In this document: positions 1-64,000 of the stretch, piece after piece
How the letters are laid out: every line of letters begins with the position of its first letter
How positions within the stretch are numbered: the first letter of the stretch is position 1
Assembly (NCBI GenBank): GCA_944381135.1
Contig: CALWJY010000001.1
Coordinates: forward strand, 4,378-68,377
Length of the DNA stretch: 64,000 nucleotides
Reading direction: 5' to 3'
Origin: an uncultured Clostridia bacterium
GTDB lineage: Bacteria > Bacillota > Clostridia > Christensenellales > UBA1242
Translations under genes and position numbers: made by a program
Notes under the pieces: generated by a model
Database searches by the model: none
The model's input: only the letters and a program-made list of their open reading frames with translations
Told to the model about the DNA's origin: nothing

Positions 1-1
1 C

Positions 2-988
2 ACCTGTGCCATTCGTGAGGGCGCGGAAGACAGAGTTTTTGGAAATGTTGGGGCTTTGAAAAAGTTGAAAAAACAAAAGCCTTCGCTCATCATTGCTGTG
101 TGCGGATGTTCGACACAAAAAGAAAGCACGGCAAACCGCATCATGCGAACTTTTCCTTTTGTTGACATTGTGATTGGCACTTTCAATTTGCCAAATTTTC
201 AGCACTATGTTGAGGCGGTGAAAACGGGCAGACAACTTGAACTTTTCAGCGAGGGCGACATTGACGAAAGCATTCCGTATAAGCGCACAAGCGGGGACAA
301 CGCGTGGGTGAACATCATGCAAGGTTGCAACAATTTTTGCACCTATTGCATTGTGCCATATGTGCGCGGAAGAGAGAAAAGCAGGCAAGAAGAAAACATC
401 TTAAACGAAATTCGCGAGATTGTTGCTGAGGGGAAATATAAAAAAATCACGCTTCTTGGGCAGAATGTCAACTCCTATGGCAAAGATTTGACGCCAGCGG
501 TGCCATTTTCCAAACTTCTGCGTGATGTTTGTGCCATTCCGGGAGATTTTAAGGTTTCTTTCATGACCTCTCATCCAAAAGATTTGACGGATGATGTGAT
601 TGACGCCATTGCTGAAGAGGACAAGGTTTTGAAGGAAATTCATCTTCCAGCGCAGAGCGGAAATAATCGAATTTTGGCACTTATGAACAGAAAATACACG
701 CGTGAGAAATATTTGGACATCATCCGAAAAATTCGCGAAAAAATGCCAAATGCAAGAATAACATCAGACTTCATTGTTGGGTTTCCGACAGAGACGGAAG
801 AGGAGTTTAAAGACACCATGAGTCTTGTTGAAGAGGTGAAGTTTGACGGAATTTTTGCCTTTATGTTTTCTGCGCGCGAGGGCACAGTGGCAAGCAAAAT
901 GGACGGGCAAATTCCGCAAGAAGTCAAACAAAGGCGTGTCAACGAACTTTTGGCACTTGAAAAGAAAATTCAGGAAGGGAAGAAATGA
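2..988 (+). CDS. miaB: tRNA methylthiotransferase MiaB, 5'-partial; no C-terminal TRAM domain
   Basis: Frame is open from the window edge (TCAIREGAEDRVFGNVG). N-terminal cysteines (AVCGC), radical SAM GCNNFCTYC, FMTSHP and DFIVGFPTET motifs. Lies upstream of mutS-mutL-miaA. Confidence 0.9.
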   Translation, partial: TCAIREGAEDRVFGNVGALKKLKKQKPSLIIAVCGCSTQKESTANRIMRTFPFVDIVIGTFNLPNFQHYVEAVKTGRQLELFSEGDIDESIPYKRTSGDNAWVNIMQGCNNFCTYCIVPYVRGREKSRQEENILNEIREIVAEGKYKKITLLGQNVNSYGKDLTPAVPFSKLLRDVCAIPGDFKVSFMTSHPKDLTDDVIDAIAEEDKVLKEIHLPAQSGNNRILALMNRKYTREKYLDIIRKIREKMPNARITSDFIVGFPTETEEEFKDTMSLVEEVKFDGIFAFMFSAREGTVASKMDGQIPQEVKQRRVNELLALEKKIQEGKK

Positions 989-3612
989 GCGAAACAAAAA
1001 AGGTGGCAAGCGTCAAAGAGCCATCACCAATGATTAAACAATATCTTCAAATCAAAGAGGCATACAAAGACTGTGTGCTGTTCTATCGTTTGGGAGATTT
1101 TTATGAACTTTTCTATGATGACGCCATTGAAATTTCCGAAGTGCTTGACCTTGCTTTGACGGGCAAAAACTGCGGAATGGACGAGCGTGCGCCAATGTGT
1201 GGTGTGCCATATCACTCTGCCGAAAGTTATATTGCCAAACTTGTGTCGCTTGGATTTAAGGTGGCAATTTGTGAGCAGACGGGCGAAATCACAAAAGGCT
1301 CAAAAGACCCTGTGAAGCGTGAAGTTGTGCGCGTCATCACGGCGGGAACGGTGACGGACGATGTCATGCTTGAAGAAAACAAAAACAACTTCATCATGTC
1401 CATATTTTTGGCAAACGACAACCTTGCAGTTGTTTGGTGTGACATAACAACAGGCGACTTCAATTTGTGCCATTTTGACGGCGGGCTTGAGAGCAATTTT
1501 TCAGACCTCATCAACCGCGTCATGCCATCGCAAGTGATTGGAAATTCCAGCGCAAAAGAGTTCTACACATCTCTTCCAATTCAGAAACTTGGCGTATATC
1601 CAAGATTTGAGGAATATTTGGAATATGCTTTCGAACAGGACAAGGCAAAAGACAACATCAAAAATCAATTTGGCGAAAATGCACTTAATGTTTTTGAACT
1701 CAAAAACAAACAAGACATTTCGGCAATTGGCTCGCTTTTGGAATATTTAAGTGAGACGCAGAAGCGTTCGCTTAAAAACATCACAAAAATCACCAAAATT
1801 AAAAACGACAAGTTTATGACCATAGACATGAACACAAGGCGAAATCTTGAACTTGTCGAGTCCATCCGCGAGCGCAAAAAATATGGTTCGCTTCTGTGGC
1901 TTATGGACAAAACAAAAACCAGCATGGGCGCAAGATTTTTCAGGTCGATGTTCGACCAGCCATTGCAAAATTCAACAGAAATCAATGACCGTTTGGATGC
2001 GGTTGAAGAGCTTTCCAAAAACCTCATTATGCGTGACCGTTTGAGCGAAGCACTGTCAAAAATTCGAGACATAGAGCGCATTTGCGGAAAGATTGCCTTT
2101 GGAAATGTGACGCCTGTTGACCTTCTCAGTTTCAAGACCTCACTTGCAGAAATTCCAAACTTGAAGCAAGTGCTTTCAAATGTCAAATCCAAACTTTTGA
2201 CATCTTGCAGAGATGGCATGGAAGACTTTGGCGAAATTGTCACACTTCTCGACAACGCCATAGACCCAAAAGCGCCAGCACTCATGAAAGAGGGAAGATA
2301 TATCAAGGAGGGTTTCAACACAGAACTTGATGAACTTCGCCACGCAAAAGAGATTGCCAAGAAGCAATGCAAGAAATTGGAAGAGTTGGAAAAAGAGCAG
2401 ACGGGCATCAAAAACTTGAAGATTGAAAGCAACAATGTGTTTGGATATTACATCGAAGTCAGCAAAGGGCAGACAGACCTTGTTCCACTTCGCTATGTCA
2501 GAAAGCAGACACTCACAAATGCCGAGCGCTACACGACGCCAGACCTCAAAGAAATTGAGGACAGAATTTTAAATTCAGACGAAAATGCCATCAAATTGGA
2601 AGAAAAGTTATATAAAATGCTGTTGGAATATTTGTGCAACTATCTTTCTTCTTTCACAACTGTGGCAAAAATGATTGCACAGGTGGACGCGCTTTTGTCT
2701 TTGGCAACTGTTGCAGTGAAATATAATTTCTGCAAGCCTGTCATCAACAGAAATGTCAAAAAAATTGAGATTGTTGCGGGCAGACATCCAATTGTCGAGA
2801 ATTTCGCAAAAGAGGGGTCGTTCATTGCCAACGACACACTTCTTGACTGCGACGAAAACAAGATGATGATCATCACCGGACCAAACATGGCGGGAAAAAG
2901 CACATACATGCGTCAAGTGGCAATCATCACATTTTTGGCACATATTGGCAGTTTTGTTCCAGCAAAAAGCGCCGAAATTGCCATAACCGACCGCATTTTC
3001 ACGCGTGTGGGCGCAAGTGACGACCTTGCTTTTGGGCAGAGCACTTTCATGGTGGAGATGAGCGAGGTTGCCAACATCCTTTTGAACGCAACTGACAAGA
3101 GTTTGGTTGTTTTGGACGAAATTGGACGCGGAACTTCCACTTTTGACGGGCTTTCAATTGCATGGGCTGTGGTGGAATATATTTGCAAGAACCTAAAATG
3201 CAAGACACTTTTTGCAACACACTATCACGAACTTTCCGAACTTGAGGGGCTTTTGCAGGGTGTGAAGAACTATAAAATCACTGTCAAGGAAATTGGAGAC
3301 ACTGTGGTGTTTTTGCGTAAGATTGTCAGAGGTCATGCAAGCAAGAGTTTTGGCGTGGAGGTTGCCAAACTTGCAGGCGTTCCTCAAAAAGTGATTGAGC
3401 GCGCAAAAGAAATCAGCATCAACCTTGAAAAAGTCAACGAAAAACTTGATATGAACATTTTTGGAGAGGATGAAGAAAAGCGCAAGGCAGAGAAGATGAA
3501 CAAAATCGGTCAAGAGGTGCTTTCAGTGCTTCGAGATTTGGACATCAACCGCATGTCGCCAATTGAAAGTTTTGAGGTGCTTCAAGATTTGATTGAGCGT
3601 GCAAAAGGCTGA
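985..3612 (+). CDS. mutS: DNA mismatch repair protein MutS
   Basis: GDFYELF mismatch motif, GPNMAGKS P-loop, STFMVEM, DEIGRGTST, FATHYHEL. Confidence 0.98.
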   Translation: MSETKKVASVKEPSPMIKQYLQIKEAYKDCVLFYRLGDFYELFYDDAIEISEVLDLALTGKNCGMDERAPMCGVPYHSAESYIAKLVSLGFKVAICEQTGEITKGSKDPVKREVVRVITAGTVTDDVMLEENKNNFIMSIFLANDNLAVVWCDITTGDFNLCHFDGGLESNFSDLINRVMPSQVIGNSSAKEFYTSLPIQKLGVYPRFEEYLEYAFEQDKAKDNIKNQFGENALNVFELKNKQDISAIGSLLEYLSETQKRSLKNITKITKIKNDKFMTIDMNTRRNLELVESIRERKKYGSLLWLMDKTKTSMGARFFRSMFDQPLQNSTEINDRLDAVEELSKNLIMRDRLSEALSKIRDIERICGKIAFGNVTPVDLLSFKTSLAEIPNLKQVLSNVKSKLLTSCRDGMEDFGEIVTLLDNAIDPKAPALMKEGRYIKEGFNTELDELRHAKEIAKKQCKKLEELEKEQTGIKNLKIESNNVFGYYIEVSKGQTDLVPLRYVRKQTLTNAERYTTPDLKEIEDRILNSDENAIKLEEKLYKMLLEYLCNYLSSFTTVAKMIAQVDALLSLATVAVKYNFCKPVINRNVKKIEIVAGRHPIVENFAKEGSFIANDTLLDCDENKMMIITGPNMAGKSTYMRQVAIITFLAHIGSFVPAKSAEIAITDRIFTRVGASDDLAFGQSTFMVEMSEVANILLNATDKSLVVLDEIGRGTSTFDGLSIAWAVVEYICKNLKCKTLFATHYHELSELEGLLQGVKNYKITVKEIGDTVVFLRKIVRGHASKSFGVEVAKLAGVPQKVIERAKEISINLEKVNEKLDMNIFGEDEEKRKAEKMNKIGQEVLSVLRDLDINRMSPIESFEVLQDLIERAKG

Positions 3613-3806
3613 GTTTTTAGGAAGTGCAAAGCAAATTGACATGGCAAAATGTATGAAGTTTAACCATTAGTTTAAGCATTAATGAAAGGAAAAAGTTAAT
3701 CCATTTTGATTTTTGGACACAGAAAAAGTTGATGTCGAATTTTCAAAAGAGAAAACAAAACAGACGCATGGCATTGAAACTGAATTGCGTTTGAAAAGGA
3801 GGAAAC

Positions 3807-5864
3807 ATGGCAATAAATTTGTTGTCACCAAGAATTTATAATCGAATTGCGGCGGGCGAGGTTGTTGAAAGACCGGCATCTGTCGTCAAAGAACTTGTTG
3901 AAAACAGTTTGGATGCGGGTGCAACACAAATTAGAGTTGAAATCGCTGAAGGCGGAATCAAGAAAATTTCCGTTTCGGACAATGGTTGTGGAATTTCAAA
4001 AGAAGATTTGCCACTTGCTTTTTTGCCACATGCCACAAGCAAAATTTCCAATCTTGAAGATTTGGACGAGATTGCAACTTTAGGGTTTCGTGGTGAGGCG
4101 CTTGCAAGCATTGCGTCAGTTTCGATGGTCAGTTTGACAACCAAAACAAAGGGCGAAGAGACAGGTCACAGAATTGAAGCCAACGGCGGAGAAATTTCAA
4201 AAATCAGCGAAGTTGCAAGGCTTGACGGAACAACAATCACTGTGGACAATTTGTTCTACAACACTCCAGCACGCGCAAAATTTTTGAAGAAACCAAAATC
4301 GGAAGAGGGCGAGGTGACGCATCTTTTTGAAAAGTTCATGATGGCGCATCCTGAAGTGGACTTTTGCTATGTTGTGGACGGAAAAGAAATCTACAACCAC
4401 TCTTCAGGCACTTTGGATGAAGTGATTTATCTCATCTATGGGCGTGAGGTTTTTGACAACCTTTTAAAACTTGATTTTCAGGATGAGAACATCAAGGTGA
4501 GTGGATATGTTGTCTCTCCAAAAATGACGCGTCCAAACAGAACCTATCAAACCTTGTTTGTCAACGGCAGATATGTTGAAAACTATATGGTTTCGGCGTG
4601 CGTTCAGGGAGTGTTTGAGCGCATGATTATGAAAGGCAGATTTCCAATCTATGTCATCAAACTTGAAATGCCTTTTGACAAGGTGGATGTCAATGTTCAT
4701 CCAAACAAAAAGGAAGTTAAGTTTGAAAATTCTTCGCGTGTTTTTGGTGTCATCAGGCGTGCAGTCGAAAAGGCACTTGTTTCAAGCAATTTGATTGCCG
4801 ATTTTGAATATTCCGAAAAAGAAGAGAAAGAATGGAGCAAATTCAGCATAAAGGGTGACGAAAATTTGGCTCAAACCGGTTTCAACGCCATTCAAGACAG
4901 AAAATATGAAAAATTGCGTGACGGTGAGGGTGCAAGTTATGTTGTTTCCGTTGATGATGACAGTATGAAAGAGAAAATTCTCTCACCAAAGGACTATCAA
5001 AAGAAAGGCATTGACATCATCAATATGCCAAACTTTTCGTCAGTCAAATCGGACGCCGAAAGCAAGAAGAACCGCAAAGGCGGAAACATTTTCTTTGACC
5101 ATTCGGGAGACAGTCTGTTGCACGAAGTTGAAATTTCTGTGCAAAAAGATGAAGAGGATGCTCAAAAACTTGCCGAAAATTCCAAAGAGGCTGACACAAC
5201 ACAAGCGGATGTTTTTGGCGAGGTGAGGCAGGAAAATGGGCAAGAATTTGCAAAAAGAACACCAAACTTCGTTGAGGAAAAGTTTTTGAAAGTTGGTGCA
5301 GATGAAATCAAAATTGTTGGCGTGGTGTTTAGGACCTACATCATCACTGAATTTGACGACAGCATTTATGTCATCGACCAGCACGCTATGCACGAAAGAC
5401 AGAATTATGACAAATTGAAAGCGCAAATTGAAAATCACAATGTTGCAAAACAAGATTTGCTTTTGCCATATGAAATCAATTTGCTCTCCAAAGACCGCGA
5501 GAAAATGGAAAACGCTTTGGACAATTTGCACCAAATTGGTTTTGAAATTCAGCAAAATGGTGGAAACTTCAAAGTGACAAGTGTGCCTTTTGTGCTTTCT
5601 GGAATTGACATGAACAAGTTTTTGCAAGAAATTTTGCAAGAGGATGTGATTGGCGAAAAGACGGCAAGTGGACTTATCAACGAAAAACTTTGTCAGTCGG
5701 CATGTAAGCATTCAATCAGAGCAGGCGACAACATTTCAAAGGACGAAATCATGTTTTTGATTGACAAAATCAAGGACGGCGTGACTCTTTGTCCACACGG
5801 CAGACCAATCATTGTGAAAATCACAAGAAAAGAACTTGAAAAAATGTTTAAAAGAACATTGTGA
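3807..5864 (+). CDS. mutL: DNA mismatch repair endonuclease MutL
   Basis: IAAGEVVERPASVVKELVENSLDAG and GFRGEAL; endonuclease motifs DQHAMHER, ACK and CPHGRP; AGGAGG RBS. Confidence 0.98.
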   Translation: MAINLLSPRIYNRIAAGEVVERPASVVKELVENSLDAGATQIRVEIAEGGIKKISVSDNGCGISKEDLPLAFLPHATSKISNLEDLDEIATLGFRGEALASIASVSMVSLTTKTKGEETGHRIEANGGEISKISEVARLDGTTITVDNLFYNTPARAKFLKKPKSEEGEVTHLFEKFMMAHPEVDFCYVVDGKEIYNHSSGTLDEVIYLIYGREVFDNLLKLDFQDENIKVSGYVVSPKMTRPNRTYQTLFVNGRYVENYMVSACVQGVFERMIMKGRFPIYVIKLEMPFDKVDVNVHPNKKEVKFENSSRVFGVIRRAVEKALVSSNLIADFEYSEKEEKEWSKFSIKGDENLAQTGFNAIQDRKYEKLRDGEGASYVVSVDDDSMKEKILSPKDYQKKGIDIINMPNFSSVKSDAESKKNRKGGNIFFDHSGDSLLHEVEISVQKDEEDAQKLAENSKEADTTQADVFGEVRQENGQEFAKRTPNFVEEKFLKVGADEIKIVGVVFRTYIITEFDDSIYVIDQHAMHERQNYDKLKAQIENHNVAKQDLLLPYEINLLSKDREKMENALDNLHQIGFEIQQNGGNFKVTSVPFVLSGIDMNKFLQEILQEDVIGEKTASGLINEKLCQSACKHSIRAGDNISKDEIMFLIDKIKDGVTLCPHGRPIIVKITRKELEKMFKRTL

Positions 5865-5896
5865 AATCTATAATTTGTTGAAAAAGTGAAAAATAT

Positions 5897-6814
5897 ATGG
5901 AAGAAAAGAAAGATAAGGTCATTTTCATTCTTGGGCCAACAGCGGTGGGCAAAAGTTTTGTCAGCGTAAGCCTTGCAAAAAAAATTAATGGAGAAATCAT
6001 TTCGGCAGACAGCGTTCAGATTTTCAAGGGGCTTGACATCGGCTCGGCAAAAGTGACAAAAGATGAAATGGGCGGAATTGTCCACCATGCAATTGACATA
6101 TGTGAGCCAGAGGACAGTTTCACAGTTTTTGATTTTGTGGAATACACAAAGAAGAAAATCAAGGAAATTTGCGCGCGAGGAAAACTTCCAATTGTGGTTG
6201 GTGGAACGGGGCTTTATGTCAAGGCGCTGACGCAGGGCTTCAATTTTGGCGGAGTGGATAAGGATGAAAATTTAAGGCAAAAATTGGAACAGATTGCGGA
6301 CGAAAAAGGAAATGATGCACTGTTTGAAATGTTGAAAGAAAAAGATGTAAGTTTGGCGGAAAAAACAGACAGATTCAACCGTGTCAGGCTTGTCCGAGCA
6401 CTTGAGATTGCTTTTTCAAAAGGTGAGAAAATCACTTCAAGCGTGGAATTTGAATCACTTTTGATTGTATTGACAAAACCGCGAGAAGAGTTATATCAAG
6501 CCATCAATGTGCGCGTTGACAAGATGATTGAAGACGGGCTTGTGCAAGAGGTTGAGGGCTTGAAAAGGCGCGGGCTTAGTGAAGAAAACCAATCTATGCA
6601 CGCGATTGGATATAAAGAAGTGTTGGCATTTTTGGATGGCAAAATTGCCAAAGATGAGATGATTTCGCTTGTCAAACAACACAGCCGAAACTATGCCAAA
6701 AGGCAGATGACTTTTTTGCGCGGGATGAAAGATGTCCATATGGTTGACATGCAAAATGTGACAGATGGGCTTATGGAAGTTGAAAAATTGGTGGGAGAAT
6801 ATTTGAAAAAGTGA
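5897..6814 (+). CDS. miaA: tRNA dimethylallyltransferase
   Basis: GPTAVGKS, DSVQIFKGLDIGSAK, VGGTGLY, RNYAKRQMT. Confidence 0.97.
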   Translation: MEEKKDKVIFILGPTAVGKSFVSVSLAKKINGEIISADSVQIFKGLDIGSAKVTKDEMGGIVHHAIDICEPEDSFTVFDFVEYTKKKIKEICARGKLPIVVGGTGLYVKALTQGFNFGGVDKDENLRQKLEQIADEKGNDALFEMLKEKDVSLAEKTDRFNRVRLVRALEIAFSKGEKITSSVEFESLLIVLTKPREELYQAINVRVDKMIEDGLVQEVEGLKRRGLSEENQSMHAIGYKEVLAFLDGKIAKDEMISLVKQHSRNYAKRQMTFLRGMKDVHMVDMQNVTDGLMEVEKLVGEYLKK

Positions 6815-6842
6815 GATTTTCAAAAGAAATGAGGTTATTTTA

Positions 6843-8081
6843 ATGAAAAACAAATTGATTGATGAAGAAAAACTGAGCAAAATTGAAGAGATTGAAAAGA
6901 AATTGGAGGGCAAATTTAAGGAAATTGAAAAAATTGCGCTCATAAATCAGAAAAAAGTGCTTGACGCGTTTTCTGAAATTGGCGTGACGACTTCACATTT
7001 CGCCGGCACAACGGGCTATGGCTACACCGACAAGGGCAGAGACGATTTTGCAAGAGTTGTTGCCAAAATTTTTGGCGCTGAGGATGCCATTTGTTCGCCA
7101 CATCTCACTTGCGGAACACACACAATTGCAACGGCGCTCTATGGACTTTTGCGTCCAAAAGATTTGATGGTTTCCATAACGGGCGACCTATATGACACAC
7201 TTCATGACACTCTTTATGGCAAAGACAATGGAAGTCTTGAAAGTTTGGGTATTGATTTCAAATTCATTGATTTGCTCTCTGACGAAAGTTTTGACGAAGA
7301 AAAAATTTTCAAAACCGTCAAAAAACACAAGCCAAGAGTGGTTTTTGTTCAGAAATCGAGAGGATATTCCAACAGACGCGCACTTTCTTGCACTGAAATG
7401 GAACCAATTTTCAAAAAAATCAAGGAACTTTCGCCTAAAACTTTCATTGTTGTGGACAACTGCTATGGCGAATTTGTGGAAGAAATTGAACCAACCAATG
7501 TCGGCGCAGATGTTTGCATGGGGTCGTTCATAAAAAATTTGGGAGGCTCACTTGCTCCAACGGGCGGATATATTGTCGGCACAAAGGAGGCAATTGGAAA
7601 AATTGAAAACCGCTTCACTTGTCCATCTCTTGGGCGCGAAACGGGCAGTTATGAGGGTGGCTATCGCCTTTTCTATCAAGGACTTTTCCTTGCGCCACAT
7701 GTTGTCAGCCAAGCGGTGAAAGGAAGTTTGCTTATTGGTGAAGTGATGAAAGCGCAGGGGTATAAAATTATCCCAGAGACTGATGCAAAATGTTGTGACA
7801 TAATCAAAAGTGTGGTTTTTGACACGCAAGAAGAACTCATCTCTTTTGTGCAACTCATTCAAAGGCTTTCACCGGTGGACAGCACATTTGTGCCTGTTCC
7901 ATACGCAATGGCGGGCTACACCACCGATGTCATCATGGCTGCAGGAACTTTTGTTGAGGGGGCAAGTTTGGAACTTTCTTGCGACAGTCCAATCAAAAAG
8001 CCATACATTGCCTATTTTCAAGGTGGCATAACATATGAGCAACTTCGTCTTGTCGCCATTGCACTTCTTGAATTAAAATGA
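6843..8081 (+). CDS. PLP-dependent methionine gamma-lyase family (YnbB / aluminium-resistance) protein
   Basis: TTGYGY, VDNCYGEF, GSFIKNLGG (PLP lysine), MAAGTFVEGASLELSCD; usual position after miaA. Confidence 0.9.
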   Translation: MKNKLIDEEKLSKIEEIEKKLEGKFKEIEKIALINQKKVLDAFSEIGVTTSHFAGTTGYGYTDKGRDDFARVVAKIFGAEDAICSPHLTCGTHTIATALYGLLRPKDLMVSITGDLYDTLHDTLYGKDNGSLESLGIDFKFIDLLSDESFDEEKIFKTVKKHKPRVVFVQKSRGYSNRRALSCTEMEPIFKKIKELSPKTFIVVDNCYGEFVEEIEPTNVGADVCMGSFIKNLGGSLAPTGGYIVGTKEAIGKIENRFTCPSLGRETGSYEGGYRLFYQGLFLAPHVVSQAVKGSLLIGEVMKAQGYKIIPETDAKCCDIIKSVVFDTQEELISFVQLIQRLSPVDSTFVPVPYAMAGYTTDVIMAAGTFVEGASLELSCDSPIKKPYIAYFQGGITYEQLRLVAIALLELK

Positions 8082-8146
8082 TGAATTTTTGTTTAGCGAA
8101 ACTCAACCTCCAAATTGAGATGTTAAGCAAAATTTAAAACAAATTT

Positions 8147-8172
8147 AGAACAGCAAATTGCTGTTCTTTTTC
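8147..8172 (+). terminator. intrinsic terminator
   Basis: AGAACAGCA-aat-TGCTGTTCT followed by a T-run. Confidence 0.7.
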
Positions 8173-8197
8173 TTCTTTTATATTAATAAGATAAAAT

Positions 8198-8821
8198 ATG
8201 GTCAAGTCCTATAAAGCACATTCATTCATAAATGGGTTGCGATTTTCGTGTGCGAATGCCATAAAGGCAAACAAAGTGAAAATCATCATAACTTTCATTT
8301 TGATTTTGGTGGCAATTTTCACGGGGGTTTTTATTGCGGTTCGAAGTCACAACACATACTCACTCTATAATCTTCAAGAAATTTCGCTTGATGATTTCTA
8401 TTCCGGCATGGCTGCCTCGGCGTCCGCTTTTGGCTCGCGCACACTTTCGCTTTTCATCAATGTGACAATTCTTGTGTGCCTTTCATTTTCACCATATCTT
8501 TTTCCATTGTCACTGATTTTGTTTGTCTATCGTGGATATTTGTTTGGTCTGAACTTTGCACTGATTTTCATTTTCTATGGTGTTGGTTCAATTTTCACGG
8601 CAGTCATCATCATTCTTCCTTGCCAACTTTTGACGCTTTTCGTCATGGTGATTTTCTATCTTGTGCTTGAACGAATGAATTGCAATTGCAGGCGTTTTGG
8701 GAAAGGTGATTGCAATCGTTTGTTCTACATCTTGGCGGGGTTTGTGCTTTTGGTTTTAATCAACCTTGTTGAAACCTTGCTTTTGTGCCTCTTGAGTGGC
8801 AGGGTGATTATGGTCATTTAA
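8198..8821 (+). CDS. multi-pass membrane protein, probable stage II sporulation protein M
   Basis: 207 aa with about 5 hydrophobic segments and a YRGYLFG motif; directly upstream of dacF-scpAB, where spoIIM usually lies. Confidence 0.6.
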   Translation: MVKSYKAHSFINGLRFSCANAIKANKVKIIITFILILVAIFTGVFIAVRSHNTYSLYNLQEISLDDFYSGMAASASAFGSRTLSLFINVTILVCLSFSPYLFPLSLILFVYRGYLFGLNFALIFIFYGVGSIFTAVIIILPCQLLTLFVMVIFYLVLERMNCNCRRFGKGDCNRLFYILAGFVLLVLINLVETLLLCLLSGRVIMVI

Positions 8822-8974
8822 CTTTCCTTTTGTTGTGCAAATTAAAACAAGATTTTAATTTTTGTGATTATAGAAATGGTTTGTGAAATTCATTTTGACA
8901 TTTTAAATCAAAAAAGGTTGACGAATAAAAACCGAATGATTGAAAAAACTATTTAACAAAAGGAGATTTGGAAG

Positions 8975-10135
8975 ATGAGAAAAATTTACATATCTTGTGT
9001 ATTATGCATACTTGCATTCGCCATATTTTGTGGTGGTATGCAAGGTTTGACGCATTTTGTTTATGCCTCAAATGATGTTGACATCACAAGCAAAAGTGCA
9101 ATTTTGATGGAATATGACAGCGGAGAAGTTTTGTTTGCAAAAGACGAAACTCAGCATTTGCCGGTTGCCAGCATGGTGAAGATGATGACAATTTTGATTG
9201 CACTCGAAGAACTTGACGCGGGAAACATCTCACTTGACACGCTCATCACAACAACTGAAAATGCGTCAAGCATGGGTGGGTCACAAGTGTTCATTGACCC
9301 TTATGTTGACTATTCCTTTGAGGACCTTTTGAAGTCGGTCATCATGGCATCGGCAAACGATGCGTCCGTTGCGCTTGCGGAATATTTCAACGGGAATGAA
9401 AAGGCTTTTGTCAACCGCATGAACAAGCGTGCCAAAGAACTTGGCATGACTGACACAAACTATGTCAACTGCACTGGACTTCCAGCACCGGAGCAATATT
9501 CTTCTGCAAAGGACACTGCCATTTTGTTGAAAGAAATTATGAAACATGAAACCTATCATGCCTACAGCACCATTTGGATGGACGAACTTGTGCATCCATC
9601 TGGGCGCAAGACCGAACTTGTCAACACAAACAGATTGATTAGATATTATCAAGGTTGTGACGGCGGAAAAACAGGCTCGACAAATGAAGCAGGATGTTGT
9701 CTTGGGGCGTCTGCAAAACGCGGTGACATGAGGTTGATTTCAGTGGTTGTTGGTGCGCCAAACAGCAAGACCCGCTTCAATGAAAGTGCCACACTTTTCA
9801 ACTACGGCTTTGCAAATTTTGAAAGTGAAAAACTTGTCAAAACAGACACACCAATTTCAAATGTAGCTATTTCAAAAGGAAAAATTGACGCTGTTGATGT
9901 GTTTGCGCAGGAAGATTTTTCGGCAGTTGTGAAGAAAGGTGACACATCGGGATATGAGGTCAGCGTGGAAGTGGAAGAGAAGGTTAAAGCACCAACAAAG
10001 GCAGGACAACAAGTTGGAGAAGTTGTGGTCACAAGAAACGGAAACATTGTCAAAAGAATTCCAATTGTTGTCAAAGAAGACATCAAACATCTGTCATACT
10101 TTGAAACCGCACAAAAAGTGATTAATGAGTGGTAA
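8975..10135 (+). CDS. dacF: D-alanyl-D-alanine carboxypeptidase (DacF type)
   Basis: Signal peptide, SMVK (SxxK), SAN (SxN), KTG; GGSQVF and LVNTNRLI as in DacF; upstream GAATA..AAACTA forespore-sigma-like promoter. Confidence 0.8.
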   Translation: MRKIYISCVLCILAFAIFCGGMQGLTHFVYASNDVDITSKSAILMEYDSGEVLFAKDETQHLPVASMVKMMTILIALEELDAGNISLDTLITTTENASSMGGSQVFIDPYVDYSFEDLLKSVIMASANDASVALAEYFNGNEKAFVNRMNKRAKELGMTDTNYVNCTGLPAPEQYSSAKDTAILLKEIMKHETYHAYSTIWMDELVHPSGRKTELVNTNRLIRYYQGCDGGKTGSTNEAGCCLGASAKRGDMRLISVVVGAPNSKTRFNESATLFNYGFANFESEKLVKTDTPISNVAISKGKIDAVDVFAQEDFSAVVKKGDTSGYEVSVEVEEKVKAPTKAGQQVGEVVVTRNGNIVKRIPIVVKEDIKHLSYFETAQKVINEW

Positions 10136-10362
10136 AACCAAAACGCAATCGAAAGGTTGTCAACCAAAATTGAAAATGAGCAAATGAAACGGATGATGCA
10201 AAAATTGTGAATGAAAAATGAAATGTATGTTAAATAAAAATTGGGAAATGAATGTTTGGTGAAAATTTAATGAAACAAATTTTTAAATGAAATTTTCAAA
10301 CAAAAATTAAACCACGAATTAAGTCCATTTAACTATTAATTAAATCCATAATGAATTGACAG

Positions 10363-10387
10363 AAAAAGCGAAACTTCGCTTTTTTTG
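10363..10387 (+). terminator. intrinsic terminator
   Basis: AAAAAGCGAA-ac-TTCGCTTTTT hairpin with T-run. Confidence 0.65.
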
Positions 10388-10397
10388 TTTTATTTGC

Positions 10398-10427
10398 TTG
10401 ATTTTGCGGTGCTTAACATGATATACT
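10398..10427 (+). promoter_or_regulatory. SigA-type promoter, 6 nt upstream of the scpA GTG
   Basis: TTGATT-18-TATACT with extended -10 TG. Confidence 0.6.
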
Positions 10428-10433
10428 TTTTGT

Positions 10434-11288
10434 GTGAAAACTGCAGAGCAACAAATCACAGAACAACAGGAAGAATTGAAGTCGCAGCAAGGCGAAGTTT
10501 CAGAAGCTCAAAACGAAATGGCAGGCAATGGCGAAACAACAACCGCGCAAGGTGACATGCTTTTAAATTCTGACACATACCGCTTTAAATTGGACAATTT
10601 TGAGGGTCCATTGGATTTATTGTTGCACCTCATCAAAGAGGCAAAACTTGACATTGCCACAGTCAAACTTGCGGACATCACGGAGCAATATTTGGAATAT
10701 ATGCAAGACATCAAGAATGTGGACATGGACAAGGCGAGTGAGTTCATCACAGTGGCGGCAACCTTGATTGAAATCAAATCAAAAAGCGTTCTGCCTGTGG
10801 AGCAAGAGGAAGTCCCTGAGGAAGAGGATGACGAGGCTTTGCTTTTGCGTAGGCTGAAAGAATATGAACTTTTCAAAGAGGTTGGGAAAGACCTTAAACA
10901 AATTGAAGATGTTGGAAAGTTATATCGCGCGCCAGGCAAAGAAACTGAGAAAGTGAAAGTCATCATGAAAGACATGGTGCTTGACCAACTTCTTGACGCC
11001 TTTGCAAAACTTATGACGCGTGAAGAGCTGAAAAAGGCAGTTCAAAACGAGCAACCAAAGAAGATTGTCAAAGACCGCTTCACAGTTGCAGAAAAAATCA
11101 TTGAAATTCGAAATTTTGCCAAAGAAAGAAAGCGCTTTGAGTTTGAAGAATTGTTTGATGACGATTTGACAAAAAGTGAACTTATCAACACATTTTTGGC
11201 GCTTTTGGAACTTTTGAAATTGCAGACGGTGAAAGTGATTCAAGGCGAAATTTTTGGGCATATCATCATAACAGCAAACGAGGTGTGA
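10434..11288 (+). CDS. scpA: segregation/condensation protein A (kleisin)
   Basis: FEGPLDLLLHLI, ASEFITVAATLIEIKSK, FLALLEL. Confidence 0.96.
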   Translation: MKTAEQQITEQQEELKSQQGEVSEAQNEMAGNGETTTAQGDMLLNSDTYRFKLDNFEGPLDLLLHLIKEAKLDIATVKLADITEQYLEYMQDIKNVDMDKASEFITVAATLIEIKSKSVLPVEQEEVPEEEDDEALLLRRLKEYELFKEVGKDLKQIEDVGKLYRAPGKETEKVKVIMKDMVLDQLLDAFAKLMTREELKKAVQNEQPKKIVKDRFTVAEKIIEIRNFAKERKRFEFEELFDDDLTKSELINTFLALLELLKLQTVKVIQGEIFGHIIITANEV

Positions 11289-11289
11289 A

Positions 11290-11946
11290 ATGAATGTTGA
11301 AAACAAAAAAGACCTTAAAGAAATTGTGCTTTCAATTCTTTTCGTGGCAGGCGAGGGGATTGAAAAAGACTTTATCATGCAAAAACTCAACCTCACTGAC
11401 AAAGAACTTTCAAAGGTGATTGACGAACTAAAGAAAGAATATGACGGCGACAAAGGCATTCACATCATCACCTACAAAAACAAAGTGCAACTTGCGTCAA
11501 ATCCGGCATATTCCGAATATATCAGCGAGGTTCTCAACCCAATTCGTGAAAAATCTTTGACGCGCGCGGCACTTGAAACGCTGGCAATTATTGCATACAA
11601 ACAACCAATCACAAAACTTGAAATTGAGGACATCAGACGCGTGAATTGTGACTATGCTGTGCAAATTTTGGTTGACCAAAACATGATTGAAGTTGTTGGC
11701 AGAAAAGATGCAGTTGGAAAACCGCTCCTTTTTGGCACAACTGAAAATTTTTTGAAGAGGTTTAATCTTTCAGACCTTGCCGATTTGCCAGACTATGAGG
11801 CACTTTTGGAGAGAATCAAAGTGATTGAAGAGGGGCAAGATGAGCAACCACAAAGTGATAGTCTCTATAACGAGTTTAAACTTCCAGAAGAAGAGGAACT
11901 TCCGGAATTTTTGAAAGGTGAAGAGAGCATTCAAAAAGTTGAATAA
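11290..11946 (+). CDS. scpB: SMC-Scp complex subunit ScpB
   Basis: LTRAALETLAIIAYKQPIT, GKPLLFGTT; adjacent to scpA. Confidence 0.96.
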   Translation: MNVENKKDLKEIVLSILFVAGEGIEKDFIMQKLNLTDKELSKVIDELKKEYDGDKGIHIITYKNKVQLASNPAYSEYISEVLNPIREKSLTRAALETLAIIAYKQPITKLEIEDIRRVNCDYAVQILVDQNMIEVVGRKDAVGKPLLFGTTENFLKRFNLSDLADLPDYEALLERIKVIEEGQDEQPQSDSLYNEFKLPEEEELPEFLKGEESIQKVE

Positions 11947-11972
11947 GTGGCAGAACTTTTTGCCACTTTTTT
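11945..11972 (+). terminator. intrinsic terminator
   Basis: AAGTGGCA...TGCCACTT followed by a T-run. Confidence 0.7.
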
Positions 11973-12051
11973 GTTTATGCAAAATATTAAATCAAGACAA
12001 AACAAGACATCGCATTCTTGATGTTTCCTGTTTAATAATATTTAACAATTC

Positions 12052-12079
12052 GTCACCCTGAGCGTAGTCGAAGGGTCTC
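12052..12079. repeat. 28-bp REP-like dispersed repeat
   Basis: GTCACCCTGAGCGTAGTCGAAGGGTCTC; differs by one base from 37431-37458. Confidence 0.85.
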
Positions 12080-12182
12080 TTTAAAATTGAGAAACTTGCA
12101 GAAATTGTTAACTTCTGTAGAAATGTTTTTATTAAAATTCAAAAAGAATGGTATTTGGCAAAATTTAGGCATAAAATGTTTT

Positions 12183-12326
12183 ATGGACAAGCAAAAATCT
12201 TATGGTGAAAATTATCAGCAAACAAAACTTAAGCACCGATTTTCTCTTCGTTTTGTGCTTATCACCATTTTTTGCTGTGTTTTGACTGTGGCACTTGTTG
12301 CAACTTTGGTGGGTGTGCTTCTATGA
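12183..12326 (+). CDS. 47-aa single-pass membrane micro-protein in the spoIVFA position
   Basis: MDKQKSYGENY followed by a hydrophobic C-terminus. Stop overlaps the spoIVFB start (ATGA). CATAAAAT -10-like box 5 nt upstream. Confidence 0.5.
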   Translation: MDKQKSYGENYQQTKLKHRFSLRFVLITIFCCVLTVALVATLVGVLL

Positions 12327-13165
12327 AAAAATTTGCAATTCATCCTGTCAGTTTGATTGTTTGGGTTTGGCTTTTGATTGTTCTTGGTCCGCTTCTTGCG
12401 TTGTCGTATGTGGTGGCAATTGTCATTCATGAATTTGGGCATTTTTTTGTTGCAAAACGGTTGGGATATGCTTTGTCGCGCTTTTCCATTTCGCCCTATG
12501 GGGTGGCGCTTTCATACTATCAGCAAAATTTGAACTATGCTGATGAAATCAAAATTGCTTTCGCAGGACCTCTTGCCAATTTGATTTCAGTGCTTTTTGT
12601 GCTTGGGTTTTGGTGGATTTTCCCGTCTGTCTATGCGTTCACAGAAAGTTTTGTGGTTGTCAGCACTCTGCTTGCGCTGTTCAACCTCTTGCCAGCATAT
12701 CCAATGGACGGCGGGCGAATTTTCATCGGATGCGCATCGCACTTTATGTCGCAAGAGGTGGCAAGGAAAATCACAATTGTTGTTAACATTGTGTTGAGCA
12801 TTTTGTTTTTTGCCTTGTTTGTTGCGTTTATGTTCATCAATTTCAATCCAACCTATTTGCTTTTTGTGTTTTTCTTGGTGGCGGGGGTGTTAGATTTGAA
12901 AAGTGTCACAAAGTTTGAAAAAATCAACATATTTTGCAAGAAGAGCAAAGATTTTGTTCGCCCTACAATTTTTTGTGTGTCAAAAGATGTCAAACTTAAA
13001 GAACTGCTCGGAAAAATGCAAACTTCCAAAACTTGTGTTTTCCTTTTGGAACTTGAAAACGGAAAGACTGTTGTTTTAAGCGAAAAGGCAGTCATAAAAT
13101 TGTTGCTTACAAACAACTATGACGCAACATTGTATGAAGTGCTGGAAAAATCAAATAAAAAATGA
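12323..13165 (+). CDS. spoIVFB: site-2 (M50) intramembrane metalloprotease, SpoIVFB-like
   Basis: HEFGH, ISPYGVA, AGPLAN, NLLPAYPMDGG and a soluble C-terminal region. Start taken at ATG 12323. Confidence 0.75.
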   Translation: MKKFAIHPVSLIVWVWLLIVLGPLLALSYVVAIVIHEFGHFFVAKRLGYALSRFSISPYGVALSYYQQNLNYADEIKIAFAGPLANLISVLFVLGFWWIFPSVYAFTESFVVVSTLLALFNLLPAYPMDGGRIFIGCASHFMSQEVARKITIVVNIVLSILFFALFVAFMFINFNPTYLLFVFFLVAGVLDLKSVTKFEKINIFCKKSKDFVRPTIFCVSKDVKLKELLGKMQTSKTCVFLLELENGKTVVLSEKAVIKLLLTNNYDATLYEVLEKSNKK

Positions 13166-13256
13166 TGTCGGAATTTGTTGAAAATAATAAAAAAAGAGAT
13201 AAAAATGGGATATTCTGTCAAAAACGGCTCAAAATATGCTTATAAGGAGAGGGAAA

Positions 13257-13706
13257 ATGGATAAGAAAGAAAAAATGACGAAATATCTCAACGCAATATA
13301 TCAAAACACACGCACTGCCATCCAATCAATTGAGGACATAATCACAAAAACCGAGGACAAAAAATTGATTGAAGAGTTGGCGAAAGAGGAGGATGAATAT
13401 TCCTGCCTTGCCAAAGAGTGTGAAAATTTTGCCAAAGCAGAAAAAATTGAGGACATCAAAGACAACAATTGGATTGAAAAAACAAAACTGTGGGGCGCAA
13501 TCAACATGGGGACAATGATGGACAAAACCACTCGCAACATTGCTGAAATGATGCTTGTTGGCACTTTCATGGGCATCATCACTTGCATAAAAGACAAAGA
13601 TGATCACAAGGGTGTTTCGGCGGAGTTGGACGAAATTTTGGACAAACTCTATGAGTTTGAGCGCAAAAACATTGACAGACTTTTGCCGTTTTTGGAAGAG
13701 AATTGA
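13257..13706 (+). CDS. hypothetical helical (ferritin-like) protein, possibly sporulation-associated
   Basis: AGGAGAGGG RBS; LNAIYQN start; amphipathic helical pattern; GGATA-17-CAAAATA SigG-like promoter upstream. Confidence 0.6.
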   Translation: MDKKEKMTKYLNAIYQNTRTAIQSIEDIITKTEDKKLIEELAKEEDEYSCLAKECENFAKAEKIEDIKDNNWIEKTKLWGAINMGTMMDKTTRNIAEMMLVGTFMGIITCIKDKDDHKGVSAELDEILDKLYEFERKNIDRLLPFLEEN

Positions 13707-13811
13707 GGTTATTTAATTAATCATTTTCAAAATAATAAATATAATAATTTTTCAAATTAATAATTCAAATCAAATTAAAATTTTCAAATTGATGTAAAAA
13801 CAAAATAATAT

Positions 13812-13844
13812 AAAAATAGTGAAAAACCTTCACTATTTTTTTTT
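13812..13844 (+). terminator. intrinsic terminator
   Basis: AAAAATAGTGAA...TTCACTATTTTT. Confidence 0.6.
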
Positions 13845-13851
13845 GAGGTTT

Positions 13852-13903
13852 CAAATGCTTAAATGCTTAAATGTTTCAATTGATTTAATGTTTAAATGTT
13901 TCA
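13852..13903. repeat. degenerate 8-bp tandem repeat (AAATGYTT)
   Basis: aaatgctt aaatgctt aaatgttt caattgatt taatgttt aaatgttt. Confidence 0.55.
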
Positions 13904-14051
13904 AGAGATATAAAAGCTTCAGGTGTTGCAAGTCCTACATTTTTCTTGAAACTGAACGACAATTTGCGTCATTTTAACTTTCAGTCAAGAAAGGACATGT
14001 TTCGACAAAATTTTCGTGTATCAAAATTGTTTAGTTTCGCAAAATAAGCGC

Positions 14052-15470
14052 ATGAGAACATCAACAAAAATCATTCTTGTCATTACAATTGCACTTTTTG
14101 TTGCAAACATTTTTTTGACAGGAAGTTTGATTTCTGCAATTGTGCCAACGGGAAGTGGGTTTGAATTTAATTTCACTCCACTTGCTTGGGTCAGTTTGAC
14201 GCTTCAAATTTTGTTTTCAATTTTTTCAACCATTTTGTTTTTCCGTTTTCTCAAAACTCAAAGGTTGTCAAACATGATTTTCTTTTCAATTGCACCGCTG
14301 ACACTTGTTTATGGCGCATTTATGGTCTATATTGTCAGCGTGAAAGATATGACAAATTTGACTGCACAATCTGTGCGTGCAACGCTCAACATCTCCACGG
14401 CAGACGATGCCTATAACCATCTTTTATGGGCGGGGCTTGCAACATTAATTTTCCTTGTCGCCGTTTTTGTGATTGTGTTGTTTGCGTGCCGACCGCTTTC
14501 CAAAGTCGAAAACATCACAGAGAAGTTGGGCGATGGCAGAACAAAATTTGACAATTTTAAAGTTGGTGGTGGAAAGCAATTTCAAGAGATTGAAAACTCG
14601 CTGAACAAAATCAATTATTCGTTTAAAGAAAAGGAAAACAAAATCAGGCAAACCAATTTGGAAGCGCAAAAATTCATTCCAAAGCAGTTTTTCAAATTTC
14701 TTGGCAAAAACAGCATTTCAGAACTTGAACTTGGAAACCAGGTCAAGAAGAATGCCACCACACTTTTTTGTGACCTCAAAAGTGCAACAAACATAAGTCG
14801 AAGTTTGAGTCTGGAAGAAAATTTCAACTACATCAACTCCTATCTCAAAGTTGTTGCCCCACTCATAAGAAAGTTTGACGGCTTCATTGACAAATATCTT
14901 GGCGACGGGGTGCTTTCTGTCTTTTCAAAACCTCAAAACGCCATAGAGTGCGCGCACGCCATTTTGCGTGCAATTGACGTGAAGAATAAGTCGCAAAAAG
15001 AACTTCCAAACATAGATGCAAGGATTTCCATCAACACAGGCGAGATTATTTTTGGAATTGTTGGAGATGAGGAGCGAAAAAGTCCAACCATCATTTCGGA
15101 TGTTGTGAACCTTGCCAGCAAAATGGAGGAAATTAACCTCTATATTGGCACAAAACTTCTCATTTCCAAAACGACACTCAACGAACTTCCGCAAAATTTC
15201 GAATTTGACTATCGCTATACCGGTGCGCTGTCTTTGGAGGATGGAACTCAAATTCCGTTGTTTGAAAGTTTGAACTATTATTCCAAAACCAAGCGTGAGA
15301 AATTGAAAAAATTGAAAAACAAATTTGAAAGCGGAGTGAGGGCATACAACGAGCGAAATTATGCTGAGGCAAAGGAAATTTTTGAATATGTGCTTCACTA
15401 TGTTCCAGATGACAAACCTTCATATGTCTATTTCAACAAAGCAAGCGAAAAATTGAAAGAGGTTGCATGA
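14052..15470 (+). CDS. membrane-bound class III adenylate/guanylate cyclase (4 TM, HAMP-like, cyclase, TPR-like tail)
   Basis: LFCDL, DKYLGDG, INTGEIIFGIVG, TIISDVVNLASKME; four N-terminal hydrophobic helices; RPLSKV HAMP-like linker. Confidence 0.88.
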   Translation: MRTSTKIILVITIALFVANIFLTGSLISAIVPTGSGFEFNFTPLAWVSLTLQILFSIFSTILFFRFLKTQRLSNMIFFSIAPLTLVYGAFMVYIVSVKDMTNLTAQSVRATLNISTADDAYNHLLWAGLATLIFLVAVFVIVLFACRPLSKVENITEKLGDGRTKFDNFKVGGGKQFQEIENSLNKINYSFKEKENKIRQTNLEAQKFIPKQFFKFLGKNSISELELGNQVKKNATTLFCDLKSATNISRSLSLEENFNYINSYLKVVAPLIRKFDGFIDKYLGDGVLSVFSKPQNAIECAHAILRAIDVKNKSQKELPNIDARISINTGEIIFGIVGDEERKSPTIISDVVNLASKMEEINLYIGTKLLISKTTLNELPQNFEFDYRYTGALSLEDGTQIPLFESLNYYSKTKREKLKKLKNKFESGVRAYNERNYAEAKEIFEYVLHYVPDDKPSYVYFNKASEKLKEVA

Positions 15471-15570
15471 GAGTTGCACGAAAGGTTGTTGTGAGAAGTT
15501 GCTTGACAATTGCACGAGAGGTTGCATAAGAGGCTGTTATGAGAGTTTGGATGAGAGTTGCACGAAAGAG
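15459..15570. repeat. degenerate 11-12 bp tandem repeat (GAGAGTTGCAY)
   Basis: Successive variants gaggttgcat, gagagttgcac, gaaaggttgttgt, gagaagttgctt, gacaattgcac, gagaggttgcat and others. Confidence 0.7.
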
Positions 15571-15585
15571 GTGCAACTTTTTTTT
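15556..15585 (+). terminator. intrinsic terminator
   Basis: AGTTGCAC-gaaagag-GTGCAACT followed by a T-run. Confidence 0.75.
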
Positions 15586-15746
15586 GTGTTTAAATTTGTG
15601 ATTGTTTTCTATTTTCTCACCTATTTTTTTGTTTAAGATTGTGTTAATAGTGCTTAAAATTGAAAGGGTGAACGAGAGCAATTAACATTTGAAAAGTAAA
15701 ATTTTGCAACTTTTAATTTTTATGATTTACATATTCTTTGATACAC

Positions 15747-15775
15747 TTGACTTTGTTTTGGTTATGTTTTAAAAT
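15747..15775 (+). promoter_or_regulatory. SigA-type promoter, 7 nt upstream of ATG 15783
   Basis: TTGACT-17-TAAAAT. Confidence 0.7.
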
Positions 15776-15782
15776 ATTGTAA

Positions 15783-16526
15783 ATGAAGAAAAAAAGACCA
15801 AAAATTTTTCAGAAAGGAAAATCGTTTAAAGTTTGTCCAAGATGTGGCAACAAATGTTTAATCAATCAGACGAAATGCGAGGAGTGTGATTTGCTTTTTG
15901 CGCGCCTTGAATTTGCTTCCAACACTGCTGCAAAGAGGCAACTTAGGCGTTTCGACCGAGATTATATCATCTACACGAAAGATTTGCCAAAAGATGTAAG
16001 TTTCATCAAACTGCTTCTTTACACAATTTTTTTCGGGGTTTTTGGTGTGCATTATTATTATGTTGGCAAATATTTCAAAGGCTTTTTGATGAGTTTAAGT
16101 TTTGTCTATCTCATTCTTTGCACAGTTTTCAACGCTTACATCATGAACAACTTGGAGGCATATTCTTCATTGATTTTCTTTCCAATTGGTGTGGCGGCAC
16201 TTTCGTGGATTGTAAGTTTGACTCTTGTCATCAGCAAAAAATTTAAAGTACCAATTCTTGTGGATATTCCAAAAGATGTTCAGGACGATTTGAAAGCCAA
16301 AAAAGAGGACTTTCAAAAATTCAGCCAAGAACTTAAGGCGGAAAATGAGAAACTTCGCCAAGAGCAAACAGGCGGAATGGAAGATGTTTCTGATGTGAAA
16401 AATGATGATGTTGTGAAGAGTCAAGTTGCTGAAAAGTGCGTGAAAAGCGAAAAAATTTCAAAGTCTAAAAAGAATGTTGACAGTTTCAAAATCATTGAAA
16501 AAGTTCTGGGAATTAAGAAAAAATAA
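15783..16526 (+). CDS. zinc-ribbon + TM2 domain membrane protein
   Basis: CPRC-x10-CEEC; FGVFGVHYYYVGK TM2 signature; charged C-terminal tail. Confidence 0.75.
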   Translation: MKKKRPKIFQKGKSFKVCPRCGNKCLINQTKCEECDLLFARLEFASNTAAKRQLRRFDRDYIIYTKDLPKDVSFIKLLLYTIFFGVFGVHYYYVGKYFKGFLMSLSFVYLILCTVFNAYIMNNLEAYSSLIFFPIGVAALSWIVSLTLVISKKFKVPILVDIPKDVQDDLKAKKEDFQKFSQELKAENEKLRQEQTGGMEDVSDVKNDDVVKSQVAEKCVKSEKISKSKKNVDSFKIIEKVLGIKKK

Positions 16527-16570
16527 AGAATGAAAACAAAACACATATGTGACAAAAATTAAAATGTTGA

Positions 16571-17659
<1,089 letters not shown>

Positions 17660-17730
17660 AATTGAATTTTGACCAACAAACAAATTAAGAAATGAAATTG
17701 TTTGTTTTTGATTATGAAAATAAAGATAAT

Positions 17731-17782
17731 CAAGATGTTGCGTATTATGCAGTTAAAAATGTTTGCATAATACACAAGATGT
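17731..17782. repeat. TGCATAATACAC / GTGTATTATGCA palindromic repeat family, copy A
   Basis: GCGTATTATGCA at 17740 and TGCATAATACAC at 17764; related copies at 25090 and 55254. Confidence 0.7.
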
Positions 17783-17881
17783 AGGGTTTTAGTTTTTAAC
17801 TTTGGTGTTTTGTTTTTAGAAAAACTATACTATATTTTTTAAATGGAACAAAGCAAACATAAAACTTTAAGGAGAAAAATT

Positions 17882-18724
17882 TTGAGAGTTGCAGATTCGT
17901 GGAAAGAGGAATATCGTGTTTTGGCAACGGGTGATGGAGAGAAGTTGGAGTCTTGGTCTGGCATCACTCTTCTTCGTCCAGACCCTCAAGTGATTTGGCA
18001 TAGAAAAAGAGACCTAACAAAAAATGTTGACGCAATTTATGAAAGAAAAGAGGGTGGTGGTTTTTGGCATTTCAATAAACAAATTCCTGAGCAGTGGGTC
18101 ATCACATGGAAAGGTTTGAAATTTATTGTCAAACCAATGGGCTTCAAGCACACAGGAATTTTTCCTGAACAGGCAGTGAATTGGGAAATGATGATGTCAC
18201 TCATTCAGGCGCAAAAAAGAGAAATTAAGGTTTTGAATCTTTTTGCATACACAGGTGGGGCGTCTGTTGCATGCAGTAAAGCCGGAGCCATTGTGACTCA
18301 TGTGGATGCCAGCAAAGGCATGGTGGAGCGTGCGAAAGAAAATGCCAAACTTAACGGAATTTCCAACATTCGCTTTATTGTTGACGATTGTGAGAAATTT
18401 ATTGAGCGAGAAATTCGGCGCGGAAACCGTTATGATGCCATAATTATGGATCCTCCAAGTTATGGTCGTGGGCCAAATGGCGAGATGTGGAAACTTGAAA
18501 ACAATTTGGCAGATTTTGTGGAACTTTCCAAAAAAGTTTTGTCAAACAAACCACTTTTTGTGTTGATTAATTCCTACACCACAGGGCTTCAGCCGACAGT
18601 TATTGCAAACATTTTGAAATGTGTTTTTGGTGCAAATGGTGTGGAGGCTGACGAAATTGGATTGCCGACTGATGAGGGTTTAATTTTGCCGTGCGGAGCA
18701 AGCGGGATTAAAATTTGGAAATAA
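17882..18724 (+). CDS. class I SAM-dependent methyltransferase (RlmI/YwbD-like)
   Basis: FKHTGIFPEQ, LNLFAYTGG, MDPPSYGRG. Start taken at TTG 17882 after an AGGAG RBS. Confidence 0.88.
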   Translation: MRVADSWKEEYRVLATGDGEKLESWSGITLLRPDPQVIWHRKRDLTKNVDAIYERKEGGGFWHFNKQIPEQWVITWKGLKFIVKPMGFKHTGIFPEQAVNWEMMMSLIQAQKREIKVLNLFAYTGGASVACSKAGAIVTHVDASKGMVERAKENAKLNGISNIRFIVDDCEKFIEREIRRGNRYDAIIMDPPSYGRGPNGEMWKLENNLADFVELSKKVLSNKPLFVLINSYTTGLQPTVIANILKCVFGANGVEADEIGLPTDEGLILPCGASGIKIWK

Positions 18725-18832
18725 AACTTATTGCAAAAATTAAGACGAATTTTTTGAATTTAGAGAAGAAACCAAACTAAATTTGAAGAACATAAACTTA
18801 AAAACATATTTGAAGATAAAAGGAAAACGAAC

Positions 18833-19531
18833 ATGGAAGATTTGACAGTGCTTTATGAAGACAATCAAGTTGTGGTTGTCATCAAACCGCAGAATGTGCC
18901 ATGCGTGGCTGATGCAAGTGGAGATGAGGACATGCTTTCGCGCGTCAAGGCATACATTAAAGAAAAATACAACAAGCCGGGCGAGGTTTTCATTGGGCTT
19001 GTTCACAGGCTTGACAGACCAACAGGCGGAATTATGGTTTTTGCGCGAAACTCTAAATCTGCAAAAAGGTTGAGCGAACAATTCAAAACTCATGAAGTTG
19101 AAAAAATCTATTATGCGGTGACAAACGGGGTTGTGAAAATCAAGCGTCAGACGCTCATCAATTATGTCAAGAAAGACGAAAAAGAAAACATTGTCAAAAT
19201 TGTCCCTATGAGTGAGCAAGGGGCTAAAAAAGCGGAACTTGTCTATAATGTTTTGGAAGATGATGGGAAATATTCTCTTTTGGAAGTCAAAATTTTGACA
19301 GGCAGAAGTCATCAAATTCGCTTACAATTGGCAAACATAGGTTTCTCTCTTTTTGGCGATGTGAAGTATGGAAAGGCAAAAGGGCGAACAGGAAATCTTG
19401 GGCTTTGGGCTGGAAAACTTTCTTTCACTCATCCAACAACAAAAGAAAAAATGACATTCATTGCCTATCCTGACGAAACCAAAGAGCCATGGAACAAATT
19501 CAACATGCAAAAACACTTACTTTTCTTTTAG
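18833..19531 (+). CDS. RluA-family pseudouridine synthase
   Basis: HRLDRPTGG, TGRSHQIR, GDVKYG. Confidence 0.95.
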   Translation: MEDLTVLYEDNQVVVVIKPQNVPCVADASGDEDMLSRVKAYIKEKYNKPGEVFIGLVHRLDRPTGGIMVFARNSKSAKRLSEQFKTHEVEKIYYAVTNGVVKIKRQTLINYVKKDEKENIVKIVPMSEQGAKKAELVYNVLEDDGKYSLLEVKILTGRSHQIRLQLANIGFSLFGDVKYGKAKGRTGNLGLWAGKLSFTHPTTKEKMTFIAYPDETKEPWNKFNMQKHLLFF

Positions 19532-19544
19532 AAAAAAGAAAAGT

Positions 19545-19734
19545 AAGCAAAAGAAAACCACTTGAACGAATTATTGGTTTTGTTTATAAAAAAGTTAAAT
19601 AAGCAAAAGAAAACCGTTTGAAAATTTTTTGTTTTGTAGTTAAGAAAAGATTAAATAAGTATAAGAGAACTACCTGTATGAATTATGGGTTATAATAAAA
19701 GTGAAGAACAAACAAAGCAAAAGAAAACCACTTG
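19545..19734. repeat. four copies of a ~20-bp core (AAGCAAAAGAAAACCACTTG) at 56-58 bp period
   Basis: Cores start at 19545, 19601, 19657 (degenerate) and 19715. Confidence 0.7.
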
Positions 19735-19789
19735 CTGAAAAAAAATAATTTAACAACAAAACTCTTTAAATTATGGAATTGGAGGGAAC

Positions 19790-21568
19790 ATGAAAAAAAG
19801 AAGTGAAATTGAGGAAAGATTTAAGTGGGATTTGACCAAATTTTGCAAGGATGACAAAGAGTTTTATTCTCGTCTTGATGCTGTTGCACAAAAAATTGGT
19901 GAATTTAAGAAATATGAAGGGAAACTTTCAAATGACGACACCCTTTTTGAGTGTTTGGAGTTTGAAAGCATTTTTGGTATTGAGATTTCGCTGATTGCAG
20001 AATATGCTCATCTTCGACTTTGTGAAAACAATGCGGAAAGGTCGGCAAATGAAATGACGGAAAAACTGAGCGTTGTTGGGGCAAAATTTTCAACTGCAAC
20101 TTCATATATTGATGTTGAAATCAGCAAGTTTAGTGATGAAAAATTGAAAGCGCTTCAAAACTATTCAAAATTCAAAAATTATAAGAGGTTTTTTGAAGCG
20201 GTGCTTCGCGACAAAAAACACACCCTCTCCAAGAAAGAAGAGTTGTTGATTTCAAGGATGTCCGAATTTTTGGGCGGATATTCAAGTTGCTATGACAAGT
20301 TTTCTGATGTTGACTTGAAGTTTGACAAAATTAAAGATTCAAAAGGTGTCGAACACGAGTTTAATCAGTCGAATTATTCCATTTACGCCGAAAGCAAAGA
20401 CCGCACATTGCGTGAGAACGCGTTTAGGGAAATCAACGGAAAGCGCGGAGAATTCATTAATTTTCTTGCCACAAACTACATCAATGACATCAAAGAGACT
20501 TGTGTGTTTGCAAAGATAAGAAAACACAAATCGGCGCTTTCTGCTTCAATCTTCAATGAAGAGGCAAGCGAAGATGTTTACAACATGCTCATAAAGAAAG
20601 TGCGCGAGAATGTTGATTTGCAGGCGAGATATTTTGAAATTAAACGCAAAATGTTGAAGTTGCCAGAATTTGCAGTCTACGACACATTTGCGCCGGTGGT
20701 GAAAGATGTTGAAAAGAAATATACCTATGATGAAGCAATCGACCTCATCAAAGAGGCGGTTTCGTGCTTGGGTGAAGAATATGTTTCGTTGATTCAGTGT
20801 GCAAAAGACGAGCGCTGGATTGATGTCATGCCAAATCAAAACAAAGACAGTGGGGCATTTTCAAGTGGGGTTTATGGTGCAACGCCTGTTGTGCTGATGA
20901 ACTTCGAGGGAAATCTTGAAAGTGTGTTCATTTTGGCGCACGAACTTGGTCATGCAATGCACACCTATCATTCTTGCAAACATCAGCCTGTCCAAACCGC
21001 AGACTATGTGATTTTTGTGGCAGAAGTGGCAAGCAATGTCAACGAACAACTGCTTTTGCGTCACTTGCTTTCGAAGGCAAAGACAAACGATGAAAAAATT
21101 TTCTTATATGACCACTTTTTGAAAGATATGCGCTCTTCAATTTTCAGGCAGACAATGTTTGCCGAATTTGAGCAGTTTGCACATGAGGAATATGAGAAGG
21201 AAAATCCACTTTCTGCCGAATTTTTGTGTGAGAAATATGAAGAACTCAACAATTTCTATCATGGCAAAAATGTTGTGCAAATTCCTGAAATGAAGTTTGA
21301 ATGGGCAAGAATTCCACATTTCTATCGCAGATTTTATGTGTATAAATATGCAACCGGTTTGATTTGTGCAATCAAAATTGCTTCAAAACTTTTGACAGAA
21401 AAAGGCTTTGCGAAGAAATATTTAAAATTCCTCTCAGCAGGTTGCTCAGCCGACCCAATTTCACTTTTGAAAATTGCAGATTGCGACCTTACAAAAGAAG
21501 AAACTTTTGATGACGCCTTCAAAACATGTGAAGAATACATCAAGAAATGGGAGACTTTGTTGCAATAA
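19790..21568 (+). CDS. pepF: oligoendopeptidase F (M3B)
   Basis: KDSGAFS, LAHELGHAMH, AEVAS, WARIPHFY, YVYKYATG. Confidence 0.95.
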   Translation: MKKRSEIEERFKWDLTKFCKDDKEFYSRLDAVAQKIGEFKKYEGKLSNDDTLFECLEFESIFGIEISLIAEYAHLRLCENNAERSANEMTEKLSVVGAKFSTATSYIDVEISKFSDEKLKALQNYSKFKNYKRFFEAVLRDKKHTLSKKEELLISRMSEFLGGYSSCYDKFSDVDLKFDKIKDSKGVEHEFNQSNYSIYAESKDRTLRENAFREINGKRGEFINFLATNYINDIKETCVFAKIRKHKSALSASIFNEEASEDVYNMLIKKVRENVDLQARYFEIKRKMLKLPEFAVYDTFAPVVKDVEKKYTYDEAIDLIKEAVSCLGEEYVSLIQCAKDERWIDVMPNQNKDSGAFSSGVYGATPVVLMNFEGNLESVFILAHELGHAMHTYHSCKHQPVQTADYVIFVAEVASNVNEQLLLRHLLSKAKTNDEKIFLYDHFLKDMRSSIFRQTMFAEFEQFAHEEYEKENPLSAEFLCEKYEELNNFYHGKNVVQIPEMKFEWARIPHFYRRFYVYKYATGLICAIKIASKLLTEKGFAKKYLKFLSAGCSADPISLLKIADCDLTKEETFDDAFKTCEEYIKKWETLLQ

Positions 21569-21675
21569 TCAACTCAAAAACGAAACTTTATGGTTTATTT
21601 AAAATTATGTTTTTCGTTTCATTCGTTTCTTTAGAGTCTTTATGAACATTTCATTGAAAAATTAAACAATCGTTT

Positions 21676-21702
21676 ATGCACACTTTAAGGTGTGCATTTT
21701 TT
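21676..21702 (+). terminator. intrinsic terminator (pepF)
   Basis: ATGCACAC-tttaag-GTGTGCAT followed by a T-run. Confidence 0.65.
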
Positions 21703-21823
21703 ATAAGTGCAAAAAGTGATTTTTTATGAATTTGATTTTATATAAATTTTTACACGGATAAAACCAAAAATATGTTTTAATATTCATAAAAATGCATAAA
21801 TATGCAAAACAATTTATAAAAAT

Positions 21824-21867
21824 AAAAAAGAGCAAGAAGTTTTATATGGTTTCTTGCTCTTCTTTTT
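21824..21867. terminator. probable bidirectional terminator
   Basis: AAGAGCAAGAA...TTCTTGCTCTT flanked by A and T runs, between convergent genes. Confidence 0.55.
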
Positions 21868-22014
21868 GGATATCATGTTAAGTTTTTATTGTTTATATTT
21901 TTAAAGACATTCGAAATTTTATAGATTTTTAAGATCTTCCAATTTTATTTTTCAAGAAATTTAAGTTTTAAAGACTATTTCTGAAATTTAAGAGAACTTA
22001 ACCTGCTTGAAATC

Positions 22015-22227
22015 TCATTGATTGTTTCGATTTCCGATTAGATATCCGATTGTGAAATAAAGGATGTTTTCGCTCACACAAATTTGATTGCCAAAACAAC
22101 AAGGGGAATGATGTGGCTGGCAAGGACAACATTGTGGAGGACATTGCGGTGGGCATTGCGGTCTGCAACATCCACCCGGACGCAAATCTTGGTAACAACC
22201 CGGACAGTATCTTGTTGAATAGTTCAT
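22015..22227 (-). CDS. 70-aa Cys/Pro-rich protein, candidate spore coat/exosporium protein
   Basis: GGAGG RBS 7 nt upstream; CPPQ repeats; SigK-like promoter. Confidence 0.7.
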   Translation of the reverse strand: MNYSTRYCPGCYQDLRPGGCCRPQCPPQCPPQCCPCQPHHSPCCFGNQICVSENILYFTIGYLIGNRNNQ

Positions 22228-22245
22228 TTGTTTGCCTCCATTATC

Positions 22246-22271
22246 AATCTATGTGCATTTTGAAAAAATGT
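22246..22271 (-). promoter_or_regulatory. SigK-like promoter
   Basis: AC-16-CATAGATT on the minus strand. Confidence 0.5.
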
Positions 22272-22458
22272 CACTTGTTTTTGAGATTAATTTATTTTAT
22301 AGAAAAGTGGGGCTAAAACCACAAACGCACTGAATGAGCACTGATTATATTTTGCCGTTTTGGTTGGTCAATTTTGCATAAAAAATTTTATCTTTGATTT
22401 GCGAATGAATTATTTTCTTCCGCTTTGCATTTGGTTTTTGTTGTGATATAATTGGAAT

Positions 22459-23205
22459 ATGAAAAGATTGGATGTCCTTTTGGTTGAAATAGGTTTGTAT
22501 CCCTCAAGAGAAAAGGCAAAACAAGCAATTGAAAGTGGAAGAGTTGAAGTGAACGGGCAAAAGGTCACTAAGCCTGCTTTGCTTTTTGATGAAAACTGCA
22601 CAATCAATGCTCTTCCTTTTGAATTCGTTTCAAGAGGTGGTTTCAAATTGCAAAAAGCGCTTGAGGAATTTGAAATCAATCTGTCTGGACGAACGGTTCT
22701 GGATGTTGGGGCGTCAACGGGAGGCTTCACAGATGTGTGTTTGCAAAATGGAGCAGAAAAAGTTTTTGCGGTTGACACAGGCGAGGGGCAACTTGTTGAA
22801 AGTTTGAGAAAAGATGGGCGTGTCGTGAATTTGGAAAATACCAACTTTCTTACGCTTAAAAAAGAAGAATTGAAAGATGTCAGTTTTGTTTGTGTGGATG
22901 TTTCCTTTGTCAGTCTGACGAAACTTGCATGGAAATTTGCAGAATTGTTTGCAGATAATGTCAATTTTGCAGGTGTTGGCAGTGTTGATATTGTTGCACT
23001 CATCAAGCCACAGTTTGAGTGCGGACTTCAGTATGCGCGCAAACACAAAGGAGTTGTCAAAGATGAAAAAATCAGGCAAAAAGCAATCAAAGATGTTGTT
23101 GATGCTTTTGATGCTGTCGGATTTAAAAATCGAGGAATTGTCACTTCGCCAATTAAGGGCGGAGATGGCAATGTGGAATTTTTGGCTTGGTTTTCAAGCA
23201 AGTGA
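22459..23205 (+). CDS. tlyA: TlyA-family S4-domain rRNA methyltransferase
   Basis: RLDVLL (S4), FVSRGGFKL, DVGASTGGFT, DVSFVSL, LIKPQFE, GNVEFL. Confidence 0.95.
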   Translation: MKRLDVLLVEIGLYPSREKAKQAIESGRVEVNGQKVTKPALLFDENCTINALPFEFVSRGGFKLQKALEEFEINLSGRTVLDVGASTGGFTDVCLQNGAEKVFAVDTGEGQLVESLRKDGRVVNLENTNFLTLKKEELKDVSFVCVDVSFVSLTKLAWKFAELFADNVNFAGVGSVDIVALIKPQFECGLQYARKHKGVVKDEKIRQKAIKDVVDAFDAVGFKNRGIVTSPIKGGDGNVEFLAWFSSK

Positions 23206-23323
23206 TTTTTGATTGTTAATAACTTTTTGTTTTGTCAATTTTATAAATTTAAAATTTAAAAATCGTTCCAGATTTTTTTATTGAAATCTGATGCAAATTT
23301 TGCCGTTTTAAATTTTTTCTTAA

Positions 23324-24124
23324 TCAAACCTTTTGTTTCTTGTTTGGGTTTTTATAGAAAATTCTGGTCAAAGTTTTTGTCATAAAATTGTCGGTGAGGG
23401 CTTTTCTGCAGAAATTGAAGAATTTATATTGTTTGCCAATGATGTAACGAGGTTTAAGATGTTTTTTCTCGCAGATTTTGTGCAACTTTTTGATGGCGTT
23501 TTCAGGCTTCATTCTGCGACTTTCCGTTTTTTCGGTTGGTTTTGTGGAAAGTTCGATTGAATTTCCATATCTCTCATTTGTTTCATAGTTTTTCACTCGG
23601 TTGTTTGAGAAATTTGTTCGGATGTCGCCAGGGCAAATGGAGGTGACTTGAATGTTTGTGTGGCTCAGTTCCATTCTGAGACTGTGGGCGAAACTGTCAA
23701 CTGCGGACTTACTGGCACAGTAGTAAGCCTTAAATGGCAACGGAAACAGACCTGCAGCAGATGAAATGATGACAATTTTTCCGTTCTTCTTCATCATTGG
23801 AATGGCATATTTGCAGGCATTTGCAGTGCCGAAGAAGTTGACCTCAAACTGTTTTTTTGTGTCGCTCTCTTTGAGAAGTTCGACTGCACCACTCAAGCCA
23901 TAGCCGGCGCAGGTGATGAGCATGTCAATTTCGCCATAGTTGAGGAGGATGTCGTCAAAGGTAGATTTCAACTTCTTGTGGTCGGCGACATCAATGGCAT
24001 AGTCTTTTCCGCTGAGAGAAATGTCAATCACCTTGTCTCCAAGTTTTTCAAATTTTTCTTTAAGTCCAAGACCAAGACCGCTTGAAGCGCCGGTGATGAC
24101 AATTGTTCTTTTTTCAATTCTCAT
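23324..24124 (-). CDS. short-chain dehydrogenase/reductase
   Basis: TGASSGLG, CAGYG, YCASK. Start taken at ATG 24124 after GGAGAG. Confidence 0.92.
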   Translation of the reverse strand: MRIEKRTIVITGASSGLGLGLKEKFEKLGDKVIDISLSGKDYAIDVADHKKLKSTFDDILLNYGEIDMLITCAGYGLSGAVELLKESDTKKQFEVNFFGTANACKYAIPMMKKNGKIVIISSAAGLFPLPFKAYYCASKSAVDSFAHSLRMELSHTNIQVTSICPGDIRTNFSNNRVKNYETNERYGNSIELSTKPTEKTESRRMKPENAIKKLHKICEKKHLKPRYIIGKQYKFFNFCRKALTDNFMTKTLTRIFYKNPNKKQKV

Positions 24125-24551
24125 AATTTTCTCTCCGTTTTCTTTATGGTTTTTATTTTTTCTTGCCAAATCTAAAGGAATTTGTTTAAAAATTTAATAC
24201 AATTATATATAAATTTTCGACATCACGGGATGTTGGAGGTTGCAAGAAGATTGCTTTTCAAGTTTCATCTATTGCTCTTTTAATCATTTTATAACAAAAT
24301 CTGTTTTTTTCAAAATAATTTGACAAATAATTTGGTAAAATGTTAATATAGCATATAATGTGTTTCAAATGAATTGAAAAACATTGGCGCATGGTTTGAG
24401 AATTTTTAAATTATGAGAATTTTTAAATTCGAGAAATTTGAGCAGAGGAAATTTGAATAAAGAGAAATTATGCAAAAATCTTTCAACAAACTGAAAAGGA
24501 CGTCATCTGAAATTTGAATTTTGGAATATTTGCAAACTTTGGAGGGAAAAT

Positions 24552-25076
24552 ATGTATTATATGAACAAAACAAAACGAAACTTAATTCTTGCAGCGGCAA
24601 TTTTGAACTTAATTGGAATCACTGCAAGTTTAGTCCTTTCAATTATATTAATTGTCAATCGTGAAGCAGTGCAGGAATATTTGGAACTTTACTATTTTGT
24701 CAGTTATTCCACCAACATTGTTTACACAATCATTTCATTTATAATTGGTTTGGTTGGAAGCATTTTGTTGATTTATTCTGTGCGCGCAAAAGGAAAATAT
24801 TTCAGAAGGTCGCAGGGGATGTATCTCACAGGTTTCATCATCATAATCTTCTTTGGCGGATTTATTCCTTGGATTTTGCTTTTCATCTCTCTGTTTGTTT
24901 CAGATGTGATTGTCATCAATTCTCGAAGTGAACTTAGAGAAGAAGAAAAACAGGAAATCAAAAACGACCAAGCCTATGAACTCAAAAAGAGAAAAATTGA
25001 AGAATTGAAGCGTTTGCGTGACAGTGGAGAAATCACTGAAGAGGAATATAAACAAAAACTTTTTGAGTTGCTCTGA
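24552..25076 (+). CDS. membrane protein with C-terminal SHOCT domain
   Basis: Three to four hydrophobic segments; LKRLRDSGEITEEEYKQK; GGAGG RBS. Confidence 0.8.
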   Translation: MYYMNKTKRNLILAAAILNLIGITASLVLSIILIVNREAVQEYLELYYFVSYSTNIVYTIISFIIGLVGSILLIYSVRAKGKYFRRSQGMYLTGFIIIIFFGGFIPWILLFISLFVSDVIVINSRSELREEEKQEIKNDQAYELKKRKIEELKRLRDSGEITEEEYKQKLFELL

Positions 25077-25089
25077 TTTTTGAAAAGTT

Positions 25090-25134
25090 TGCATACTACA
25101 CAAAATATGGTGTATTATTCATTGCATAATACAC
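25090..25134. repeat. palindromic repeat family, copy B
   Basis: TGCATACTACAC-aaaatatg-GTGTATTATTCA-t-TGCATAATACAC. Confidence 0.7.
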
Positions 25135-25270
25135 TATATTTTTTATTTTCGTGAAATTTTCACAATTTGCAATTTCTTTGAAATTTTGGAGAATTTTTGG
25201 AGGATTTTAAGATTTTTGTTTTTTTATGACTTTTCTTTATGGCTTTTTGGCACACTGTTTTTGAGGTTTG

Positions 25271-25786
25271 TCATTCTTGCTTTTTTAAGACTTCTCTTTT
25301 TGATTTAAAAAAGTTTGTCAAAAGGTCTGAGCACTCCTTTTCATTTTCCTCATCTTGCGCAAAAATGCATTTGTGGTTTAAGCGGTTGCTTGTGAGAATT
25401 TGCTCGAAGAGGTTGTCTTGCGATGTTTTTTCTTTTGCCCCATATGTCACTTTTTCAAGGCGAGCATTTGCAATTGCGCCAGCACACATTGGACATGGCT
25501 CAAGTGTGACATATATCTCGCAACCGTCAAGTCTCCAACTGTGAAGTTTTTTGCAAGCCTTCTCAATTGCCACCACTTCGGCATGCATAAGGGCATTTTG
25601 CTTTCTTTCGCGCATGTTTCGTCCTTTGGAAAGAATTTTTCCGTCTTTCACAATCACAGCACCAATTGGAACTTCTCCTTTTTTGAGTGCCTTTTTTGCT
25701 TCCTCAATTGCAATTTGTATGAAATTTTCTTGAGAAGTTTTGGTTTCTTTTGTTTGCTTTGTTGTTTGTTTTGTTTGTTTGTTCAT
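25271..25786 (-). CDS. tadA: tRNA adenosine(34) deaminase
   Basis: GEVPIGAV, HAE, WRL, TLEPCPMCAGAI. Confidence 0.92.
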   Translation of the reverse strand: MNKQTKQTTKQTKETKTSQENFIQIAIEEAKKALKKGEVPIGAVIVKDGKILSKGRNMRERKQNALMHAEVVAIEKACKKLHSWRLDGCEIYVTLEPCPMCAGAIANARLEKVTYGAKEKTSQDNLFEQILTSNRLNHKCIFAQDEENEKECSDLLTNFFKSKREVLKKQE

Positions 25787-25931
25787 TTTTTCCTCAATTT
25801 ACTTAATTTTTCTTTTTCTCCATTTCTGTCTTGCTTCTTCTTGTTTTTTATTTGAATATTTTAAACAAAAAATTGATGTTTGTCCAACAGATTGTTTGTT
25901 TTTTCAAAAATTTTGTGATATTATATTTTCC

Positions 25932-26948
25932 ATGAGTGACATTTCAGACGCATTAAAACAATATAAACCACGAAATTTCTACTCCATTCGCGACAGCGGA
26001 ATTGTCTATCTTTGGGCAATTCTTTTGCCTTTGGTTGTTGGAATTGTTTTTGGATACATCTCCATGTTTATTGCCTCAAATTTTGGCATGGAGTTTGCTG
26101 AGGGGAGCAATATTATTGCGGACCTTTTCGCAAACTATCTTTGGTTCAGCATTCCGTATGCGCTTCTGACGCAAATTGTTTTTGTGTGCCTCTATTTTGT
26201 TTTCCACAAAGTCAACAAAATTTCATATAAAGCCACAACAATTTCTTTCAAAAAAGCAAACATTTGGACGGCTTTTCTTTCAGTTTTGGTGGGCATAATT
26301 TGTGTTCTTGGCTTCATTTGGTTGATTGAAGGTTGTTTTGGCGCGATGTTTGACCGTATGGGAATTGAAACATCTTCATTGGGGCTTCCTCTCAGCAATG
26401 TTGGATGGCTTTTCCTTAACTTGCTTATTCTTGGTGTTGTGCCGGCAATTTGTGAGGAGTTCATTTTCAGAGGAATCGTCTTCAAAGGACTTCGCGAAAA
26501 ATTCTCGGGCACGGCAAGTGTGCTTCTCTGCGGGCTTATGTTTGCACTCATTCACCAAAGCATAACGCAGTTCATCTATCCGTTCATTTTGGGTTGTCTG
26601 CTTTCGTTTGTCATGGAGAAAACCAACAATTTGCTCTACCCAATTCTCATCCACATGTTCAACAATTTCACAACCATAATCATCAGTTTCTTGCAGGAGA
26701 CGGGCGTCATCACGCTTTCTTTCAATGTTGCTTGGTGGGGTGTGATTTGTGCAATTTTGATTGCTGTTGCAACTTGCGCACTTTTGTGGGTGATTTATCG
26801 TTTCTATCTCAAAAAACAGCAAAAACTTGAGGAAGAAAGAAGCGGACAGGTGACACAAGCGCCACCAATTATGGTTGGGAAACTTCCGCTGACAATTGTT
26901 TGCGGAATCATCTGCACTGTCATCTTGATTGTTATAAATTTACTTTAA
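25932..26948 (+). CDS. CPBP (CAAX/Abi) intramembrane metalloprotease
   Basis: PAICEEFIFRG, FALIH, HMFNN. Start taken at ATG 25932. Confidence 0.9.
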   Translation: MSDISDALKQYKPRNFYSIRDSGIVYLWAILLPLVVGIVFGYISMFIASNFGMEFAEGSNIIADLFANYLWFSIPYALLTQIVFVCLYFVFHKVNKISYKATTISFKKANIWTAFLSVLVGIICVLGFIWLIEGCFGAMFDRMGIETSSLGLPLSNVGWLFLNLLILGVVPAICEEFIFRGIVFKGLREKFSGTASVLLCGLMFALIHQSITQFIYPFILGCLLSFVMEKTNNLLYPILIHMFNNFTTIIISFLQETGVITLSFNVAWWGVICAILIAVATCALLWVIYRFYLKKQQKLEEERSGQVTQAPPIMVGKLPLTIVCGIICTVILIVINLL

Positions 26949-27025
26949 GGAGAGTAAGATATTTTAACGAAATGTCTTGCAAGCGTTGCTTGTGAGGCTG
27001 ACAAAGAAAAACAAGGACTTTCGCT

Positions 27026-28213
27026 ATGTCAAAAAGAATTTCATACTTCACCAATCTAATCTATTTTGTTGTGCTTGTGGTTTTTGTTGTGGTCAGGGTT
27101 TGTTCTGCCTATGGTCTTTTTTCTTTTATGGGTGAATATGGCTCATACATCATGAGTTTCATCACGCAAGTTGGAATCATTTTCTTGCTTCCGCTTGTGC
27201 TTTTCAAAATGCTGAACAAATTTTCTTTCAGAACAACTTTCAATTTCTATGGTTTCAAAAAAGTTTCCTACAAAACCGTGCTTGTTGCAATTGTGCTTGG
27301 GGCGGTGGTGTTTCTCTTGAATGTCTATGTTTCAAGTTTTTTCAACTCCATGATTCAACTTTTCGGCTACACACCATCGTCTTCCTCGTCCTCGCTTCCT
27401 GCAACTTGGTGGGTGTTTGTGCTTAACCTCATTACCACCGCCATTTTGCCTGCAATTTGCGAGGAAACTTTGCACAGAGGCATGCTTTTGAAAGGCAATT
27501 CTCAAATGGGCATAAAGAAAAGCATCATCATTTCGGGCTTTCTGTTTGGACTTCTGCACCTGAACATAGAGCAATTTTTCTATGCCACCATCATTGGTTT
27601 GTTTTTGGGATATCTTTGCTGGGGTTGCAACTCAATCTATCCTTGCATAATTGTGCATTTCATGAACAACGCAATCAGTGTTTTTCTCTCGTTTGCGCAG
27701 GCAAAGGGATGGGCAATTGGAAACATTCTGAACACTTTTTCAAACTTTGTTCTTCAAAGTGGAGCAATTGGTTTTTTGATTTTTGTGCTTGTTTTGGTGC
27801 TTTTTGTGGTGATTGCAATTGAACTGACGCGCTTTTTGATTAAAGATTCTTTCAACTACAACTTCGGCAGGCGTCAAAAAGAACTTGCCAACATGGCAAT
27901 CAGAGACAGTTTTTTCAGACAAATTGACGACATCAAAAACGACCAACAAGTTGAAAATTCCATCTATTCGACAGATAAAAACATAATTTACATCGATTTT
28001 AAAGATTTCTTGGAATTTGTCAACAAGAATTTTGAAAATCTTAAGAAAGAGGTTGGTGGTGCAGAGAACAAATTTGCTGGTAAGAATGAAAAAATTTCGA
28101 AGCAAAAACCAATTGAGAATGTGGACCTTAAAATCAAAATTTTGATGTGGGGGTCGATTGCGCTTTCGGCGGTGGTCACATTTATGACTTTCATTTGGGG
28201 GCTGCTGCGATGA
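27026..28213 (+). CDS. CPBP (CAAX/Abi) intramembrane metalloprotease with soluble C-terminal insert
   Basis: PAICEETLHRG, FGLLH, HFMNN. Confidence 0.9.
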   Translation: MSKRISYFTNLIYFVVLVVFVVVRVCSAYGLFSFMGEYGSYIMSFITQVGIIFLLPLVLFKMLNKFSFRTTFNFYGFKKVSYKTVLVAIVLGAVVFLLNVYVSSFFNSMIQLFGYTPSSSSSSLPATWWVFVLNLITTAILPAICEETLHRGMLLKGNSQMGIKKSIIISGFLFGLLHLNIEQFFYATIIGLFLGYLCWGCNSIYPCIIVHFMNNAISVFLSFAQAKGWAIGNILNTFSNFVLQSGAIGFLIFVLVLVLFVVIAIELTRFLIKDSFNYNFGRRQKELANMAIRDSFFRQIDDIKNDQQVENSIYSTDKNIIYIDFKDFLEFVNKNFENLKKEVGGAENKFAGKNEKISKQKPIENVDLKIKILMWGSIALSAVVTFMTFIWGLLR

Positions 28214-28668
28214 TGACAATAAATTTGATTTGTGTTGGAAATTTAAAAGAAAAGTTTTCGCGTGAGGAGCAGGCGGAATATCTCAAAAGATTGTCTGCTT
28301 TTTGCAAGGTGAATGTTGTTGAAATTAAAGAACAAAACCAACTTCAACAGCCGGCATTGATTGTTGAAAAAGAGAGTGAGGAAATTTTGTCTCATCTTTC
28401 GGGATACATAATTCTTTGTGACATTGAGGCAAAGGAGAGTTCAAGCCCTGCATTTGCAAAACACTTGCAAGACCTTATGCAAACAACATCCACAATTTCT
28501 TTTGTTGTGGGTGGCAGTTATGGCGTAAGTGAAAAGGTGAGGAAAAAGTGCAATGAAAGAATGTCGTTTTCACCAATGACTTTTCCACACAATCTCTTCC
28601 GCATTATGCTTTTGGAACAAGTCTATCGCGCTTTCACCATTATCAATGGAAAAACATATCATAAATAG
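28210..28668 (+). CDS. rlmH: 23S rRNA m3-pseudouridine-1915 methyltransferase
   Basis: ICVGNLKEK, EYLKRL, GGSYG, SFSPMTFPH, LLEQVYRAF, YHK. ATGA overlap with the upstream gene. Confidence 0.96.
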   Translation: MMTINLICVGNLKEKFSREEQAEYLKRLSAFCKVNVVEIKEQNQLQQPALIVEKESEEILSHLSGYIILCDIEAKESSSPAFAKHLQDLMQTTSTISFVVGGSYGVSEKVRKKCNERMSFSPMTFPHNLFRIMLLEQVYRAFTIINGKTYHK

Positions 28669-28806
28669 GCGAAAAAACTGCGCTGAGGGCTCACATTTGC
28701 CACCTTGTGTCAAATGTATCACTTGTACGCTTGTTTTTTCGCCCTCCGCACCAAACGAAAATCTCGCTTACGCTCGATTTTGTGCGGACTCTCTTGCGAA
28801 GTGGGG
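28668..28806. repeat. structured dispersed repeat (two covarying hairpins), copy 1
   Basis: GGCGAAAAAAC...GTTTTTTCGCC, then TCCGCAC...GTGCGGA, then CTCTCTTGCGAAG; homologous to 36933-37067. Confidence 0.8.
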
Positions 28807-28925
28807 CGCTGTGGGCAAAAAGTGGAATGTGAGTTTGAAACTGCGCTGATGGCTCTCATTTCCAAAATTGTCACTCTGAGGCGTCCATGACGCTTTTTGT
28901 TAATAGTCATTTCAATTCATATTTT

Positions 28926-28954
28926 ATCACTCTGAGCGAAGCCCGTTGGGTCTC
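28926..28954. repeat. REP-like repeat variant
   Basis: ATCACTCTGAGCGAAGCCCGTTGGGTCTC; near-identical start at 37392; partial GTCACTCTGAG at 28870. Confidence 0.7.
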
Positions 28955-29039
28955 GGCAACAATAAACAATGTTGATTTGAAAATTAAATAAATAAAAGCT
29001 GTCATTGACGGAGATTTTTTGAAAATTGGCGCAAAATGC

Positions 29040-29280
29040 TTGATTTTTTCTGCGCGGTGTGATATGATGAGGAAGTCATTGAAGACAAATTAACACTCAA
29101 AGCGTATTTGAAAATCTGTTGCCTGAACGCATTTGGTCTTTGGTTTGTTTGAATTTTCTTTCGAATTTGACCATTTGCAAAAGTGCTTGTGGACTTTGAT
29201 GGGCTGTCCTGTGGCACTTGGGTGGGTTTTTGAAAATTGAAACTTTGGGGAAGACAAAAAACAAGGAGGTATGAAAAATT
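29040..29280 (+). promoter_or_regulatory. rpsB SigA promoter and ~200-nt 5' leader (probable S2 autoregulatory leader)
   Basis: TTGATT-17-TATGAT with extended TG; long untranslated leader, which is typical of rpsB. Confidence 0.55.
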
Positions 29281-30195
29281 ATGTCAGTTATTTCAATGAA
29301 ACAACTTTTGGAGGCTGGTGTTCACTTTGGTCACCAAACAAGAAAATGGAACCCAAAGATGAAAAAATACATTTTCACCGCAAGAAATGATATTCACATC
29401 ATCAACCTCGAACTTACTTCAGAACAAGTGGACAAGGCTTATACATTTGTTCGTGACATTGTTGCAAGCGGAAAAAGTGTGCTTTTTGTTGGCACAAAGA
29501 AACAGGCTCAAGAGGCTGTTAAGGAAGAAGCAGAAAGATGTGGAATGTTCTATGTCAACACTCGTTGGCTTGGCGGAACTCTCACAAACTTCAAAACAAT
29601 CAGAAACAGAATTGAGAGACTCAACAAACTTAATCAAATGGAAAAGGTTGGAGAATTTGACCTTTTGCCTAAAAAAGAAGTTGCTCTTTTGAAACAAGAA
29701 AGAGACAAACTTGAAAAGAACCTTGGCGGAATTAAGGATATGAGAGATTTGCCAGGCGTTATCTTTGTTGTTGACCCATCAAACGAAAAGATTTGCGTTC
29801 ATGAAGCAAAAATTTTGAAAATTCCTGTTGTTAGCCTTGTTGACACAAACTGCGACCCAAGCGATGTGACAGTTGTCATTCCAGGAAATGATGATGCCAT
29901 CCGTTCTGTCAAATTGATTGCAAGTGCAATTGCAGATGCAGTCATTGAGGCAAGAGAAGGCGTTTCCATGAAGAAAGAGGAAGAAGAGGCTCCAGCAGAA
30001 GAAAATGTTGACCTTGAAGCACTTTTGGAACAAGCAAAACCAAGTGTTGAGCAAGCAGAAGCAGGCGAGGAAGAAAAGAAAGCAGCAAAGAAGTCAAGAA
30101 AGAAACCTGCCGTGAAAAAAGAAACAAAGAAAGACGAAAAGTCTGAAGAAAAAGTTGAAGAGAAATCTGAAACCGAAACAAAAACTGAAGAATGA
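29281..30195 (+). CDS. rpsB: 30S ribosomal protein S2 with long charged C-terminal tail
   Basis: [38 protein letters not shown]. Confidence 0.99.
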
Positions 30196-30434
30196 TGATT
30201 TTTGTGTCTTAATTTAAAATCTTAACTTTAAAAATTTCGATTTCTTTAAATCGTCAAAAATTACCAAAAATTGACAGTTTTTCAGATTTCGCTTAAATGC
30301 TGAGTTAAAATCTGGAAATTTTACATCAAGTGAAGTTGAAAAGCCCAAAATTTAAGAAATAAAAAATAATACATGAAAAAAACACATCTTCAAAATTAAT
30401 GAGATTGAAAAAGAAAGAAAAGGAGAATTTGATT

Positions 30435-31088
30435 ATGAGTTTTACAGCACAGGATGTCGCAAAACTTCGCGCTCAAACAGGCGTTGGAATGATGGAATGC
30501 AAAAAGGCGCTCACAGATGCAAATGGAGATTTTGAAAAGGCAATTGTCCTCTTGAGAGAAAGAGGGCTTAAGGCTGTTGACAAAAAGCAAGGAAGAATTG
30601 CCTCTGAAGGTTTGGTTGCTTCCTACATCCACATGGGTGGAAGAATTGGTGTTTTGGTGGAAGTTAACTGCGAAACAGACTTCGTTGCAAAAAGCGAAGA
30701 TTTTCAAACTTTGGTTAAGGATATTGCAATGCACATTGCTGCAGCAAATCCAAAATATGTTTCTGAAAGTGATGTTGACCCTGCAGAACTTGAACAAGAG
30801 AAAGAAATTTTGCGTGTTCAAGCAACAAACGAGGGCAAACCTGCAAACATCATTGAAAAGATGATTGAAGGCAGAATTAAGAAATTCTATGAGGATGTTT
30901 GCCTTTTGAATCAACACTTTGTCAAGAATCCTGATTTGACAATCAAAGACCTTTTGACAGAAGCAACACTCAAAATTGGCGAAAAAATTGCCATCCGCAG
31001 ATTTGTTAGATATGAACTTGGCGAAGGTTTGGAAAAGAGAAACGACAACCTTGCTGAAGAAGTTGCAAAACAAATGGCAGGAAAATGA
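30435..31088 (+). CDS. tsf: elongation factor Ts (short form)
   Basis: [26 protein letters not shown]. Start taken at ATG 30435. Confidence 0.98.
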
Positions 31089-31185
31089 GATTTCATGCTT
31101 TTGCAAAAGAACTTGAAAATTGATGATTTGTTTTGATGCGTCAAGAAATTGAAACAAACTTCAAAAAACAATTAAAATTTGAATT

Positions 31186-31208
31186 AAACGGCAAATTTGC
31201 CGTTTTTT
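31186..31208 (+). terminator. intrinsic terminator after tsf
   Basis: AAACGGCA-aatt-TGCCGTTT followed by a T-run. Confidence 0.75.
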
Positions 31209-31404
31209 CTTTGTTTAAATATTTGCAAAATGGGTGCTTGGTGTGATAAACTAAGAAAGTTAGAGCAACAGATTGTTTTTATTTTGAGGTGGAAAAGAGA
31301 AGCAAACAGTTAAGGTTTGTCAAATTTGCATGAAATTAAAATGAAAACAAATGCTTGAACTTTAAAATTTAAACGGGTCACTGACCCAAAAGGAGAAAAT
31401 TTTT

Positions 31405-31971
31405 ATGGATGAAATGGTGGCGGAAATTTTTGAAAATTTGAAACAAGATTTGGAAAAAGCATATTCTCACCAACAGAATGAATATCTTGTTATAAGGGCG
31501 GGCAGAGCCAACCCACACATCTTGGACAAGGTTATGGTGGAATATTATGGTGTGCCAACTCCAATTGTGCAAATGGGCACAATCACGGTTTCAGAAGCGC
31601 GCATTTTGAACATCAATGTTTGGGACGCATCACAAATCAAGAATGTTGAAAAAGCAATTTCGCAATCTGACATTGGAATCACTCCAACCGATGATGGAAA
31701 AACAATCAGACTTGTTTTCCCAATGTTGACGGAAGAGCGCAGAAAAGAAATTGTCAAAAATGTCAAAAAGATTTGCGAGGAAACCAAAATTGCCATGAGG
31801 AATGCACGCCGTGACGCACTTGACATGCTGAAAGACCTCAAAAAAGACAGTGCAATTTCTGAAGATGAATTTTCGTCTTACGAGAAAGAGGTTCAAAAGC
31901 AAATTGACAAATACACTGACATGGCTGAGAAACAGGCAGAAGACAAAGAAAAAGAGGTTATGACCGTTTGA
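31405..31971 (+). CDS. frr: ribosome recycling factor
   Basis: IRAGRANP, YYGVPTP, PMLTEERRKE, RNARRDA. Confidence 0.98.
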   Translation: MDEMVAEIFENLKQDLEKAYSHQQNEYLVIRAGRANPHILDKVMVEYYGVPTPIVQMGTITVSEARILNINVWDASQIKNVEKAISQSDIGITPTDDGKTIRLVFPMLTEERRKEIVKNVKKICEETKIAMRNARRDALDMLKDLKKDSAISEDEFSSYEKEVQKQIDKYTDMAEKQAEDKEKEVMTV

Positions 31972-32126
31972 TTTTTGGTTTTAATTGATTTTAGGTCAAA
32001 ATTCAAAAAACGCAAAATGTCCGCTTTGTTGTGCGTTTTGTTAATGTTTTCCTTTGTTCTTGCCATTTCAAACTTAAAAACAGCCAAAGAAGCAACCAAC
32101 AAAAGACCGATATTGAAATTTTTTAG

Positions 32127-32843
32127 GTGGATATGTTCAGAAAAAAGAAAAAAAACTTAATAAAATTGCCAACTCACATTGCTTTCATCATGGATGGAAA
32201 TCGCAGGTGGGCGGTTGCGCGTGGGCTTAACAAGATGATTGGGCACAAACAAGGCGCAATTGCAATGAAAAACATCATTGAAACGCTCATGAAAATTAAA
32301 GAAATCAAATATGCTTCATTTTTTGCTTTTTCAACAGAAAATTGGAACAGAGACAGGCGAGAGATTGACTATTTGTTTGATTTGATTTATAATTTTGTTG
32401 AAGACAATGAGGAAAAATATAAAAAAGAAAATGTGAAAGTTGTTGTCATGGGTGACCTTTCGCGTTTTCCACAGAAATTGCAAGACATTTGCGTTCGTGC
32501 CATGAAAGAAACTGAAAACAACACCGGACTTGTTGTCAATTTGGCAATGAACTATGGCGGAAGAGACGACATTGTGCACGCGGTCAACAAATTGATTGAA
32601 AGCGGTGAAAAGAAAGTGACAATTGAAAATTTGCAGAAAAATTTATATTCTTTCCCGGCTCCAGACATAGACCTTTTGATTCGAACCAGCGGAGAGATGA
32701 GAATTTCAAATTTTATGCTTTTTCAAATGGCATACAGCGAACTTTATTTCACAAAAACTTTCTGGCCAGATTTTGATGAAAAATGTCTGCAGAAAGCACT
32801 TGTTGAATTTTCAAAACGAAACAGAAGATTTGGAGGAACATGA
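32127..32843 (+). CDS. uppS: undecaprenyl diphosphate synthase
   Basis: HIAFIMDGNRRWA, FSTENWNR, NYGGR, IRTSGEMRISNF. Confidence 0.97.
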   Translation: MDMFRKKKKNLIKLPTHIAFIMDGNRRWAVARGLNKMIGHKQGAIAMKNIIETLMKIKEIKYASFFAFSTENWNRDRREIDYLFDLIYNFVEDNEEKYKKENVKVVVMGDLSRFPQKLQDICVRAMKETENNTGLVVNLAMNYGGRDDIVHAVNKLIESGEKKVTIENLQKNLYSFPAPDIDLLIRTSGEMRISNFMLFQMAYSELYFTKTFWPDFDEKCLQKALVEFSKRNRRFGGT

Positions 32844-33805
32844 TGAAAAACAGAATCTACACATCCATTGCAATTGTCATCACATTGGTGCTTTTGTTTG
32901 TGCTTAAAATTTATGTGAGCGACTATTTCTTTGATGCGTTCTTTGCAATCATTGCGTGCATTGCAGCGTTTGAAATGTCGAGACTTTTGACAAAAATTGG
33001 AAAATATAACTTTCAACTTGTTGCAATTGCATTTCCAACGCTGCTTTTGGTTGTCAATTTGGTGGGAGTGCATTTCACCACTGTGACGGGTGACATTTTT
33101 GTGTTTCTTTACACAATTTTGGCTGACATTGGTGTGGCAATTTTGATGTTTTTGGGTGTGTTTTTGTTTGGACTTTGTCGAAAAAAGAAAACTTTGCATG
33201 AAATTGGCGTCAGAAACCTTACAAACATTTCTGTTGCTGAATTTTCAATCAAAAAGGCGCTGAACACTGCAATCACTTTCATCTATCCAGCATTTTTGTT
33301 CTTGTTTTTCAATTTTCTCAACCACTTCAACATTATGCCACTTGGAAAACTGACGGACATTGGTTCAAATGTCAGCGTTTTTGTGCTCATCACAGCGCTC
33401 ATCATTCCGATGATTACTGACACTTTTGCAATGCTGACAGGTTCTTTGATTGGTGGCAAAAAATTGTGTCCAAAAATCAGTCCGGGAAAGACAATTTCGG
33501 GTTCAATTGGCGGTGTGCTTTGGTGCGTGCTTTTTGGCGCGTGTGTGTATTTGATTTTCGGTTGCATTGAAAGTTTTGCTCCATTCATGGAAGTTTTTCC
33601 AATTTGGGCATATCTCATCATTGTTTTCATTGGCTCTTGCGTGGCACAGGGCGGAGACCTTTTTGAATCGGTCATCAAACGCCGTGCGGGTGTTTCTGAC
33701 AGCGGAAAAATTTTGCCAGGACATGGCGGAATGCTTGACAGGATTGATTCCTACATCTTTATGTCGCCATACATTTTGCTTGCGTTCTGGATTTTCACTC
33801 TTTGA
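32840..33805 (+). CDS. cdsA: phosphatidate cytidylyltransferase
   Basis: ISPGKTISG, GDLFESVIKR, LPGHGGMLDRIDS. Confidence 0.95.
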   Translation: MMKNRIYTSIAIVITLVLLFVLKIYVSDYFFDAFFAIIACIAAFEMSRLLTKIGKYNFQLVAIAFPTLLLVVNLVGVHFTTVTGDIFVFLYTILADIGVAILMFLGVFLFGLCRKKKTLHEIGVRNLTNISVAEFSIKKALNTAITFIYPAFLFLFFNFLNHFNIMPLGKLTDIGSNVSVFVLITALIIPMITDTFAMLTGSLIGGKKLCPKISPGKTISGSIGGVLWCVLFGACVYLIFGCIESFAPFMEVFPIWAYLIIVFIGSCVAQGGDLFESVIKRRAGVSDSGKILPGHGGMLDRIDSYIFMSPYILLAFWIFTL

Positions 33806-34053
33806 TGAATTTTGTCTCAAATTGCGGGTTTGACAAATTTGATTTGCTTTGATTTGCCCTTTCGTTATATTTGCGTCATAAATGCTGAAAATGTGGAAAC
33901 TCTAAGAAAAGGCGTCTGAATTTGAAAATGAATTCCTTAAAAATTTTTTGATTTGAATTCTTTTTGAATTTAAAATCTTTGAAATTGGAATCGAAAAATC
34001 AAATCGAAAAAATGAAACGAAAGACCAACACAAGTGTTTAAAAGGTTTTTGTT

Positions 34054-35184
34054 ATGATTGTTGTTTACATTTTGCTTGCCATAGTCATTCTGCTTTTCAT
34101 GGTGCTTATCCATGAATTTGGACACTATGTTGCAGGCAAAATTTTGAAGTTTAAAATCACAGAATTTTCTGTTGGTTTTGGCTTTCCAATCTTCACGCGA
34201 ACGAGCAAGAAAACGGGCGAAAAATTTTCGCTCAGAATTTTTCCATTGGGTGGATATTGCTCTTTTGAAGGCGAGGACGACGAGGGAGAATCTTCTTCTC
34301 CAACAGCATTCAACAATCAAAAGCCTTGGAAAAGAATCATTGTGTTTTTGGCGGGCGTGACAGCAAACTTTTTGACAGCCATAATTTTTTCTTGGATTTT
34401 GCTTTGCACAATTGGATATGATGTTCCGCAAATTGCGCGTTTCAATCAAGTCTACACAAATCCATATCAAGTTGGAGATGTCATCACTCACATTGAGGGA
34501 CAAAAAATTGATTTTGCATTTGGCGGAAATTTTGTTGACCTTGTCACAAGTGAAAAACAGACGGCTTTGGCGCAGTATAGAGAGCAGTATGAGGCAAATG
34601 GCAACAGTCTTGAGGGCGTTGAGGCTTCCTATACATTTGAAATGACTGTCAAGCGTGACGGAGAACTTCAAAATTTGACAATCACAATCTATCCTGTTGT
34701 TGAAGTCAACAGCACGAATGGTGAAGAATATGTAAATGTCTATACAGGGCTTGAAAGCGCGGAGGGTGAAGACCCTTGCACAGTTGCATATGTCTATGAC
34801 GCATGGTCGGGCTTTTGTCGTTCGTTTGAAATGGCATTTGGCTTTGCTTGGGTGGTTCTGAAGAGCCTTTGGATGCTCATTACATTTCAAATTCCAATCA
34901 CGGAAATGGGCGGAACAATTGCCACAATTTCCACAATTGCAACCATGGCGTCACAAAGCATGTCCTACATTTTGGTTTTCATCCCGCTGATTGCGGCGAA
35001 TTTGGCGGTGTTTAATGTCTTGCCGTTTCCGGCGCTGGACGGCTCGCATGTGCTTTTCACAATCATAGAGTGGATTCGAGGCAAGCCAATTAATCGAAAA
35101 GTTGAGAGCATGATTCACTTTGTCGGGCTTTGCATTTTGTTTGGTTTTGTGATTATTGTGGACATATTGCATTTTGTCCTATGA
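34054..35184 (+). CDS. rseP: RIP metalloprotease RseP/RasP (M50)
   Basis: HEFGH, EFSVGFG, PLGGYC, NVLPFPALDG; position after cdsA. Confidence 0.93.
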   Translation: MIVVYILLAIVILLFMVLIHEFGHYVAGKILKFKITEFSVGFGFPIFTRTSKKTGEKFSLRIFPLGGYCSFEGEDDEGESSSPTAFNNQKPWKRIIVFLAGVTANFLTAIIFSWILLCTIGYDVPQIARFNQVYTNPYQVGDVITHIEGQKIDFAFGGNFVDLVTSEKQTALAQYREQYEANGNSLEGVEASYTFEMTVKRDGELQNLTITIYPVVEVNSTNGEEYVNVYTGLESAEGEDPCTVAYVYDAWSGFCRSFEMAFGFAWVVLKSLWMLITFQIPITEMGGTIATISTIATMASQSMSYILVFIPLIAANLAVFNVLPFPALDGSHVLFTIIEWIRGKPINRKVESMIHFVGLCILFGFVIIVDILHFVL

Positions 35185-35205
35185 TTTTTGAATGATGATA
35201 TGAAT

Positions 35206-35236
35206 AAGGAACGGCGAAATGACCGTTCTTTTTTTA
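35206..35236 (+). terminator. intrinsic terminator
   Basis: AAGGAACGG...CCGTTCTT followed by a T-run. Confidence 0.65.
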
Positions 35237-35367
35237 ATAAAACTTTTTTATGTAAATTTTCAAAGTTTACAAGAGAGGATGATGTCGTGTCAAGTTTGTT
35301 TTTGGTTTGCTTTCTTTTCTGAGAAGTGATTGTTGTTCTGTGCATTTAAAATTAATTTCATATGTGC

Positions 35368-35396
35368 TTGACAAATTTTCAAGTTTGACATAAAAT
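35368..35396 (+). promoter_or_regulatory. SigA-type promoter, 6 nt upstream of ATG 35403
   Basis: TTGACA-17-TAAAAT. Confidence 0.75.
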
Positions 35397-35402
35397 TGTT
35401 GT

Positions 35403-36935
35403 ATGAATTTCCAGCAAGAGTTTGCCACAAAGTTTGGCGAAAAATATCCAACACTTCAACTTAAAAGCGTTGCGGTCAAGAAAAGCACAGGGGCGTTTTT
35501 CATCACTTTTTTATATCCATCCACCGACACAGAACTTTCTGATGAGCAAAAAAGCGAAATCACGCAGTGGATTTGCCAATTTTTGAAACTTGAAAATCTG
35601 CAAGTCAGAGTCAAGTTTATGCGTGTTTTTGTGGAAGAAAGGCTGATTATGAAGTCGGTTTTGTCTTTCTTTGAAAACAAATATAAATTGATTTCAACCT
35701 ATCTTTCTGAGAAAAGTTTTCAAATCAAAATCACACCAATTGATGTTCAGATTGGAGTTGAGGTGAGTTCGAGACTTTTTAATTTCTTCGTGGAGCACAA
35801 CATTTCGGCAGAACTTTCAAAACATCTTAAAGACAACTTTTTGGTGGATTTTGTTGTGGAACTTCATGAAAATGCCAACTTGGTTGATGAAGTGGACATC
35901 GACAATGTCCAAATGAAAACGAAATATAAAATTGTTCACAGATATAAAGTTGACATCGTGAAAGAGATTGTAGGCAAAGACATCAATCCGACACCAGAAT
36001 TTATTTCTTTCATTAAACAGCCAAAAAATTCGGTTATCGTTGCAGGCTTTGTTGACAAACTTGAACGTCGAGATTTCATCATCAAAAAAGGCAAACGCGA
36101 AGGTCAACAGAAAGCATATTTCAGTTTCAAAATTGATGACGGAAAAGGCAAAATGGACTGCATTTTCTTCTGTGCAAAAAAATATGAAAAAGTGATGGAC
36201 TCTTTGGAAGACTGCATGTTTTTGCTTTTGCGCGGGGATGTCAGACTGAACCAAATGGGCAAACTTTGCCTTTATGTTGATAAAATTGCTTTGGCAAGTC
36301 GAACGGAAGAGCCTCAAGAAATCATAAAACCACAGAAGAGTTATGATGGAAAAGTGGTTGAGGTTGAAAAACTGACCGCCATGGAACAAGACAGCATGTT
36401 TGAGCACAAAAACAAATATAACGCCAAAATTATGGGTAAAACAATTGTGGTGTTTGACATTGAAACGACAGGGCTTGACACAAATTCCGACCAAATCATC
36501 GAACTTGGTGCTGTGAAATTGGAAAATGGAAACATTGTCGAAAAATTTTCCACTTTTGTCAAACCAACAATACGAATTCCGTTTGCTGTTGTTGAACTGA
36601 CAGGAATCACGAATGAAATGGTGGAAGATGCACCACCAATTGAATTTGTCATCAAAGATTTCTATGACTTCACGCGCGGATGTGTTTTGTGTGGACATAA
36701 TGCAATTGAATTTGACATCAAATTCATCAGGCGCGAGGGGGCAAATTTGGGACTTAATTTTGACAATGAAATCATTGACACCATGAATGAGGCTCGTGTT
36801 TCAAGGCTTAAAATTTCGCGTTTCAATTTGGCAACAGTTTTGCGAGCTTTGGGGTTGACAAACGAAGGGGCTCACCGTGCGTGGAACGATGCTTACGCAA
36901 CTGCTCAGGTGCTTTTGAAACTAAACGAAGCTTGA
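35403..36935 (+). CDS. PolC-derived 3'-5' exonuclease (N-terminal domain + OB fold + DEDDh; no PHP or polymerase domain)
   Basis: ExoI FDIETTG, ExoII HNAIEFD, ExoIII HRAWND; OB-like segment VIVAGFVDKLERR..FSFKIDD..LLRGDV; lies between rseP and rimP, the usual polC position. Confidence 0.8.
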   Translation: MNFQQEFATKFGEKYPTLQLKSVAVKKSTGAFFITFLYPSTDTELSDEQKSEITQWICQFLKLENLQVRVKFMRVFVEERLIMKSVLSFFENKYKLISTYLSEKSFQIKITPIDVQIGVEVSSRLFNFFVEHNISAELSKHLKDNFLVDFVVELHENANLVDEVDIDNVQMKTKYKIVHRYKVDIVKEIVGKDINPTPEFISFIKQPKNSVIVAGFVDKLERRDFIIKKGKREGQQKAYFSFKIDDGKGKMDCIFFCAKKYEKVMDSLEDCMFLLLRGDVRLNQMGKLCLYVDKIALASRTEEPQEIIKPQKSYDGKVVEVEKLTAMEQDSMFEHKNKYNAKIMGKTIVVFDIETTGLDTNSDQIIELGAVKLENGNIVEKFSTFVKPTIRIPFAVVELTGITNEMVEDAPPIEFVIKDFYDFTRGCVLCGHNAIEFDIKFIRREGANLGLNFDNEIIDTMNEARVSRLKISRFNLATVLRALGLTNEGAHRAWNDAYATAQVLLKLNEA

Positions 36936-37414
36936 CTCGAAAACTGCGCTGTTTGCTCATTTTTGGCATTTCATGCCAAAAAGCATCGCTCTGACGCTTG
37001 TTTTCGAGTCATCGCGCCAGACGAAAATCTCACTGACGTTGCGATTTTGCGCGACTCTCTTGCGAAGAATGAGATTCTAAGAGAGATGGTGTTTTTTTAG
37101 AAAGTAGCACTGCCACAAAACCGCGCTGTTTGCTTATTTTTGCCATTTCATGCCAAAAAGTTTCGCCCTGACGCTTGTTTTCGGTGGCATTGCCACAATT
37201 TAAAGAATGCAAATTAAAAGGGGTTCAAAAAAATTCTTAAATTTTTGGGAAAAGGAATGACCAAGCATTTTCCGAGTGCTTGCGAAAAGCAAGCCGAGTT
37301 TGAGCGCGGGTCATAACGCGGTCGCGACTCTCCTATCGAAGTGGGAGATTCTAAGAAAAAGATGTGTGTTTTAAAAAGTGGCACTGCCACCATCACTCTG
37401 AGCAAAGCCCGTTG
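36933..37414. repeat. structured dispersed repeat, copies 2 and 3, plus an internal direct repeat
   Basis: Hairpins at 36933-37011, 37012-37054 and 37111-37189; 37050-37116 recurs at 37323-37390. Confidence 0.8.
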
Positions 37415-37430
37415 TTTTGAACTTATATTT

Positions 37431-37562
37431 GTCACCCTGAGCGAAGTCGAAGGGTCTCATGGTGATTAAAAAGGAAAGAGATTCTTCGACACAGCCTGTC
37501 GGCTGGCTCAGAATGACGAAGAAAATTGCCGAATGTCATTCTGACCGAAGTGGAAGAATCTC
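37431..37562. repeat. cluster of REP-like repeats including an inverted pair (REPIN-like)
   Basis: 37431-37458 direct; 37478-37517 inverted (GAGATTCTTC...TCAGAATGAC); 37535-37562 direct (GTCATTCTGA...GAAGAATCTC). Confidence 0.8.
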
Positions 37563-37761
37563 GGACTACACTTAAGGTGGCGGTGGAGCACTAATTTTTA
37601 AAAAAAACACAAAATTGTTATAATAAAATTTTTAATTTTTTGAAAAAATCCTTGCTTTTTATGATTTTTTGGGTTATAATGTTTATATCTTGACATTGGA
37701 GGGGGCATTTTTGCCTCCTCCTTGTGTTAAAAAGACATTTTTGCAAAAAATTGGAGGAAAA

Positions 37762-38220
37762 ATGGCAAAGATTAAACAAATTTGTGAAGAAAAACTTAAG
37801 AGCGTGGTTGAGGAAATGGGCTATGAACTTGTGGACGTGGACTATGTCAAAGAGGGCAGTGGAATGAGCCTTATTTTCACCATAGACAAAGATGGTGGCG
37901 TGAATGTTGACGATTGCGAACTTGTCAGCAAACAACTTGACCCAATTCTTGATGAAATCAACCCAACGGAAGACAAACCTTATACACTTGTGGTTTCATC
38001 TCCGGGTCTTGACAGACCACTTAAGACGGACAGAGATTTGAAACGCAATTTGGGCGAAGAAGTTGAAGTGACTCTCTTTGCAAAACTTGACGGAAAGAAA
38101 AAGTTTGTTGGAGTTTTGGAAAGTTTTGACGAGAAGAATATCACTTTGAAAATGGAAAAAGAAAGCAAGACATTTGAGAGAGAAAAAATTGGCTCAATCA
38201 AACTTGTCATCAAATTTTAA
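37762..38220 (+). CDS. rimP: ribosome maturation factor RimP
   Basis: DKDGGVNVDDCELVS, LVVSSPGLDRPL; GGAGG RBS at ATG 37762. Confidence 0.96.
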   Translation: MAKIKQICEEKLKSVVEEMGYELVDVDYVKEGSGMSLIFTIDKDGGVNVDDCELVSKQLDPILDEINPTEDKPYTLVVSSPGLDRPLKTDRDLKRNLGEEVEVTLFAKLDGKKKFVGVLESFDEKNITLKMEKESKTFEREKIGSIKLVIKF

Positions 38221-38230
38221 GGAGAAGAAA

Positions 38231-39418
38231 ATGGTTAATAAAGATTTTTTCAAGGCACTTGACGACCTTGAGGCAGAAAGAAAAATTGATAAGGAAACTT
38301 TCATTCAGACACTTGAAACCGCTTTGACATCTGCATACAAAAAGATGTATGGCGAGGCAAAATCTGCAATGGTGAAACTCTATCCAGAGCGCAACACCAT
38401 CAAGATTTATTCCTATAAAACTGTTGTGGAAGAGCCAGAAGATTTGGACAAAGAAATTTCACTTGCTGACGCACGACAAATCAAGAAGTCATATAAGGTT
38501 GGCGACATTGTTGCAGTTGAAGAAAGTACGAAGGATTTTGGAAGAATTGCGGCTCAAACAGCAAAGCAAGTTGTTATGCAAAAATTGCGCGAAATGGAAC
38601 GCCAAAATGCTGCAAGCGAACTTGCTGAAAAAGAAGACGAACTTTTGACAACCGTTGTCAAACGCATTGACGGAGACAATGTGTATGTGCAAATTCCGGG
38701 CACAAACACTGAGGGTGTCATGATGAAAAGCGACCAAATTCCTGGTGACAAATTTAATGTTGGCGACAGAGTTAAAGTGTATGTCAAGAAAATTAAGGAC
38801 AGTTTCAAAGGTCCACAAATTCAAGTTTCAAGAAGCAACATTGGATTCCTTAGAAAATTGTTTGAACTTGAAATTCCAGAGGTTGCAAGCGGAGATGTTA
38901 AAATCAAAAACATTGCGCGAGACCCGGGAAATCGTGCCAAAGTTGCAGTTTTCACTGAAAAACAGAATGTTGACCCAATTGGCGCTTGCGTTGGAAACAG
39001 AGGAAGCAGAATCAACACAATCATCAACGAACTTAACGGCGAGAAGATTGATTTGGTGGAATATTCTGACGACCCACTTGAATATATTGCAAGAGCGCTC
39101 AGCCCAGCGAAAGTGCTTTCTGTTGAGACAAATGACAGTTTGAACATGTCTCAAGTGATTGTTCCTGATGACAAACTTTCACTTGCAATTGGAAAGAGCG
39201 GACAAAATGTCAGACTTGCAGCAAGATTGACAGGGTGGAAGATTGATGTCAAACCGGAAAGCTATCTTAAGCCTGCCGAAACATCTCAAAGTGAAGAGAC
39301 GGAATATGAACTCACCGAACTTTCAGACGACACATCGTTTGATATGGGCGACTTGGAAGAACTTGAGCCAATTGAAAATGAATTTGGAGAGTTGGAAGAT
39401 TTAGATGACAAAGAATAA
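38231..39418 (+). CDS. nusA: transcription termination factor NusA
   Basis: FGRIAAQTAKQV, ARDPGNRAKVAV, AIGKSGQNVRLAARLTGWKID. Confidence 0.98.
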   Translation: MVNKDFFKALDDLEAERKIDKETFIQTLETALTSAYKKMYGEAKSAMVKLYPERNTIKIYSYKTVVEEPEDLDKEISLADARQIKKSYKVGDIVAVEESTKDFGRIAAQTAKQVVMQKLREMERQNAASELAEKEDELLTTVVKRIDGDNVYVQIPGTNTEGVMMKSDQIPGDKFNVGDRVKVYVKKIKDSFKGPQIQVSRSNIGFLRKLFELEIPEVASGDVKIKNIARDPGNRAKVAVFTEKQNVDPIGACVGNRGSRINTIINELNGEKIDLVEYSDDPLEYIARALSPAKVLSVETNDSLNMSQVIVPDDKLSLAIGKSGQNVRLAARLTGWKIDVKPESYLKPAETSQSEETEYELTELSDDTSFDMGDLEELEPIENEFGELEDLDDKE

Positions 39419-39686
39419 TCAACCACAAAAACAGCAGAAAGAAAAATTGCGTATGTGCATTGTTTGCAGAGGTCAAAGCGACAAAAGGGAACTTCTTCGA
39501 ATTGTCAAAAATAAAGCGGGAGAAATTTTTGTTGATAAAACCGGAAAAGCAAATGGGCGCGGGGCATATGTCTGCAAAAACAAAGAATGCTTTGAGACTC
39601 TTTGCAAAAAGAAAGCGCTGAACCGCGCATTCAAGTGTGAAGTTCCGCAAAGTGTTTATGAAAAAATAGGAGAAGAAATTGAGTGA
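39405..39686 (+). CDS. ylxR: YlxR family protein
   Basis: RMCIVCR, KRELLRIV, GRGAYVC. Confidence 0.93.
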   Translation: MTKNNQPQKQQKEKLRMCIVCRGQSDKRELLRIVKNKAGEIFVDKTGKANGRGAYVCKNKECFETLCKKKALNRAFKCEVPQSVYEKIGEEIE

Positions 39687-39978
39687 TTTGAATGGTCTTG
39701 TCATGATTGCAAGAAAGGGCGGTTATGTGATTGTCGGTCAAGACAAATTGGCTGGTTATGAGAAAAAACTCTACCTTCTTTTGCTTGATGAGACGGCGGG
39801 AAAATCGCTTGTGCGAGAGATGAATTTTCTTGCACATAAGAAAAATATTCCGCTTTGTATAGTCAAAAATCTTCCAGAAATTTCGAAAATTCCAAATTGT
39901 AAAGTGATTGGAATTAAAAATAAGAATTTGAGTGATGAAATTTTAAAAGTTTTGGACGAAGTTTCTCACAAAAATTAG
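39679..39978 (+). CDS. L7Ae/YlxQ-family RNA-binding protein (diverged)
   Basis: LVMIARKGGYVIVG, VIGIKN; position between ylxR and infB. Confidence 0.75.
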   Translation: MSDLNGLVMIARKGGYVIVGQDKLAGYEKKLYLLLLDETAGKSLVREMNFLAHKKNIPLCIVKNLPEISKIPNCKVIGIKNKNLSDEILKVLDEVSHKN

Positions 39979-40031
39979 AACAATTGCCAAAATTGTTTAA
40001 AATGTGTAAAATAAATTTAAAGGAGTATGAA

Positions 40032-42554
40032 TTGGCACAACAATTGAACGCACTTAAAACAATAAACAACATGCAGAGAGATGGTTCTTTGCAAAATCTT
40101 TTATTGTCTATTAAGCAGTCAAGAACTGAAGTTGAAAACTTTTCAAAGCAAATTCAAGAGCAAAAATCAAAACTTCAAGCTTTGGCTTTGGCAAAAGCAA
40201 AAGAAGAAGAACAGAAGAAATTGCAAATTGAAAAAGAAAAAGTGCAGGAACAAAAAGAGCCTGCTTCAGTTTCTGTTGCCTCAGAGAAAAAAGAGGAGCC
40301 TAAGAAGCAGATTTTCTCTCAGGGAAACAACCAAAACAATAACTTCAGAAAATTTGACGGACAGAACAGTGGTGGGCGTTTCCAACAACGCGGAGGCGAC
40401 AGACAAAGAAATTTTGGCAACAATTCAAACTCCAACTTTGCCGGCAAGCCAAATGGACAGAAATTTGGGCAAAGACCTGGGCAAAACAACAATGGGCAAA
40501 ATCGACCAAAAGGTGCGGGCTCTTTTGTTTCAACAAGAGCAAACAACTTCAAATCTTTTGCTCAACCAACTGAAAGCAGTGCCGTTTTGGCAACAAACGA
40601 ACGCAATTTTGGCAACAAAAACAAACAACGCAGAAACATTGATGAAAGTAAAAAAATCAGTGCAAAACAGCGTGCAATGCAAAACAAACAAAACAACATT
40701 TTGGTGCTGGATGAGGACGGTTTTGAAGAAGAGGCAATGGGTTCAAGAAAACTTGCACGAAAGAAGAAAGAAGTGCAAACTGTTGTTGCTCCAAAAATCA
40801 CTCATGCAGTTTTAAACAGCAGAGAAATCACAGTCAAAGAACTTTCTGAAAAAATTGGAAAGCCTGTGACAGAAATTGTCAAGAAGCTGATGCTTCTTGG
40901 GGTTATGGCAACCATCAACAGCACAATTGATTTTGACACTTGCGAACTTGTTGCTGGTGACCTTGGTGTGACTCTTGAACTTAAACTTGACAAAACATTT
41001 GAAGAAAAACTTATGGATGTTTCAAACGAAGCAGACGATGAGAAAGATTTGGTGAAGAGACCTCCTGTTGTCACAGTTATGGGACATGTTGACCATGGCA
41101 AGACTTCGCTTTTGGATGCTTTCAGAAAGACCAATGTTGTTCAAGGTGAAGCGGGTGGAATCACTCAAAAAATTGGTGCATATCAAATTTCGTTTAATGG
41201 CGAAAAAATCACATTTTTGGACACTCCTGGCCATGCTGCATTCACTTCCATGCGCGCGCGTGGGGCAGAAGTGACAGACATTGCAATTTTGGTTGTTGCT
41301 GCAGATGATGGAATTATGCCTCAAACAATTGAAGCAATCAATCACATCAAGGCTGCAAATGTGCCAATGATTGTTGCAATCAACAAAATGGATAAGCCGG
41401 AGGCAAATCCAGAGCGCGTCAAACAACAACTTGCAGAGCAAGGAATTTTGCCTGAAGAGTGGGGCGGTGACGCAATTTGTGTTCCAATTTCTGCAAAAAC
41501 AGGAATGGGTCTTGACGAACTTAAGAAGATGATTCTTCTTGTTGCTGAGATGCAAGACCTCAAAGCAAATCCAAACAAAATGGCAACAGGAACAATCATT
41601 GAGGCTGAACTTGACAAAAATCGTGGTGCGGTTGCAACTGTGCTTGTTCAAAACGGAACGCTTAAGATTGGAGATTCCATCATGAGCGGAATCACATATG
41701 GAAAAGTTAAGGCAATGTTTGACGAGAATGGAAAAGCGGTCAAGAAAGCAGGGCCATCCACACCTGTGGCAGTCATGGGCTTTAACGATGTTCCAAATTC
41801 AGGTGACGCTGTCTATGCAGTTGAGGAAAGCCTTTCAAAACATGTCATCAGTGAAAGAATCAACAGAATCAAAGCAGAGCGTGCAAAACACACCTCGGGC
41901 GTGAGTGCTGATGACTTTATGAGCAGAATTCATGAGGGCAACTTGAAGAGCCTCAACATCATCATCAAGGCAGACACTCAAGGTTCTGTTGAAGCGCTTA
42001 AGGCTTCACTTGAGGCAATCAGAAATGATGAAGTTAAGGTTGTGTGCTTGCACAGTGCAGCTGGTGCAATTTCTGAGAGTGACATTGCATTGGCACAAAC
42101 AACAGGCGCGGTGCTGATTGCATTCAATTTAAAAATTCCAAACAAGACACTTCAAATGGCAGAAAATTTGAAAGTTCAAGTGATTGAATCAAAAATCATC
42201 TATGAAGTTGTTGACCAAGTGACAAGACTTTCAAAAGGCATGATGGCGAAGAAATATGAAGAGAAATATATCGGAAGTGCCGAAATCCGTGTTGTTTTCA
42301 AATTGTCAAGCGCTGGAAAAGTTGCAGGAAGCTATGTGCTTGATGGAAAAATTCAGCGAAATGCCATTGCCAAAATTAAGCGCGGAAACGAAATTATTGC
42401 TGACACAACAATTGAGAGTCTTAAGATTGTCAAGGATGAGAAGAGCGAAGTTGCCAAAGGCTTTGAATGCGGAATTAAACTCAAAGACAATGTGGACTTC
42501 CAAGAAGGCGACATTTTGGAATGCTATTTAAAACAAGAAGTTGAAAGAGATTAA
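40032..42554 (+). CDS. infB: translation initiation factor IF-2
   Basis: [28 protein letters not shown]. Start taken at TTG 40032 after AAGGAG. Confidence 0.98.
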
Positions 42555-42893
42555 AAATTTAATCTCTTTTATTTTTTTGGACGCTTTCAAGGCGCAAAAG
42601 GTTTGCAAATTTTGCATTTTGTTTTTATTTTTATTTTAAATTTATTTTTATTTTAAATTTATTTTTGCTGGTTTTATTTTTTTTGCTTGTCCTTTGTTTT
42701 TTATTGATTTTCGTTAATCATTTTCATTTATTTGTATATTTCTTTTTTAATTGTATTTTCGTTTATTTTTGTTTAATTTTTCAAAAATGATTTTTATGAT
42801 TTTGCATTCAAACTTAAAATTTTTCTTAAAACACTTTGAGATAATTTGCATTTGGTGGTAAAATATAATCAAATCACAGATTTGGAGGAGAAA

Positions 42894-43259
42894 ATGAATA
42901 AGAGAATGGAACGCGCAAACAGTGAGATTAAAAGGGTGCTTATGGAAATTGTCCAAACAAAAATGAACGACCCTCGACTTAATCAAATTGTCAACATAAC
43001 AGAAGTTAATGTGACTCCGGATTTCAAATATTGCAAAGCAAAGGTCAGCGTTTTGGACTTGAAACAAATTGACGAAGTGACAAAAGTTCTTCAAAAAAGT
43101 GAAGGCTTCATCAAGAGAGAACTTGCCAAAGCGGTTGACATGCCTCAAGTGCCAAAAATCAGTTTTGTGGTTGACAAAAGCACTGAAAACGCCATCAGAG
43201 TGGAAGAAATTTTGAGGAATTTAAACATTCCAAGGGAGGAAGATAATGACCAAGAGTGA
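42894..43259 (+). CDS. rbfA: ribosome-binding factor A
   Basis: NDPRL, ITEVNVTPD, GFIKREL, VPKISF; GGAGG RBS. Confidence 0.93.
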   Translation: MNKRMERANSEIKRVLMEIVQTKMNDPRLNQIVNITEVNVTPDFKYCKAKVSVLDLKQIDEVTKVLQKSEGFIKRELAKAVDMPQVPKISFVVDKSTENAIRVEEILRNLNIPREEDNDQE

Positions 43260-44214
43260 GGTGCTTAAAACCATCAAGAAAGCAAAAAATGTTGCACTTT
43301 TTGCACACAAAAATCCTGACCCAGATGCATATGGGGCAATGTTTGCAATGCGAGAGGCGCTTGCAAGTTTTGGCGCGCATGCTGATGTTTTTGCAATTAG
43401 AAATGAGAAAAGCAATTTGGATTTAATTTTTCCACTTGATGAAGTCAAAACAAAATTCAATGCGGAAGAATATGACCTTTGCATTATGCTTGACATTTTT
43501 GCACTCAAAAGAATTAATCCAGAGTTTGTTGATGGTTTACAGAACTCAGAAAAAATCCTCATCATCGACCATCACCATGTTGGCTCGGATGAAAAGGTGG
43601 CATCAGAAAACTTTTTCATTGAACCGGAAAAATCAGCAACCTGTGAAATTTTGACAGACCTTTTCACAGAATTTAAAATTGAAATCACGCCAAAAATGGC
43701 AACATATCTTTGGGCGGGCTTAATTGGAGACACTGACAGATTTTTACATAACAATTTGTCAAAAAATGTGCTTAAAACTGCTTGCGCTCTGTTTGAACAC
43801 GGCGCCGACGCACAGTTTGTCTATGACGCGCTGTTTCGCAGTGTTTCCATGAGGCAACTTGGGCTTAACAAGGCTTTCATCAACAAATTGAAATTTTTGG
43901 AAGACGGCAAAGTTGGATATGTGATTTTCACTACGAAAGATTTGAAGAAATTGGACATCGACCGCGACAATTTATATACGCTCTATGCTGAAATAGTCAA
44001 AATACAGGGCGTTGAGGCATCATTTTTCATATCGCAAATTGATGAAAAGCACTTTAAAGTCAGCGTCAGAACAAAAGGGCTTGACTCTCTTAAAGTCAGT
44101 CACAAAATGGGCGGAGGTGGACACACTTGTGCTTCTGCTTTTGAATGCAACATGCGTTTGCCTGAAATTAAACGCGCGGTTCACTCTTGGGCGAAAACGA
44201 TCATAGAAAAGTAG
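43246..44214 (+). CDS. DHH/DHHA1 phosphoesterase (NrnA-like)
   Basis: HKNPDPDAYG, IIDHH, VSVR, GGGGH. Confidence 0.9.
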   Translation: MTKSEVLKTIKKAKNVALFAHKNPDPDAYGAMFAMREALASFGAHADVFAIRNEKSNLDLIFPLDEVKTKFNAEEYDLCIMLDIFALKRINPEFVDGLQNSEKILIIDHHHVGSDEKVASENFFIEPEKSATCEILTDLFTEFKIEITPKMATYLWAGLIGDTDRFLHNNLSKNVLKTACALFEHGADAQFVYDALFRSVSMRQLGLNKAFINKLKFLEDGKVGYVIFTTKDLKKLDIDRDNLYTLYAEIVKIQGVEASFFISQIDEKHFKVSVRTKGLDSLKVSHKMGGGGHTCASAFECNMRLPEIKRAVHSWAKTIIEK

Positions 44215-44263
44215 GAATTTATTTTTCTCATCTTGGACAGAATGCAGAAAAAAAGGAGATGCG

Positions 44264-45136
44264 ATGCTTAATTTAAATGCACAAAAGGGAAATATGAACG
44301 GAATTGTGCTTGTAAATAAACCGGCTGGCATTTCCTCGAATGCTGTTGTCAACATTGTCAAGCGGGTGCTTGGTGCAAAAAAATGCGGACATTTGGGAAC
44401 ATTGGACTTGGAGGGCGAGGGTTTGTTGCCGGTGACAGTGAATGCCGGCACAAAACTTTTTGATTTTTTTCTTGGAAAAGACAAAACCTATGAGGCGGTG
44501 TTTGAATTTGGTGTTGAGACTGACACTTTAGATTTGGCTGGGCAAGTGACAAAGCGTCAAGATTGTTCCATAACGCTTGAGCAAGTTGAACAAGTTTGCA
44601 AAGAGATGATTGGAAAATATGCTCAAATGCCTCCGCAATATTCCGCAAAAAAAGTGAATGGTCAGGTGGCATATAAGGCAGCAAGGAAAGGTGAAACGGT
44701 TGAACTTAAACCCAAAGAAATTGAAATTTTTTCTTTGAAAGTTTTAAGCGAGGTTGGACACAACATTTTCCGATTTGAAATTTCATGTTCAAGCGGAACA
44801 TACATCAGAAGTTTGTGTCGAGATATGGCACAAAAAATGTCAACATGTGGTGTTATGCATTGCATACTACGCACAAGATGTGGACAATTTTACCTCAAAA
44901 ACGCCTACACGCTTGATGAAATCAAAAATGGAAATTTCAAAATTGTTCCGTGTGAGGATGTTTTTGATTTTGCAATTTTGAAACTTGACACCGTTGAGGC
45001 GGAGAAACTTTTGAATGGGCAAACAATTTTCAAAAAGGCCTCAAACGGAACATACAGACTGTTTCAACAAAATGTTTTTCTTGGACTTGGAAAGGTTGAA
45101 AACGAGTTGTTGAAAATTTCTTTAAGACTTATTTAA
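44264..45136 (+). CDS. truB: tRNA pseudouridine(55) synthase
   Basis: NKPAGISS, GHLGTLD, QMPPQYSAKK, CSSGTYIRSL. The true start may be ATG 44294. Confidence 0.96.
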   Translation: MLNLNAQKGNMNGIVLVNKPAGISSNAVVNIVKRVLGAKKCGHLGTLDLEGEGLLPVTVNAGTKLFDFFLGKDKTYEAVFEFGVETDTLDLAGQVTKRQDCSITLEQVEQVCKEMIGKYAQMPPQYSAKKVNGQVAYKAARKGETVELKPKEIEIFSLKVLSEVGHNIFRFEISCSSGTYIRSLCRDMAQKMSTCGVMHCILRTRCGQFYLKNAYTLDEIKNGNFKIVPCEDVFDFAILKLDTVEAEKLLNGQTIFKKASNGTYRLFQQNVFLGLGKVENELLKISLRLI

Positions 45137-45150
45137 AAAATGGAGGAAAA

Positions 45151-46041
45151 ATGACCGAGGTGCTTTTTGGGCCGTCTGGCAACAGTGAATCATTCTATGC
45201 AGAAGGCTTTAAGTCAACTTTGGAGACTCCTGGGTGGCTTAAGAAGCAAGGAGAGGACTTGTTTGATGGTGGGCTTGATTTGTTTGAATACAGTTTCGGT
45301 CAAGGATATCGCATGAGCACCGAAAAGGCAGAACAAATTGGAAAAGAATTTGAAAAATATGGAATTGAAATTTCCTTGCATGCTCCATATTTCATCAATT
45401 TTGCAAATCCTGACCCACTTATGTTTGAAAAGTCATTGGGATACATCAAAACGGGAATTAAATTTATGAAAGCATTTGGGGCAAATCGAATGACTTTTCA
45501 TTCGGGCTCTTGCGGAAAAGAAACGCGAGAAAATGCAATTAAACTTTTGACAGAGCGTTTCAAAGAATTTATGCCACTTTTTGAACAAGAACTTGATGCC
45601 GACATGTTTTTGTGCCCAGAAACCATGGGCAAGCATATGCAAATTGGCACATGGAAAGAAATCATCGACCTTTGCACAATTTCAGACAAACTTATGCCAA
45701 CTTTTGACTTTGGGCACATAAATGCTTGGACGCAGGGATCACTTAAAAATGCTGAGGATTTTCAAAGAATTTTCGACTATTGCTTTGAAAAATTGGGCGA
45801 GGAACGCACAAAAAATGCGCACATTCATTTTTCGAAAATTCAATATGGCGAAAAGGGTGAAATTCGACATCTGACTTTTGAGGACGAAACATTTGGGCCG
45901 AATTTTGAACCGCTTTGCGAGGTTCTTGTCAAAAACAATCTTGCATGTCATGTGATTTGTGAGAGCAACGGAACTATGGCAGAGGACAGCGTTGAAATGA
46001 AAAAAGTCTATTTGCAACACTTGATAGAGGAAAAAGTTTGA
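45151..46041 (+). CDS. endonuclease IV-like (AP endonuclease 2) TIM-barrel protein
   Basis: HAPYFIN, ETMGK, DFGH and HIHFS metal-ligand pattern. Confidence 0.85.
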   Translation: MTEVLFGPSGNSESFYAEGFKSTLETPGWLKKQGEDLFDGGLDLFEYSFGQGYRMSTEKAEQIGKEFEKYGIEISLHAPYFINFANPDPLMFEKSLGYIKTGIKFMKAFGANRMTFHSGSCGKETRENAIKLLTERFKEFMPLFEQELDADMFLCPETMGKHMQIGTWKEIIDLCTISDKLMPTFDFGHINAWTQGSLKNAEDFQRIFDYCFEKLGEERTKNAHIHFSKIQYGEKGEIRHLTFEDETFGPNFEPLCEVLVKNNLACHVICESNGTMAEDSVEMKKVYLQHLIEEKV

Positions 46042-46243
46042 TTTTTGTTGAAACTGCATAAGAAAAGTTTGTCTTTTCTCTTGCAAAATGACATAACAGT
46101 GTGTTATAATCAATATGATTGGAGTGAAATTTTTGGCTTTTATGTGGGTTTGTGTTTAATGAACGAACTTTGAAAGAAAACATTATAGAAAAAGAAGCAA
46201 AATTTCACAAGTCGCATAAATTTTAAGACAGGAGAGTGTTATT

Positions 46244-46807
46244 ATGGTTACAGCAGGTGATTTCAGAAAAGGAACAACATTTGAAATGGATGGAGCAGTT
46301 TATAATGTCATTGACTTTTTGCATGTTAAACCGGGAAAGGGTTCTCCATTTGTTCGTGCAAAAATTAAGAATGTCATGACAGGGCAGGTGCGTGAAGACA
46401 CTTTCAACCCATCTGACAAATTTCAAGATGCAGTCATTGAAAAGAAAGAAATGCTCTATCTTTACAACGATGGCGAACTTTATTATTTCATGGACAATGA
46501 AACATACGAGCAAATGCCACTCAACAAAGACGCAGTCGCAGACGCTTTGAATTTCATTGTTGAAAACATGCCAACAACAATGTATATGTATAAGGGTGTG
46601 CCTTTTGCAGTCTATCCACCAACTTTTGTTGAACTTGAAGTTGTGGACACAGAACCGGGCATTCAAGGTGACACATCAAAAGCGTCCAAAAAACCAGCAA
46701 AACTCATCACAGGATACACCATCAACGTTCCACTTTTTGTCAACATTGGAGACATCATCCGTGTTGACACAAGAGACGGTTCCTATATGGAAAAAGTTAA
46801 CAAGTAA
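46244..46807 (+). CDS. efp: elongation factor P
   Basis: [23 protein letters not shown]. Confidence 0.98.
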
Positions 46808-46903
46808 GAGTTTTTGCAAGGTTTTCAATTTTGCCAAATTTAAACTTTTTGTCGAATTTAATGTATCGTAAATCAATTTGTTTGATTTAACTTATAACAA
46901 TAG

Positions 46904-46932
46904 AAAACACGGCGCAATTGTCGTGTTTTTTT
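46904..46932. terminator. bidirectional terminator
   Basis: AAAACACGGC...GTCGTGTTTT between convergent genes. Confidence 0.7.
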
Positions 46933-47004
46933 AAATTATGGTTTTTCATAATGTCTTAGATTAAGATATAATTTGTTTTATTTTTTATTGCCATTCATAA
47001 AACA

Positions 47005-48015
47005 TCATTCAGAAATTGTCTTTTTGATTTGTCTAAGCCATTTTGTCATGGTGCCGTCTTCAATCAGTTCTTTAAGCATGCCAGGGCGTATTCTTTCCAT
47101 TTTGATGACATAGGAAATTAAACTCATGACATAGTCAAAGGATTGGTCTTTGACGGAAATCTTTTTGAGTGCCTGAACATTGTCTGGAACGACAATCATT
47201 TTTTCTGGATTGTTGATTTCAAATTCGTGAAAATCTTGCACAAAGTTTTTGACATCTTCATCATAGATGACAAAAGGTTTTTGAAGAATGACATTGTCCA
47301 TCGGGGTGTCGGATGACCAATCGCCAGCAGTGTCCATATCTTTGAAAATGGCAAGATATTTCACAATTTGGTTGTTGATGTTGGTGCGCCTGAGTTCTTT
47401 TTTGAAACATGCATAGCAGAGTCCTTGATAGGTGTGTTTGCCTTCTTTTTCTTCATCGACATCAAATGTCAAAAAACCATTGATGAAATGAGCATTCATT
47501 GTGGCTTTGTTTTTGCAACGGCAATCGGTTTTGATTTCTTGCACGGAATCACTGATTTCCAAAAGGCGCTTTGAGCCCTCAAAGAGTTGTGTGTCAAAAT
47601 TTACTTTAAGTCCAAAGCAAAAAACATTGGCGTTTTCAGAAATTTTACGCAGATTTTCAACTTGTATTGTTGTGCAAAGTTGAGCATCTTCAACAACGAC
47701 AACATCAATCTTTTTGTCATGACTTTTTTCCTCAAAAAGTTCAACCAAATTGGTTTCAGCTGAAATGGAGACAACTTCAACATCTTCAAATTTTTGCAAG
47801 TCGATTTTATTTTTTGTTTTTGATTTTTTTGCAGAATTTTCGGCGTTTGCATCCGAAAGGGATTCGTGAGATTTTGCTTCAGAAAACTTGTTTTTGGCAG
47901 TTGTTTTTATGAAAAGAATTGTTGAACCTTTTTCTGCATATGTTTTGCAACATTCTTCTGCAGAATCAACAAAAGAAAATCCAACTGTTCCATATTTAAA
48001 GTTTAATTTTGCCAT
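47005..48015 (-). CDS. thymidine-kinase-like protein with degenerate P-loop, fused to a DUF6508-like C-terminal domain
   Basis: MAKLNFKYG, FCFGLKVNF, LFEGSKRLLEISD, CRC..KATMN and YQGLCYAC are TK1-family features; GGAGG RBS at ATG 48015. Confidence 0.75.
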   Translation of the reverse strand: MAKLNFKYGTVGFSFVDSAEECCKTYAEKGSTILFIKTTAKNKFSEAKSHESLSDANAENSAKKSKTKNKIDLQKFEDVEVVSISAETNLVELFEEKSHDKKIDVVVVEDAQLCTTIQVENLRKISENANVFCFGLKVNFDTQLFEGSKRLLEISDSVQEIKTDCRCKNKATMNAHFINGFLTFDVDEEKEGKHTYQGLCYACFKKELRRTNINNQIVKYLAIFKDMDTAGDWSSDTPMDNVILQKPFVIYDEDVKNFVQDFHEFEINNPEKMIVVPDNVQALKKISVKDQSFDYVMSLISYVIKMERIRPGMLKELIEDGTMTKWLRQIKKTISE

Positions 48016-48245
48016 TTTGACCTCCATAAAGTTGAATTTGCGCAAAACAGGCGATGGGCTGAAATTTAAATGCAAACCTTTCACCAATTGCAAAAGCAAC
48101 ATTCATGCTTTCAGACATATGATATCAAATTCTGCATAAAAATCAAAATGAATAACAAATTTTGCGAGTTTTATTTGGAAAAAGTTTGTTTTTGATGTTA
48201 AAATTGTTATGAAAATTTTTATTTGTTCATCAAGGAGATTTTGGC

Positions 48246-50051
48246 TTGAAAGATTTAAGTTTAATCAGAAATTTTTGCATAATTGCACATATCGACCATG
48301 GGAAAAGCACTCTTGCGGACAGATTAATTGAAATGACGGGGACTGTTTCTAAGCGCGACATGCAAGATCAAATTTTGGACAGTATGGAACTTGAGCGTGA
48401 AAAGGGAATCACAATCAAACTTGCTCCAACGCGTCTTGTTTATGAATATGCTGGAAAGGAATACATCCTCAATTTGATTGACACACCTGGTCATGTGGAC
48501 TTCACATATGAAGTTTCGCGCTCGCTTGCAGCATGCGAGGGGGCATTGCTTTTGGTTGATGCGTCTCAAGGTGTTGAAGCGCAAACACTTGCAAACACCT
48601 ATTTGGCACTTGACAACAATTTGGAAATTGTGCCTGTCATCAACAAAATTGATTTGCCGTCAGCACGAGTTGATGAAGTTAAGGCTGAAATTGAAGAGGT
48701 GATTGGGCTTGATGCCGAAAATTGTCCGTGCATTTCGGCAAAAGATGGATTGAACATCGACCAAGTTTTGCGTGCTGTTGTGGAGCAAATTCCTGCACCA
48801 AGTGGAGATGAGAATAAACCGCTCAAAGCGCTGATTTTTGACAGCCATTATGACAATTTCAAGGGCGCAATTTGTCTCATCAGGGTTTTTGACGGGTCGG
48901 TGAAGCGCGGAGACCGCATTTTGATGATGCGCACAGGCAAAATTTTTGAGGCGACCGAGGTTGGAATTTTTGTTCCAAACACAAAAGAAACGGCTGTGCT
49001 TTCGGCAGGAGATGTTGGATATATTGCGGCTTCAATCAAAACAATTTCAGATGTGCGTGTTGGTGACACGGTCACACTTGCTGACAATCCAATTTCGGAA
49101 GCGCTTCCGGGTTATAAAGAAGTTCAACCTGTTGTTTTTTGCGGAATTTTTACTGTGGATGGCGCAAAATATGACGAACTTAAAGACAGTTTGGAAAAAT
49201 TGAAACTCAACGATGCAAGTCTGCAATTTTCGCCTGAGGTTTCATCTGCGCTTGGTTTTGGTTTCAGATGTGGTTTTTTAGGACTTTTGCACTTGGAAAT
49301 CATCACGGAAAGGTTGGAGCGCGAGTTTAATTTGGACATCATCACCACAGCGCCAAGTGTGTCGTATGTTGTACATAAAACAAATGGCGAAGTGCTTGAA
49401 ATTTCAAATCCATCAAATTTTCCATCGGCGGTTGAGATTTCGCGCATTGAAGAGCCAATTGTGAATGTCAGCGTCTTCACTCCACCAGAGTATGTTGGTG
49501 CAATTATGGACTTGTGTCAAGAAAAACGCGGAATTTATAAAGACATGCAATATATCGACAAGCGCCGTGTTGAGATGAAATATGTTATGCCACTTGGTGA
49601 AATCATCTATGACTTTTTTGACAGTTTGAAGTCCCGGACAAAGGGATATGCAAGTTTTGACTATGAGTTTGCAGGAACGGCACCTGCAGATTTGGTTAAG
49701 GTTGACCTTTTGTTAAACGGCGAAAAGTGTGACGCATTGTCACTTATTGTGCATAAGGACAAGGCATATTCTCGAGGAAGAGAGTTGACCGAACGTCTGA
49801 AAAAAATCATTCCACGTCAACTTTTCGAAGTGCCAATTCAGGCATGCATTGGAAACAAAATCATTGCGCGCGAAACCATTTCGGCAATGCGCAAGGATGT
49901 GCTTGCAAAGTGCTATGGAGGCGACATCACCAGAAAGCGCAAACTTTTGGAGAAGCAGAAGGAAGGGAAGAAGCGTATGCGAAAAATTGGCTCAGTTGAA
50001 ATTCCGTCTGAGGCTTTCATGAGCATTTTGAAACTTGATGACAATAAATGA
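48246..50051 (+). CDS. lepA: elongation factor 4 (LepA)
   Basis: [49 protein letters not shown]. Confidence 0.99.
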
Positions 50052-50236
50052 TTTGTTTCATAAAATCTTCAATGTTCAGAGGTTCAAATTATGCAGTTTA
50101 TTCAAATTGTGCGACTTATGAAATTGATTTATGTCATATTGATTGGATGCGAAGAAAAAGAAAGTAAATGGAAATTCATTAAATAAATTCAAAAAAAGTT
50201 GAAAAAAGCTGAAAAAGAGGCTGAAAAAACGAAAAC

Positions 50237-51331
50237 ATGCAAGAAAAACCAATTTCAATTTATGTTCACATACCTTTTTGTGAGAAAAAGTGCGCCTATT
50301 GCGCATTTAATTCTTTTTGTGCCTCAGAAAAGCAAAAAGAGGAATGTCTTGACTTTTTGTGCAAAGAAATTGCATCCAGAAAAGTTGCTCGACCTGTTGC
50401 AACAATTTATGTTGGAGGTGGGACGCCAAGCGTCTTAACAGAAGAGCAAATTGAGCGTGTTGCAAACGCGATTTATGACAATTTTGATGTTTATGAAGAT
50501 GCCGAATTCACAATTGAAGCAAATCCAAATTCCATAACAGAAAATTTGCTCAAGAAATGGAAAAGTTTGAGAGTGAACCGTCTAAGCATTGGCGTTCAGA
50601 CTTTAAACGAGCGCTCACTTAAACAAATTGGCAGACTGCATGACAGAAAAACTGCGCTTGAAAAAGTGAAGTTGGCAAGAAAATTTTTTGCAAATGTCTC
50701 TTGCGATTTGATTATTGGTCTGGAGGGGCAAACCGAGAAAGATTTGTGTAGGGACGCAAAAACACTTTTGGAACTTGGAGTGAAACACATTTCGTGCTAT
50801 CTTTTGGAGGTCTATGAAAACACTCCGCTTGCACGCATGATTGCAAATGGCAAGTTTTTACCGCTTGATGAAGAGCAAACCATTTCTGCGTTCAACAAAT
50901 TGGCAACTTTTCTGCAAGATGAGGGGATGACTCGCTATGAAATCAGCAACTTTGCTTTTGATGGTTGGGAAAGCAGACACAACTTGAATTATTGGGCGCG
51001 AGGAGAATATCTTGGTTTTGGTTTGTCGGCTCATTCATTTTTAAATGGGAAGCGTTTTCAGAATGCAGAAACGCTGGAAAAATATTCCAATGGAGAGGTT
51101 GTTGAAGAAAATCTTTCGGCAAAAGAAGAGGATGAAGAAAGGGTTATGTTGGGGTTGAGGTGCAATCTTGGAGTTGACTTGTCAACCATTCAAACATATG
51201 ACATCACCCAAAATGCATATTTTGATGAATATCTCTCTCAAGGAATTTTGCAAAGAAAAGGAGACCGACTTTTTCTTAACCCACTTTTTTGGCATGTCAG
51301 CAACACAATCATTTCCAATCTTCTTCCATAG
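50237..51331 (+). CDS. hemW: radical SAM heme chaperone HemW (HemN-like)
   Basis: YVHIPFCEKKCAYC, GGGTPS, YEISNF, HNLNYW; follows lepA. Confidence 0.9.
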   Translation: MQEKPISIYVHIPFCEKKCAYCAFNSFCASEKQKEECLDFLCKEIASRKVARPVATIYVGGGTPSVLTEEQIERVANAIYDNFDVYEDAEFTIEANPNSITENLLKKWKSLRVNRLSIGVQTLNERSLKQIGRLHDRKTALEKVKLARKFFANVSCDLIIGLEGQTEKDLCRDAKTLLELGVKHISCYLLEVYENTPLARMIANGKFLPLDEEQTISAFNKLATFLQDEGMTRYEISNFAFDGWESRHNLNYWARGEYLGFGLSAHSFLNGKRFQNAETLEKYSNGEVVEENLSAKEEDEERVMLGLRCNLGVDLSTIQTYDITQNAYFDEYLSQGILQRKGDRLFLNPLFWHVSNTIISNLLP

Positions 51332-51457
51332 AGGAGAATTTTTTCTTAAATGTTTTATTCGGTTTTTAAAAAAAATCATAAAAATGATTGCATTTTTCGT
51401 TTTGTTGTGATATAATCAAAATGTCAAGTGAAAATACTTGATTTGTTTGAGGTGAAC

Positions 51458-51790
51458 ATGCCAAAAATTGAACTTGAAAATTTTGTGGAATATGGTCAAC
51501 TGTTTGAAATTTATGGCAAACTTCTAAGTTTTGACAGGCAAAAAATTTGTGAGGAATATTTTTCTTTCAACATGACAATTGCCGAAATTTCGGATGAGAA
51601 AAAAATTTCAAGACAGGCAGTTTTTGACGCAATTCACAAATCTTGCGAAAAATTGGAGGAGTTTGAAAAAACTCTTGGCATTTTGCAAAACAGAAGAAAA
51701 CTGACAGATCAACTTGAGACTATTGCTGTTTTGGCACAAGATTCACCAAAAATCAAAGAAAAAGTCGAAAAAATTTTAAAGGAAATCTAA
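51458..51790 (+). CDS. ylxM: YlxM family DNA-binding protein
   Basis: LFEIYGKLL, EIS..ISRQAVFD HTH; directly upstream of ffh. Confidence 0.88.
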   Translation: MPKIELENFVEYGQLFEIYGKLLSFDRQKICEEYFSFNMTIAEISDEKKISRQAVFDAIHKSCEKLEEFEKTLGILQNRRKLTDQLETIAVLAQDSPKIKEKVEKILKEI

Positions 51791-53103
51791 TGGCATTATT
51801 TTCATCGTTATCTGAAAAATTCAACCATATTTTTTCAAAGCTCACAAAGCGCGGGAAATTGACTGAACTTGAAATCAAGGAAGCTATGCGTGAAGTGCGC
51901 ATTGCACTTTTGGAAGCTGATGTCAACTATATGGTGGCAAAAAAGTTTGTTGCTGATGTTTCTGAAAAGGCTTGTGGCGAAGAGGTCATGAAAAGTCTCA
52001 CGCCGGGGCAGATGGTCATCAAAATTGTCAAGGACGAACTGACAAAATTGATTTCTTCTGACAATCAAAAGTTGACAATTGCTTCAAATCCGCCAACCAT
52101 AATCATGATGTGTGGGTTGCAAGGTGCTGGAAAAACAACCATGTGCGGAAAACTTGCGGCTTATTTGAAGAAAAGTGGCAAAAAACCATTGCTTGTGGCT
52201 TGTGACATCTATCGTCCTGCAGCAATCAACCAACTTCAAGTTGTCGGAAAAACTGCAAATGTTGAGGTTTTTGAGCGTGGAACTCAAAATCCGGTCAAAA
52301 CCGCAAAGCAGGCCGTTGAGCATGCTCGAAAACAAGGCTTTGATGTTGTCATAATTGACACGGCTGGGCGTTTGCACATCAATCAAGAGTTGATGGACGA
52401 ACTTAAAGAAATCAAAAAAGAAGTCAAGCCTCATGAAATCTTGCTTATTGTTGACGCAATGACAGGACAAGACGCTGTCACGATTGCTGAAAGTTTCAAC
52501 AAAGATTTGGACATCACAGGCGTTGTTTTGACAAAACTTGACGGCGACACACGAGGCGGTGCGGCACTTTCAATCAAAGCAATCACAGGCAAACCAATCA
52601 AATTCTCGGGCGTTGGAGAAAAAATTGGAGACCTCGAACCATTTCATCCAGACAGAATTGCAAGTCGAATTCTTGGAATGGGCGATGTGCTTTCGCTCAT
52701 TGAAAAAGCACAAGAGGCTGTGACGGAAGAGGAAGCGCGCAAGATGACAGAGAAGTTGCGCGAAAACTCATTCACTTTTGAGGACTATCTCACGCAAATG
52801 GAAAGTCTGAAAAAGATGGGAAGTTTGCAAGACATCATAGGCATGATTCCGGGGCTTTCAAGCAAGATGAAAGGCGTGACAATTGATGAAAAACAATTGC
52901 AGACAAACAAAGCAATCATCCAAAGCATGACCAGAGAAGAACGCTTGAACCCAGACATCATCAAGGCAAGCAGGCGCAAGAGAATTGCACAAGGAAGTGG
53001 AACAACAATTCAGCAGGTCAACACTCTTCTCAAGCAATTTGAGCAGTCAAAGGAAATGATGAAGATGATGAAAAACAAGAAAGGCTTGCGTGGATTGTTT
53101 TAG
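51790..53103 (+). CDS. ffh: signal recognition particle protein
   Basis: GLQGAGKTT, DTAGR, TKLDGD, Met-rich M domain. Confidence 0.99.
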   Translation: MALFSSLSEKFNHIFSKLTKRGKLTELEIKEAMREVRIALLEADVNYMVAKKFVADVSEKACGEEVMKSLTPGQMVIKIVKDELTKLISSDNQKLTIASNPPTIIMMCGLQGAGKTTMCGKLAAYLKKSGKKPLLVACDIYRPAAINQLQVVGKTANVEVFERGTQNPVKTAKQAVEHARKQGFDVVIIDTAGRLHINQELMDELKEIKKEVKPHEILLIVDAMTGQDAVTIAESFNKDLDITGVVLTKLDGDTRGGAALSIKAITGKPIKFSGVGEKIGDLEPFHPDRIASRILGMGDVLSLIEKAQEAVTEEEARKMTEKLRENSFTFEDYLTQMESLKKMGSLQDIIGMIPGLSSKMKGVTIDEKQLQTNKAIIQSMTREERLNPDIIKASRRKRIAQGSGTTIQQVNTLLKQFEQSKEMMKMMKNKKGLRGLF

Positions 53104-53303
53104 AAACACGGAAAGCACAAAGACGGCAAAATTTTTTATAACTCAAAGACAAGATCTTTGATTTATATAATGCAATTTGACAAGTTGACAAAAGTTTAAA
53201 GCAAATAGGAAACCGTGGGCGGTGAATTTATGAAGACGCGTCGAATAATTGCAATTCGAAAGAGAAAATCTTTCAAAAATTTCAAATAAAAGGAGAGACG
53301 AAA

Positions 53304-53567
53304 ATGGCTGTAAAAATCAGACTTACAAGAATGGGAGACAAAAAATCACCTTTCTATCGTGTTGTTGTTGCTGATTCAAGAAGTCCAAGAGACGGCAAAT
53401 ATATCGATTTGATTGGAACATACAATCCACTCACAAATCCTGCCGAAATCAAGATTGACAACGAAAAGGCACAAAAATGGCTCAAAAATGGTGCAACTCC
53501 AACAGAGACTGCAAAATCCATTTTGGTTAAGAGCGGTGCAATCAGTTCAGAATCTGAAAACAAATAA
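53304..53567 (+). CDS. rpsP: 30S ribosomal protein S16
   Basis: [27 protein letters not shown]. Confidence 0.99.
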
Positions 53568-53587
53568 CTTTCAGAAAGGAGAAAGAT

Positions 53588-53818
53588 ATGGACGAACTTT
53601 TGAAATTTTTGGTGAAGAGCCTTGTCGAAAATGAAGAGGCTGTTGAAGTGACCAAAGAAGAGGACGAAAAGGCAATCACCTATCGTGTCAAAGTTGCAGA
53701 AAACGACCTTGGCAAAGTGATTGGAAAAAACGGAAAAACCGCAATGAGCATAAGAACCATCATCAAGTCAATTGCAAACAAACTTCATAAGAAAGTTTTT
53801 GTGAAGTTTGAGGACTGA
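53588..53818 (+). CDS. khpA: KH-domain RNA-binding protein (KhpA/YlqC)
   Basis: DLGKVIGKNG; between rpsP and rimM. Confidence 0.92.
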   Translation: MDELLKFLVKSLVENEEAVEVTKEEDEKAITYRVKVAENDLGKVIGKNGKTAMSIRTIIKSIANKLHKKVFVKFED

Positions 53819-53855
53819 TTTTTGGATCGAATTTGGAATTGATTTGGGGACGCTT

Positions 53856-54353
53856 ATGGATTTCGTTTGTGTTGGAAAAATCATAAAACCGCAGGGTATC
53901 AAAGGGGAAGTGAAAATTCTTCCTCTAATTGATATTCCTGCGATTTTTAATGGCAAGCATTCACTTTACATTGAGAAAAAAGAAAGCAAAACAAAGAGTG
54001 TATCCTATCGTTTGGGATATGCTTATGTTCATTTTGAAGAGATTGCGGACAGAAATGTTGCAGAGAAATATCGCAACAAAAAAGTTTACATCACAAAAGA
54101 AGAATTCGAAAAGATTGCGGTTGATGATTTTCTCATTGAAGATTTAGTTGGCACATTGATTTATGATGAAAAAGGCGAATATGTTGGGCAGATTATGGAT
54201 GTGACTGACTATGGTTTTGACGACATTATCATAATCAAAGAAAATGACCATCTCTATGAAGTGCCTTTCAGAAAGGAAATTTTCAAAACAGAAGGCAAGA
54301 GAATTTATGTGATCAGAGCCGAATTTGATGGAGCAAAAATTCCTGAAGAATAA
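53856..54353 (+). CDS. rimM: 16S rRNA processing protein RimM
   Basis: GKIIKPQGIKGEVK, DRNVAE, DLVG. Start taken at ATG 53856. Confidence 0.93.
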   Translation: MDFVCVGKIIKPQGIKGEVKILPLIDIPAIFNGKHSLYIEKKESKTKSVSYRLGYAYVHFEEIADRNVAEKYRNKKVYITKEEFEKIAVDDFLIEDLVGTLIYDEKGEYVGQIMDVTDYGFDDIIIIKENDHLYEVPFRKEIFKTEGKRIYVIRAEFDGAKIPEE

Positions 54354-54480
54354 AGTTGTTTTTGCTTTTGAAATCAGTTTGTGTGATGACTTGTCTGTTG
54401 ATGGGAGGGGAATGAGCGCTTATCTCATCAATTTTAAATGACAATTCTGACATTTTGAAATTGAATTGACAAATTGACTG

Positions 54481-55245
54481 ATGAAAGATGAGAGGAAAAG
54501 ATTGAAGATTGACATTTTGACGCTTTTTCCAGACGCTTTTGCACCTCTTCAAACAAGCATTTTAAACAGGGCGCAAGAAGCGGGGAAATTGCAAATTAAC
54601 ACTGTTAACATCAGAGATTTTTCAAAGGATAAACACAAAAAATGTGATGACTATCCTTTCGGTGGTGGGGCAGGCATGTTGATGACTGTCCAGCCTCTTT
54701 TTGACGCAATTATGTCGGTTTGCAAAGATGAGATTGAAGAAGAAAAAGCAAAAAAAGCAGAAGAAAACGCAACCAAGTTTGTTTTGAAAAAAGGGACAAA
54801 AATCATTTTTCCATCTCCATCAGGGGAGGTGCTGACAGCAAAGAAAGGTGAAAGTCTTTCCAAGTTTAAACATTTGATTTTTGTTTGTGGGCACTATGAG
54901 GGTGTTGACGAAAGACTTTTCGACCTTTTTCCAATTGAGCAAATTTCAATTGGCGACTATGTTTTGACCGGTGGAGAACTTCCAACAATGGTCATCATTG
55001 ACACCTTGTCGCGTTTTGTTGATGGAGTGATTTCAAAAGAAAGTTTGGAAAATGAAAGCTTTTCAAATGGGTTGTTGGAATATCCGCAATACACAAGACC
55101 TCAAACATTTATGGGGCTTTCTGTGCCTGAAGTGCTTGTTTCGGGCAATCATCAGGAGGTGGACAAGTGGCGCGAAGAACAAAGTTTGAAAAGAACAAAA
55201 TCAAGAAGAAAAGACTTGCTTGAAAAATTTAAACGCGAAAACTGA
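54481..55245 (+). CDS. trmD: tRNA (guanine37-N1)-methyltransferase
   Basis: ILTLFP, DDYPFGGGAGM, CGHYEGVDER, SIGDYVLTGGE. Confidence 0.98.
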   Translation: MKDERKRLKIDILTLFPDAFAPLQTSILNRAQEAGKLQINTVNIRDFSKDKHKKCDDYPFGGGAGMLMTVQPLFDAIMSVCKDEIEEEKAKKAEENATKFVLKKGTKIIFPSPSGEVLTAKKGESLSKFKHLIFVCGHYEGVDERLFDLFPIEQISIGDYVLTGGELPTMVIIDTLSRFVDGVISKESLENESFSNGLLEYPQYTRPQTFMGLSVPEVLVSGNHQEVDKWREEQSLKRTKSRRKDLLEKFKREN

Positions 55246-55253
55246 AAATAATA

Positions 55254-55312
55254 TGCATACAACATAAAGTGTATTATGTATGCATACCACACAAAATGCT
55301 GTGTATTATGCA
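55254..55312. repeat. palindromic repeat family, copy C
   Basis: TGCATACAACA..GTGTATTATGTA, then TGCATACCACAC-aaaatgct-GTGTATTATGCA. Confidence 0.7.
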
Positions 55313-55397
55313 AGTTTTTCCAATCATGCAAAAATTTGACATTGTTTTAAAATTGAAACAAAATTTTGAAATGAAAAAATAAGAAATTGAGGAATTT

Positions 55398-56210
55398 ATG
55401 AAAATCAATTGGTTTCCTGGACATATGAATAAAGCTTTGAGAGACATAAGTGAACAATGCAAAAAAGTTGATGTTGTCACTTATGTGCTTGACGCACGCA
55501 TTCCTCTTTCTTCTGTGAATCCAAGCCTTGACAAACTGACACAAAACAAACCGACACTCTATGTTTTCAACAAAATTGATTTGGCAGATGAAAACAGGCT
55601 GAAAGCAATTTTGCCACAGTTTCGAAGCATAACAACTGATTTTGTGTTGTTTGACAGCACAAAACTTGGGAAAAATTCGGTTGTTTTAAGCAAAATTAAG
55701 ACGCTTGCGAAAACCAAACTTGACAAATATGCAAGCAAAGGAATTAAGGCAACAATCAGAACGATGGTTGTTGGCATTCCAAATTGTGGCAAAAGCACTT
55801 TGGTGAACAACTTATGCAAAAAAGCAAAAACTGTCACAGGCAATCGCGCGGGAGTGACAAAGCGTGGACAATGGTTGAATGTTGCTGATTGCATTGAAGT
55901 TTATGACACACCCGGCACACTTTATCCAAACATTGAAAATCAAGAAATTGCAAAGAGGTTGGCATATGTGGGAAGTGTTCGTGATGAAATTCTTGATTTT
56001 GTTGAACTTGGAAACGAGTTTTTGAAACTTCTTGCTTCAACATATCCAGACTTGTTGCAGAAAAGATATGGCAATGCTCAGACAGTTGAGGATGTGGCAA
56101 AACTCAGAAAATATGTGTCAAACGGTGGTGAGATTGACCTGGAGCGTGCAGGTAGAGTGATTATTGACGATTTCCGAAAGGGGAGAATTGGAAAAATCAC
56201 ATTAGACTGA
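55398..56210 (+). CDS. rbgA: ribosome biogenesis GTPase RbgA/YlqF
   Basis: INWFPGHM, DARIP, NKID, GIPNCGKS, DTPG. Confidence 0.95.
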   Translation: MKINWFPGHMNKALRDISEQCKKVDVVTYVLDARIPLSSVNPSLDKLTQNKPTLYVFNKIDLADENRLKAILPQFRSITTDFVLFDSTKLGKNSVVLSKIKTLAKTKLDKYASKGIKATIRTMVVGIPNCGKSTLVNNLCKKAKTVTGNRAGVTKRGQWLNVADCIEVYDTPGTLYPNIENQEIAKRLAYVGSVRDEILDFVELGNEFLKLLASTYPDLLQKRYGNAQTVEDVAKLRKYVSNGGEIDLERAGRVIIDDFRKGRIGKITLD

Positions 56211-56329
56211 AGCTTAAAATCTTTTTAAAAACCGAACAAAAAAATGTATCACTAAGATTCAAAAGATTTTTGCGGTTGTTTTTTGAAATTTGATTGAAGT
56301 TTTTATTAAAAGTGTTGAAAGAGGTTTGC

Positions 56330-56698
56330 ATGAAAGCATACGAAAAAGACGTTTCCAAAATGAAAAACAAAATTGAGGGTGAGGGCGGAGAAATCAGCGC
56401 TACTCAATTTTTGATTGATGAGGGCTATAGAATTTTGCAAACAAATTTCAAAACGAAATTTGGAGAGATTGATATTGTGGCTTTCAAAGACGGCGTGATT
56501 GTTTTCGTGGAAGTGAAACGCCGTTCAACTTTGGCATATGGAAGACCGATTGAGGCTGTCGACTTCCGTAAGCAACAAAAAATCAGAAAGGTTGCGGAGT
56601 TCTATCTGATGATGAAACACAAACCCTATGCCGATTGTCGATTTGATGTGATTGAAATTTTGGACAAACAAATCAACCATGTTGAAAATGCTTTTTAA
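56330..56698 (+). CDS. YraN family putative endonuclease
   Basis: GEIDIV, FVEVKRR, RFDVI, ENAF. Start taken at ATG 56330. Confidence 0.92.
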   Translation: MKAYEKDVSKMKNKIEGEGGEISATQFLIDEGYRILQTNFKTKFGEIDIVAFKDGVIVFVEVKRRSTLAYGRPIEAVDFRKQQKIRKVAEFYLMMKHKPYADCRFDVIEILDKQINHVENAF

Positions 56699-56833
56699 AT
56701 TCATTTTAACTTTCTTAATAACTGTTTAAGTGCGATTTTAGTTATAAAAAAATAATCTTATCATGTTGTTAAAATTTTTCACCAAATGTTTCAGGAATGA
56801 AACATTTTTTTTGTTTTGTCATATTTATTTGGT

Positions 56834-58021
56834 ATGAAGAAAAAAATTGCACTTATTTATGGCGGTGAAAGTGTGGAGCATGACATATCCATCATCACCG
56901 CACTGCAGGTTGTGAAAAGTTTGCCACCACAACTTGATTTTGTTTTGATTTACATAGACCGCACGGGCAAATGGTGGACGGCTGACAATCTTGACGACAT
57001 AAAGATTTATGAAGATTTCCGCAAATTTGCAAAAAGTTTGAGGCAAGTTTCGCTGGTGATGGGAGAAAATAATTTGTTTATAAAAAAACACGGAAAGTTT
57101 GTTTATTGGCAAAAATTGTCTGCGGTTTTAAATTGTTGCCATGGCAGAATTGGAGAAGATGGCTCTCTTCAAGGGGTGTTTCGTGCCTGCAAAATTGCAC
57201 AAAGTTCTGCGGGAGTGCTTTCGTCTGCATTGTGTATGGATAAGGCACTCATGAAAGATGTTTTCATTGCAAATGGAATTGAAACACCTGAATTTGTTTG
57301 TCTGAAAAAAGACGATTTTAATGCTTCAATAGAAAATCAACTTGAGGAAGAGGCTTGTCATAAAACGGATGGCAAAACAAAAGATGAGCGCGTCCAAATG
57401 CAGGCAATTCAAAACATCACTGAAAAGTTGGAATTTCCTTTGATTGTCAAGCCTGCAAATTTGGGAAGTTCAATTGCAATTTCTGTTTGTAAGAATGAAA
57501 GCGAACTTGCTGAAGCAATTGAACTGTCTTTCAATTTTGACAAAAAAGTTGTCATCGAAAAATTGGTGGAGAATTTGCAAGAGTTTAATTGTGCGTGCTT
57601 GTCTTATAAGGGAGATTTTGTGCTTTCGTCTGTTTCGGAGGTGACAAATAAGGGCGAAATCTATTCCTTTGATGACAAATATCTTTCACGCGAAAGCAAA
57701 AATCAGGAGGTCGAAAAAGAACTTGCGCAAAAAATTAAAGATTTGACAGAGAAGGTCTATAAAACCTTTGATTGCCAAGGAATTGTGCGCGTGGATTTTC
57801 TTTTTGACCAAAAGACCAAAACGCTTTATGTCAATGAAATCAATTCCATTCCGGGTTCTTTGGCATTCTATCTTTTTAAAGATGTGACATTCAAAGAATT
57901 GATTTTCGCCGTGATTGAACAGAGTTTGCTTGACGAGGAGAGTGAGGAAAAACTGATTAAATCTTTTGACAGCGATGCACTTAAAACTTTCGAAAATGTC
58001 AGCGGGAAGATGAAAAAATGA
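56834..58021 (+). CDS. ddl: D-alanine--D-alanine ligase family protein
   Basis: YGGESVEHDIS, HGRIGEDG, VKPANLGSS, EINSIPG. Start taken at ATG 56834. Confidence 0.9.
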   Translation: MKKKIALIYGGESVEHDISIITALQVVKSLPPQLDFVLIYIDRTGKWWTADNLDDIKIYEDFRKFAKSLRQVSLVMGENNLFIKKHGKFVYWQKLSAVLNCCHGRIGEDGSLQGVFRACKIAQSSAGVLSSALCMDKALMKDVFIANGIETPEFVCLKKDDFNASIENQLEEEACHKTDGKTKDERVQMQAIQNITEKLEFPLIVKPANLGSSIAISVCKNESELAEAIELSFNFDKKVVIEKLVENLQEFNCACLSYKGDFVLSSVSEVTNKGEIYSFDDKYLSRESKNQEVEKELAQKIKDLTEKVYKTFDCQGIVRVDFLFDQKTKTLYVNEINSIPGSLAFYLFKDVTFKELIFAVIEQSLLDEESEEKLIKSFDSDALKTFENVSGKMKK

Positions 58022-58030
58022 AAAGATTTT

Positions 58031-58172
58031 GTGGTTTTATGCAGTGTAGACAAACATGAACGCGGTGTATAAGCGGTTTTATACAGTGTAGACAAACATG
58101 GCACTGTGCATAAGTGGTTTTATGCAATGCATGCGAACATAGGTCTGTGCATAAATTGGGCGCTGTGCATAA
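58031..58172. repeat. three tandem 41-42 bp imperfect palindromic units plus a partial fourth
   Basis: Units start at 58031, 58073 and 58114 (GYGGTTTTATRCA...TGYATAA). Confidence 0.8.
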
Positions 58173-58251
58173 TATGTCGATTTGAAACTTTTTTTGACTT
58201 TGCATCAACATATCAATTTTTTCGTATTAAAATGGCTTTAAAGGAGAGAAT

Positions 58252-59712
58252 ATGGTTCTTGAAAAAATCATTTCATCAGATTTTCGTGCTCAGGGGTTGA
58301 AACCAGAAGATTTCAGTTTGGATGTTCCTGGTTTAAGCCGTGACAGCAGAACGACAAAGAAAGGTGACGCGTTTTTCTGCTTGACTGAAGATGAAACTTT
58401 GGCACGAGAGCGTTGCACTCAAGCCAAGAAGAATGGGGCAAGTGTCGTTTTTTCAAATTTTGATTTTCCAGATGTGATTAAGGTTGAAGATGCTCGAGAC
58501 GCGTTTGCCAAGGCTTGTGCAAATTTTTACGAGCGCGTTTGCGACAAAATGAAGATTATTGGTTTGACAGGAACCAACGGCAAGACAACCACAACGCATT
58601 TGATTGCCGAAATTCTCAATCGAAATGGAAAAAAATCTGGCGTGATTGGCACAAACGGAGTTTTTTTTGACAATAAAACAAAACATTGTCCTCTCACAAC
58701 GCCAGATGCAGATTTTTTGCACAAAACATTCAAAGAAATGCACGAGGCAGGTGTGGAATTTGTTGTTATGGAAGTTTCCGCACATGCAATTGCACAGAAG
58801 CGCATAAATGGAATCAATTTTGAGATTGGAATGTTGACCAACATCACGCAGGACCACTTGGACTATTTCAAAACTTTTGAAAAATACGAAAAAACAAAAC
58901 TAAGTTTTTTCACAAAAAATCACATGAAAAAAGCGGTGGTGTGTTCTGACGATTTGTCGGCTTGCAAACTTTTGAGAAACTGTGATGTGCCAATTGTGAC
59001 CTATGGTCTCAAAAACCCAAGTGATACATTTGCCATTGATGTTTGTTGTTCCATTCAAGGCACGCACTTTGTTGGAAATGTGTGTGATGAGGTTGTCAAC
59101 ATAAAGACCAATTTGATTGGTGACTATAATGTTTTAAACAGTCTTGGGGCAATGGCGGTTTGTCACAGTCTTGGTCTTGATGGCAAGCAGTTGGAACAGG
59201 GGCTCAATTATGTCTATCCAATTGAGGGAAGATTTAATGTCATAAATTTCACAGGGAAAAACATTGTCATTGATTTTGCACATTCGCCAGATGGTTTGAA
59301 AAAAGTGTTGGAGACAGCCAAAACATTGACAGAAGGGAAGCTTTTTGTTGTGTTTGGATGTGGCGGAAACAGAGACAGGGGCAAACGGCACAAGATGGGG
59401 AAAATTGCCGAAGAGTTTGCTGATGTTGTGTGTCTGACCGATGACAATCCGCGAATGGAAAAATCGGAGGACATCATTGCTGACATCGAAATGGGTATGA
59501 AAAAAAGTCATTTTGTCATACCGGACAGAACAACAGCAATTCGGACAATGATTGACGAAGCAAAGCCCGGAGATGTGCTTGTGATTGCAGGAAAGGGCGC
59601 GGAAAAATTCCAAGAGGTTGGAGAAGAAAAGAAACCTTATAATGATTTTGATGCGGTGTATCAATATTTCAAAGAAAGCGACCCAATTTTAAATCGTGGA
59701 AAAGAATATTGA
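58252..59712 (+). CDS. murE: UDP-MurNAc-tripeptide synthetase (meso-DAP type)
   Basis: TGTNGKTT, MEVSAH, DHLDY, DFAHSPDG, DNPR specificity motif. Confidence 0.96.
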   Translation: MVLEKIISSDFRAQGLKPEDFSLDVPGLSRDSRTTKKGDAFFCLTEDETLARERCTQAKKNGASVVFSNFDFPDVIKVEDARDAFAKACANFYERVCDKMKIIGLTGTNGKTTTTHLIAEILNRNGKKSGVIGTNGVFFDNKTKHCPLTTPDADFLHKTFKEMHEAGVEFVVMEVSAHAIAQKRINGINFEIGMLTNITQDHLDYFKTFEKYEKTKLSFFTKNHMKKAVVCSDDLSACKLLRNCDVPIVTYGLKNPSDTFAIDVCCSIQGTHFVGNVCDEVVNIKTNLIGDYNVLNSLGAMAVCHSLGLDGKQLEQGLNYVYPIEGRFNVINFTGKNIVIDFAHSPDGLKKVLETAKTLTEGKLFVVFGCGGNRDRGKRHKMGKIAEEFADVVCLTDDNPRMEKSEDIIADIEMGMKKSHFVIPDRTTAIRTMIDEAKPGDVLVIAGKGAEKFQEVGEEKKPYNDFDAVYQYFKESDPILNRGKEY

Positions 59713-60165
59713 TTTTAAAATCAAGTAAGTCATGGAATTTGCGAAGACTTGCGCGTAAAACTTGAGAAAAGATAAAAAGACAAAACAACAAAATTGAAAA
59801 TATAAAAAACAAATAAATAAAAAATTAAATTAAATTTAAAAACGATTTAATAGAAACAAAAATTAACATAAATTAAAAAAGATTAATAAAAAATTAATAA
59901 AAATTAATAAAATTTAAATTCTAAATAAAAATATTAATAACTTTATTTTAAACAATTAATCATTCGACAAATTCTGACAAAAAAATGATTGAATCAAAAT
60001 TATTAATATAGAAAAAAATTAGTTTAAAAATTAATTTAAAACTAAAAATTGAAAATTATTAAAAATAAATAATTTAATTATATTTTGAATTTTTGAATAT
60101 ATTAAATATGAATTTTATCATTGTTTTTTTAATTGGAAAAATTTCAATATGTTGGAGGTGAAACG

Positions 60166-61131
60166 ATGACTGTCAAATTTCTGCTTTGTGGGCTGTGCTG
60201 TTTGATTTTTGCAAGTCTAATTTCTCCGGTTGTGCTTTGGTTTTGCAAAAAGATGCATGCTTCACAAAGCATTTTGCACTATGTGGACAAGCACGCGTCA
60301 AAAGAGGGAACTCCAACCATGGGTGGATTTATTTTCATTTTGACCCTAATCTTCTCATGTTTCTTTATGTTTTCCGAAAATTCATTTTTGGCATGGTTTG
60401 CGCTTGCAGTTACGCTTGCTTATGCTCTTTTGGGTTTTCTTGATGATTTTCTGAAAGTGCACTATCATCACAACGAGGGTTTGAAGCCATATCAAAAAAT
60501 CATTGGACAAGTTGGCATTGCAGTGATTGTTGCTGTTTTTCTTTTTCTGTCCGAACGGACAGCCCTCACATTTTTCAATCTTCAATTCGACATTGGATGG
60601 GGTGTCATTCCGCTTGTCATTTTGGTGCTTGTGGCAACAGTAAACAGTGTCAATTTGACAGATGGGCTTGATGGGCTTGCTGGTGTGGTGAGTTTTGTTT
60701 ATGTGCTTGTGTTTGGGGTGATTTTGGCGCTTGTTGGAACAGTTGAGATGTCAAACATGGCAATGCTGTGTTTTGGTTTGTGTGGCGGAATTTTGGGATT
60801 TTTGATGTTCAATTGTTTTCCCGCAAAAATTTTTATGGGCGACACTGGCTCGTTGGCGCTTGGAGGATTTATTGGCGTGATTGCAGTTTTGGGTGGGTTG
60901 GAACTTTTGCTTCCAATCATGGGGGTTATGTTTGTGCTTTCTGCGCTCTCTGACATAATTCAAGTTTTGCACTATAAACGCACAAAGAGGAGAGTGTTTT
61001 TGATGGCACCACTTCATCATCATTTTGAGCAAAAAGGCGTGCATGAAAATCGAATTGTTGTCGTATATATGGTTATAACAACAGCGATGTGCATTGGTGT
61101 TCTTGCGGGGGTGATTGCTGTTGGAATTTAG
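60166..61131 (+). CDS. mraY: phospho-MurNAc-pentapeptide transferase
   Basis: KEGTPTMGG, NLTDGLDGL, FMGDTGS, APLHHHFE; GGAGG RBS. Confidence 0.97.
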   Translation: MTVKFLLCGLCCLIFASLISPVVLWFCKKMHASQSILHYVDKHASKEGTPTMGGFIFILTLIFSCFFMFSENSFLAWFALAVTLAYALLGFLDDFLKVHYHHNEGLKPYQKIIGQVGIAVIVAVFLFLSERTALTFFNLQFDIGWGVIPLVILVLVATVNSVNLTDGLDGLAGVVSFVYVLVFGVILALVGTVEMSNMAMLCFGLCGGILGFLMFNCFPAKIFMGDTGSLALGGFIGVIAVLGGLELLLPIMGVMFVLSALSDIIQVLHYKRTKRRVFLMAPLHHHFEQKGVHENRIVVVYMVITTAMCIGVLAGVIAVGI

Positions 61132-61148
61132 CCAAAGGTGCACAAAAC

Positions 61149-62450
61149 ATGAAATTGAAAAACAAAAAAGTTTTGGTTTATGGCATGGGCGACAGCGGAC
61201 GAGCCGTCATCAAACTTCTTCACAAGTTGAATGCCTATGTCAGTTTTTATGATGACGATGTGAAATTTTATGACCAAATTGGCTTCGAACGCCGTCCTGA
61301 AGATGTTGATTGGGATTTGGTTGTGATAAGCCCGGGCATAAAGTGTCTTGGAAATCCACTTTTGAAGGTTTTTGATGAGAGAAAAATTCCGGTGATTTCA
61401 GAACTTGATTTGGCATATCTTCAAAGCAAAGGCAAGATTGTGGCAATCACAGGGACAAACGGCAAAACAACCGTCAGCATGCTGACACATCGCATTCTCA
61501 AAATGGCAGGATTTGAAACTTTTTTGTGTGGCAACATTGGGCTTCCGTTTTCATCAATATGCCAACAGACCAACAAAAACAGCATAACCGTGTGCGAGGT
61601 TTCCAACTTTCAACTTGAGCGAAGTGTTTTCTTTCGTGCAAATGTTTCGTGCATCTTGAATGTTCGGCCTGACCATTTGGACAGGCATGAAAGTTTTGCC
61701 GAATATGTGCGAGTAAAGGCTAAAATCGCACAAAATCTTAGGCGAAAAGATGTTTTGATTTTAAATTTGAATGACGAGCAAGCACGTAAATTGGTTTTGC
61801 ATAAAAATTTTCTTTTTTTCTCAAAAAATCGTCTCAAAAAAGGCGTTTATGTTTGGAAAAATCAGATTTTTGTCAACAAAAAAAGTGTTTTAAACCTTTC
61901 GGATGTTAATCTTGCGGGACAGAAGAATTTGGAAAATGTTTTGGCAAGTGTGGCAATGGCATCTCGCTTTGGTGTCGAAAAAGGTGTTTATGAAAAAGCA
62001 ATCAAGTCTTTTTCACCGCCGGCACATCGAATGGAGGTTGTCGGCAAAATGAACGGTGTCACTTTTGTTGACGACAGCAAAGCCACAAATGTTGCTTCAA
62101 CCGTTGCTTGTGTTGAGGCTTTTGGGGATAAACCAATTTGGCTTTTGCTTGGCGGGCTGGGCAAAGAAATTGCCTATGACGAAATTTTTGACTTAAAGCC
62201 AAACATAAAAAGGGTTGTTTGTTTTGGGCAAGAAGGAAATAATATGGCAAATTGTGCGAAAAAGCATGGCTGTGATTGTGCGATTTTTGATAAATTTGAT
62301 GACGCAGTCAATTTTTGCATTGAAAATGCGCAAGAAGGTGATTTTGTTTTGCTTTCGCCAGCATGTGCAAGTTTTGATGAATTTTCAAGTTATGCCGAGC
62401 GCGGTGAAAGGTTTAAATCTTTGATTTTGAGGCGCGCCGATGAAAATTGA
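61149..62450 (+). CDS. murD: UDP-MurNAc-L-Ala--D-Glu ligase
   Basis: ITGTNGKTT, EVSNFQL, DHLDRH, DDSKATN, LSPACASFD. Confidence 0.96.
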   Translation: MKLKNKKVLVYGMGDSGRAVIKLLHKLNAYVSFYDDDVKFYDQIGFERRPEDVDWDLVVISPGIKCLGNPLLKVFDERKIPVISELDLAYLQSKGKIVAITGTNGKTTVSMLTHRILKMAGFETFLCGNIGLPFSSICQQTNKNSITVCEVSNFQLERSVFFRANVSCILNVRPDHLDRHESFAEYVRVKAKIAQNLRRKDVLILNLNDEQARKLVLHKNFLFFSKNRLKKGVYVWKNQIFVNKKSVLNLSDVNLAGQKNLENVLASVAMASRFGVEKGVYEKAIKSFSPPAHRMEVVGKMNGVTFVDDSKATNVASTVACVEAFGDKPIWLLLGGLGKEIAYDEIFDLKPNIKRVVCFGQEGNNMANCAKKHGCDCAIFDKFDDAVNFCIENAQEGDFVLLSPACASFDEFSSYAERGERFKSLILRRADEN

Positions 62451-63900
62451 TTTGAAATGGAAAAAAGCATCAACCAAAAACGATGTGCAAATCACAGATG
62501 AAATTGGCAAAGAAAAAGTGGAAGAGAATTTGAAAGGAAATGCAATTTATAAAACAAAACAAAAATTGAAGAATGAACGAAAATCGACTGAATTTGGTCA
62601 AATTTTTGCCAAGAAATTTGCCAAGCAAAAAGAAAGAGTTTCAAAGCCTGAAGTTGTGCAAAAGACAAAGAAAAAAAGAGAAATAAGAGAAATAAGTTTT
62701 CTTGAAAATGCAAAATTGAGAAAATTTTTCAGTGTGTTTTCCAAGCGAGAATGGCTTGTGATTTTTCTTGTACTGTTGCTTGTTGGCTTTGGGTGTTTGA
62801 TGGTTTACAGCGCAAGTTCCTATTCGGCGGGATATCGCTATGGCAACGAATATTTCTTCCTTTTTAAGCAAATTTTTGGCGTTGTGCTTGGAATTTTTGC
62901 CATGTTTTTTCTCGCTTTTGTGGACTATCACATTTTGAAGCGGTTTAAATATTGGATTTTGGCTGTCAGTGTGATTTTGCTGATTTTGGTTTTTGTACCG
63001 GGTTTTGGCGTGCAAAGTTATGGCGCAAACCGTTGGGTGAACATTCTGGGAATTTCCATTCAACCATCAGAAATTGCCAAATTTGCATTGGTGTTATTTT
63101 TGGCGTGCTATCTTTCCGAACAGCATGACAAAATCAAGACATTTAAAGGACTAATTCCTCCGCTTTTGATTGCGGGGCTTTTGTGCCTTTTGGTCATCAT
63201 TGAGCCAAGCATGAGTGTGACAATGTGTTTGGGATGTGTGACACTTTTCATGCTTATTGTTGGAGGCATGAGCAAAAAACACACAATCATGTTTTCTTCG
63301 GTTGCTGTTGCTGCTGTTCCTCTTCTCATCATTGCAGAGCCATATCGCTTAAAACGCCTTTTTGCATTTCTTGACCCTTGGGCATCGCCACAAGGTGAGG
63401 GTTTTCAACTCATCCAATCGCTGTATGGGCTTGGCAATGGTGGCTGGTTTGGTGTGGGACTTTTTCAGTCGCGCCAAAAATATCTCTTTTTGCCGTTTGC
63501 AGAATCGGACTTCATTTTTTCAATCATAGGGGAAGAGCTGGGGTATGTTGGGTGCCTCTGCTTGATGACGGTCTATTTTGTTTTGATTTATCAACTTTTC
63601 AAAATTGGACTTAACGCAAAAGACCGTTTTGGCTGTTTGCTTTCTTGCGGAGTTGCAATCGTGATTGCTGTGCAAATGCTTTTGAACATTGCGGTTGTGA
63701 CGGGTTCAATTCCGCCAACGGGACTTCCACTCCCATTCATTTCAAGCGGTGGAACATCTGTTGCTGTTTTCATGGCAGGCGTAGGCGTGGCATTAAGTGT
63801 TTCAAGGCAAAGCAGAAAAAAGGAGAAAGAAACTTCAAATTTTGTGACACAGTTTTGGAAAAGAAAGAAAATTTTTTCAAGCAGAAGCAACACATTTTGA
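62440..63900 (+). CDS. SEDS protein FtsW/SpoVE with long basic N-terminal extension
   Basis: MVYSAS, GANRW, IQPSEIAK, SDFIFSIIGEELG, LPFISSGG; follows murD. Confidence 0.92.
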   Translation: MKIDLKWKKASTKNDVQITDEIGKEKVEENLKGNAIYKTKQKLKNERKSTEFGQIFAKKFAKQKERVSKPEVVQKTKKKREIREISFLENAKLRKFFSVFSKREWLVIFLVLLLVGFGCLMVYSASSYSAGYRYGNEYFFLFKQIFGVVLGIFAMFFLAFVDYHILKRFKYWILAVSVILLILVFVPGFGVQSYGANRWVNILGISIQPSEIAKFALVLFLACYLSEQHDKIKTFKGLIPPLLIAGLLCLLVIIEPSMSVTMCLGCVTLFMLIVGGMSKKHTIMFSSVAVAAVPLLIIAEPYRLKRLFAFLDPWASPQGEGFQLIQSLYGLGNGGWFGVGLFQSRQKYLFLPFAESDFIFSIIGEELGYVGCLCLMTVYFVLIYQLFKIGLNAKDRFGCLLSCGVAIVIAVQMLLNIAVVTGSIPPTGLPLPFISSGGTSVAVFMAGVGVALSVSRQSRKKEKETSNFVTQFWKRKKIFSSRSNTF

Positions 63901-63950
63901 TTGACTTCGCTTGAAAATGTTTTTAAAATAAAAAACATAGGAGAAAATTT

Positions 63951-64000
63951 ATGAATGAATATCTCTATGCTTTAAATCTGAAAAATGAATTGGAAAAGTT
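63951..64000 (+). CDS. start of the next gene (3'-partial, unidentified)
   Basis: AGGAG RBS, then ATG with an open frame to the window end (MNEYLYALNLKNELEK). Confidence 0.5.
   Translation, partial: MNEYLYALNLKNELEK

Follow-up and report, generated by a model that had tools for sequence, protein, structure and literature searches.

A PolC-derived protein lacking the polymerase, with a conserved clamp-binding-like motif, in a DnaE1-only clade of uncultured Clostridia

The window analysed here, a 64,000-nucleotide stretch of DNA from an uncultured Clostridia bacterium, contains on its forward strand an intact open reading frame of 510 amino acids (35403..36935) that begins with ATG and encodes an apparent remnant of PolC, consisting of an N-terminal domain, an OB fold, a linker, and a DEDDh exonuclease. 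A promoter-like site on the same strand (TTGACA-17-TAAAAT, 35368..35396) agrees with the consensus at 11 of 12 positions. Its −35 hexamer, TTGACA, occupies 35368-35373, the first base of which is the start coordinate used in the initial annotation, and after a spacer of 17 nt the −10 hexamer, TAAAAT, lies at 35391-35396. The end of this hexamer is only 6 nt from the ATG, and the start codon at 35403 is not preceded by a Shine-Dalgarno sequence; because of these two features, the mRNA is probably leaderless. The same layout of promoter and ATG was found at 12/12 loci of the same genus. Upstream, a terminator-like hairpin follows rseP (35206..35231, forward strand; a stem of 9 pairs and then a run of T) and, judged by its sequence, sets the reading frame apart from that gene. 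The spacer between the frame and rimP is 733 nt long and is made of dispersed repeats with copies on several contigs; an Rfam search of it gave no match at E values up to 1.

The predicted protein is built from modules that can each be placed on the forward strand. Residues 1-160 (35403..35882) are modelled as two tandem type-II KH-like alpha/beta lobes, an assignment that draws on the AF2 model (pLDDT 94.9), fold comparison, and hhalign. An OB fold follows at approximately residues 180-300 (35940..36302); AF2 gives a beta-barrel with pLDDT of ∼90+ that aligns with the OB domain of PolC, and the Pfam model PF01336 matches residues 215-295 at 27.7 bits (cut-off 27), with a match also in 25 of 30 homologues. 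The next 45 residues, 301-345 (36303..36437), form a linker that is predicted to be disordered (pLDDT < 50 at 304-313 and 327-335) and takes the position of PolC's N-terminal PHP segment (PHP-N) in the hhalign alignment. Within it lies QDSMF (residues 329-333, 36387..36401), a motif resembling those that bind the beta clamp and picked out by its conservation across homologues. The remainder of the protein, residues 346-510 (36438..36932), is a DEDDh 3'-5' exonuclease ending right after ExoIII, identified by its catalytic residues, by structure matches, and by Pfam RNase_T (PF00929, DEDDh; residues 349-504, E 3.4e-34). D352, E354, D438, H491, and D496 are invariant in 30/30 aligned homologues, and the C-terminus lies 14 residues past D496.

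Comparisons with protein family models place this exonuclease closest to those of PolC. The domain matches the PolC exonuclease structure 2p1j at E 8.2e-31 and also matches 9qpc, and the best NCBIfam match of the frame is the PolC model NF001688, which aligns only residues 331-508 with model positions 408-585 of 1445 and scores 168.3 bits against a cut-off of 873. A further PolC model, TIGR01405, gave 144.6 bits (cut-off 1043) and the model of proteobacterial epsilon, TIGR01406, gave 74.6 bits (cut-off 222.7); TIGR00573, for DnaQ/epsilon-type exonucleases, gave 103.4 bits, above its cut-off of 71.5. A Pfam search of the frame found no PHP domain (PF02811), no palm/thumb (PF07733), and no fingers (PF17657), the last two models being the polymerase core that Pfam does detect in the full PolCs of the order. 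Leftover polC sequence 3' of the frame was sought by tblastn, using a relative's full PolC against positions 35000-38000 of the window; it matched the exonuclease and nothing else at E < 1. Judging from these searches, PHP is absent on both sides of the exonuclease, and the whole polymerase is absent with it. The initial annotation had read much of this from the locus itself. Its intact frame with a near-consensus promoter at the polC locus agrees with the coordinates, the promoter match, and the gene order; its domain series, from the N-terminal and OB domains through a QDSMF linker of ∼45 aa to a complete DEDDh exonuclease ending after ExoIII, is matched by Pfam, AF2, and the catalytic residues; and its statement that no PHP precedes the exonuclease and no polymerase frame follows it is upheld by the Pfam, NCBIfam, and tblastn results.

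The host genome, a draft of 16 contigs (1.19 Mb, 98.5% complete), is matched by PF07733 only once, in a DnaE of 1205 aa that scores 1429 bits on NF005298 (cut-off 1260). This sole Pol III alpha is of the DnaE1 type, its PHP site is intact, and it has its own clamp motif; the PHP residues read HHDHEHCDH in each of the 41 DnaE proteins compared, and all 41 also carry a motif of the GQxS[LF]F type. No PolC model matched the genome above its cut-off, and tblastn of a relative's PolC returned this exonuclease and DnaE only, so that profile searches and tblastn alike found no split PolC elsewhere in the genome. The 510-aa frame is also the only PF00929 exonuclease present. A single DnaE and no PolC polymerase are what the proposal of a DnaE-only replisome in the initial annotation had called for, and on its gene content the genome is copied by a single DnaE1, with the PolC polymerase absent.

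Related proteins are widespread. The frame is matched in 24/24 genomes of the same genus, in 23 of them as a frame of 511-536 aa and in one cut by a contig end. A sample of 151 genomes from 42 families of the host's order contains a short form (∼450-560 aa), and no PolC-length frame, in 75 genomes from 18 families; PF07733 matches once in 71 of these, twice in 3, and not at all in 1. The other 76 genomes (24 families) encode a full PolC, with frames that are 1100-1512 aa long or cut by contig ends, and each has at least two PF07733 matches. Identity between short forms is 36-65% within the genus and 22-33% between families. A DnaE tree has one branch (SH-aLRT 100) that splits 21 DnaE-only rows from 20 rows with PolC as well, and in a tree of the exonuclease domain a branch with SH-aLRT 97 has 33 short forms together on the same side. 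On the phylogenetic evidence, the short-form, DnaE-only group is monophyletic and has a single origin. These results also make it scarcely credible that the gene is a decaying pseudogene, or an artefact of assembly or binning from which the rest of polC is missing. The draft state of the genome would allow for an artefact, but the frame lies inside a contig of 303 kb with rimP and nusA directly downstream, the single PF07733 match recurs in 71/75 genomes of the clade, and there is no PolC remnant downstream; decay is opposed by frames that remain intact at the identities given above. Conservation in relatives, named beforehand as a check, and the argument against simple truncation, made earlier from the one locus, are carried by the genus, the 18 families, and the 75/151 genomes with an intact form.

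The position of the gene points to its ancestry. The order rseP, short form, rimP, nusA was found at 12/12 same-genus loci and at 18/20 loci of other families, where L027 and L039 are cut by a contig end and rseP was undetected at L033. At loci with full-length polC, rseP precedes polC in 6/6, and 3 of these reach far enough to show rimP and nusA too. Whole-protein hhalign against the PolCs of relatives is collinear across PolC residues 18-582, and the exonuclease domain shares 40-50% identity with the exonucleases of PolCs from the order. By position and collinear homology, the gene descends from polC and occupies the polC slot. The loss of both PHP halves and the polymerase from a PolC ancestor, as the initial annotation had it, fits the collinear alignment, the shared slot, and the lack of any PHP or polymerase match.

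The relationship of the N-terminus to that of PolC had been named beforehand as a test, and the outcome was positive with moderate support. Aligned alone, this domain matches the PolC N-terminal domain collinearly at E 1.2e-5 with a probability of 81% (control E 0.48), a moderate profile score, and its model has two KH-like lobes, a common fold; the PolC domain is likewise published as two type-II KH-like lobes (PMC3919608). Fold comparison of the predicted domain (VIA-align) returned RbfA (Z 9.8), uS3 KH, DnaA domain I (Z 7.3), and DciA (Z 6.4), where Z of 6-10 is the range of common arrangements; tau domain V was not among the 50 fold matches listed, which counts neither for nor against it. 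The Pfam models of the PolC NI and NII regions matched 0/30 short forms at E up to 0.01, a null result that is uninformative because the genuine full PolCs of the order are also nearly all missed (at most 1/6, with one weak NII match at E 0.0088). A profile of the N-terminal domain alone, built from 39 short forms and searched against 1.84 billion representatives, gave 584 matches at E ≤ 0.001, 413 of them at ≤ 1e-10. The best 150 of the 584 were all ≤ 577 aa and included no full PolC, and therefore this search gave the size of the family and no link to PolC.

An improbable reading of the gene is that it encodes a repair or processing exonuclease acting away from the fork, comparable to ExoX or the N-terminal nuclease of DinG, and that it merely lies in the old polC site. 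DEDD-family, DinG-related, and generic 3'-5' exonuclease models do match the exonuclease domain, all below their cut-offs (among them NF005905 at E 6e-44 and TIGR01407 at E 5.9e-39), and clamp motifs are also found in many repair enzymes. This reading is opposed by the slot and the collinear homology that tie the frame to PolC and by the closeness of the exonuclease to those of PolC; moreover, it is the only DEDDh enzyme in the genome, and its retention coincides exactly with the clade in which the PolC polymerase was lost.

Known forms of the beta-clamp-binding consensus are QL[SD]LF and QxxLxF, and QDSMF, lying within a disordered segment, fits this type of short linear motif. At least 90% of 30 homologues retain its first residue, Q329, while the rest of the linker is variable and disordered; the check on conservation of Q-x-S-[ML]-F that the initial annotation had named thus came out in its favour. 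The pattern Q-x-x-[LMIVF]-[FLMW] occurs in 29/32 proteins with an active exonuclease, and a clear Q motif is missing in the other 3. Complex predictions with the DnaN dimer gave ipSAE values of 0.48, 0.48, and 0.50 (no interface returned; the highest of three controls reached 0.01), in a range, at or below 0.60, that holds only 18 of 157 solved complexes but both of the mismatches among the 116/157 solved complexes and 2/215 mismatches that reach the ipSAE mark; the score may also reflect memorised structures of clamp-peptide complexes that have been solved. The runs share at least 91% of their contacts, and the partner pLDDT is at least 81. The models lend weak support to a putative binding of the 510-aa protein to DnaN.

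The reading that best accommodates these observations, to which we assign a probability of roughly 0.6, is that the protein, tethered to the clamp, acts as a proofreading subunit within a replisome whose only polymerase is DnaE1. On this reading, polC has lost both PHP halves and the polymerase; what remains of it is the N-terminal domain with its KH-like lobes, the OB fold, and the DEDDh exonuclease, and a short disordered linker with a sliding-clamp motif stands where the N-terminal PHP segment was. DnaE1, with its own clamp motif and intact PHP metal site, carries out replication alone, and the 510-aa protein would most likely sit beside it in the second pocket of DnaN, a dimer. Misincorporated 3' ends could then be removed in trans, in the manner of E. 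coli epsilon, of clamp-bound mycobacterial DnaQ, and of the B. subtilis PolC exonuclease acting for DnaE, and the N-terminal and OB domains would add a non-catalytic contact within the replisome, to DNA or to another subunit. We infer the clamp binding, the proofreading of DnaE1 products, and the N-terminal and OB contacts alike. A point against this reading is that the PHP site of DnaE1 is intact, and therefore DnaE1 may proofread by itself.

Several known systems resemble the remnant in part. PolC (NF001688/TIGR01405; 9qpc, 2p1j) shares its slot and, in collinear order, its N-terminal domain, its OB fold, and its DEDDh exonuclease; the remnant differs in having no PHP on either side of the exonuclease and no palm, thumb, fingers, or HhH, and in having a clamp-type motif, which lies in a new linker just ahead of the exonuclease. 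E. coli epsilon (DnaQ; TIGR01406; 5fku) is also a separate DEDDh exonuclease and works for a DnaE1 polymerase, as proposed for the remnant; it has a clamp motif, QTSMAF, beside the nuclease, and the remnant's fold matches 2ido, 1j53, and 5fkv_D. However, the motif of epsilon follows the nuclease whereas that of the remnant precedes it; epsilon contacts the PHP domain of alpha through a C-terminal tail, whereas the remnant ends right after ExoIII; and the nuclease of the remnant follows N-terminal and OB domains that derive from PolC and span 300 residues. The origin of the remnant is independent of E. coli epsilon, and on the favoured reading it would be an epsilon-like proofreading subunit that arose from PolC.

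In mycobacteria, DnaQ is a clamp binder that shares proofreading with the PHP domain of DnaE1, and its antimutator effect does not require the clamp motif (PMC11348249). That system, too, is DnaE1-only and combines an intact PHP proofreader with an extra clamp-binding DEDDh exonuclease (clamp binding being predicted for the remnant), although mycobacterial DnaQ has another domain make-up and no PolC ancestry. Only the mycobacterial type and Treponema are listed, in a passage of PMC12926913, as DnaE1-only with both PHP and a DnaQ-type proofreader, to which the present clade would add a third example. In B. subtilis, errors made by DnaE are corrected by the exonuclease of PolC within a complex of DnaE, PolC, and template (PMC5627055); by analogy, the remnant could represent trans-proofreading of this type kept after loss of the polymerase, although PolC of B. 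subtilis is a full polymerase and its DnaE is of the error-prone DnaE3 type, unlike that of the host. PMC3919608 describes a Bacteroidetes DnaE1 with an N-terminally fused exonuclease, clostridial PolC without the exonuclease insert, and some Clostridia that are DnaE1-only. The DEDDh module has thus been gained, lost, and moved among C-family replicases, but these cases are all polymerases, unlike the remnant; fragments without a polymerase active site were removed in that study, and therefore a polymerase-less remnant could not appear.

Proofreading does not account for the whole clade. The DEDDh set is perfect in 33 of 42 slot proteins, and in the other 9, from family f26 (5 genomes) and genera g43 and g75 of family f42 (4 genomes), every residue is replaced. 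These 9 proteins are 485-547 aa long, and of five such loci checked, four (L120, L121, L123, and L124) have the slot from rseP to rimP, while at the fifth only rseP is seen. The dead domain is conserved as well as the N-terminal and OB domains: its identity is 74% between L128 and L129 (62-66% for other domains) and 48% between L128 and L120 (39-41%). Motifs containing Q, such as QLSFAM, QMSFV, and QISFS, persist in these proteins. Two of their genomes, G066 and G125 (both 97% complete), contain no PF00929 exonuclease. Family f26 has stand-alone exonucleases of ∼190 aa; an origin as recent duplicates of the slot nuclease is not supported, since the exonuclease tree places them outside the clade of short forms. 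Since every DEDDh residue is gone from a domain that is still conserved, part of the protein's role must be non-catalytic, and since catalysis is dispensable in part of the clade, it is not the sole selected function. For the proofreader serving a DnaE-only replisome that had been proposed at the outset, the DnaE-only genome and the intact catalytic residues speak in favour; as the whole function it fails in the two families with a dead exonuclease.

A less likely alternative, though one with appreciable weight, is that the core selected function is itself non-catalytic, the N-terminal domain, OB fold, and clamp motif making up a replisome scaffold or adaptor that links, for example, the clamp or DnaE1 to DNA, helicase, or clamp loader, with an accessory exonuclease that some lineages dropped. 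The dead-exonuclease proteins, with their length and slot kept, would fit this, as would the N-terminal domain, which is the only module in every variant, including an f38 form without an OB match. Its type-II KH fold is common to DnaA domain I and DciA, both of which bind DnaB, but fold matches at those Z values are common arrangements. The perfect DEDDh set in most slot proteins also counts against a scaffold, as does the exonuclease being the best-conserved domain in active lineages. A tentative extension is that the KH-like and OB region of PolC might work autonomously of the polymerase and have been kept for this in every lineage of the clade, those with a dead exonuclease included, the clamp-tied remnant being a new type of DnaE1 adaptor in which proofreading is optional; if so, the clade would offer a natural dissection of the role of the PolC N-terminus in all Bacillota. 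In either case, the remnant provides a handle on the function of this region.

PolC counts as the hallmark replicase of low-GC Gram-positives, and drugs such as ibezapolstat are directed at it (PMC12592400). The present group of uncultured gut Clostridia, large and monophyletic, spans 18 of the 42 sampled families of the order and has no PolC polymerase, and its members should be intrinsically insensitive to PolC inhibitors. No description of the PolC remnant was found in the open-access titles, abstracts, and passages covered by the literature search. Annotation as ‘PolC-type DNA polymerase III’ masks the absence of the polymerase, and records of the clade carry the names Christensenella, Christensenellaceae, Clostridia, or Ca. 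Neoclostridium.

The gene that occupies the place of polC on this Christensenellales contig is a descendant of polC, cut down to an N-terminal domain, an OB fold, a linker and an exonuclease. This loss of PHP and polymerase domains had been proposed in the initial annotation, and its details were found largely as described. An intact 510-aa open reading frame with an ATG start lies at 35403-36935 on the plus strand; Pfam places the OB fold at residues 215-295 and an RNase_T/DEDDh exonuclease, with its catalytic residues intact, at residues 349-504, and the motif QDSMF stands in the linker at residues 329-333 (36387-36401, plus strand). Pfam and NCBIfam models gave no PHP or polymerase signal within the frame, and the next gene downstream is rimP. 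The NCBIfam PolC model covers the exonuclease only (residues 331-508, model positions 408-585 of 1445) and scores 168 bits, below its cut-off of 873, and the generic DnaQ model TIGR00573 scores above cut-off. An AlphaFold2 model from a 30-row alignment (mean pLDDT 86.8) has three confident modules, at residues 1-160, 180-300 and 346-510, with low confidence at 163-176, 304-313 and 327-335. Its top Foldseek match is Enterococcus faecium PolC (9qpc_A; E 2.5e-19, 378 columns), followed by DnaQ-type nucleases.

The origin of the N-terminal region is harder to read from its sequence, which by itself is no proof of ancestry. Modelled alone, this domain forms two alpha/beta lobes (pLDDT 94.9), each similar to type-II KH-like domains such as RbfA (Z 9.8), DnaA domain I (Z 7.3) and DciA (Z 6.4), with further matches to the KH domains of ribosomal uS3 and NusA and the KH-like domain of Der. 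The corresponding domain is reported as unresolved in PolC cryo-EM structures (PMC12592400). Set profile against profile, residues 1-200 and the N-terminal regions from six of the order's PolCs align collinearly over 124 columns (E 1.2e-5, probability 81%), against E 0.48 for a control with the C-terminal 840 PolC residues. An N-terminus unrelated to PolC had been raised as a possible objection; the profile score, the position and the flanking homology together make PolC origin likely.

Gene order confirms the position at the polC locus. The gene is preceded by tsf, frr, uppS, cdsA and rseP and followed by rimP, nusA, ylxR, an L7Ae-like gene and infB. All six full-length polC loci studied in the order have rseP before polC, and rimP followed by nusA is visible in the three that reach far enough. 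The short gene lies in the same slot at 12/12 same-genus loci and 18/20 loci of other families, the other two ending at a contig edge; rseP was undetected in one locus (L033). The slot of the short gene is thus the place of polC in relatives. In the 733-base spacer before rimP, tblastn with a relative's PolC found no coding remnant and Rfam no family; the spacer is made up of copies of repeats dispersed over several contigs. Within it (36936-37668), two 67-nt units at 36940-37006 and 37117-37183 are 91% alike, and similar copies occur on host contigs C1, C2, C6, C7, C8, C9, C10, C13 and C15; these units make up an intergenic family of dispersed repeats that resembles REP or MITE elements and has no Rfam match. 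A promoter-like site, TTTAAA-16-TATAAT with TG (37597-37624), precedes rimP-nusA-infB, and 3' of it the leader contains a strong terminator-like hairpin of 10 pairs (37698-37721), which, by analogy with Bacillus subtilis, may be a NusA-type autoregulatory attenuator.

The short gene also has its own near-consensus promoter-like site, as first suggested: TTGACA (35368-35373) and TAAAAT (35391-35396), 17 nt apart on the plus strand, agree with consensus at 11/12 positions and form the best such site in the region. A terminator-like hairpin lies 3' of rseP (35206-35231, plus strand). Because six bases separate the -10 element from the ATG, with no Shine-Dalgarno sequence present, the transcript is probably leaderless. 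The arrangement TTGACA-17-TAnAAT, about 6 nt before the ATG and again without a Shine-Dalgarno sequence, recurs at 12/12 same-genus loci (L009-L019 and 35368-35405 here), which suggests that a leaderless mRNA is conserved across the genus. At several loci of other families, purine-rich, Shine-Dalgarno-like stretches, judged by eye, lie upstream instead.

The host genome (1.19 Mb, 16 contigs, 98.5% complete, 0.65% contaminated) has a single match to PF07733, a 1205-aa protein on contig 15 that carries PHP, palm/thumb, fingers, HhH and OB domains and reaches 1429 bits with the DnaE model NF005298, whose cut-off is 1260. Nothing in the genome exceeded the cut-off of the PolC model, and tblastn with a relative's PolC found only the exonuclease of the short protein and a DnaE match. 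PF00929 likewise has one match, the short frame itself. The host therefore has one C-family polymerase, and the PolC remnant is its only DEDDh exonuclease; the DnaE-only replisome that had been predicted is real, with DnaE1 alone.

The short form is widespread. It is present in 24/24 same-genus genomes at 36-65% identity (511-536 aa in 23; one frame ends at a contig edge), and a public protein collection holds 296 relatives (E <= 0.001, within the length range searched). The named ones are entered as 'PolC-type DNA polymerase III [Candidatus Caccovivens sp.]' or 'ribonuclease H-like domain-containing protein [Clostridia bacterium]', and genome matches spanning the whole protein all come from metagenome-assembled genomes, under the labels uncultured Christensenella sp., Christensenellaceae, Clostridia bacterium or Candidatus Neoclostridium roslinense. 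When the order was sampled evenly, with 151 genomes, 75 of these, from 18 families, proved to carry the short form; their frames measure about 450-560 aa, a few being contig-cut, and none is of PolC length. Exactly one PF07733 match was found in 71 of these 75, two in three (G105, G157, G156) and none in one (G082); in G105 and G157 the pair looks like separate stretches of a single DnaE of 1253-1291 aa. In the other 76 genomes, from 24 families, PolC is seen as a frame of about 1100-1512 aa or as fragments ending at a contig edge, and there are always at least two PF07733 matches. In an unrooted DnaE tree of 41 rows, at least one per family (quick IQ-TREE, LG+G4, no bootstrap), one branch divides 21 DnaE-only rows from 20 PolC-plus rows (SH-aLRT 100), and in an exonuclease-domain tree a branch with SH-aLRT 97 has all 33 active short forms to one side. 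The simplest reading is that the PolC polymerase was lost once, in the ancestor of the short-form families. The short protein has been maintained by selection from before the divergence of those families.

Some full-length PolCs of the order are themselves unusual. In family f4, both genomes checked (L216/G027 and L217/G068; 1416 and 1476 aa) have a dead proofreading domain, with all five DEDDh positions replaced (SRSTE); in a preliminary DnaE tree this family adjoins the DnaE-only clade (SH-aLRT 88). In family f22, three of five genomes (G045, G136, G160) have PolC-type PF07733 matches and were blank for an exonuclease query at E <= 1e-8, and their PolCs may lack the exonuclease insert, a state described in some Clostridia (PMC3919608).

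The linker motif is conserved in the form Q-x-x-[LMIVF]-[FLMW] in 29/32 active-exonuclease proteins from 15 families (for example QDSMF, QDNLF, QASLF, QADLF and QVDLF; exceptions L025, L035 and L037). At least 90% of 30 aligned homologues share Q329, the remaining linker being variable. GQxS[LF]F-like motifs occupy the canonical internal site in 41/41 DnaE proteins compared, GQISFF in the host. Residues 296-510 co-folded with two DnaN copies gave ipSAE 0.48, 0.48 and 0.50, where the highest-scoring of three controls gave 0.01. This is rated as weak support on a mark reached by 116/157 solved complexes and 2/215 mismatches, with only 18 of the 157 and both passing mismatches at ipSAE <= 0.60. 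Contact agreement was at least 91% and partner pLDDT at least 81, the interface itself not being returned. The score may partly reflect memory, because structures of clamp-peptide complexes have been solved in good number. In the proposed mechanism, the short protein would dock on DnaN through QDSMF, DnaE1 would sit beside it on the other DnaN protomer, and mismatched 3' ends would be removed in trans. The epsilon subunit of Escherichia coli, whose clamp motif adjoins the nuclease, is a precedent for a clamp-docked proofreader.

DnaE1 has a PHP domain of its own, in which the residues HHDHEHCDH are kept in 41/41 proteins compared. Since this signature is scored as an active proofreader in a 2026 polymerase survey (PMC12926913), the PolC remnant is probably a second proofreader beside the DnaE1 PHP domain. 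Further precedents for the proposed mechanism are mycobacterial DnaQ, reported to act, clamp-bound, beside a PHP proofreader (PMC11348249), and the B. subtilis PolC exonuclease, reported to correct DnaE within a ternary complex (PMC5627055).

Catalysis is not the whole of what is retained. A family profile search recovered the short protein in ten genomes that were weak or blank by single-sequence search, of which nine have lost every one of the five DEDDh residues (replaced, e.g., by HNFNS or -TVQK): G049, G085, G113, G139 and G163 of family f26, and G066, G098, G172 and G125 of family f42 (genera g43 and g75). Among 42 proteins examined, 33 have DEDHD and nine are replaced. The dead forms (485-547 aa) keep the N-terminal and OB domains and Q-containing linker motifs (QLSFAM, QMSFVE, QISFS), and of five loci checked, four (L120, L121, L123, L124) show the rseP-to-rimP slot and L125 only rseP. 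Identity in the dead domain is 74% between L128 and L129 (62-66% in the N-terminal and OB domains) and 48% between L128 and L120 (39-41%); as it exceeds that of the other domains in both pairs, the dead domain is not drifting. These lineages show that a non-catalytic role, through the N-terminal domain, OB fold, clamp motif and nuclease fold, is also selected. Only part of the dead-form genomes have substitute nucleases. Other PF00929 matches occur in G049, G085 and G139; none was found at E <= 0.001 in G066 or G125 (both 97% complete). Separate exonucleases of about 190 aa in G163 (L133/L047) and G049 (L127), with GRNLFAF or GQNLWAF directly before ExoI, look like epsilon-like proteins with a hexapeptide clamp-type motif, and stand-alone exonucleases are also found in G098 and G172, at about 195-205 aa; in the exonuclease tree, the solo nucleases of dead-form genomes fall outside the short-form clade. 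The tenth genome (G062, the only one of f38) encodes a 448-aa variant in which a low-complexity linker joins the N-terminal domain to an active exonuclease, without an OB match.

Published replicase combinations are given as DnaE1-only, PolC with DnaE1 and PolC with DnaE3, with 'some' Clostridia recorded as DnaE1-only, in a dataset from which fragments without a polymerase active site were discarded (PMC3919608). The 2026 survey covered complete genomes only, and names solely mycobacterial-type and Treponema proteins as extra DnaQ proofreaders in DnaE1-only systems (PMC12926913). A literature search over the main text of open-access articles found no description of a polymerase-less PolC. Stand-alone proofreading subunits are already known as a kind; new here is a probable one derived from PolC, described together with its likely origin in one event, the variants whose exonuclease is dead and the PHP status of DnaE1.

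The DnaE proteins have features of their own. Host DnaE (L007:5268-8882) has at residues ~490-505 a variable hydrophilic insertion inside the PF07733 palm/thumb region; an insertion of 2-30 aa is present in 21/21 DnaE-only rows against 0/20 from PolC-containing families, and could be a contact site that arose together with PolC loss, or a neutral loop. Unusually long DnaE frames occur in family f16 (G105, 1291 aa; G157, 1253 aa), where the palm match in the best stretch reaches only model position ~200, and in f34 (G168, 1442 aa); they may carry an insertion such as an intein.

Follow-up and report, generated by a model that had tools for sequence, protein, structure and literature searches.

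What occupies the polC locus in a bacterium whose genome encodes no full-length PolC? The window analysed here (the whole stretch of 64,000 nucleotides, from an uncultured Clostridia bacterium) contains an open reading frame, P0001, which the original prediction took for a PolC that had lost its polymerase: an intact 510-residue frame with a promoter of its own, in which an N-terminal domain, an OB-like domain, a linker of ~45 residues carrying the peptide QDSMF and a complete DEDDh exonuclease follow one another, with no PHP motif before the exonuclease and no polymerase frame after it. An epsilon-like proofreader for a DnaE-only replisome was proposed. The questions are whether P0001 descends from PolC, whether its reduced form is shared by relatives, and what such a protein might do beside DnaE.

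The reading frame at the polC locus and its ancestry

Judged from Pfam matches, P0001 is preceded by rpsB, tsf, frr, uppS, cdsA and rseP and followed by rimP, nusA, ylxR and infB, with rimP-nusA on the same contig (features in Table 1). Both the short-form and the full polC genes are located between rseP and nusA. The intact frame and its near-consensus promoter were found as predicted; position 35,368, given as the start, proved to be the -35 box of that promoter, and the frame itself begins at 35,403. The mRNA is probably leaderless because only 6 nt lie between the -10 box and the ATG, and a Shine-Dalgarno sequence is absent. The same arrangement (TTGACA-17-TAnAAT-6 nt-ATG) was common to 16/16 same-genus orthologs inspected.

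Table 1. Coordinates of P0001, its parts and its surroundings in the window.
Feature	Position	Strand	Remarks
Terminator-like hairpin and T-run	35206..35231	+	closes rseP (M50 peptidase, Pfam); upstream of P0001
Promoter TTGACA-17-TAAAAT	35368..35396	+	11/12 consensus positions matched
ORF P0001	35403..36935	+	510 aa, ATG start, TGA stop; polymerase-less PolC derivative
PolC-type N-terminal domain	35403..35882	+	residues 1-160; two tandem alpha/beta KH-like subdomains; hhalign
OB fold	35949..36302	+	residues ~183-300; homologous to PolC OB; Pfam PF01336 at 215-295
Disordered linker	36303..36437	+	residues 301-345; where PolC has the PHP N-half; pLDDT 48-70
QDSMF, candidate beta-clamp-binding motif	36387..36401	+	residues 329-333; in low-confidence linker
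DEDDh 3'-5' exonuclease	36438..36932	+	residues 346-510; PF00929 E 3e-34, 119 vs 24 bits; RNase_T at 349-504
ExoI, D352/E354	36456-36464	+
ExoII, D438	36714-36716	+
ExoIII, H491/D496	36873-36890	+
Dispersed intergenic repeats	36940..37390	.	direct repeats (67 nt; 54 nt); not a polC remnant

P0001 is collinear with PolC residues ~25-591, the PHP N-half being skipped (hhalign against same-order PolCs, probability 100%, E = 1e-70). Its parts also aligned when taken singly, the N-terminal domain (NTD) with the NTDs of same-order PolCs (probability 92.7%, E = 4e-7) and the OB domain with PolCs of the order (E = 1.6e-19). The AF2 model of the NTD (pLDDT 91.7) retrieved tandem KH-like or ring-building folds in Foldseek (PrgH and archaeal NusA, E = 3e-4 to 1e-3), in agreement with the published description of the PolC NTD as 'two KH-like subdomains'. 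Neither a PolC NTD nor tau domain V was among the 50 Foldseek matches listed for this domain, and its sequence profile gave weak eL38 and KH matches among solved structures (E = 0.02-1.2). For P0001 as a whole, the top Foldseek match was 9qpc_A, over 400 columns; 9QPC is identified as E. faecium PolC in an excerpt of PMC12592400. The exonuclease matched E. coli epsilon and DnaQ-domain chains with rmsd 1.6-2.2 Å and the PolC exonuclease 2p1j with 7.2-7.3 Å. Among NCBIfam models the best match was NF001688 (PolC; positions 408-585, 168.3 bits against a cut-off of 873), and the cut-off of a further PolC model, TIGR01405, was likewise not reached (144.6 against 1043 bits). P0001 passed the DnaQ/epsilon-family model TIGR00573 (103.4 against 71.5 bits) and failed the E. 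coli-type epsilon equivalogs TIGR01406 (74.6 against 222.7 bits) and NF004316 (83.7 against 196 bits).

No PHP or polymerase family was matched in P0001 by Pfam, and the protein terminates 14 residues past ExoIII, ending ...LKLNEA. Absent by comparison with PolC are PHP (both halves), the polymerase core, HhH and the clamp motif at the C-terminus. Simple truncation is unlikely because the PHP N-half has been deleted internally in addition to the C-terminal 850-900 residues, as the original prediction had argued; its PolC-type N-terminus, its complete set of DEDDh residues, the lack of PHP ahead of the exonuclease and the exact placement of QDSMF in the linker all stood up as well. On the evidence of sequence and position, P0001 is the positional ortholog of polC, and with this domain content it cannot be a polymerase. 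The linker was also considered as a decayed PHP N-half and rejected, the hhalign comparison not being significant (P 0.063); the sole alignment sets EQDSMF over the PHP motif HTQMSxMD, which is a curiosity and not evidence. In public annotation these proteins appear as 'PolC-type DNA polymerase III' or 'ribonuclease H-like domain-containing protein', names by which surveys that count polymerases can be misled. The protein-database matches carry MAG names ('Clostridia bacterium', 'Candidatus Caccovivens sp.').

The predicted absence of a polymerase frame downstream was confirmed. Positions 36,936-37,760 are non-coding and made of dispersed repeats, with 13 more matches elsewhere in the genome. 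A polC remnant in this interval is ruled out by these repeats together with the searches, since tblastn with 10 full PolCs detected no PolC similarity past the stop codon (best E 0.12) and no Rfam family was matched there at E up to 0.1. Read-through of the TGA, or another genetic code, was rejected as well: the post-TGA frame extends for 54 codons into the repeat without PolC similarity, and orthologs also stop with TAA.

Short forms in the order and the DnaE1 that accompanies them

The distribution of the short form was scored in an order-wide sample of 201 genomes by the frame length of the best match, counts being taken from the best 150 of 173 match rows. Among the matches listed, a form of 490-600 aa occurred in at least 83 genomes of 16 families and a full PolC (frame of at least 1100 aa) in at least 60 genomes of 22 other families; none of the 38 families scored had both among these matches. 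The PolC cut-off was reached by 0/24 same-genus genomes, by 0/5 genomes from 5 other families, and in 11/41 genomes searched overall. The 39 short forms made up one clade (SH-aLRT 100), and in the DnaE tree a single branch (support 100) has 17 short-form genomes on one side and 10 genomes with PolC on the other. Ortholog identity is 26-71%, yet all 39 orthologs keep D352, E354, D438, H491 and D496 unchanged, and the exonuclease is by far the most conserved part of the protein. NTD and OB fold were kept in all 39 orthologs as well, the NTD with no invariant residue besides the start Met. In the listed matches of at least 83 genomes the frame ends just past ExoIII, with differing stop codons. 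The converse case occurs in one genome of the same order (G027), which has a full-length PolC with degenerate Exo motifs. The P0001 frame is conserved in relatives across the 16 families and forms one clade. By these comparisons the short forms have a single origin and cannot be put down to an artefact or a recent break.

The genome (1.19 Mb, 98.5% complete, a 16-contig draft) contains no full-length polC: the PolC model matched only P0001 and DnaE. The DnaE-only part of the original prediction was thus upheld, with a single DnaE of 1205 aa that has the full DnaE1 domain set. PF00929 matched P0001 only, so that no other DEDDh exonuclease was found in the 1.19 Mb. DnaE1 retains its own clamp motif in 27/27 genomes (here the internal QISFF), and its nine PHP metal ligands (H9, H11, D18, H43, E68, H86, C136, D204 and H206) are intact, as they are in 17/17 short-form and 10/10 PolC-bearing genomes. 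By the published criterion, a DnaE1 with these nine ligands may proofread by itself, and P0001 may therefore be an accessory or second proofreader. The 'epsilon-like' label overstates the need for P0001, the PHP site of DnaE1 being intact. Two insertions in DnaE (280-296 and 482-492) were considered as docking sites for P0001 and discarded, as they occur within this genus only and are missing in the genomes G039 and G040. In this genus dnaX is unusual, with a short 0-frame product and the C-terminal domain in another frame.

The linker peptide and the beta clamp

The clamp-binding consensus is given, in an excerpt of PMC12309361, as QL[S/D]LF or QxxLF, with positions 1, 4 and 5 important. The original prediction had read QDSMF as a motif of this kind, and the pattern proved to be conserved: Q-x-x-[LMIFV]-[FLM] was present in 36/39 orthologs and the stricter Q-x-x-[LMIF]-F in 29/39. 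Position 1 is Q in 36/39 and K or N in the other three, position 4 is hydrophobic in 39/39, and position 5 is F, L or M in 39/39 (L in 7, M in 1). The third residue is N, S or D in 35/39, and the flanks are variable. In the full PolCs of the order, Q-x-x-[LF]-[FL] was found at the C-terminus or no more than 6 residues from it (10/10).

A complex of the DnaN dimer with P0001 residues 296-510 was predicted. Its score was 0.49 (0.48, 0.49 and 0.51 in individual runs), the best control scoring 0.01, and no interface was reported; the mark used for calibration was reached by 116/157 solved complexes and 2/215 mismatched pairs, and at scores of 0.60 or less by just 18/157 solved complexes and by both mismatches. 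The partner was modelled with pLDDT of at least 81, and the runs agreed in at least 93% of contacts. As clamp-peptide complexes have already been solved, the score may reflect likeness to them. The model tentatively suggests that the linker motif binds the DnaN clamp. The clamp motif of mycobacterial DnaQ is dispensable for its antimutator effect (PMC11348249, excerpt), so conservation alone does not make a motif the functional tether.

A proposed role, and comparison with known systems

We consider it rather probable that P0001, a derivative of PolC, is tethered to the clamp and proofreads in trans for a replisome that has DnaE1 alone; that it binds the clamp, that it works at the fork and that it touches DnaE1 or tau are what we infer for it. 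Before a large group of gut Clostridia with small genomes diverged, PolC would have lost PHP, polymerase core, HhH and C-terminal clamp motif, and the NTD, OB fold and DEDDh exonuclease would have been retained as accessory modules. The genome would be replicated by the single DnaE1, in whose replisome the relic would be a 3'-5' proofreading subunit in its own right. The linker peptide Q-x-x-[MLIF]-[FL] would occupy one pocket of the beta-clamp dimer and the internal QISFF of DnaE1 the other; single-stranded DNA would be held by the OB fold, and mis-inserted 3' nucleotides would be excised by the exonuclease. The proposed clamp-loader contact of PolC may persist in the NTD.

An exonuclease recruited by the clamp might instead work in repair or processing (mismatch-repair excision, damaged or blocked 3' ends, gaps), replication errors being corrected by the DnaE1 PHP domain. 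We regard this as unlikely. In its favour, the PHP site is whole in all 27 genomes, clamp motifs occur in many repair proteins (PMC12309361, excerpt), and the only DEDDh nuclease of a reduced genome may cover several housekeeping roles. Against it, P0001 stems from a replicase's proofreading domain and retains the NTD, OB fold and locus of that replicase, and mycobacterial DnaQ altered replication fidelity, not damage tolerance (PMC11348249, excerpt). Less probable still, and in our estimate quite improbable, is a mainly architectural role, in which the NTD, with or without the OB fold, would organise the replisome through the clamp loader or fork single-stranded DNA and the exonuclease would be secondary. 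The retention of both domains in every ortholog although the NTD holds no invariant residue past its start Met would fit such a role, as would the unusual dnaX of the genus and the proposal that the PolC NTD binds the clamp loader (PMC3919608, excerpt), but the exonuclease is the most conserved part and its five catalytic residues are invariant, which would be unexpected for a dispensable activity. That P0001 arose through faulty assembly or binning, is a recent polC pseudogene or reflects TGA read-through is extremely improbable, for although the genome is a draft and the PolC HMM match extends 13 codons beyond the TGA, frames of the same length with differing stop codons recur in the at least 83 genomes, catalytic residues are conserved at 26-71% identity, the internal PHP N-half deletion is common to the short forms, and the repeat DNA after the stop, without PolC similarity, leads on to rimP-nusA on the same contig.

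With the trans-acting proofreader, nature would have turned a built-in proofreading domain into a separate subunit, in a large lineage without the PolC polymerase yet with the PolC exonuclease, NTD and OB fold. The long-standing proposal that DnaE and DnaQ originated when the two domains of PolC became separate could then be put to a direct test on living sequences. The internal clamp motif, arising de novo, would replace the lost C-terminal one, a short linear motif re-invented after domain loss. A wider reading, which we hold as a possibility rather than an expectation, is that 16 of the 38 scored families have an undescribed replisome, with DnaE1 as sole replicase, PolC reduced to an NTD-OB-exonuclease subunit with its own internal clamp motif and, in this genus, the tau C-terminal domain made only via slippage at dnaX A9. 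Were it true, nature would already have run the PolC + DnaE1 experiment, and what Clostridia cannot spare of PolC would be the modules for proofreading and docking rather than the polymerase. PolC-directed antibiotics would, moreover, have no target in these commensals, since with no PolC polymerase that target is missing altogether. PolC inhibitors such as ibezapolstat are promoted for sparing parts of the gut flora, which has been explained by variant PolC residues (PMC11963600), a text in which words starting with 'lack', 'absent', 'truncated' or 'DnaE' have 0 occurrences.

The findings bear on which enzyme truly replicates in Clostridia with PolC + DnaE1, a matter for which Timinskas et al. 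called for experiments (2014; PMC3919608, here and below as excerpted). That survey noted some Clostridia with a single DnaE1, asked whether DnaE1 is the true replicase in a PolC + DnaE1 system, and assigned Ethanoligenens harbinense and Ruminococcus albus to PolC + DnaE1 (Table S1). It classed proteins by polymerase groups and domain architectures, and in its excerpted text no mention of a polymerase-less NTD-OB-Exo relic was found; a published description of such a relic was not found in the literature either.

P0001 shares with PolC the rseP...rimP-nusA locus and a homologous NTD, OB fold and DEDDh exonuclease in identical order. It differs in having no PHP, palm, thumb, fingers, HhH or C-terminal QLSLF-type motif, and in that its exonuclease is terminal and not an insert. 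E. coli epsilon holds alpha through its C-terminal tail, a segment that binds alpha's PHP domain; P0001 has no such alpha-binding tail, nothing following its exonuclease. Like epsilon (DnaQ), it would be a stand-alone DEDDh exonuclease for a DnaE-type polymerase, and both have a weak internal clamp motif adjoining the exonuclease (QTSMAF in epsilon; PMC12309361, excerpt), placed before it in P0001 and after it in epsilon. In contrast to epsilon, P0001 was derived independently from PolC and has the additional NTD and OB fold, and the PHP site is intact in its presumed partner DnaE1 but not in proteobacterial DnaE1 (PMC3919608). The best functional analogy, and an analogy only, is mycobacterial DnaQ. 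Its C-terminal Q[Y/L]ALF binds the clamp, and it is a proofreader alongside a DnaE1 that is itself PHP-active (PMC11348249, excerpt). That lineage is unrelated; its DnaQ carries a BRCT domain and has its motif at the C-terminus, whereas P0001, without a BRCT match, has the PolC NTD and OB fold and an internal motif. Common to both are a DEDDh exonuclease with a clamp motif and a DnaE1 whose PHP domain is active in mycobacteria and may be so here, the two being bridged by the clamp in mycobacteria (PMC11348249, excerpt).

Domain anatomy and PolC ancestry of P0001

P0001, the 510-aa polymerase-less PolC derivative, was assigned an OB fold and a DEDDh exonuclease by Pfam, with no match to any PHP or polymerase family. 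Its best NCBIfam match was PolC (NF001688, model positions 408–585; 168 bits versus a cut-off of 873), and it passed the general DnaQ-family model TIGR00573 (103 vs 71.5 bits). When a profile of 39 P0001 orthologs was compared with one of 10 full PolCs of the same order, P0001 was collinear with PolC positions 25–591 (probability 100%, E = 1e-70), and the N-terminal half of PHP was skipped. The N-terminal domain alone (probability 92.7%, E = 4e-7) and the OB fold alone (E = 1.6e-19) also matched these PolCs. The linker did not match the PHP N-half significantly (P = 0.063), and the protein ends 14 residues past D496 of ExoIII.

AlphaFold2 with the ortholog alignment (mean pLDDT 86.6) gave confident domains at residues 1–160, about 183–300 and 346–510, separated by low-confidence stretches at 165–175 and 301–345. 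The top Foldseek match of the whole model was 9qpc_A (400 columns), given in PMC12592400 as E. faecium PolC, followed by DnaQ domains, the Thermotoga PolC exonuclease 2p1j and E. coli epsilon. Folded alone (pLDDT 91.7), the N-terminal domain resembled tandem KH-like or ring-building alpha/beta modules (E = 3e-4 to 1e-3), in agreement with the two KH-like subdomains predicted for the PolC N-terminal domain (PMC3919608). These results demonstrated that P0001 derives from PolC and keeps its exonuclease intact. The original prediction, of an N-terminal domain, an OB-like domain, a linker with QDSMF and an exonuclease stopping after ExoIII, was correct in every particular; the absence of PHP, its loss to either side of the exonuclease and the PolC relationship of the N-terminus are all real.

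Positions of the features discussed (nucleotides of the window unless stated otherwise)
Feature	Position	Strand	Remarks
P0001 ORF	35403–36935	+	510 codons, uninterrupted; ATG start, TGA stop
Promoter TTGACA-17 nt-TAAAAT	35368–35396	+	11/12 consensus positions
Terminator-like hairpin	35206–35231		5' of P0001; closes rseP
Intergenic repeats	36940–37390		67-nt unit (91% identity) and 54-nt unit (74%) within the region
OB fold	P0001 residues 215–295		Pfam
RNase_T / DEDDh exonuclease	P0001 residues 349–504		Pfam
dnaX (outside the window)	G000:C15:275535–276596	-	source genome, locus L160 1133–2571; also L200, L201, L202

The polC locus and the replication genes of the source genome

The gene order is rpsB, tsf, frr, uppS, cdsA, rseP, P0001, ~820 nt of non-coding DNA, rimP, nusA, ylxR, infB. 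In Bacillota polC usually lies here, between rseP and rimP, and this position was confirmed for the order, where short forms (490–600-aa derivatives without PHP and polymerase) and full genes occupy one locus with rseP 5' and nusA 3'. The claim of an intact ORF with a near-consensus promoter at the polC locus thus holds. Elsewhere in the window, the tsf–frr gap (31089–31404), the usual position of pyrH, is just 316 nt, and pyrH is not at that place.

Only 6 nt separate the end of the -10 box from the ATG and no Shine-Dalgarno sequence precedes it, so the transcript is probably leaderless, beginning directly with the start codon. At the corresponding place in loci L018–L030 and L100–L105, the layout TTGACA, 17 nt, TAnAAT, 6 nt, ATG was found in 16/16 same-genus orthologs inspected, a candidate for a conserved leaderless mRNA in the genus, and was not kept in more distant families. 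Downstream of the stop codon lie dispersed repeats, with 13 further matches in the genome (contigs C1, C8, C13 and C15); this DNA showed no PolC similarity beyond the exonuclease and no Rfam match, which bears out that no polymerase ORF follows.

In the assembly (1.19 Mb, 16 contigs, estimated 98.5% complete), the PolC model matched just P0001 and DnaE, neither at the cut-off, and no full PolC was found. The single DnaE (1205 aa) has PHP, polymerase, fingers, HhH and OB domains. DnaE1 is the sole C-family polymerase of the genome, in line with the proposed DnaE-only replisome. Since PF00929 matched the P0001 gene alone, P0001 is the sole DEDDh exonuclease of this genome, which also encodes DnaN and DnaX. 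DnaE1 carries insertions at residues 280–296 (end of PHP) and 482–492 (palm region) that are kept within the genus (e.g. KKPPVLKYYFG) and absent from all other families looked at.

The dnaX gene of the genus looks recoded. Its 0-frame encodes just 367 aa (domains I–III by Pfam) and stops right after an A9 run (..GTA AAA AAA AAC TGA). Overlapping it in the -1 (+2) frame is a 125-aa ORF that aligns with the C-terminal domain of the 500–580-aa DnaX of relatives (27% identity over 107 aa to residues 479–581 of DnaX from G031, a genome of another family; E = 0.002 in a small set). The A9 run, stop and +2-frame ORF recur in two more genomes of the genus and in one of another family, G040. Within the genus, the 23 genomes that had a match showed DnaX frames of 367–405 aa, versus 502–706 aa in most other families. 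E. coli and Thermus produce gamma and tau from dnaX by frameshifting or slippage, and the layout seen here resembles both.

Distribution and descent

Among 41 genomes, all 24 of the same genus carried a 511–536-aa frame with none over the PolC cut-off, as did one genome from each of five other families (G031, G034, G036, G039 and G040); full PolC was present in 11/41. In a sample of 201 genomes of the order (completeness ≥85%), P0001 was matched in 169 at E up to 1e-25. Among the 150 of 173 match rows listed, the best match lay in a 490–600-aa frame in at least 83 genomes (16 families) and in a frame of ≥1100 aa in at least 60 genomes (22 other families), and no family had both forms. Six listed rows had other lengths (203–654 aa, mostly contig ends), and one row was a second, broken match.

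In a tree of 63 rows and 508 columns, from which the fill filter dropped the PHP columns and two loci, L016 and L046, were left out (no motif or ORF found), the 39 short forms made a single clade (SH-aLRT 100) on a long stem (1.35 changes per site) adjoining the order's full PolCs. In the DnaE tree one branch (support 100) parted 17 short-form genomes, 15 of them from one genus, from 10 PolC genomes. A profile of the N-terminal domain matched 531 clusters (50% identity) at E up to 0.001 and 349 at E up to 1e-10; the best 150 of the 531 were all ≤577 aa. Taken together, the distribution, shared locus, trees and N-terminal-domain profile point to a single ancient event and, since then, vertical inheritance under selection, and the architecture is conserved in relatives.

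Genomes of the genus measure 0.7–1.3 Mb. A protein 64% identical to P0001 is labelled Candidatus Caccovivens sp., which NCBI places in Eubacteriales incertae sedis. Separately, L016 (genome G027, family f4) encodes a full-length PolC with degenerate Exo motifs (ExoI SLRTTG, ExoII HGAGAS, ExoIII without H-x4-D), the converse of P0001: polymerase kept, proofreader lost. In family f4, 8/9 genomes had no P0001 match at E 1e-25.

The clamp-type motif, proposed role and known systems

The 39 orthologs are 26–71% identical to P0001, and D352, E354, D438, H491 and D496 are invariant. In the pentapeptide at 329–333 (QDSMF in P0001), the first residue is Q in 36/39 (K twice, N once), the third N, S or D in 35, the fourth M, L, I or F throughout the 39, and the fifth F in 31, L in seven and M in one, with variable flanks. 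Q-x-x-[LMIFV]-[FLM] fits 36/39 and Q-x-x-[LMIF]-F fits 29/39, although the rows are kin and their counts not independent; the loose pattern occurs just 14 more times elsewhere in these proteins. In the clamp-binding motif, QL[S/D]LF or QxxLF, positions 1, 4 and 5 carry binding (PMC12309361), and by sequence the P0001 pattern is the same. The flexible linker of P0001 holds this conserved peptide of clamp type. The order's full PolCs carry the motif at the C-terminus (10/10), a part missing from P0001, and the internal DnaE motif Q[FIVLM]S[LMIF]F is kept in 27/27 (QISFF at residue 945 in the source genome).

Complex prediction of a DnaN dimer with P0001 residues 296–510 (three runs, three controls) scored 0.49 (0.48, 0.49, 0.51) versus 0.01 for the best control, with no interface reported, partner pLDDT ≥81 and runs agreeing in ≥93% of contacts. 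In calibration the mark was reached by 116/157 solved complexes and 2/215 mismatched pairs, of which just 18/157 and both mismatches at ≤0.60; likeness to solved structures may add to the score, because clamp-peptide complexes are already solved. The prediction weakly suggests that this region may bind the DnaN dimer.

We consider it reasonably probable that P0001 is a replisome proofreader tethered by the clamp. P0001 would occupy one pocket of the clamp dimer and DnaE1 the other, and frayed 3' ends would be passed to P0001, a task that falls to epsilon in E. coli and to DnaQ in mycobacteria. Whatever contacts with ssDNA and the clamp loader the OB fold and N-terminal domain had in PolC would be retained; a clamp-loader role of the N-terminal domain is a published proposal (PMC3919608). 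The main reservation is that DnaE1 could proofread on its own: in 17 short-form and 10 PolC-bearing genomes alike, its PHP metal ligands, on which the 2014 (PMC3919608) and 2026 surveys base their criterion, are intact at all nine positions. Recruitment by the clamp as a repair nuclease is an unlikely but serious alternative; a mainly architectural role, set beside the invariant catalytic residues, is less likely still. An artefact or pseudogene is highly improbable. The observation itself is confirmed, and within the reach of computation its interpretation as a proofreader is supported; clamp binding and proofreading for DnaE1 are what we infer from it.

Timinskas et al. (2014) reported DnaE1-only Clostridia as well as clostridial PolCs that have no exonuclease (PMC3919608). 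The 2026 survey assigned a stand-alone DnaQ only where it was homologous to a validated one or where a DnaE–DnaQ model was confident, and its C-family section mentions no PolC-derived one. The relevant parts of two papers found by full-text search on lost or truncated PolC (PMC12592400, PMC3774996) do not describe such a protein, and in a paper on variant PolCs of Lachnospiraceae and Oscillospiraceae (PMC11963600) 'lack', 'absent', 'truncated' and 'DnaE' do not occur. Databases name these proteins 'ribonuclease H-like domain-containing protein' or 'PolC-type DNA polymerase III'. P0001 would represent a free-standing proofreading subunit that PolC itself gave rise to; the protein is spread across a large group of gut Clostridia.

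P0001 is not a PolC: it lacks the PHP domain, polymerase core, HhH and C-terminal motif, and falls short of the family score. It belongs to the broad DnaQ/DEDDh family and, by NCBIfam scores, not to the E. coli epsilon equivalogs. With the PHP domain of DnaE1 intact, the nearest precedent is mycobacterial DnaQ, which binds the clamp and serves as a second proofreader alongside a DnaE1 with an active PHP domain; the motif of this DnaQ is needed for clamp binding and not for its antimutator effect (PMC11348249). Mycobacterial DnaQ has a BRCT domain, which P0001 lacks (Pfam).

Follow-up and report, generated by a model that had tools for sequence, protein, structure and literature searches.

The available part of a survey of complete genomes distinguishes three combinations of bacterial replicative polymerases (DnaE1 only, PolC with DnaE1 and PolC with DnaE3) and places Clostridia in the PolC with DnaE1 group (PMC12926913). 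An earlier study, in the portion at hand, reports a single DnaE1 only in some Clostridia, and treats the division of labour in the clostridial PolC with DnaE1 system as a question that has been open since 2014 (Timinskas et al., 2014; PMC3919608). According to the same portion, sequence fragments lacking a polymerase active site were excluded (PMC3919608). Hence, a PolC remnant would go unreported there. The N-terminal region of PolC is described, in the accessible parts of two papers, as two KH-like subdomains related to domain V of tau (PMC3919608, PMC12926913). The N-terminal domain of PolC is unresolved in cryo-EM structures, going by the available section of PMC12592400. Nucleases without their polymerase have been noted in other families. 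These are stand-alone FEN nucleases, found in the absence of Pol I, and PolX-like proteins that lack the polymerase region (PMC12926913, available part). The protein described below is similar in that the nuclease part outlives the polymerase, but it belongs to another family and has another type of nuclease. In our full-text literature search, which covered its sources in part, a polymerase-less PolC was not described.

We analysed a 64,000-nucleotide stretch of DNA from an uncultured Clostridia bacterium, referred to as the window. The gene order in the window is uppS, cdsA, rseP, an intact open reading frame of 510 codons, rimP, nusA, an ylxR-like gene, an L7Ae-like gene and infB. With rseP upstream, and rimP-nusA-infB downstream, the ORF occupies the position of polC. 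It is a positional orthologue of polC and a PolC remnant minus the polymerase, conserved and not in decay. The features of the locus are listed in Table 1. The intact frame, promoter and synteny all agree with a preliminary description of this DNA, which had placed a 510-residue ORF with its own near-consensus promoter at the polC locus.

Table 1. Features of the polymerase-less polC locus, in coordinates of the window.
Feature	Position	Strand	Basis or remark
Terminator-like hairpin with T-run, 3' of rseP	35206..35231	+	Sets ORF apart from upstream gene
Sigma-70-type promoter, TTGACA-17 nt-TAAAAT	35368..35396	+	Consensus score 11/12
Whole ORF, polymerase-less PolC orthologue	35403..36935	+	510 aa plus TGA
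NI subdomain, residues 1-98, KH-like alpha/beta fold	35403..35696	+	AlphaFold2, PolC N-terminus homology
NII subdomain, residues 100-156, second KH-like fold	35700..35870	+	AlphaFold2, VIA-align
OB fold, residues 180-300, PolC OB homologue	35940..36302	+	PF01336, hhalign 98%, Foldseek
Disordered linker, residues 301-345, replaces N-terminal PHP segment of PolC	36303..36437	+	pLDDT, hhalign
QDSMF, clamp-binding-type motif, residues 329-333	36387..36401	+	Conservation, regex
DEDDh 3'-5' exonuclease, residues 346-510	36438..36932	+	Pfam RNase_T 3.4e-34; 2p1j 8.2e-31
Repeat-rich intergenic spacer, without polC remnant	36936..37668	.	733 nt, before rimP

The promoter is the top-scoring promoter-like site within positions 35150-37750. 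Its −35 box (35368-35373) begins at the base that the preliminary description had given as its start; the −10 box lies at 35391-35396. The ATG of the ORF sits 6 nt past the −10 box and no Shine-Dalgarno sequence is visible. Hence, the transcript is probably leaderless. The same layout (TTGACA, 17 nt, TAnAAT or TATTAT, 6 nt, ATG) was found at 12 of 13 further loci compared within the genus (L009-L029). At the thirteenth (L022) the start was wrongly chosen by our script, leaving the layout unreadable. This conserved arrangement implies a putative leaderless mRNA in the genus as a whole. Outside the genus, the gene comes after an upstream gene in other families, and some of these loci have Shine-Dalgarno-like sequences.

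Searches of the 510-residue protein with Pfam returned an OB fold (residues 215-295) and an RNase_T/DEDDh domain (residues 349-504) and nothing else; neither PHP (PF02811) nor a polymerase domain (PF07733, fingers, HhH) was found. The top NCBIfam model is PolC (NF001688), matched at model positions 408-585 only and with 168.3 bits against a cut-off of 873. Similarly, the score with TIGR01405, also a PolC model, was 144.6 against a cut-off of 1043. The dnaq-family domain model TIGR00573 was passed (103 bits versus 71.5). The epsilon equivalog models NF004316 (83.7 versus 196) and TIGR01406 (74.6 versus 222.7) were not. The closest solved relatives are the exonuclease domain of T. maritima PolC (2p1j, 8.2e-31) and E. 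faecium PolC.

An AlphaFold2 model of the whole protein, made from a 28-sequence alignment, has a mean pLDDT of 86.5 and a pTM of 0.46. It contains two alpha/beta subdomains (NI and NII), a disordered stretch at residues 165-177, an OB barrel, a low-confidence linker and the exonuclease. Within the linker, pLDDT falls below 50 at residues 304-313 and 327-334. The top Foldseek match is E. faecium PolC (9qpc_A; 400 columns spanning the OB fold and exonuclease, E 8.8e-20), and epsilon-fold structures (2ido, 1j53, 5fkv_D) were also returned. Thus, Pfam and AlphaFold2 bear out the domain order first read from the letters, which was an N-terminal domain, an OB-like domain, a linker of ~45 residues and a DEDDh exonuclease ending after ExoIII.

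When modelled alone, the N-terminal 165 residues gave a pLDDT of 91.7. Compared using VIA-align, NI resembles KH-type domains (Z 6-7) and NII resembles the Era-type KH domain (Z up to 9.4). The KH domain of S3, DnaA domain I and the DciA domain are among the fold matches of the N-terminal part, with Z values of 6.7-7.2; all of these Z values, including that for Era, are middling. The fold searches with this model listed KH-like domains; tau domain V and any PolC N-terminal structure were absent from the list, which does not count against the published link to tau. The KH-like matches of NI and NII agree with the published description of the PolC N-terminus.

The relationship to PolC was also evident in profile comparisons. 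An HMM built exclusively from short forms gave matches to 17 of the 18 N-terminal PolC fragments fetched, with the matches falling into two main pieces. The longest frame at the remaining locus (L179), which gave no match, is probably not polC. For nine of the 17, HMM positions 7-31 to ~295-339 aligned with PolC residues ~30-330 (E down to 5.8e-20); in the remaining eight the match (E <1e-6) was confined to the later part, and mostly to the OB fold. HMM positions 345-510 aligned with the PolC exonuclease, and ~75-85 extra PolC residues lay between the two pieces. Using hhalign, the short form and full PolC were matched with a probability of 86.6% (E 4.5e-6) in the N-terminal region and 98% (E 1.5e-13) in the OB fold, the regions being aligned separately but cut by way of a joint alignment. 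The N-terminal part is the region of lowest conservation, with 10-20% identity between families. By these profile matches the N-terminus of the short form is that of PolC, and not an unrelated sequence.

The two forms differ between the OB fold and the exonuclease. Here, full PolCs have ~100 residues with PHP motifs (RVELHLHT..., TDHG...), whereas short forms have ~50 unrelated residues. We found no homology between the short-form linker and the N-terminal PHP segment (hhalign probability 0.2%). The same value led us to reject the linker as a degenerate PHP motif I, in which VVEVEKLT...QDSMF would correspond to RVELHLHT..MS.MD. At its other end, the ORF stops 14 residues past the ExoIII aspartate D496 and has no C-terminal tail. 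PHP is therefore gone on either side of the exonuclease, as had been proposed. In sum of likeness, the short form has NI-NII, the OB fold and the DEDDh exonuclease in the same order as PolC (NF001688 / TIGR01405), and shares its locus upstream of rimP-nusA-infB. Unlike PolC, it is without PHP on both sides of the exonuclease, without palm, thumb, fingers and HhH, and without the C-terminal clamp motif; a linker with a clamp-type motif is found where the N-terminal PHP segment stood.

No polymerase ORF follows the exonuclease, again as initially reported. The spacer downstream consists of genome-dispersed repeats, with 53 blastn matches (including the self-match) on at least nine contigs. It contains direct repeats of 67 nt and 54 nt as well as units able to form hairpins. 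The appearance is that of a dispersed family of small intergenic repeats. The alignment to the PolC model extends past the stop, and read-through of the TGA was considered. This was ruled out because relatives stop at the same place, with TAA or TGA, and because the sequence 3' of the stop is a dispersed repeat.

The host genome (G000) is a 16-contig draft of 1.19 Mb with 98.5% completeness. No match to the PolC model exceeded the cut-off, and there was a single match to PF07733. The latter, a DnaE of 1205 residues, scores above cut-off with both NF005298 and NF004226, and its domains are PHP, core, fingers, HhH and a C-terminal OB fold. Hence, the genome search asked for in the preliminary description returned no PolC-type polymerase and one DnaE1. 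When five full PolCs from the same order were compared with the genome by tblastn (E <1e-3), only the exonuclease and weak DnaE homology were recovered, with nothing 3' of the ORF. The ORF is the sole DEDDh exonuclease found in this genome, in which MutS is present.

We examined how widely the short form occurs. Within the genus, a homologue was found in 24/24 other sampled genomes (34-63% identity). All but one of these homologues (23/24) are in open frames of 511-536 residues, and the other is cut at a contig end (G012, 73% complete). The order was sampled with 151 genomes. Full PolC above cut-off was found in 74, and in two more (G149, G171) PolC is split into pieces at the ends of contigs. 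The short form, defined as a match from N-terminus to exonuclease in frames of 363-561 residues, was found in 72 genomes from 17 families; three of the frames are cut by contig ends (G108, G128, G104). Three genomes (G049, G113, G062) had no short form at E <=1e-45. The short and full sets do not overlap, either by genome or by family, and none of the 72 short-form genomes has a PolC-type polymerase above cut-off. Short-form genomes thus seem to rely on DnaE alone for replication. In most families the short form is directly 5' of rimP, with rseP ~1 kb further upstream. Full polC adjoins rimP, within the fetched stretch, at two of five full-PolC loci (L101, L102).

The frames remain intact down to ~24% identity. 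Since the architecture is an intact frame in 72 of the 151 genomes of the order, its recurrence is beyond chance. This bears on the idea of a decaying pseudogene, an assembly artefact or a split polC with its polymerase half elsewhere, for which the draft state of the genome, in 16 contigs, could be cited. The intact frames across 17 families, the invariant catalytic residues described below, the conserved promoter, the lack of any PolC-type polymerase above cut-off in the 72 genomes, and the tblastn result in the host genome all argue against it. We consider this explanation extremely improbable. Equally, the host genome holds no full polC elsewhere that would leave the ORF as an unconserved extra.

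A maximum likelihood tree was built from 57 rows, using the shared N-terminal, OB and exonuclease columns, with linker columns removed. The short (35) and full (22) forms are split by one branch with SH-aLRT 99, though the alignment of the rows to the short-form HMM may favour such a split. The one-branch split is compatible with a single origin of the short form. Among 301 genomes sampled across the class, the short form (E <=1e-75) occurs only in 11 genomes, all of this order, and in 0/288 genomes of other orders. A search of 1.84 billion representative sequences with an NI-NII profile gave 351 proteins at E <=1e-10. Among the best 150 of the 351, none is longer than 577 residues, and 102 are 488-577 residues long. 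One homologue with 59% identity (Candidatus Caccovivens sp.) is annotated as 'PolC-type DNA polymerase III', and others as 'ribonuclease H-like domain-containing protein'.

The exonuclease site has D352 and E354 (36456-36464), D438 (36714-36716), and H491 and D496 (36873-36890). All five residues are invariant in 28/28 orthologues, and DEDHD is intact in 99 of the 102 wider representatives. Hence, catalysis is under selection in most lineages.

The QDSMF motif sits in the linker, ~22 residues ahead of ExoI. Q329 is conserved in at least 90% of 28 orthologues, which are as little as 23% identical to the window protein. A match to Q-x-x-[LMFIV]-[FL] occurs within the 40 residues ahead of ExoI in 26/28 orthologues, always ~22 residues upstream. 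Outside this region the same expression matched nine times in 13,536 residues; the linker is thus enriched ~35-fold. The expression also matched 101/101 close homologues and 83/102 wider representatives, and about half of the 19 that were missed lack the Q and show an x-x-L-F or L-L variant. The motif noticed at first sight is therefore conserved, and kept at a fixed place.

Motifs of this type are found elsewhere in the lineage. At the extreme C-terminus of the order's full PolCs we found QISLF, QVCLF, QLSFF, QLSLF and QMGLF (5/5 examined), and DnaE1 of the host genome has QISFF at residue 945. Thus, the same class of motif marks known clamp sites in this lineage. Given a C-terminal motif in full PolCs and a linker motif in the short form, the motif was relocated; the ancestral clamp site was lost with the polymerase and a putative new one lies in the linker. 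From its conservation and placement, we infer that the linker motif binds the clamp.

These observations suggest the following explanation. A single ancestral event would have removed both PHP halves, the polymerase core in its entirety and the C-terminal clamp motif. This would have left the two KH-like domains NI and NII, the OB fold and a DEDDh exonuclease that looks active, with a clamp-binding-type motif newly placed in the disordered linker between the last two. DnaE1, as the only C-family polymerase of the host, would carry out replication. The protein would ride on the beta clamp by means of the linker motif and remove mis-inserted 3' nucleotides of DnaE1 in trans, with NI-NII and the OB fold probably giving further replisome or single-stranded DNA contacts. 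Overall, we regard a clamp-tethered, trans-acting 3'-5' editor for DnaE1, to which NI-NII and the OB fold add contacts, as the probable role of this protein; trans-proofreading and the partners of NI-NII are the inferred parts. There is a precedent in B. subtilis, where the DnaQ domain of PolC complements DnaE3 in trans, according to the available part of PMC12926913.

Most likely, the protein is a functional analogue of E. coli epsilon (DnaQ) made of PolC parts. Like epsilon, it is a separate DEDDh protein with an epsilon fold beside a DnaE1-type polymerase, and has a clamp-type motif, here predicted from sequence, adjacent to the exonuclease domain. The clamp motif of E. coli epsilon is QTSMAF. 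Unlike epsilon, in which the motif comes after the exonuclease, the short form has it ahead of the domain. The short form also lacks the C-terminal alpha-binding tail, has 345 extra N-terminal residues (NI-NII and the OB fold) and arose independently, out of PolC.

The PHP domain of DnaE1 must also be considered. In the host genome and in five of the f26 and f42 genomes considered below, DnaE1 keeps all nine PHP metal-site residues, judged by eye from a comparison with the signature given in the accessible part of PMC12926913. DnaE1 may therefore proofread for itself, and the short-form exonuclease is a second candidate proofreader. In family f26, DnaE1 (L183-L185) has a PHP insertion of ~35-50 residues between TDHGNMY and GCEFY.

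In two families, f26 and f42, the exonuclease site is dead. All DEDDh positions are replaced or missing in 7/7 orthologues examined (L153-L159, from genomes G066, G098, G172, G125, G163, G085 and G139; those of f42 belong to genera g43 and g75). The frames, of 485-547 residues, are nevertheless intact and retain a Q-x-x-F-like motif in the linker. A further f42 orthologue (G150) retains the active site, and the tree places it as the sister of the f42 forms with dead sites (SH-aLRT 98). Hence, the site died at least twice. Since the frames were kept, exonuclease activity is not what retains the protein in these lineages. The protein is retained for more than catalysis, which points to a structural role.

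One could go further and regard the protein as mainly a structural replisome subunit with a dispensable exonuclease, its NI-NII, OB fold and clamp motif forming a bridge between replisome components (the clamp, DnaE1, tau or the helicase). Consistent with this are the two dead-site lineages with their intact frames and linker motif, the resemblance of the KH-like NI and NII to DnaA domain I and the DciA domain, the intact PHP signature of DnaE1, and a tie between NI-NII and tau domain V in the literature (cited in the available part of PMC12926913). Conversely, DEDDh is invariant in 28/28 and 99/102 sequences, NI-NII is without any known partner, and the N-terminal part is the least conserved, at 10-20% identity between families. 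On balance, a mainly structural protein is unlikely. A broader proposal is that the PolC remnant is a probably essential new replisome subunit, with a clamp motif re-invented in the linker and with KH-like N-domains and OB fold that organise a DnaE1-only fork, needed even where the exonuclease is dead. We put this forward tentatively, as a possibility that we doubt more than we believe.

A different role, away from the fork, would be that of a clamp-recruited repair exonuclease in mismatch-repair excision, or in the trimming of 3' ends or flaps. The protein is the sole DEDDh exonuclease of a 1.19-Mb genome that retains MutS, an OB fold with an exonuclease would suit single-stranded 3' ends, and clamp motifs are common among repair factors. 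But the protein is derived from a replicase, has kept the polC locus and the PolC N-terminal domains, and is retained in lineages with a dead exonuclease. Such a repair enzyme is thus quite improbable, and the clamp-tethered editor for DnaE1 is the reading that we prefer.

Two unusual exonuclease arrangements were also seen. A full-length PolC of family f4 (L180, genome G027) has a degenerate exonuclease site, with SRSTE at the DEDHD columns; the exonuclease profile had no match at E <=1e-45 in 6/6 sampled genomes of this family. In family f26, a 450-residue frame away from the polC locus (L117, genome G049) has an N-terminal DEDDh domain and is a different exonuclease fusion.

We know of no function for the PolC N-terminal domain, and the short form provides a handle on it. 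In 17 families the PolC polymerase is missing, and never its N-terminal half; this is a natural experiment on how labour is divided between PolC and DnaE1. The short form would also represent a second, independent origin of a putative stand-alone clamp-associated DEDDh proofreader beside DnaE1, convergent with proteobacterial epsilon. If the protein were an essential replisome subunit, then DnaE1 can be the true replicase in bacteria of the PolC with DnaE1 type, and the N-terminal half of PolC would have an independent and so far unrecognised function. By extension, PolC-targeting antibiotics (e.g. ibezapolstat) would be without their target polymerase in these gut Clostridia, a point of relevance to the way these drugs spare or reshape the microbiome.

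Some minor observations concern neighbouring sequences and other replication genes. A GC-rich hairpin with a T-rich tail (window 37698-37721) is immediately 5' of the rimP start, and could serve the rimP-nusA-infB operon as a leader or attenuator. An Rfam scan of 35100-37800 gave no match for this hairpin and nothing credible overall, the sole match being to a fungal U3 model (E 0.49).

In the host genome, outside the window, dnaX (contig C15, L187 1148-2586, minus strand) is a 367-residue gamma-like frame with a stop (AAC TGA) right after nine A. This short frame could be taken to mean that the genus is without tau. We rejected this because a putative C-terminal domain was found in the −1 frame behind the A9 tract, where a 125-residue frame continues dnaX and, by eye, resembles the tau C-terminal domain. 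Across the order, short DnaX frames do not track with the short PolC form. The A9 tract, stop and −1-frame continuation are present in 4/4 other genomes of the genus examined. The arrangement looks like a programmed slippage site, giving gamma by default and tau by slippage; Thermus dnaX has a comparable A9 site.
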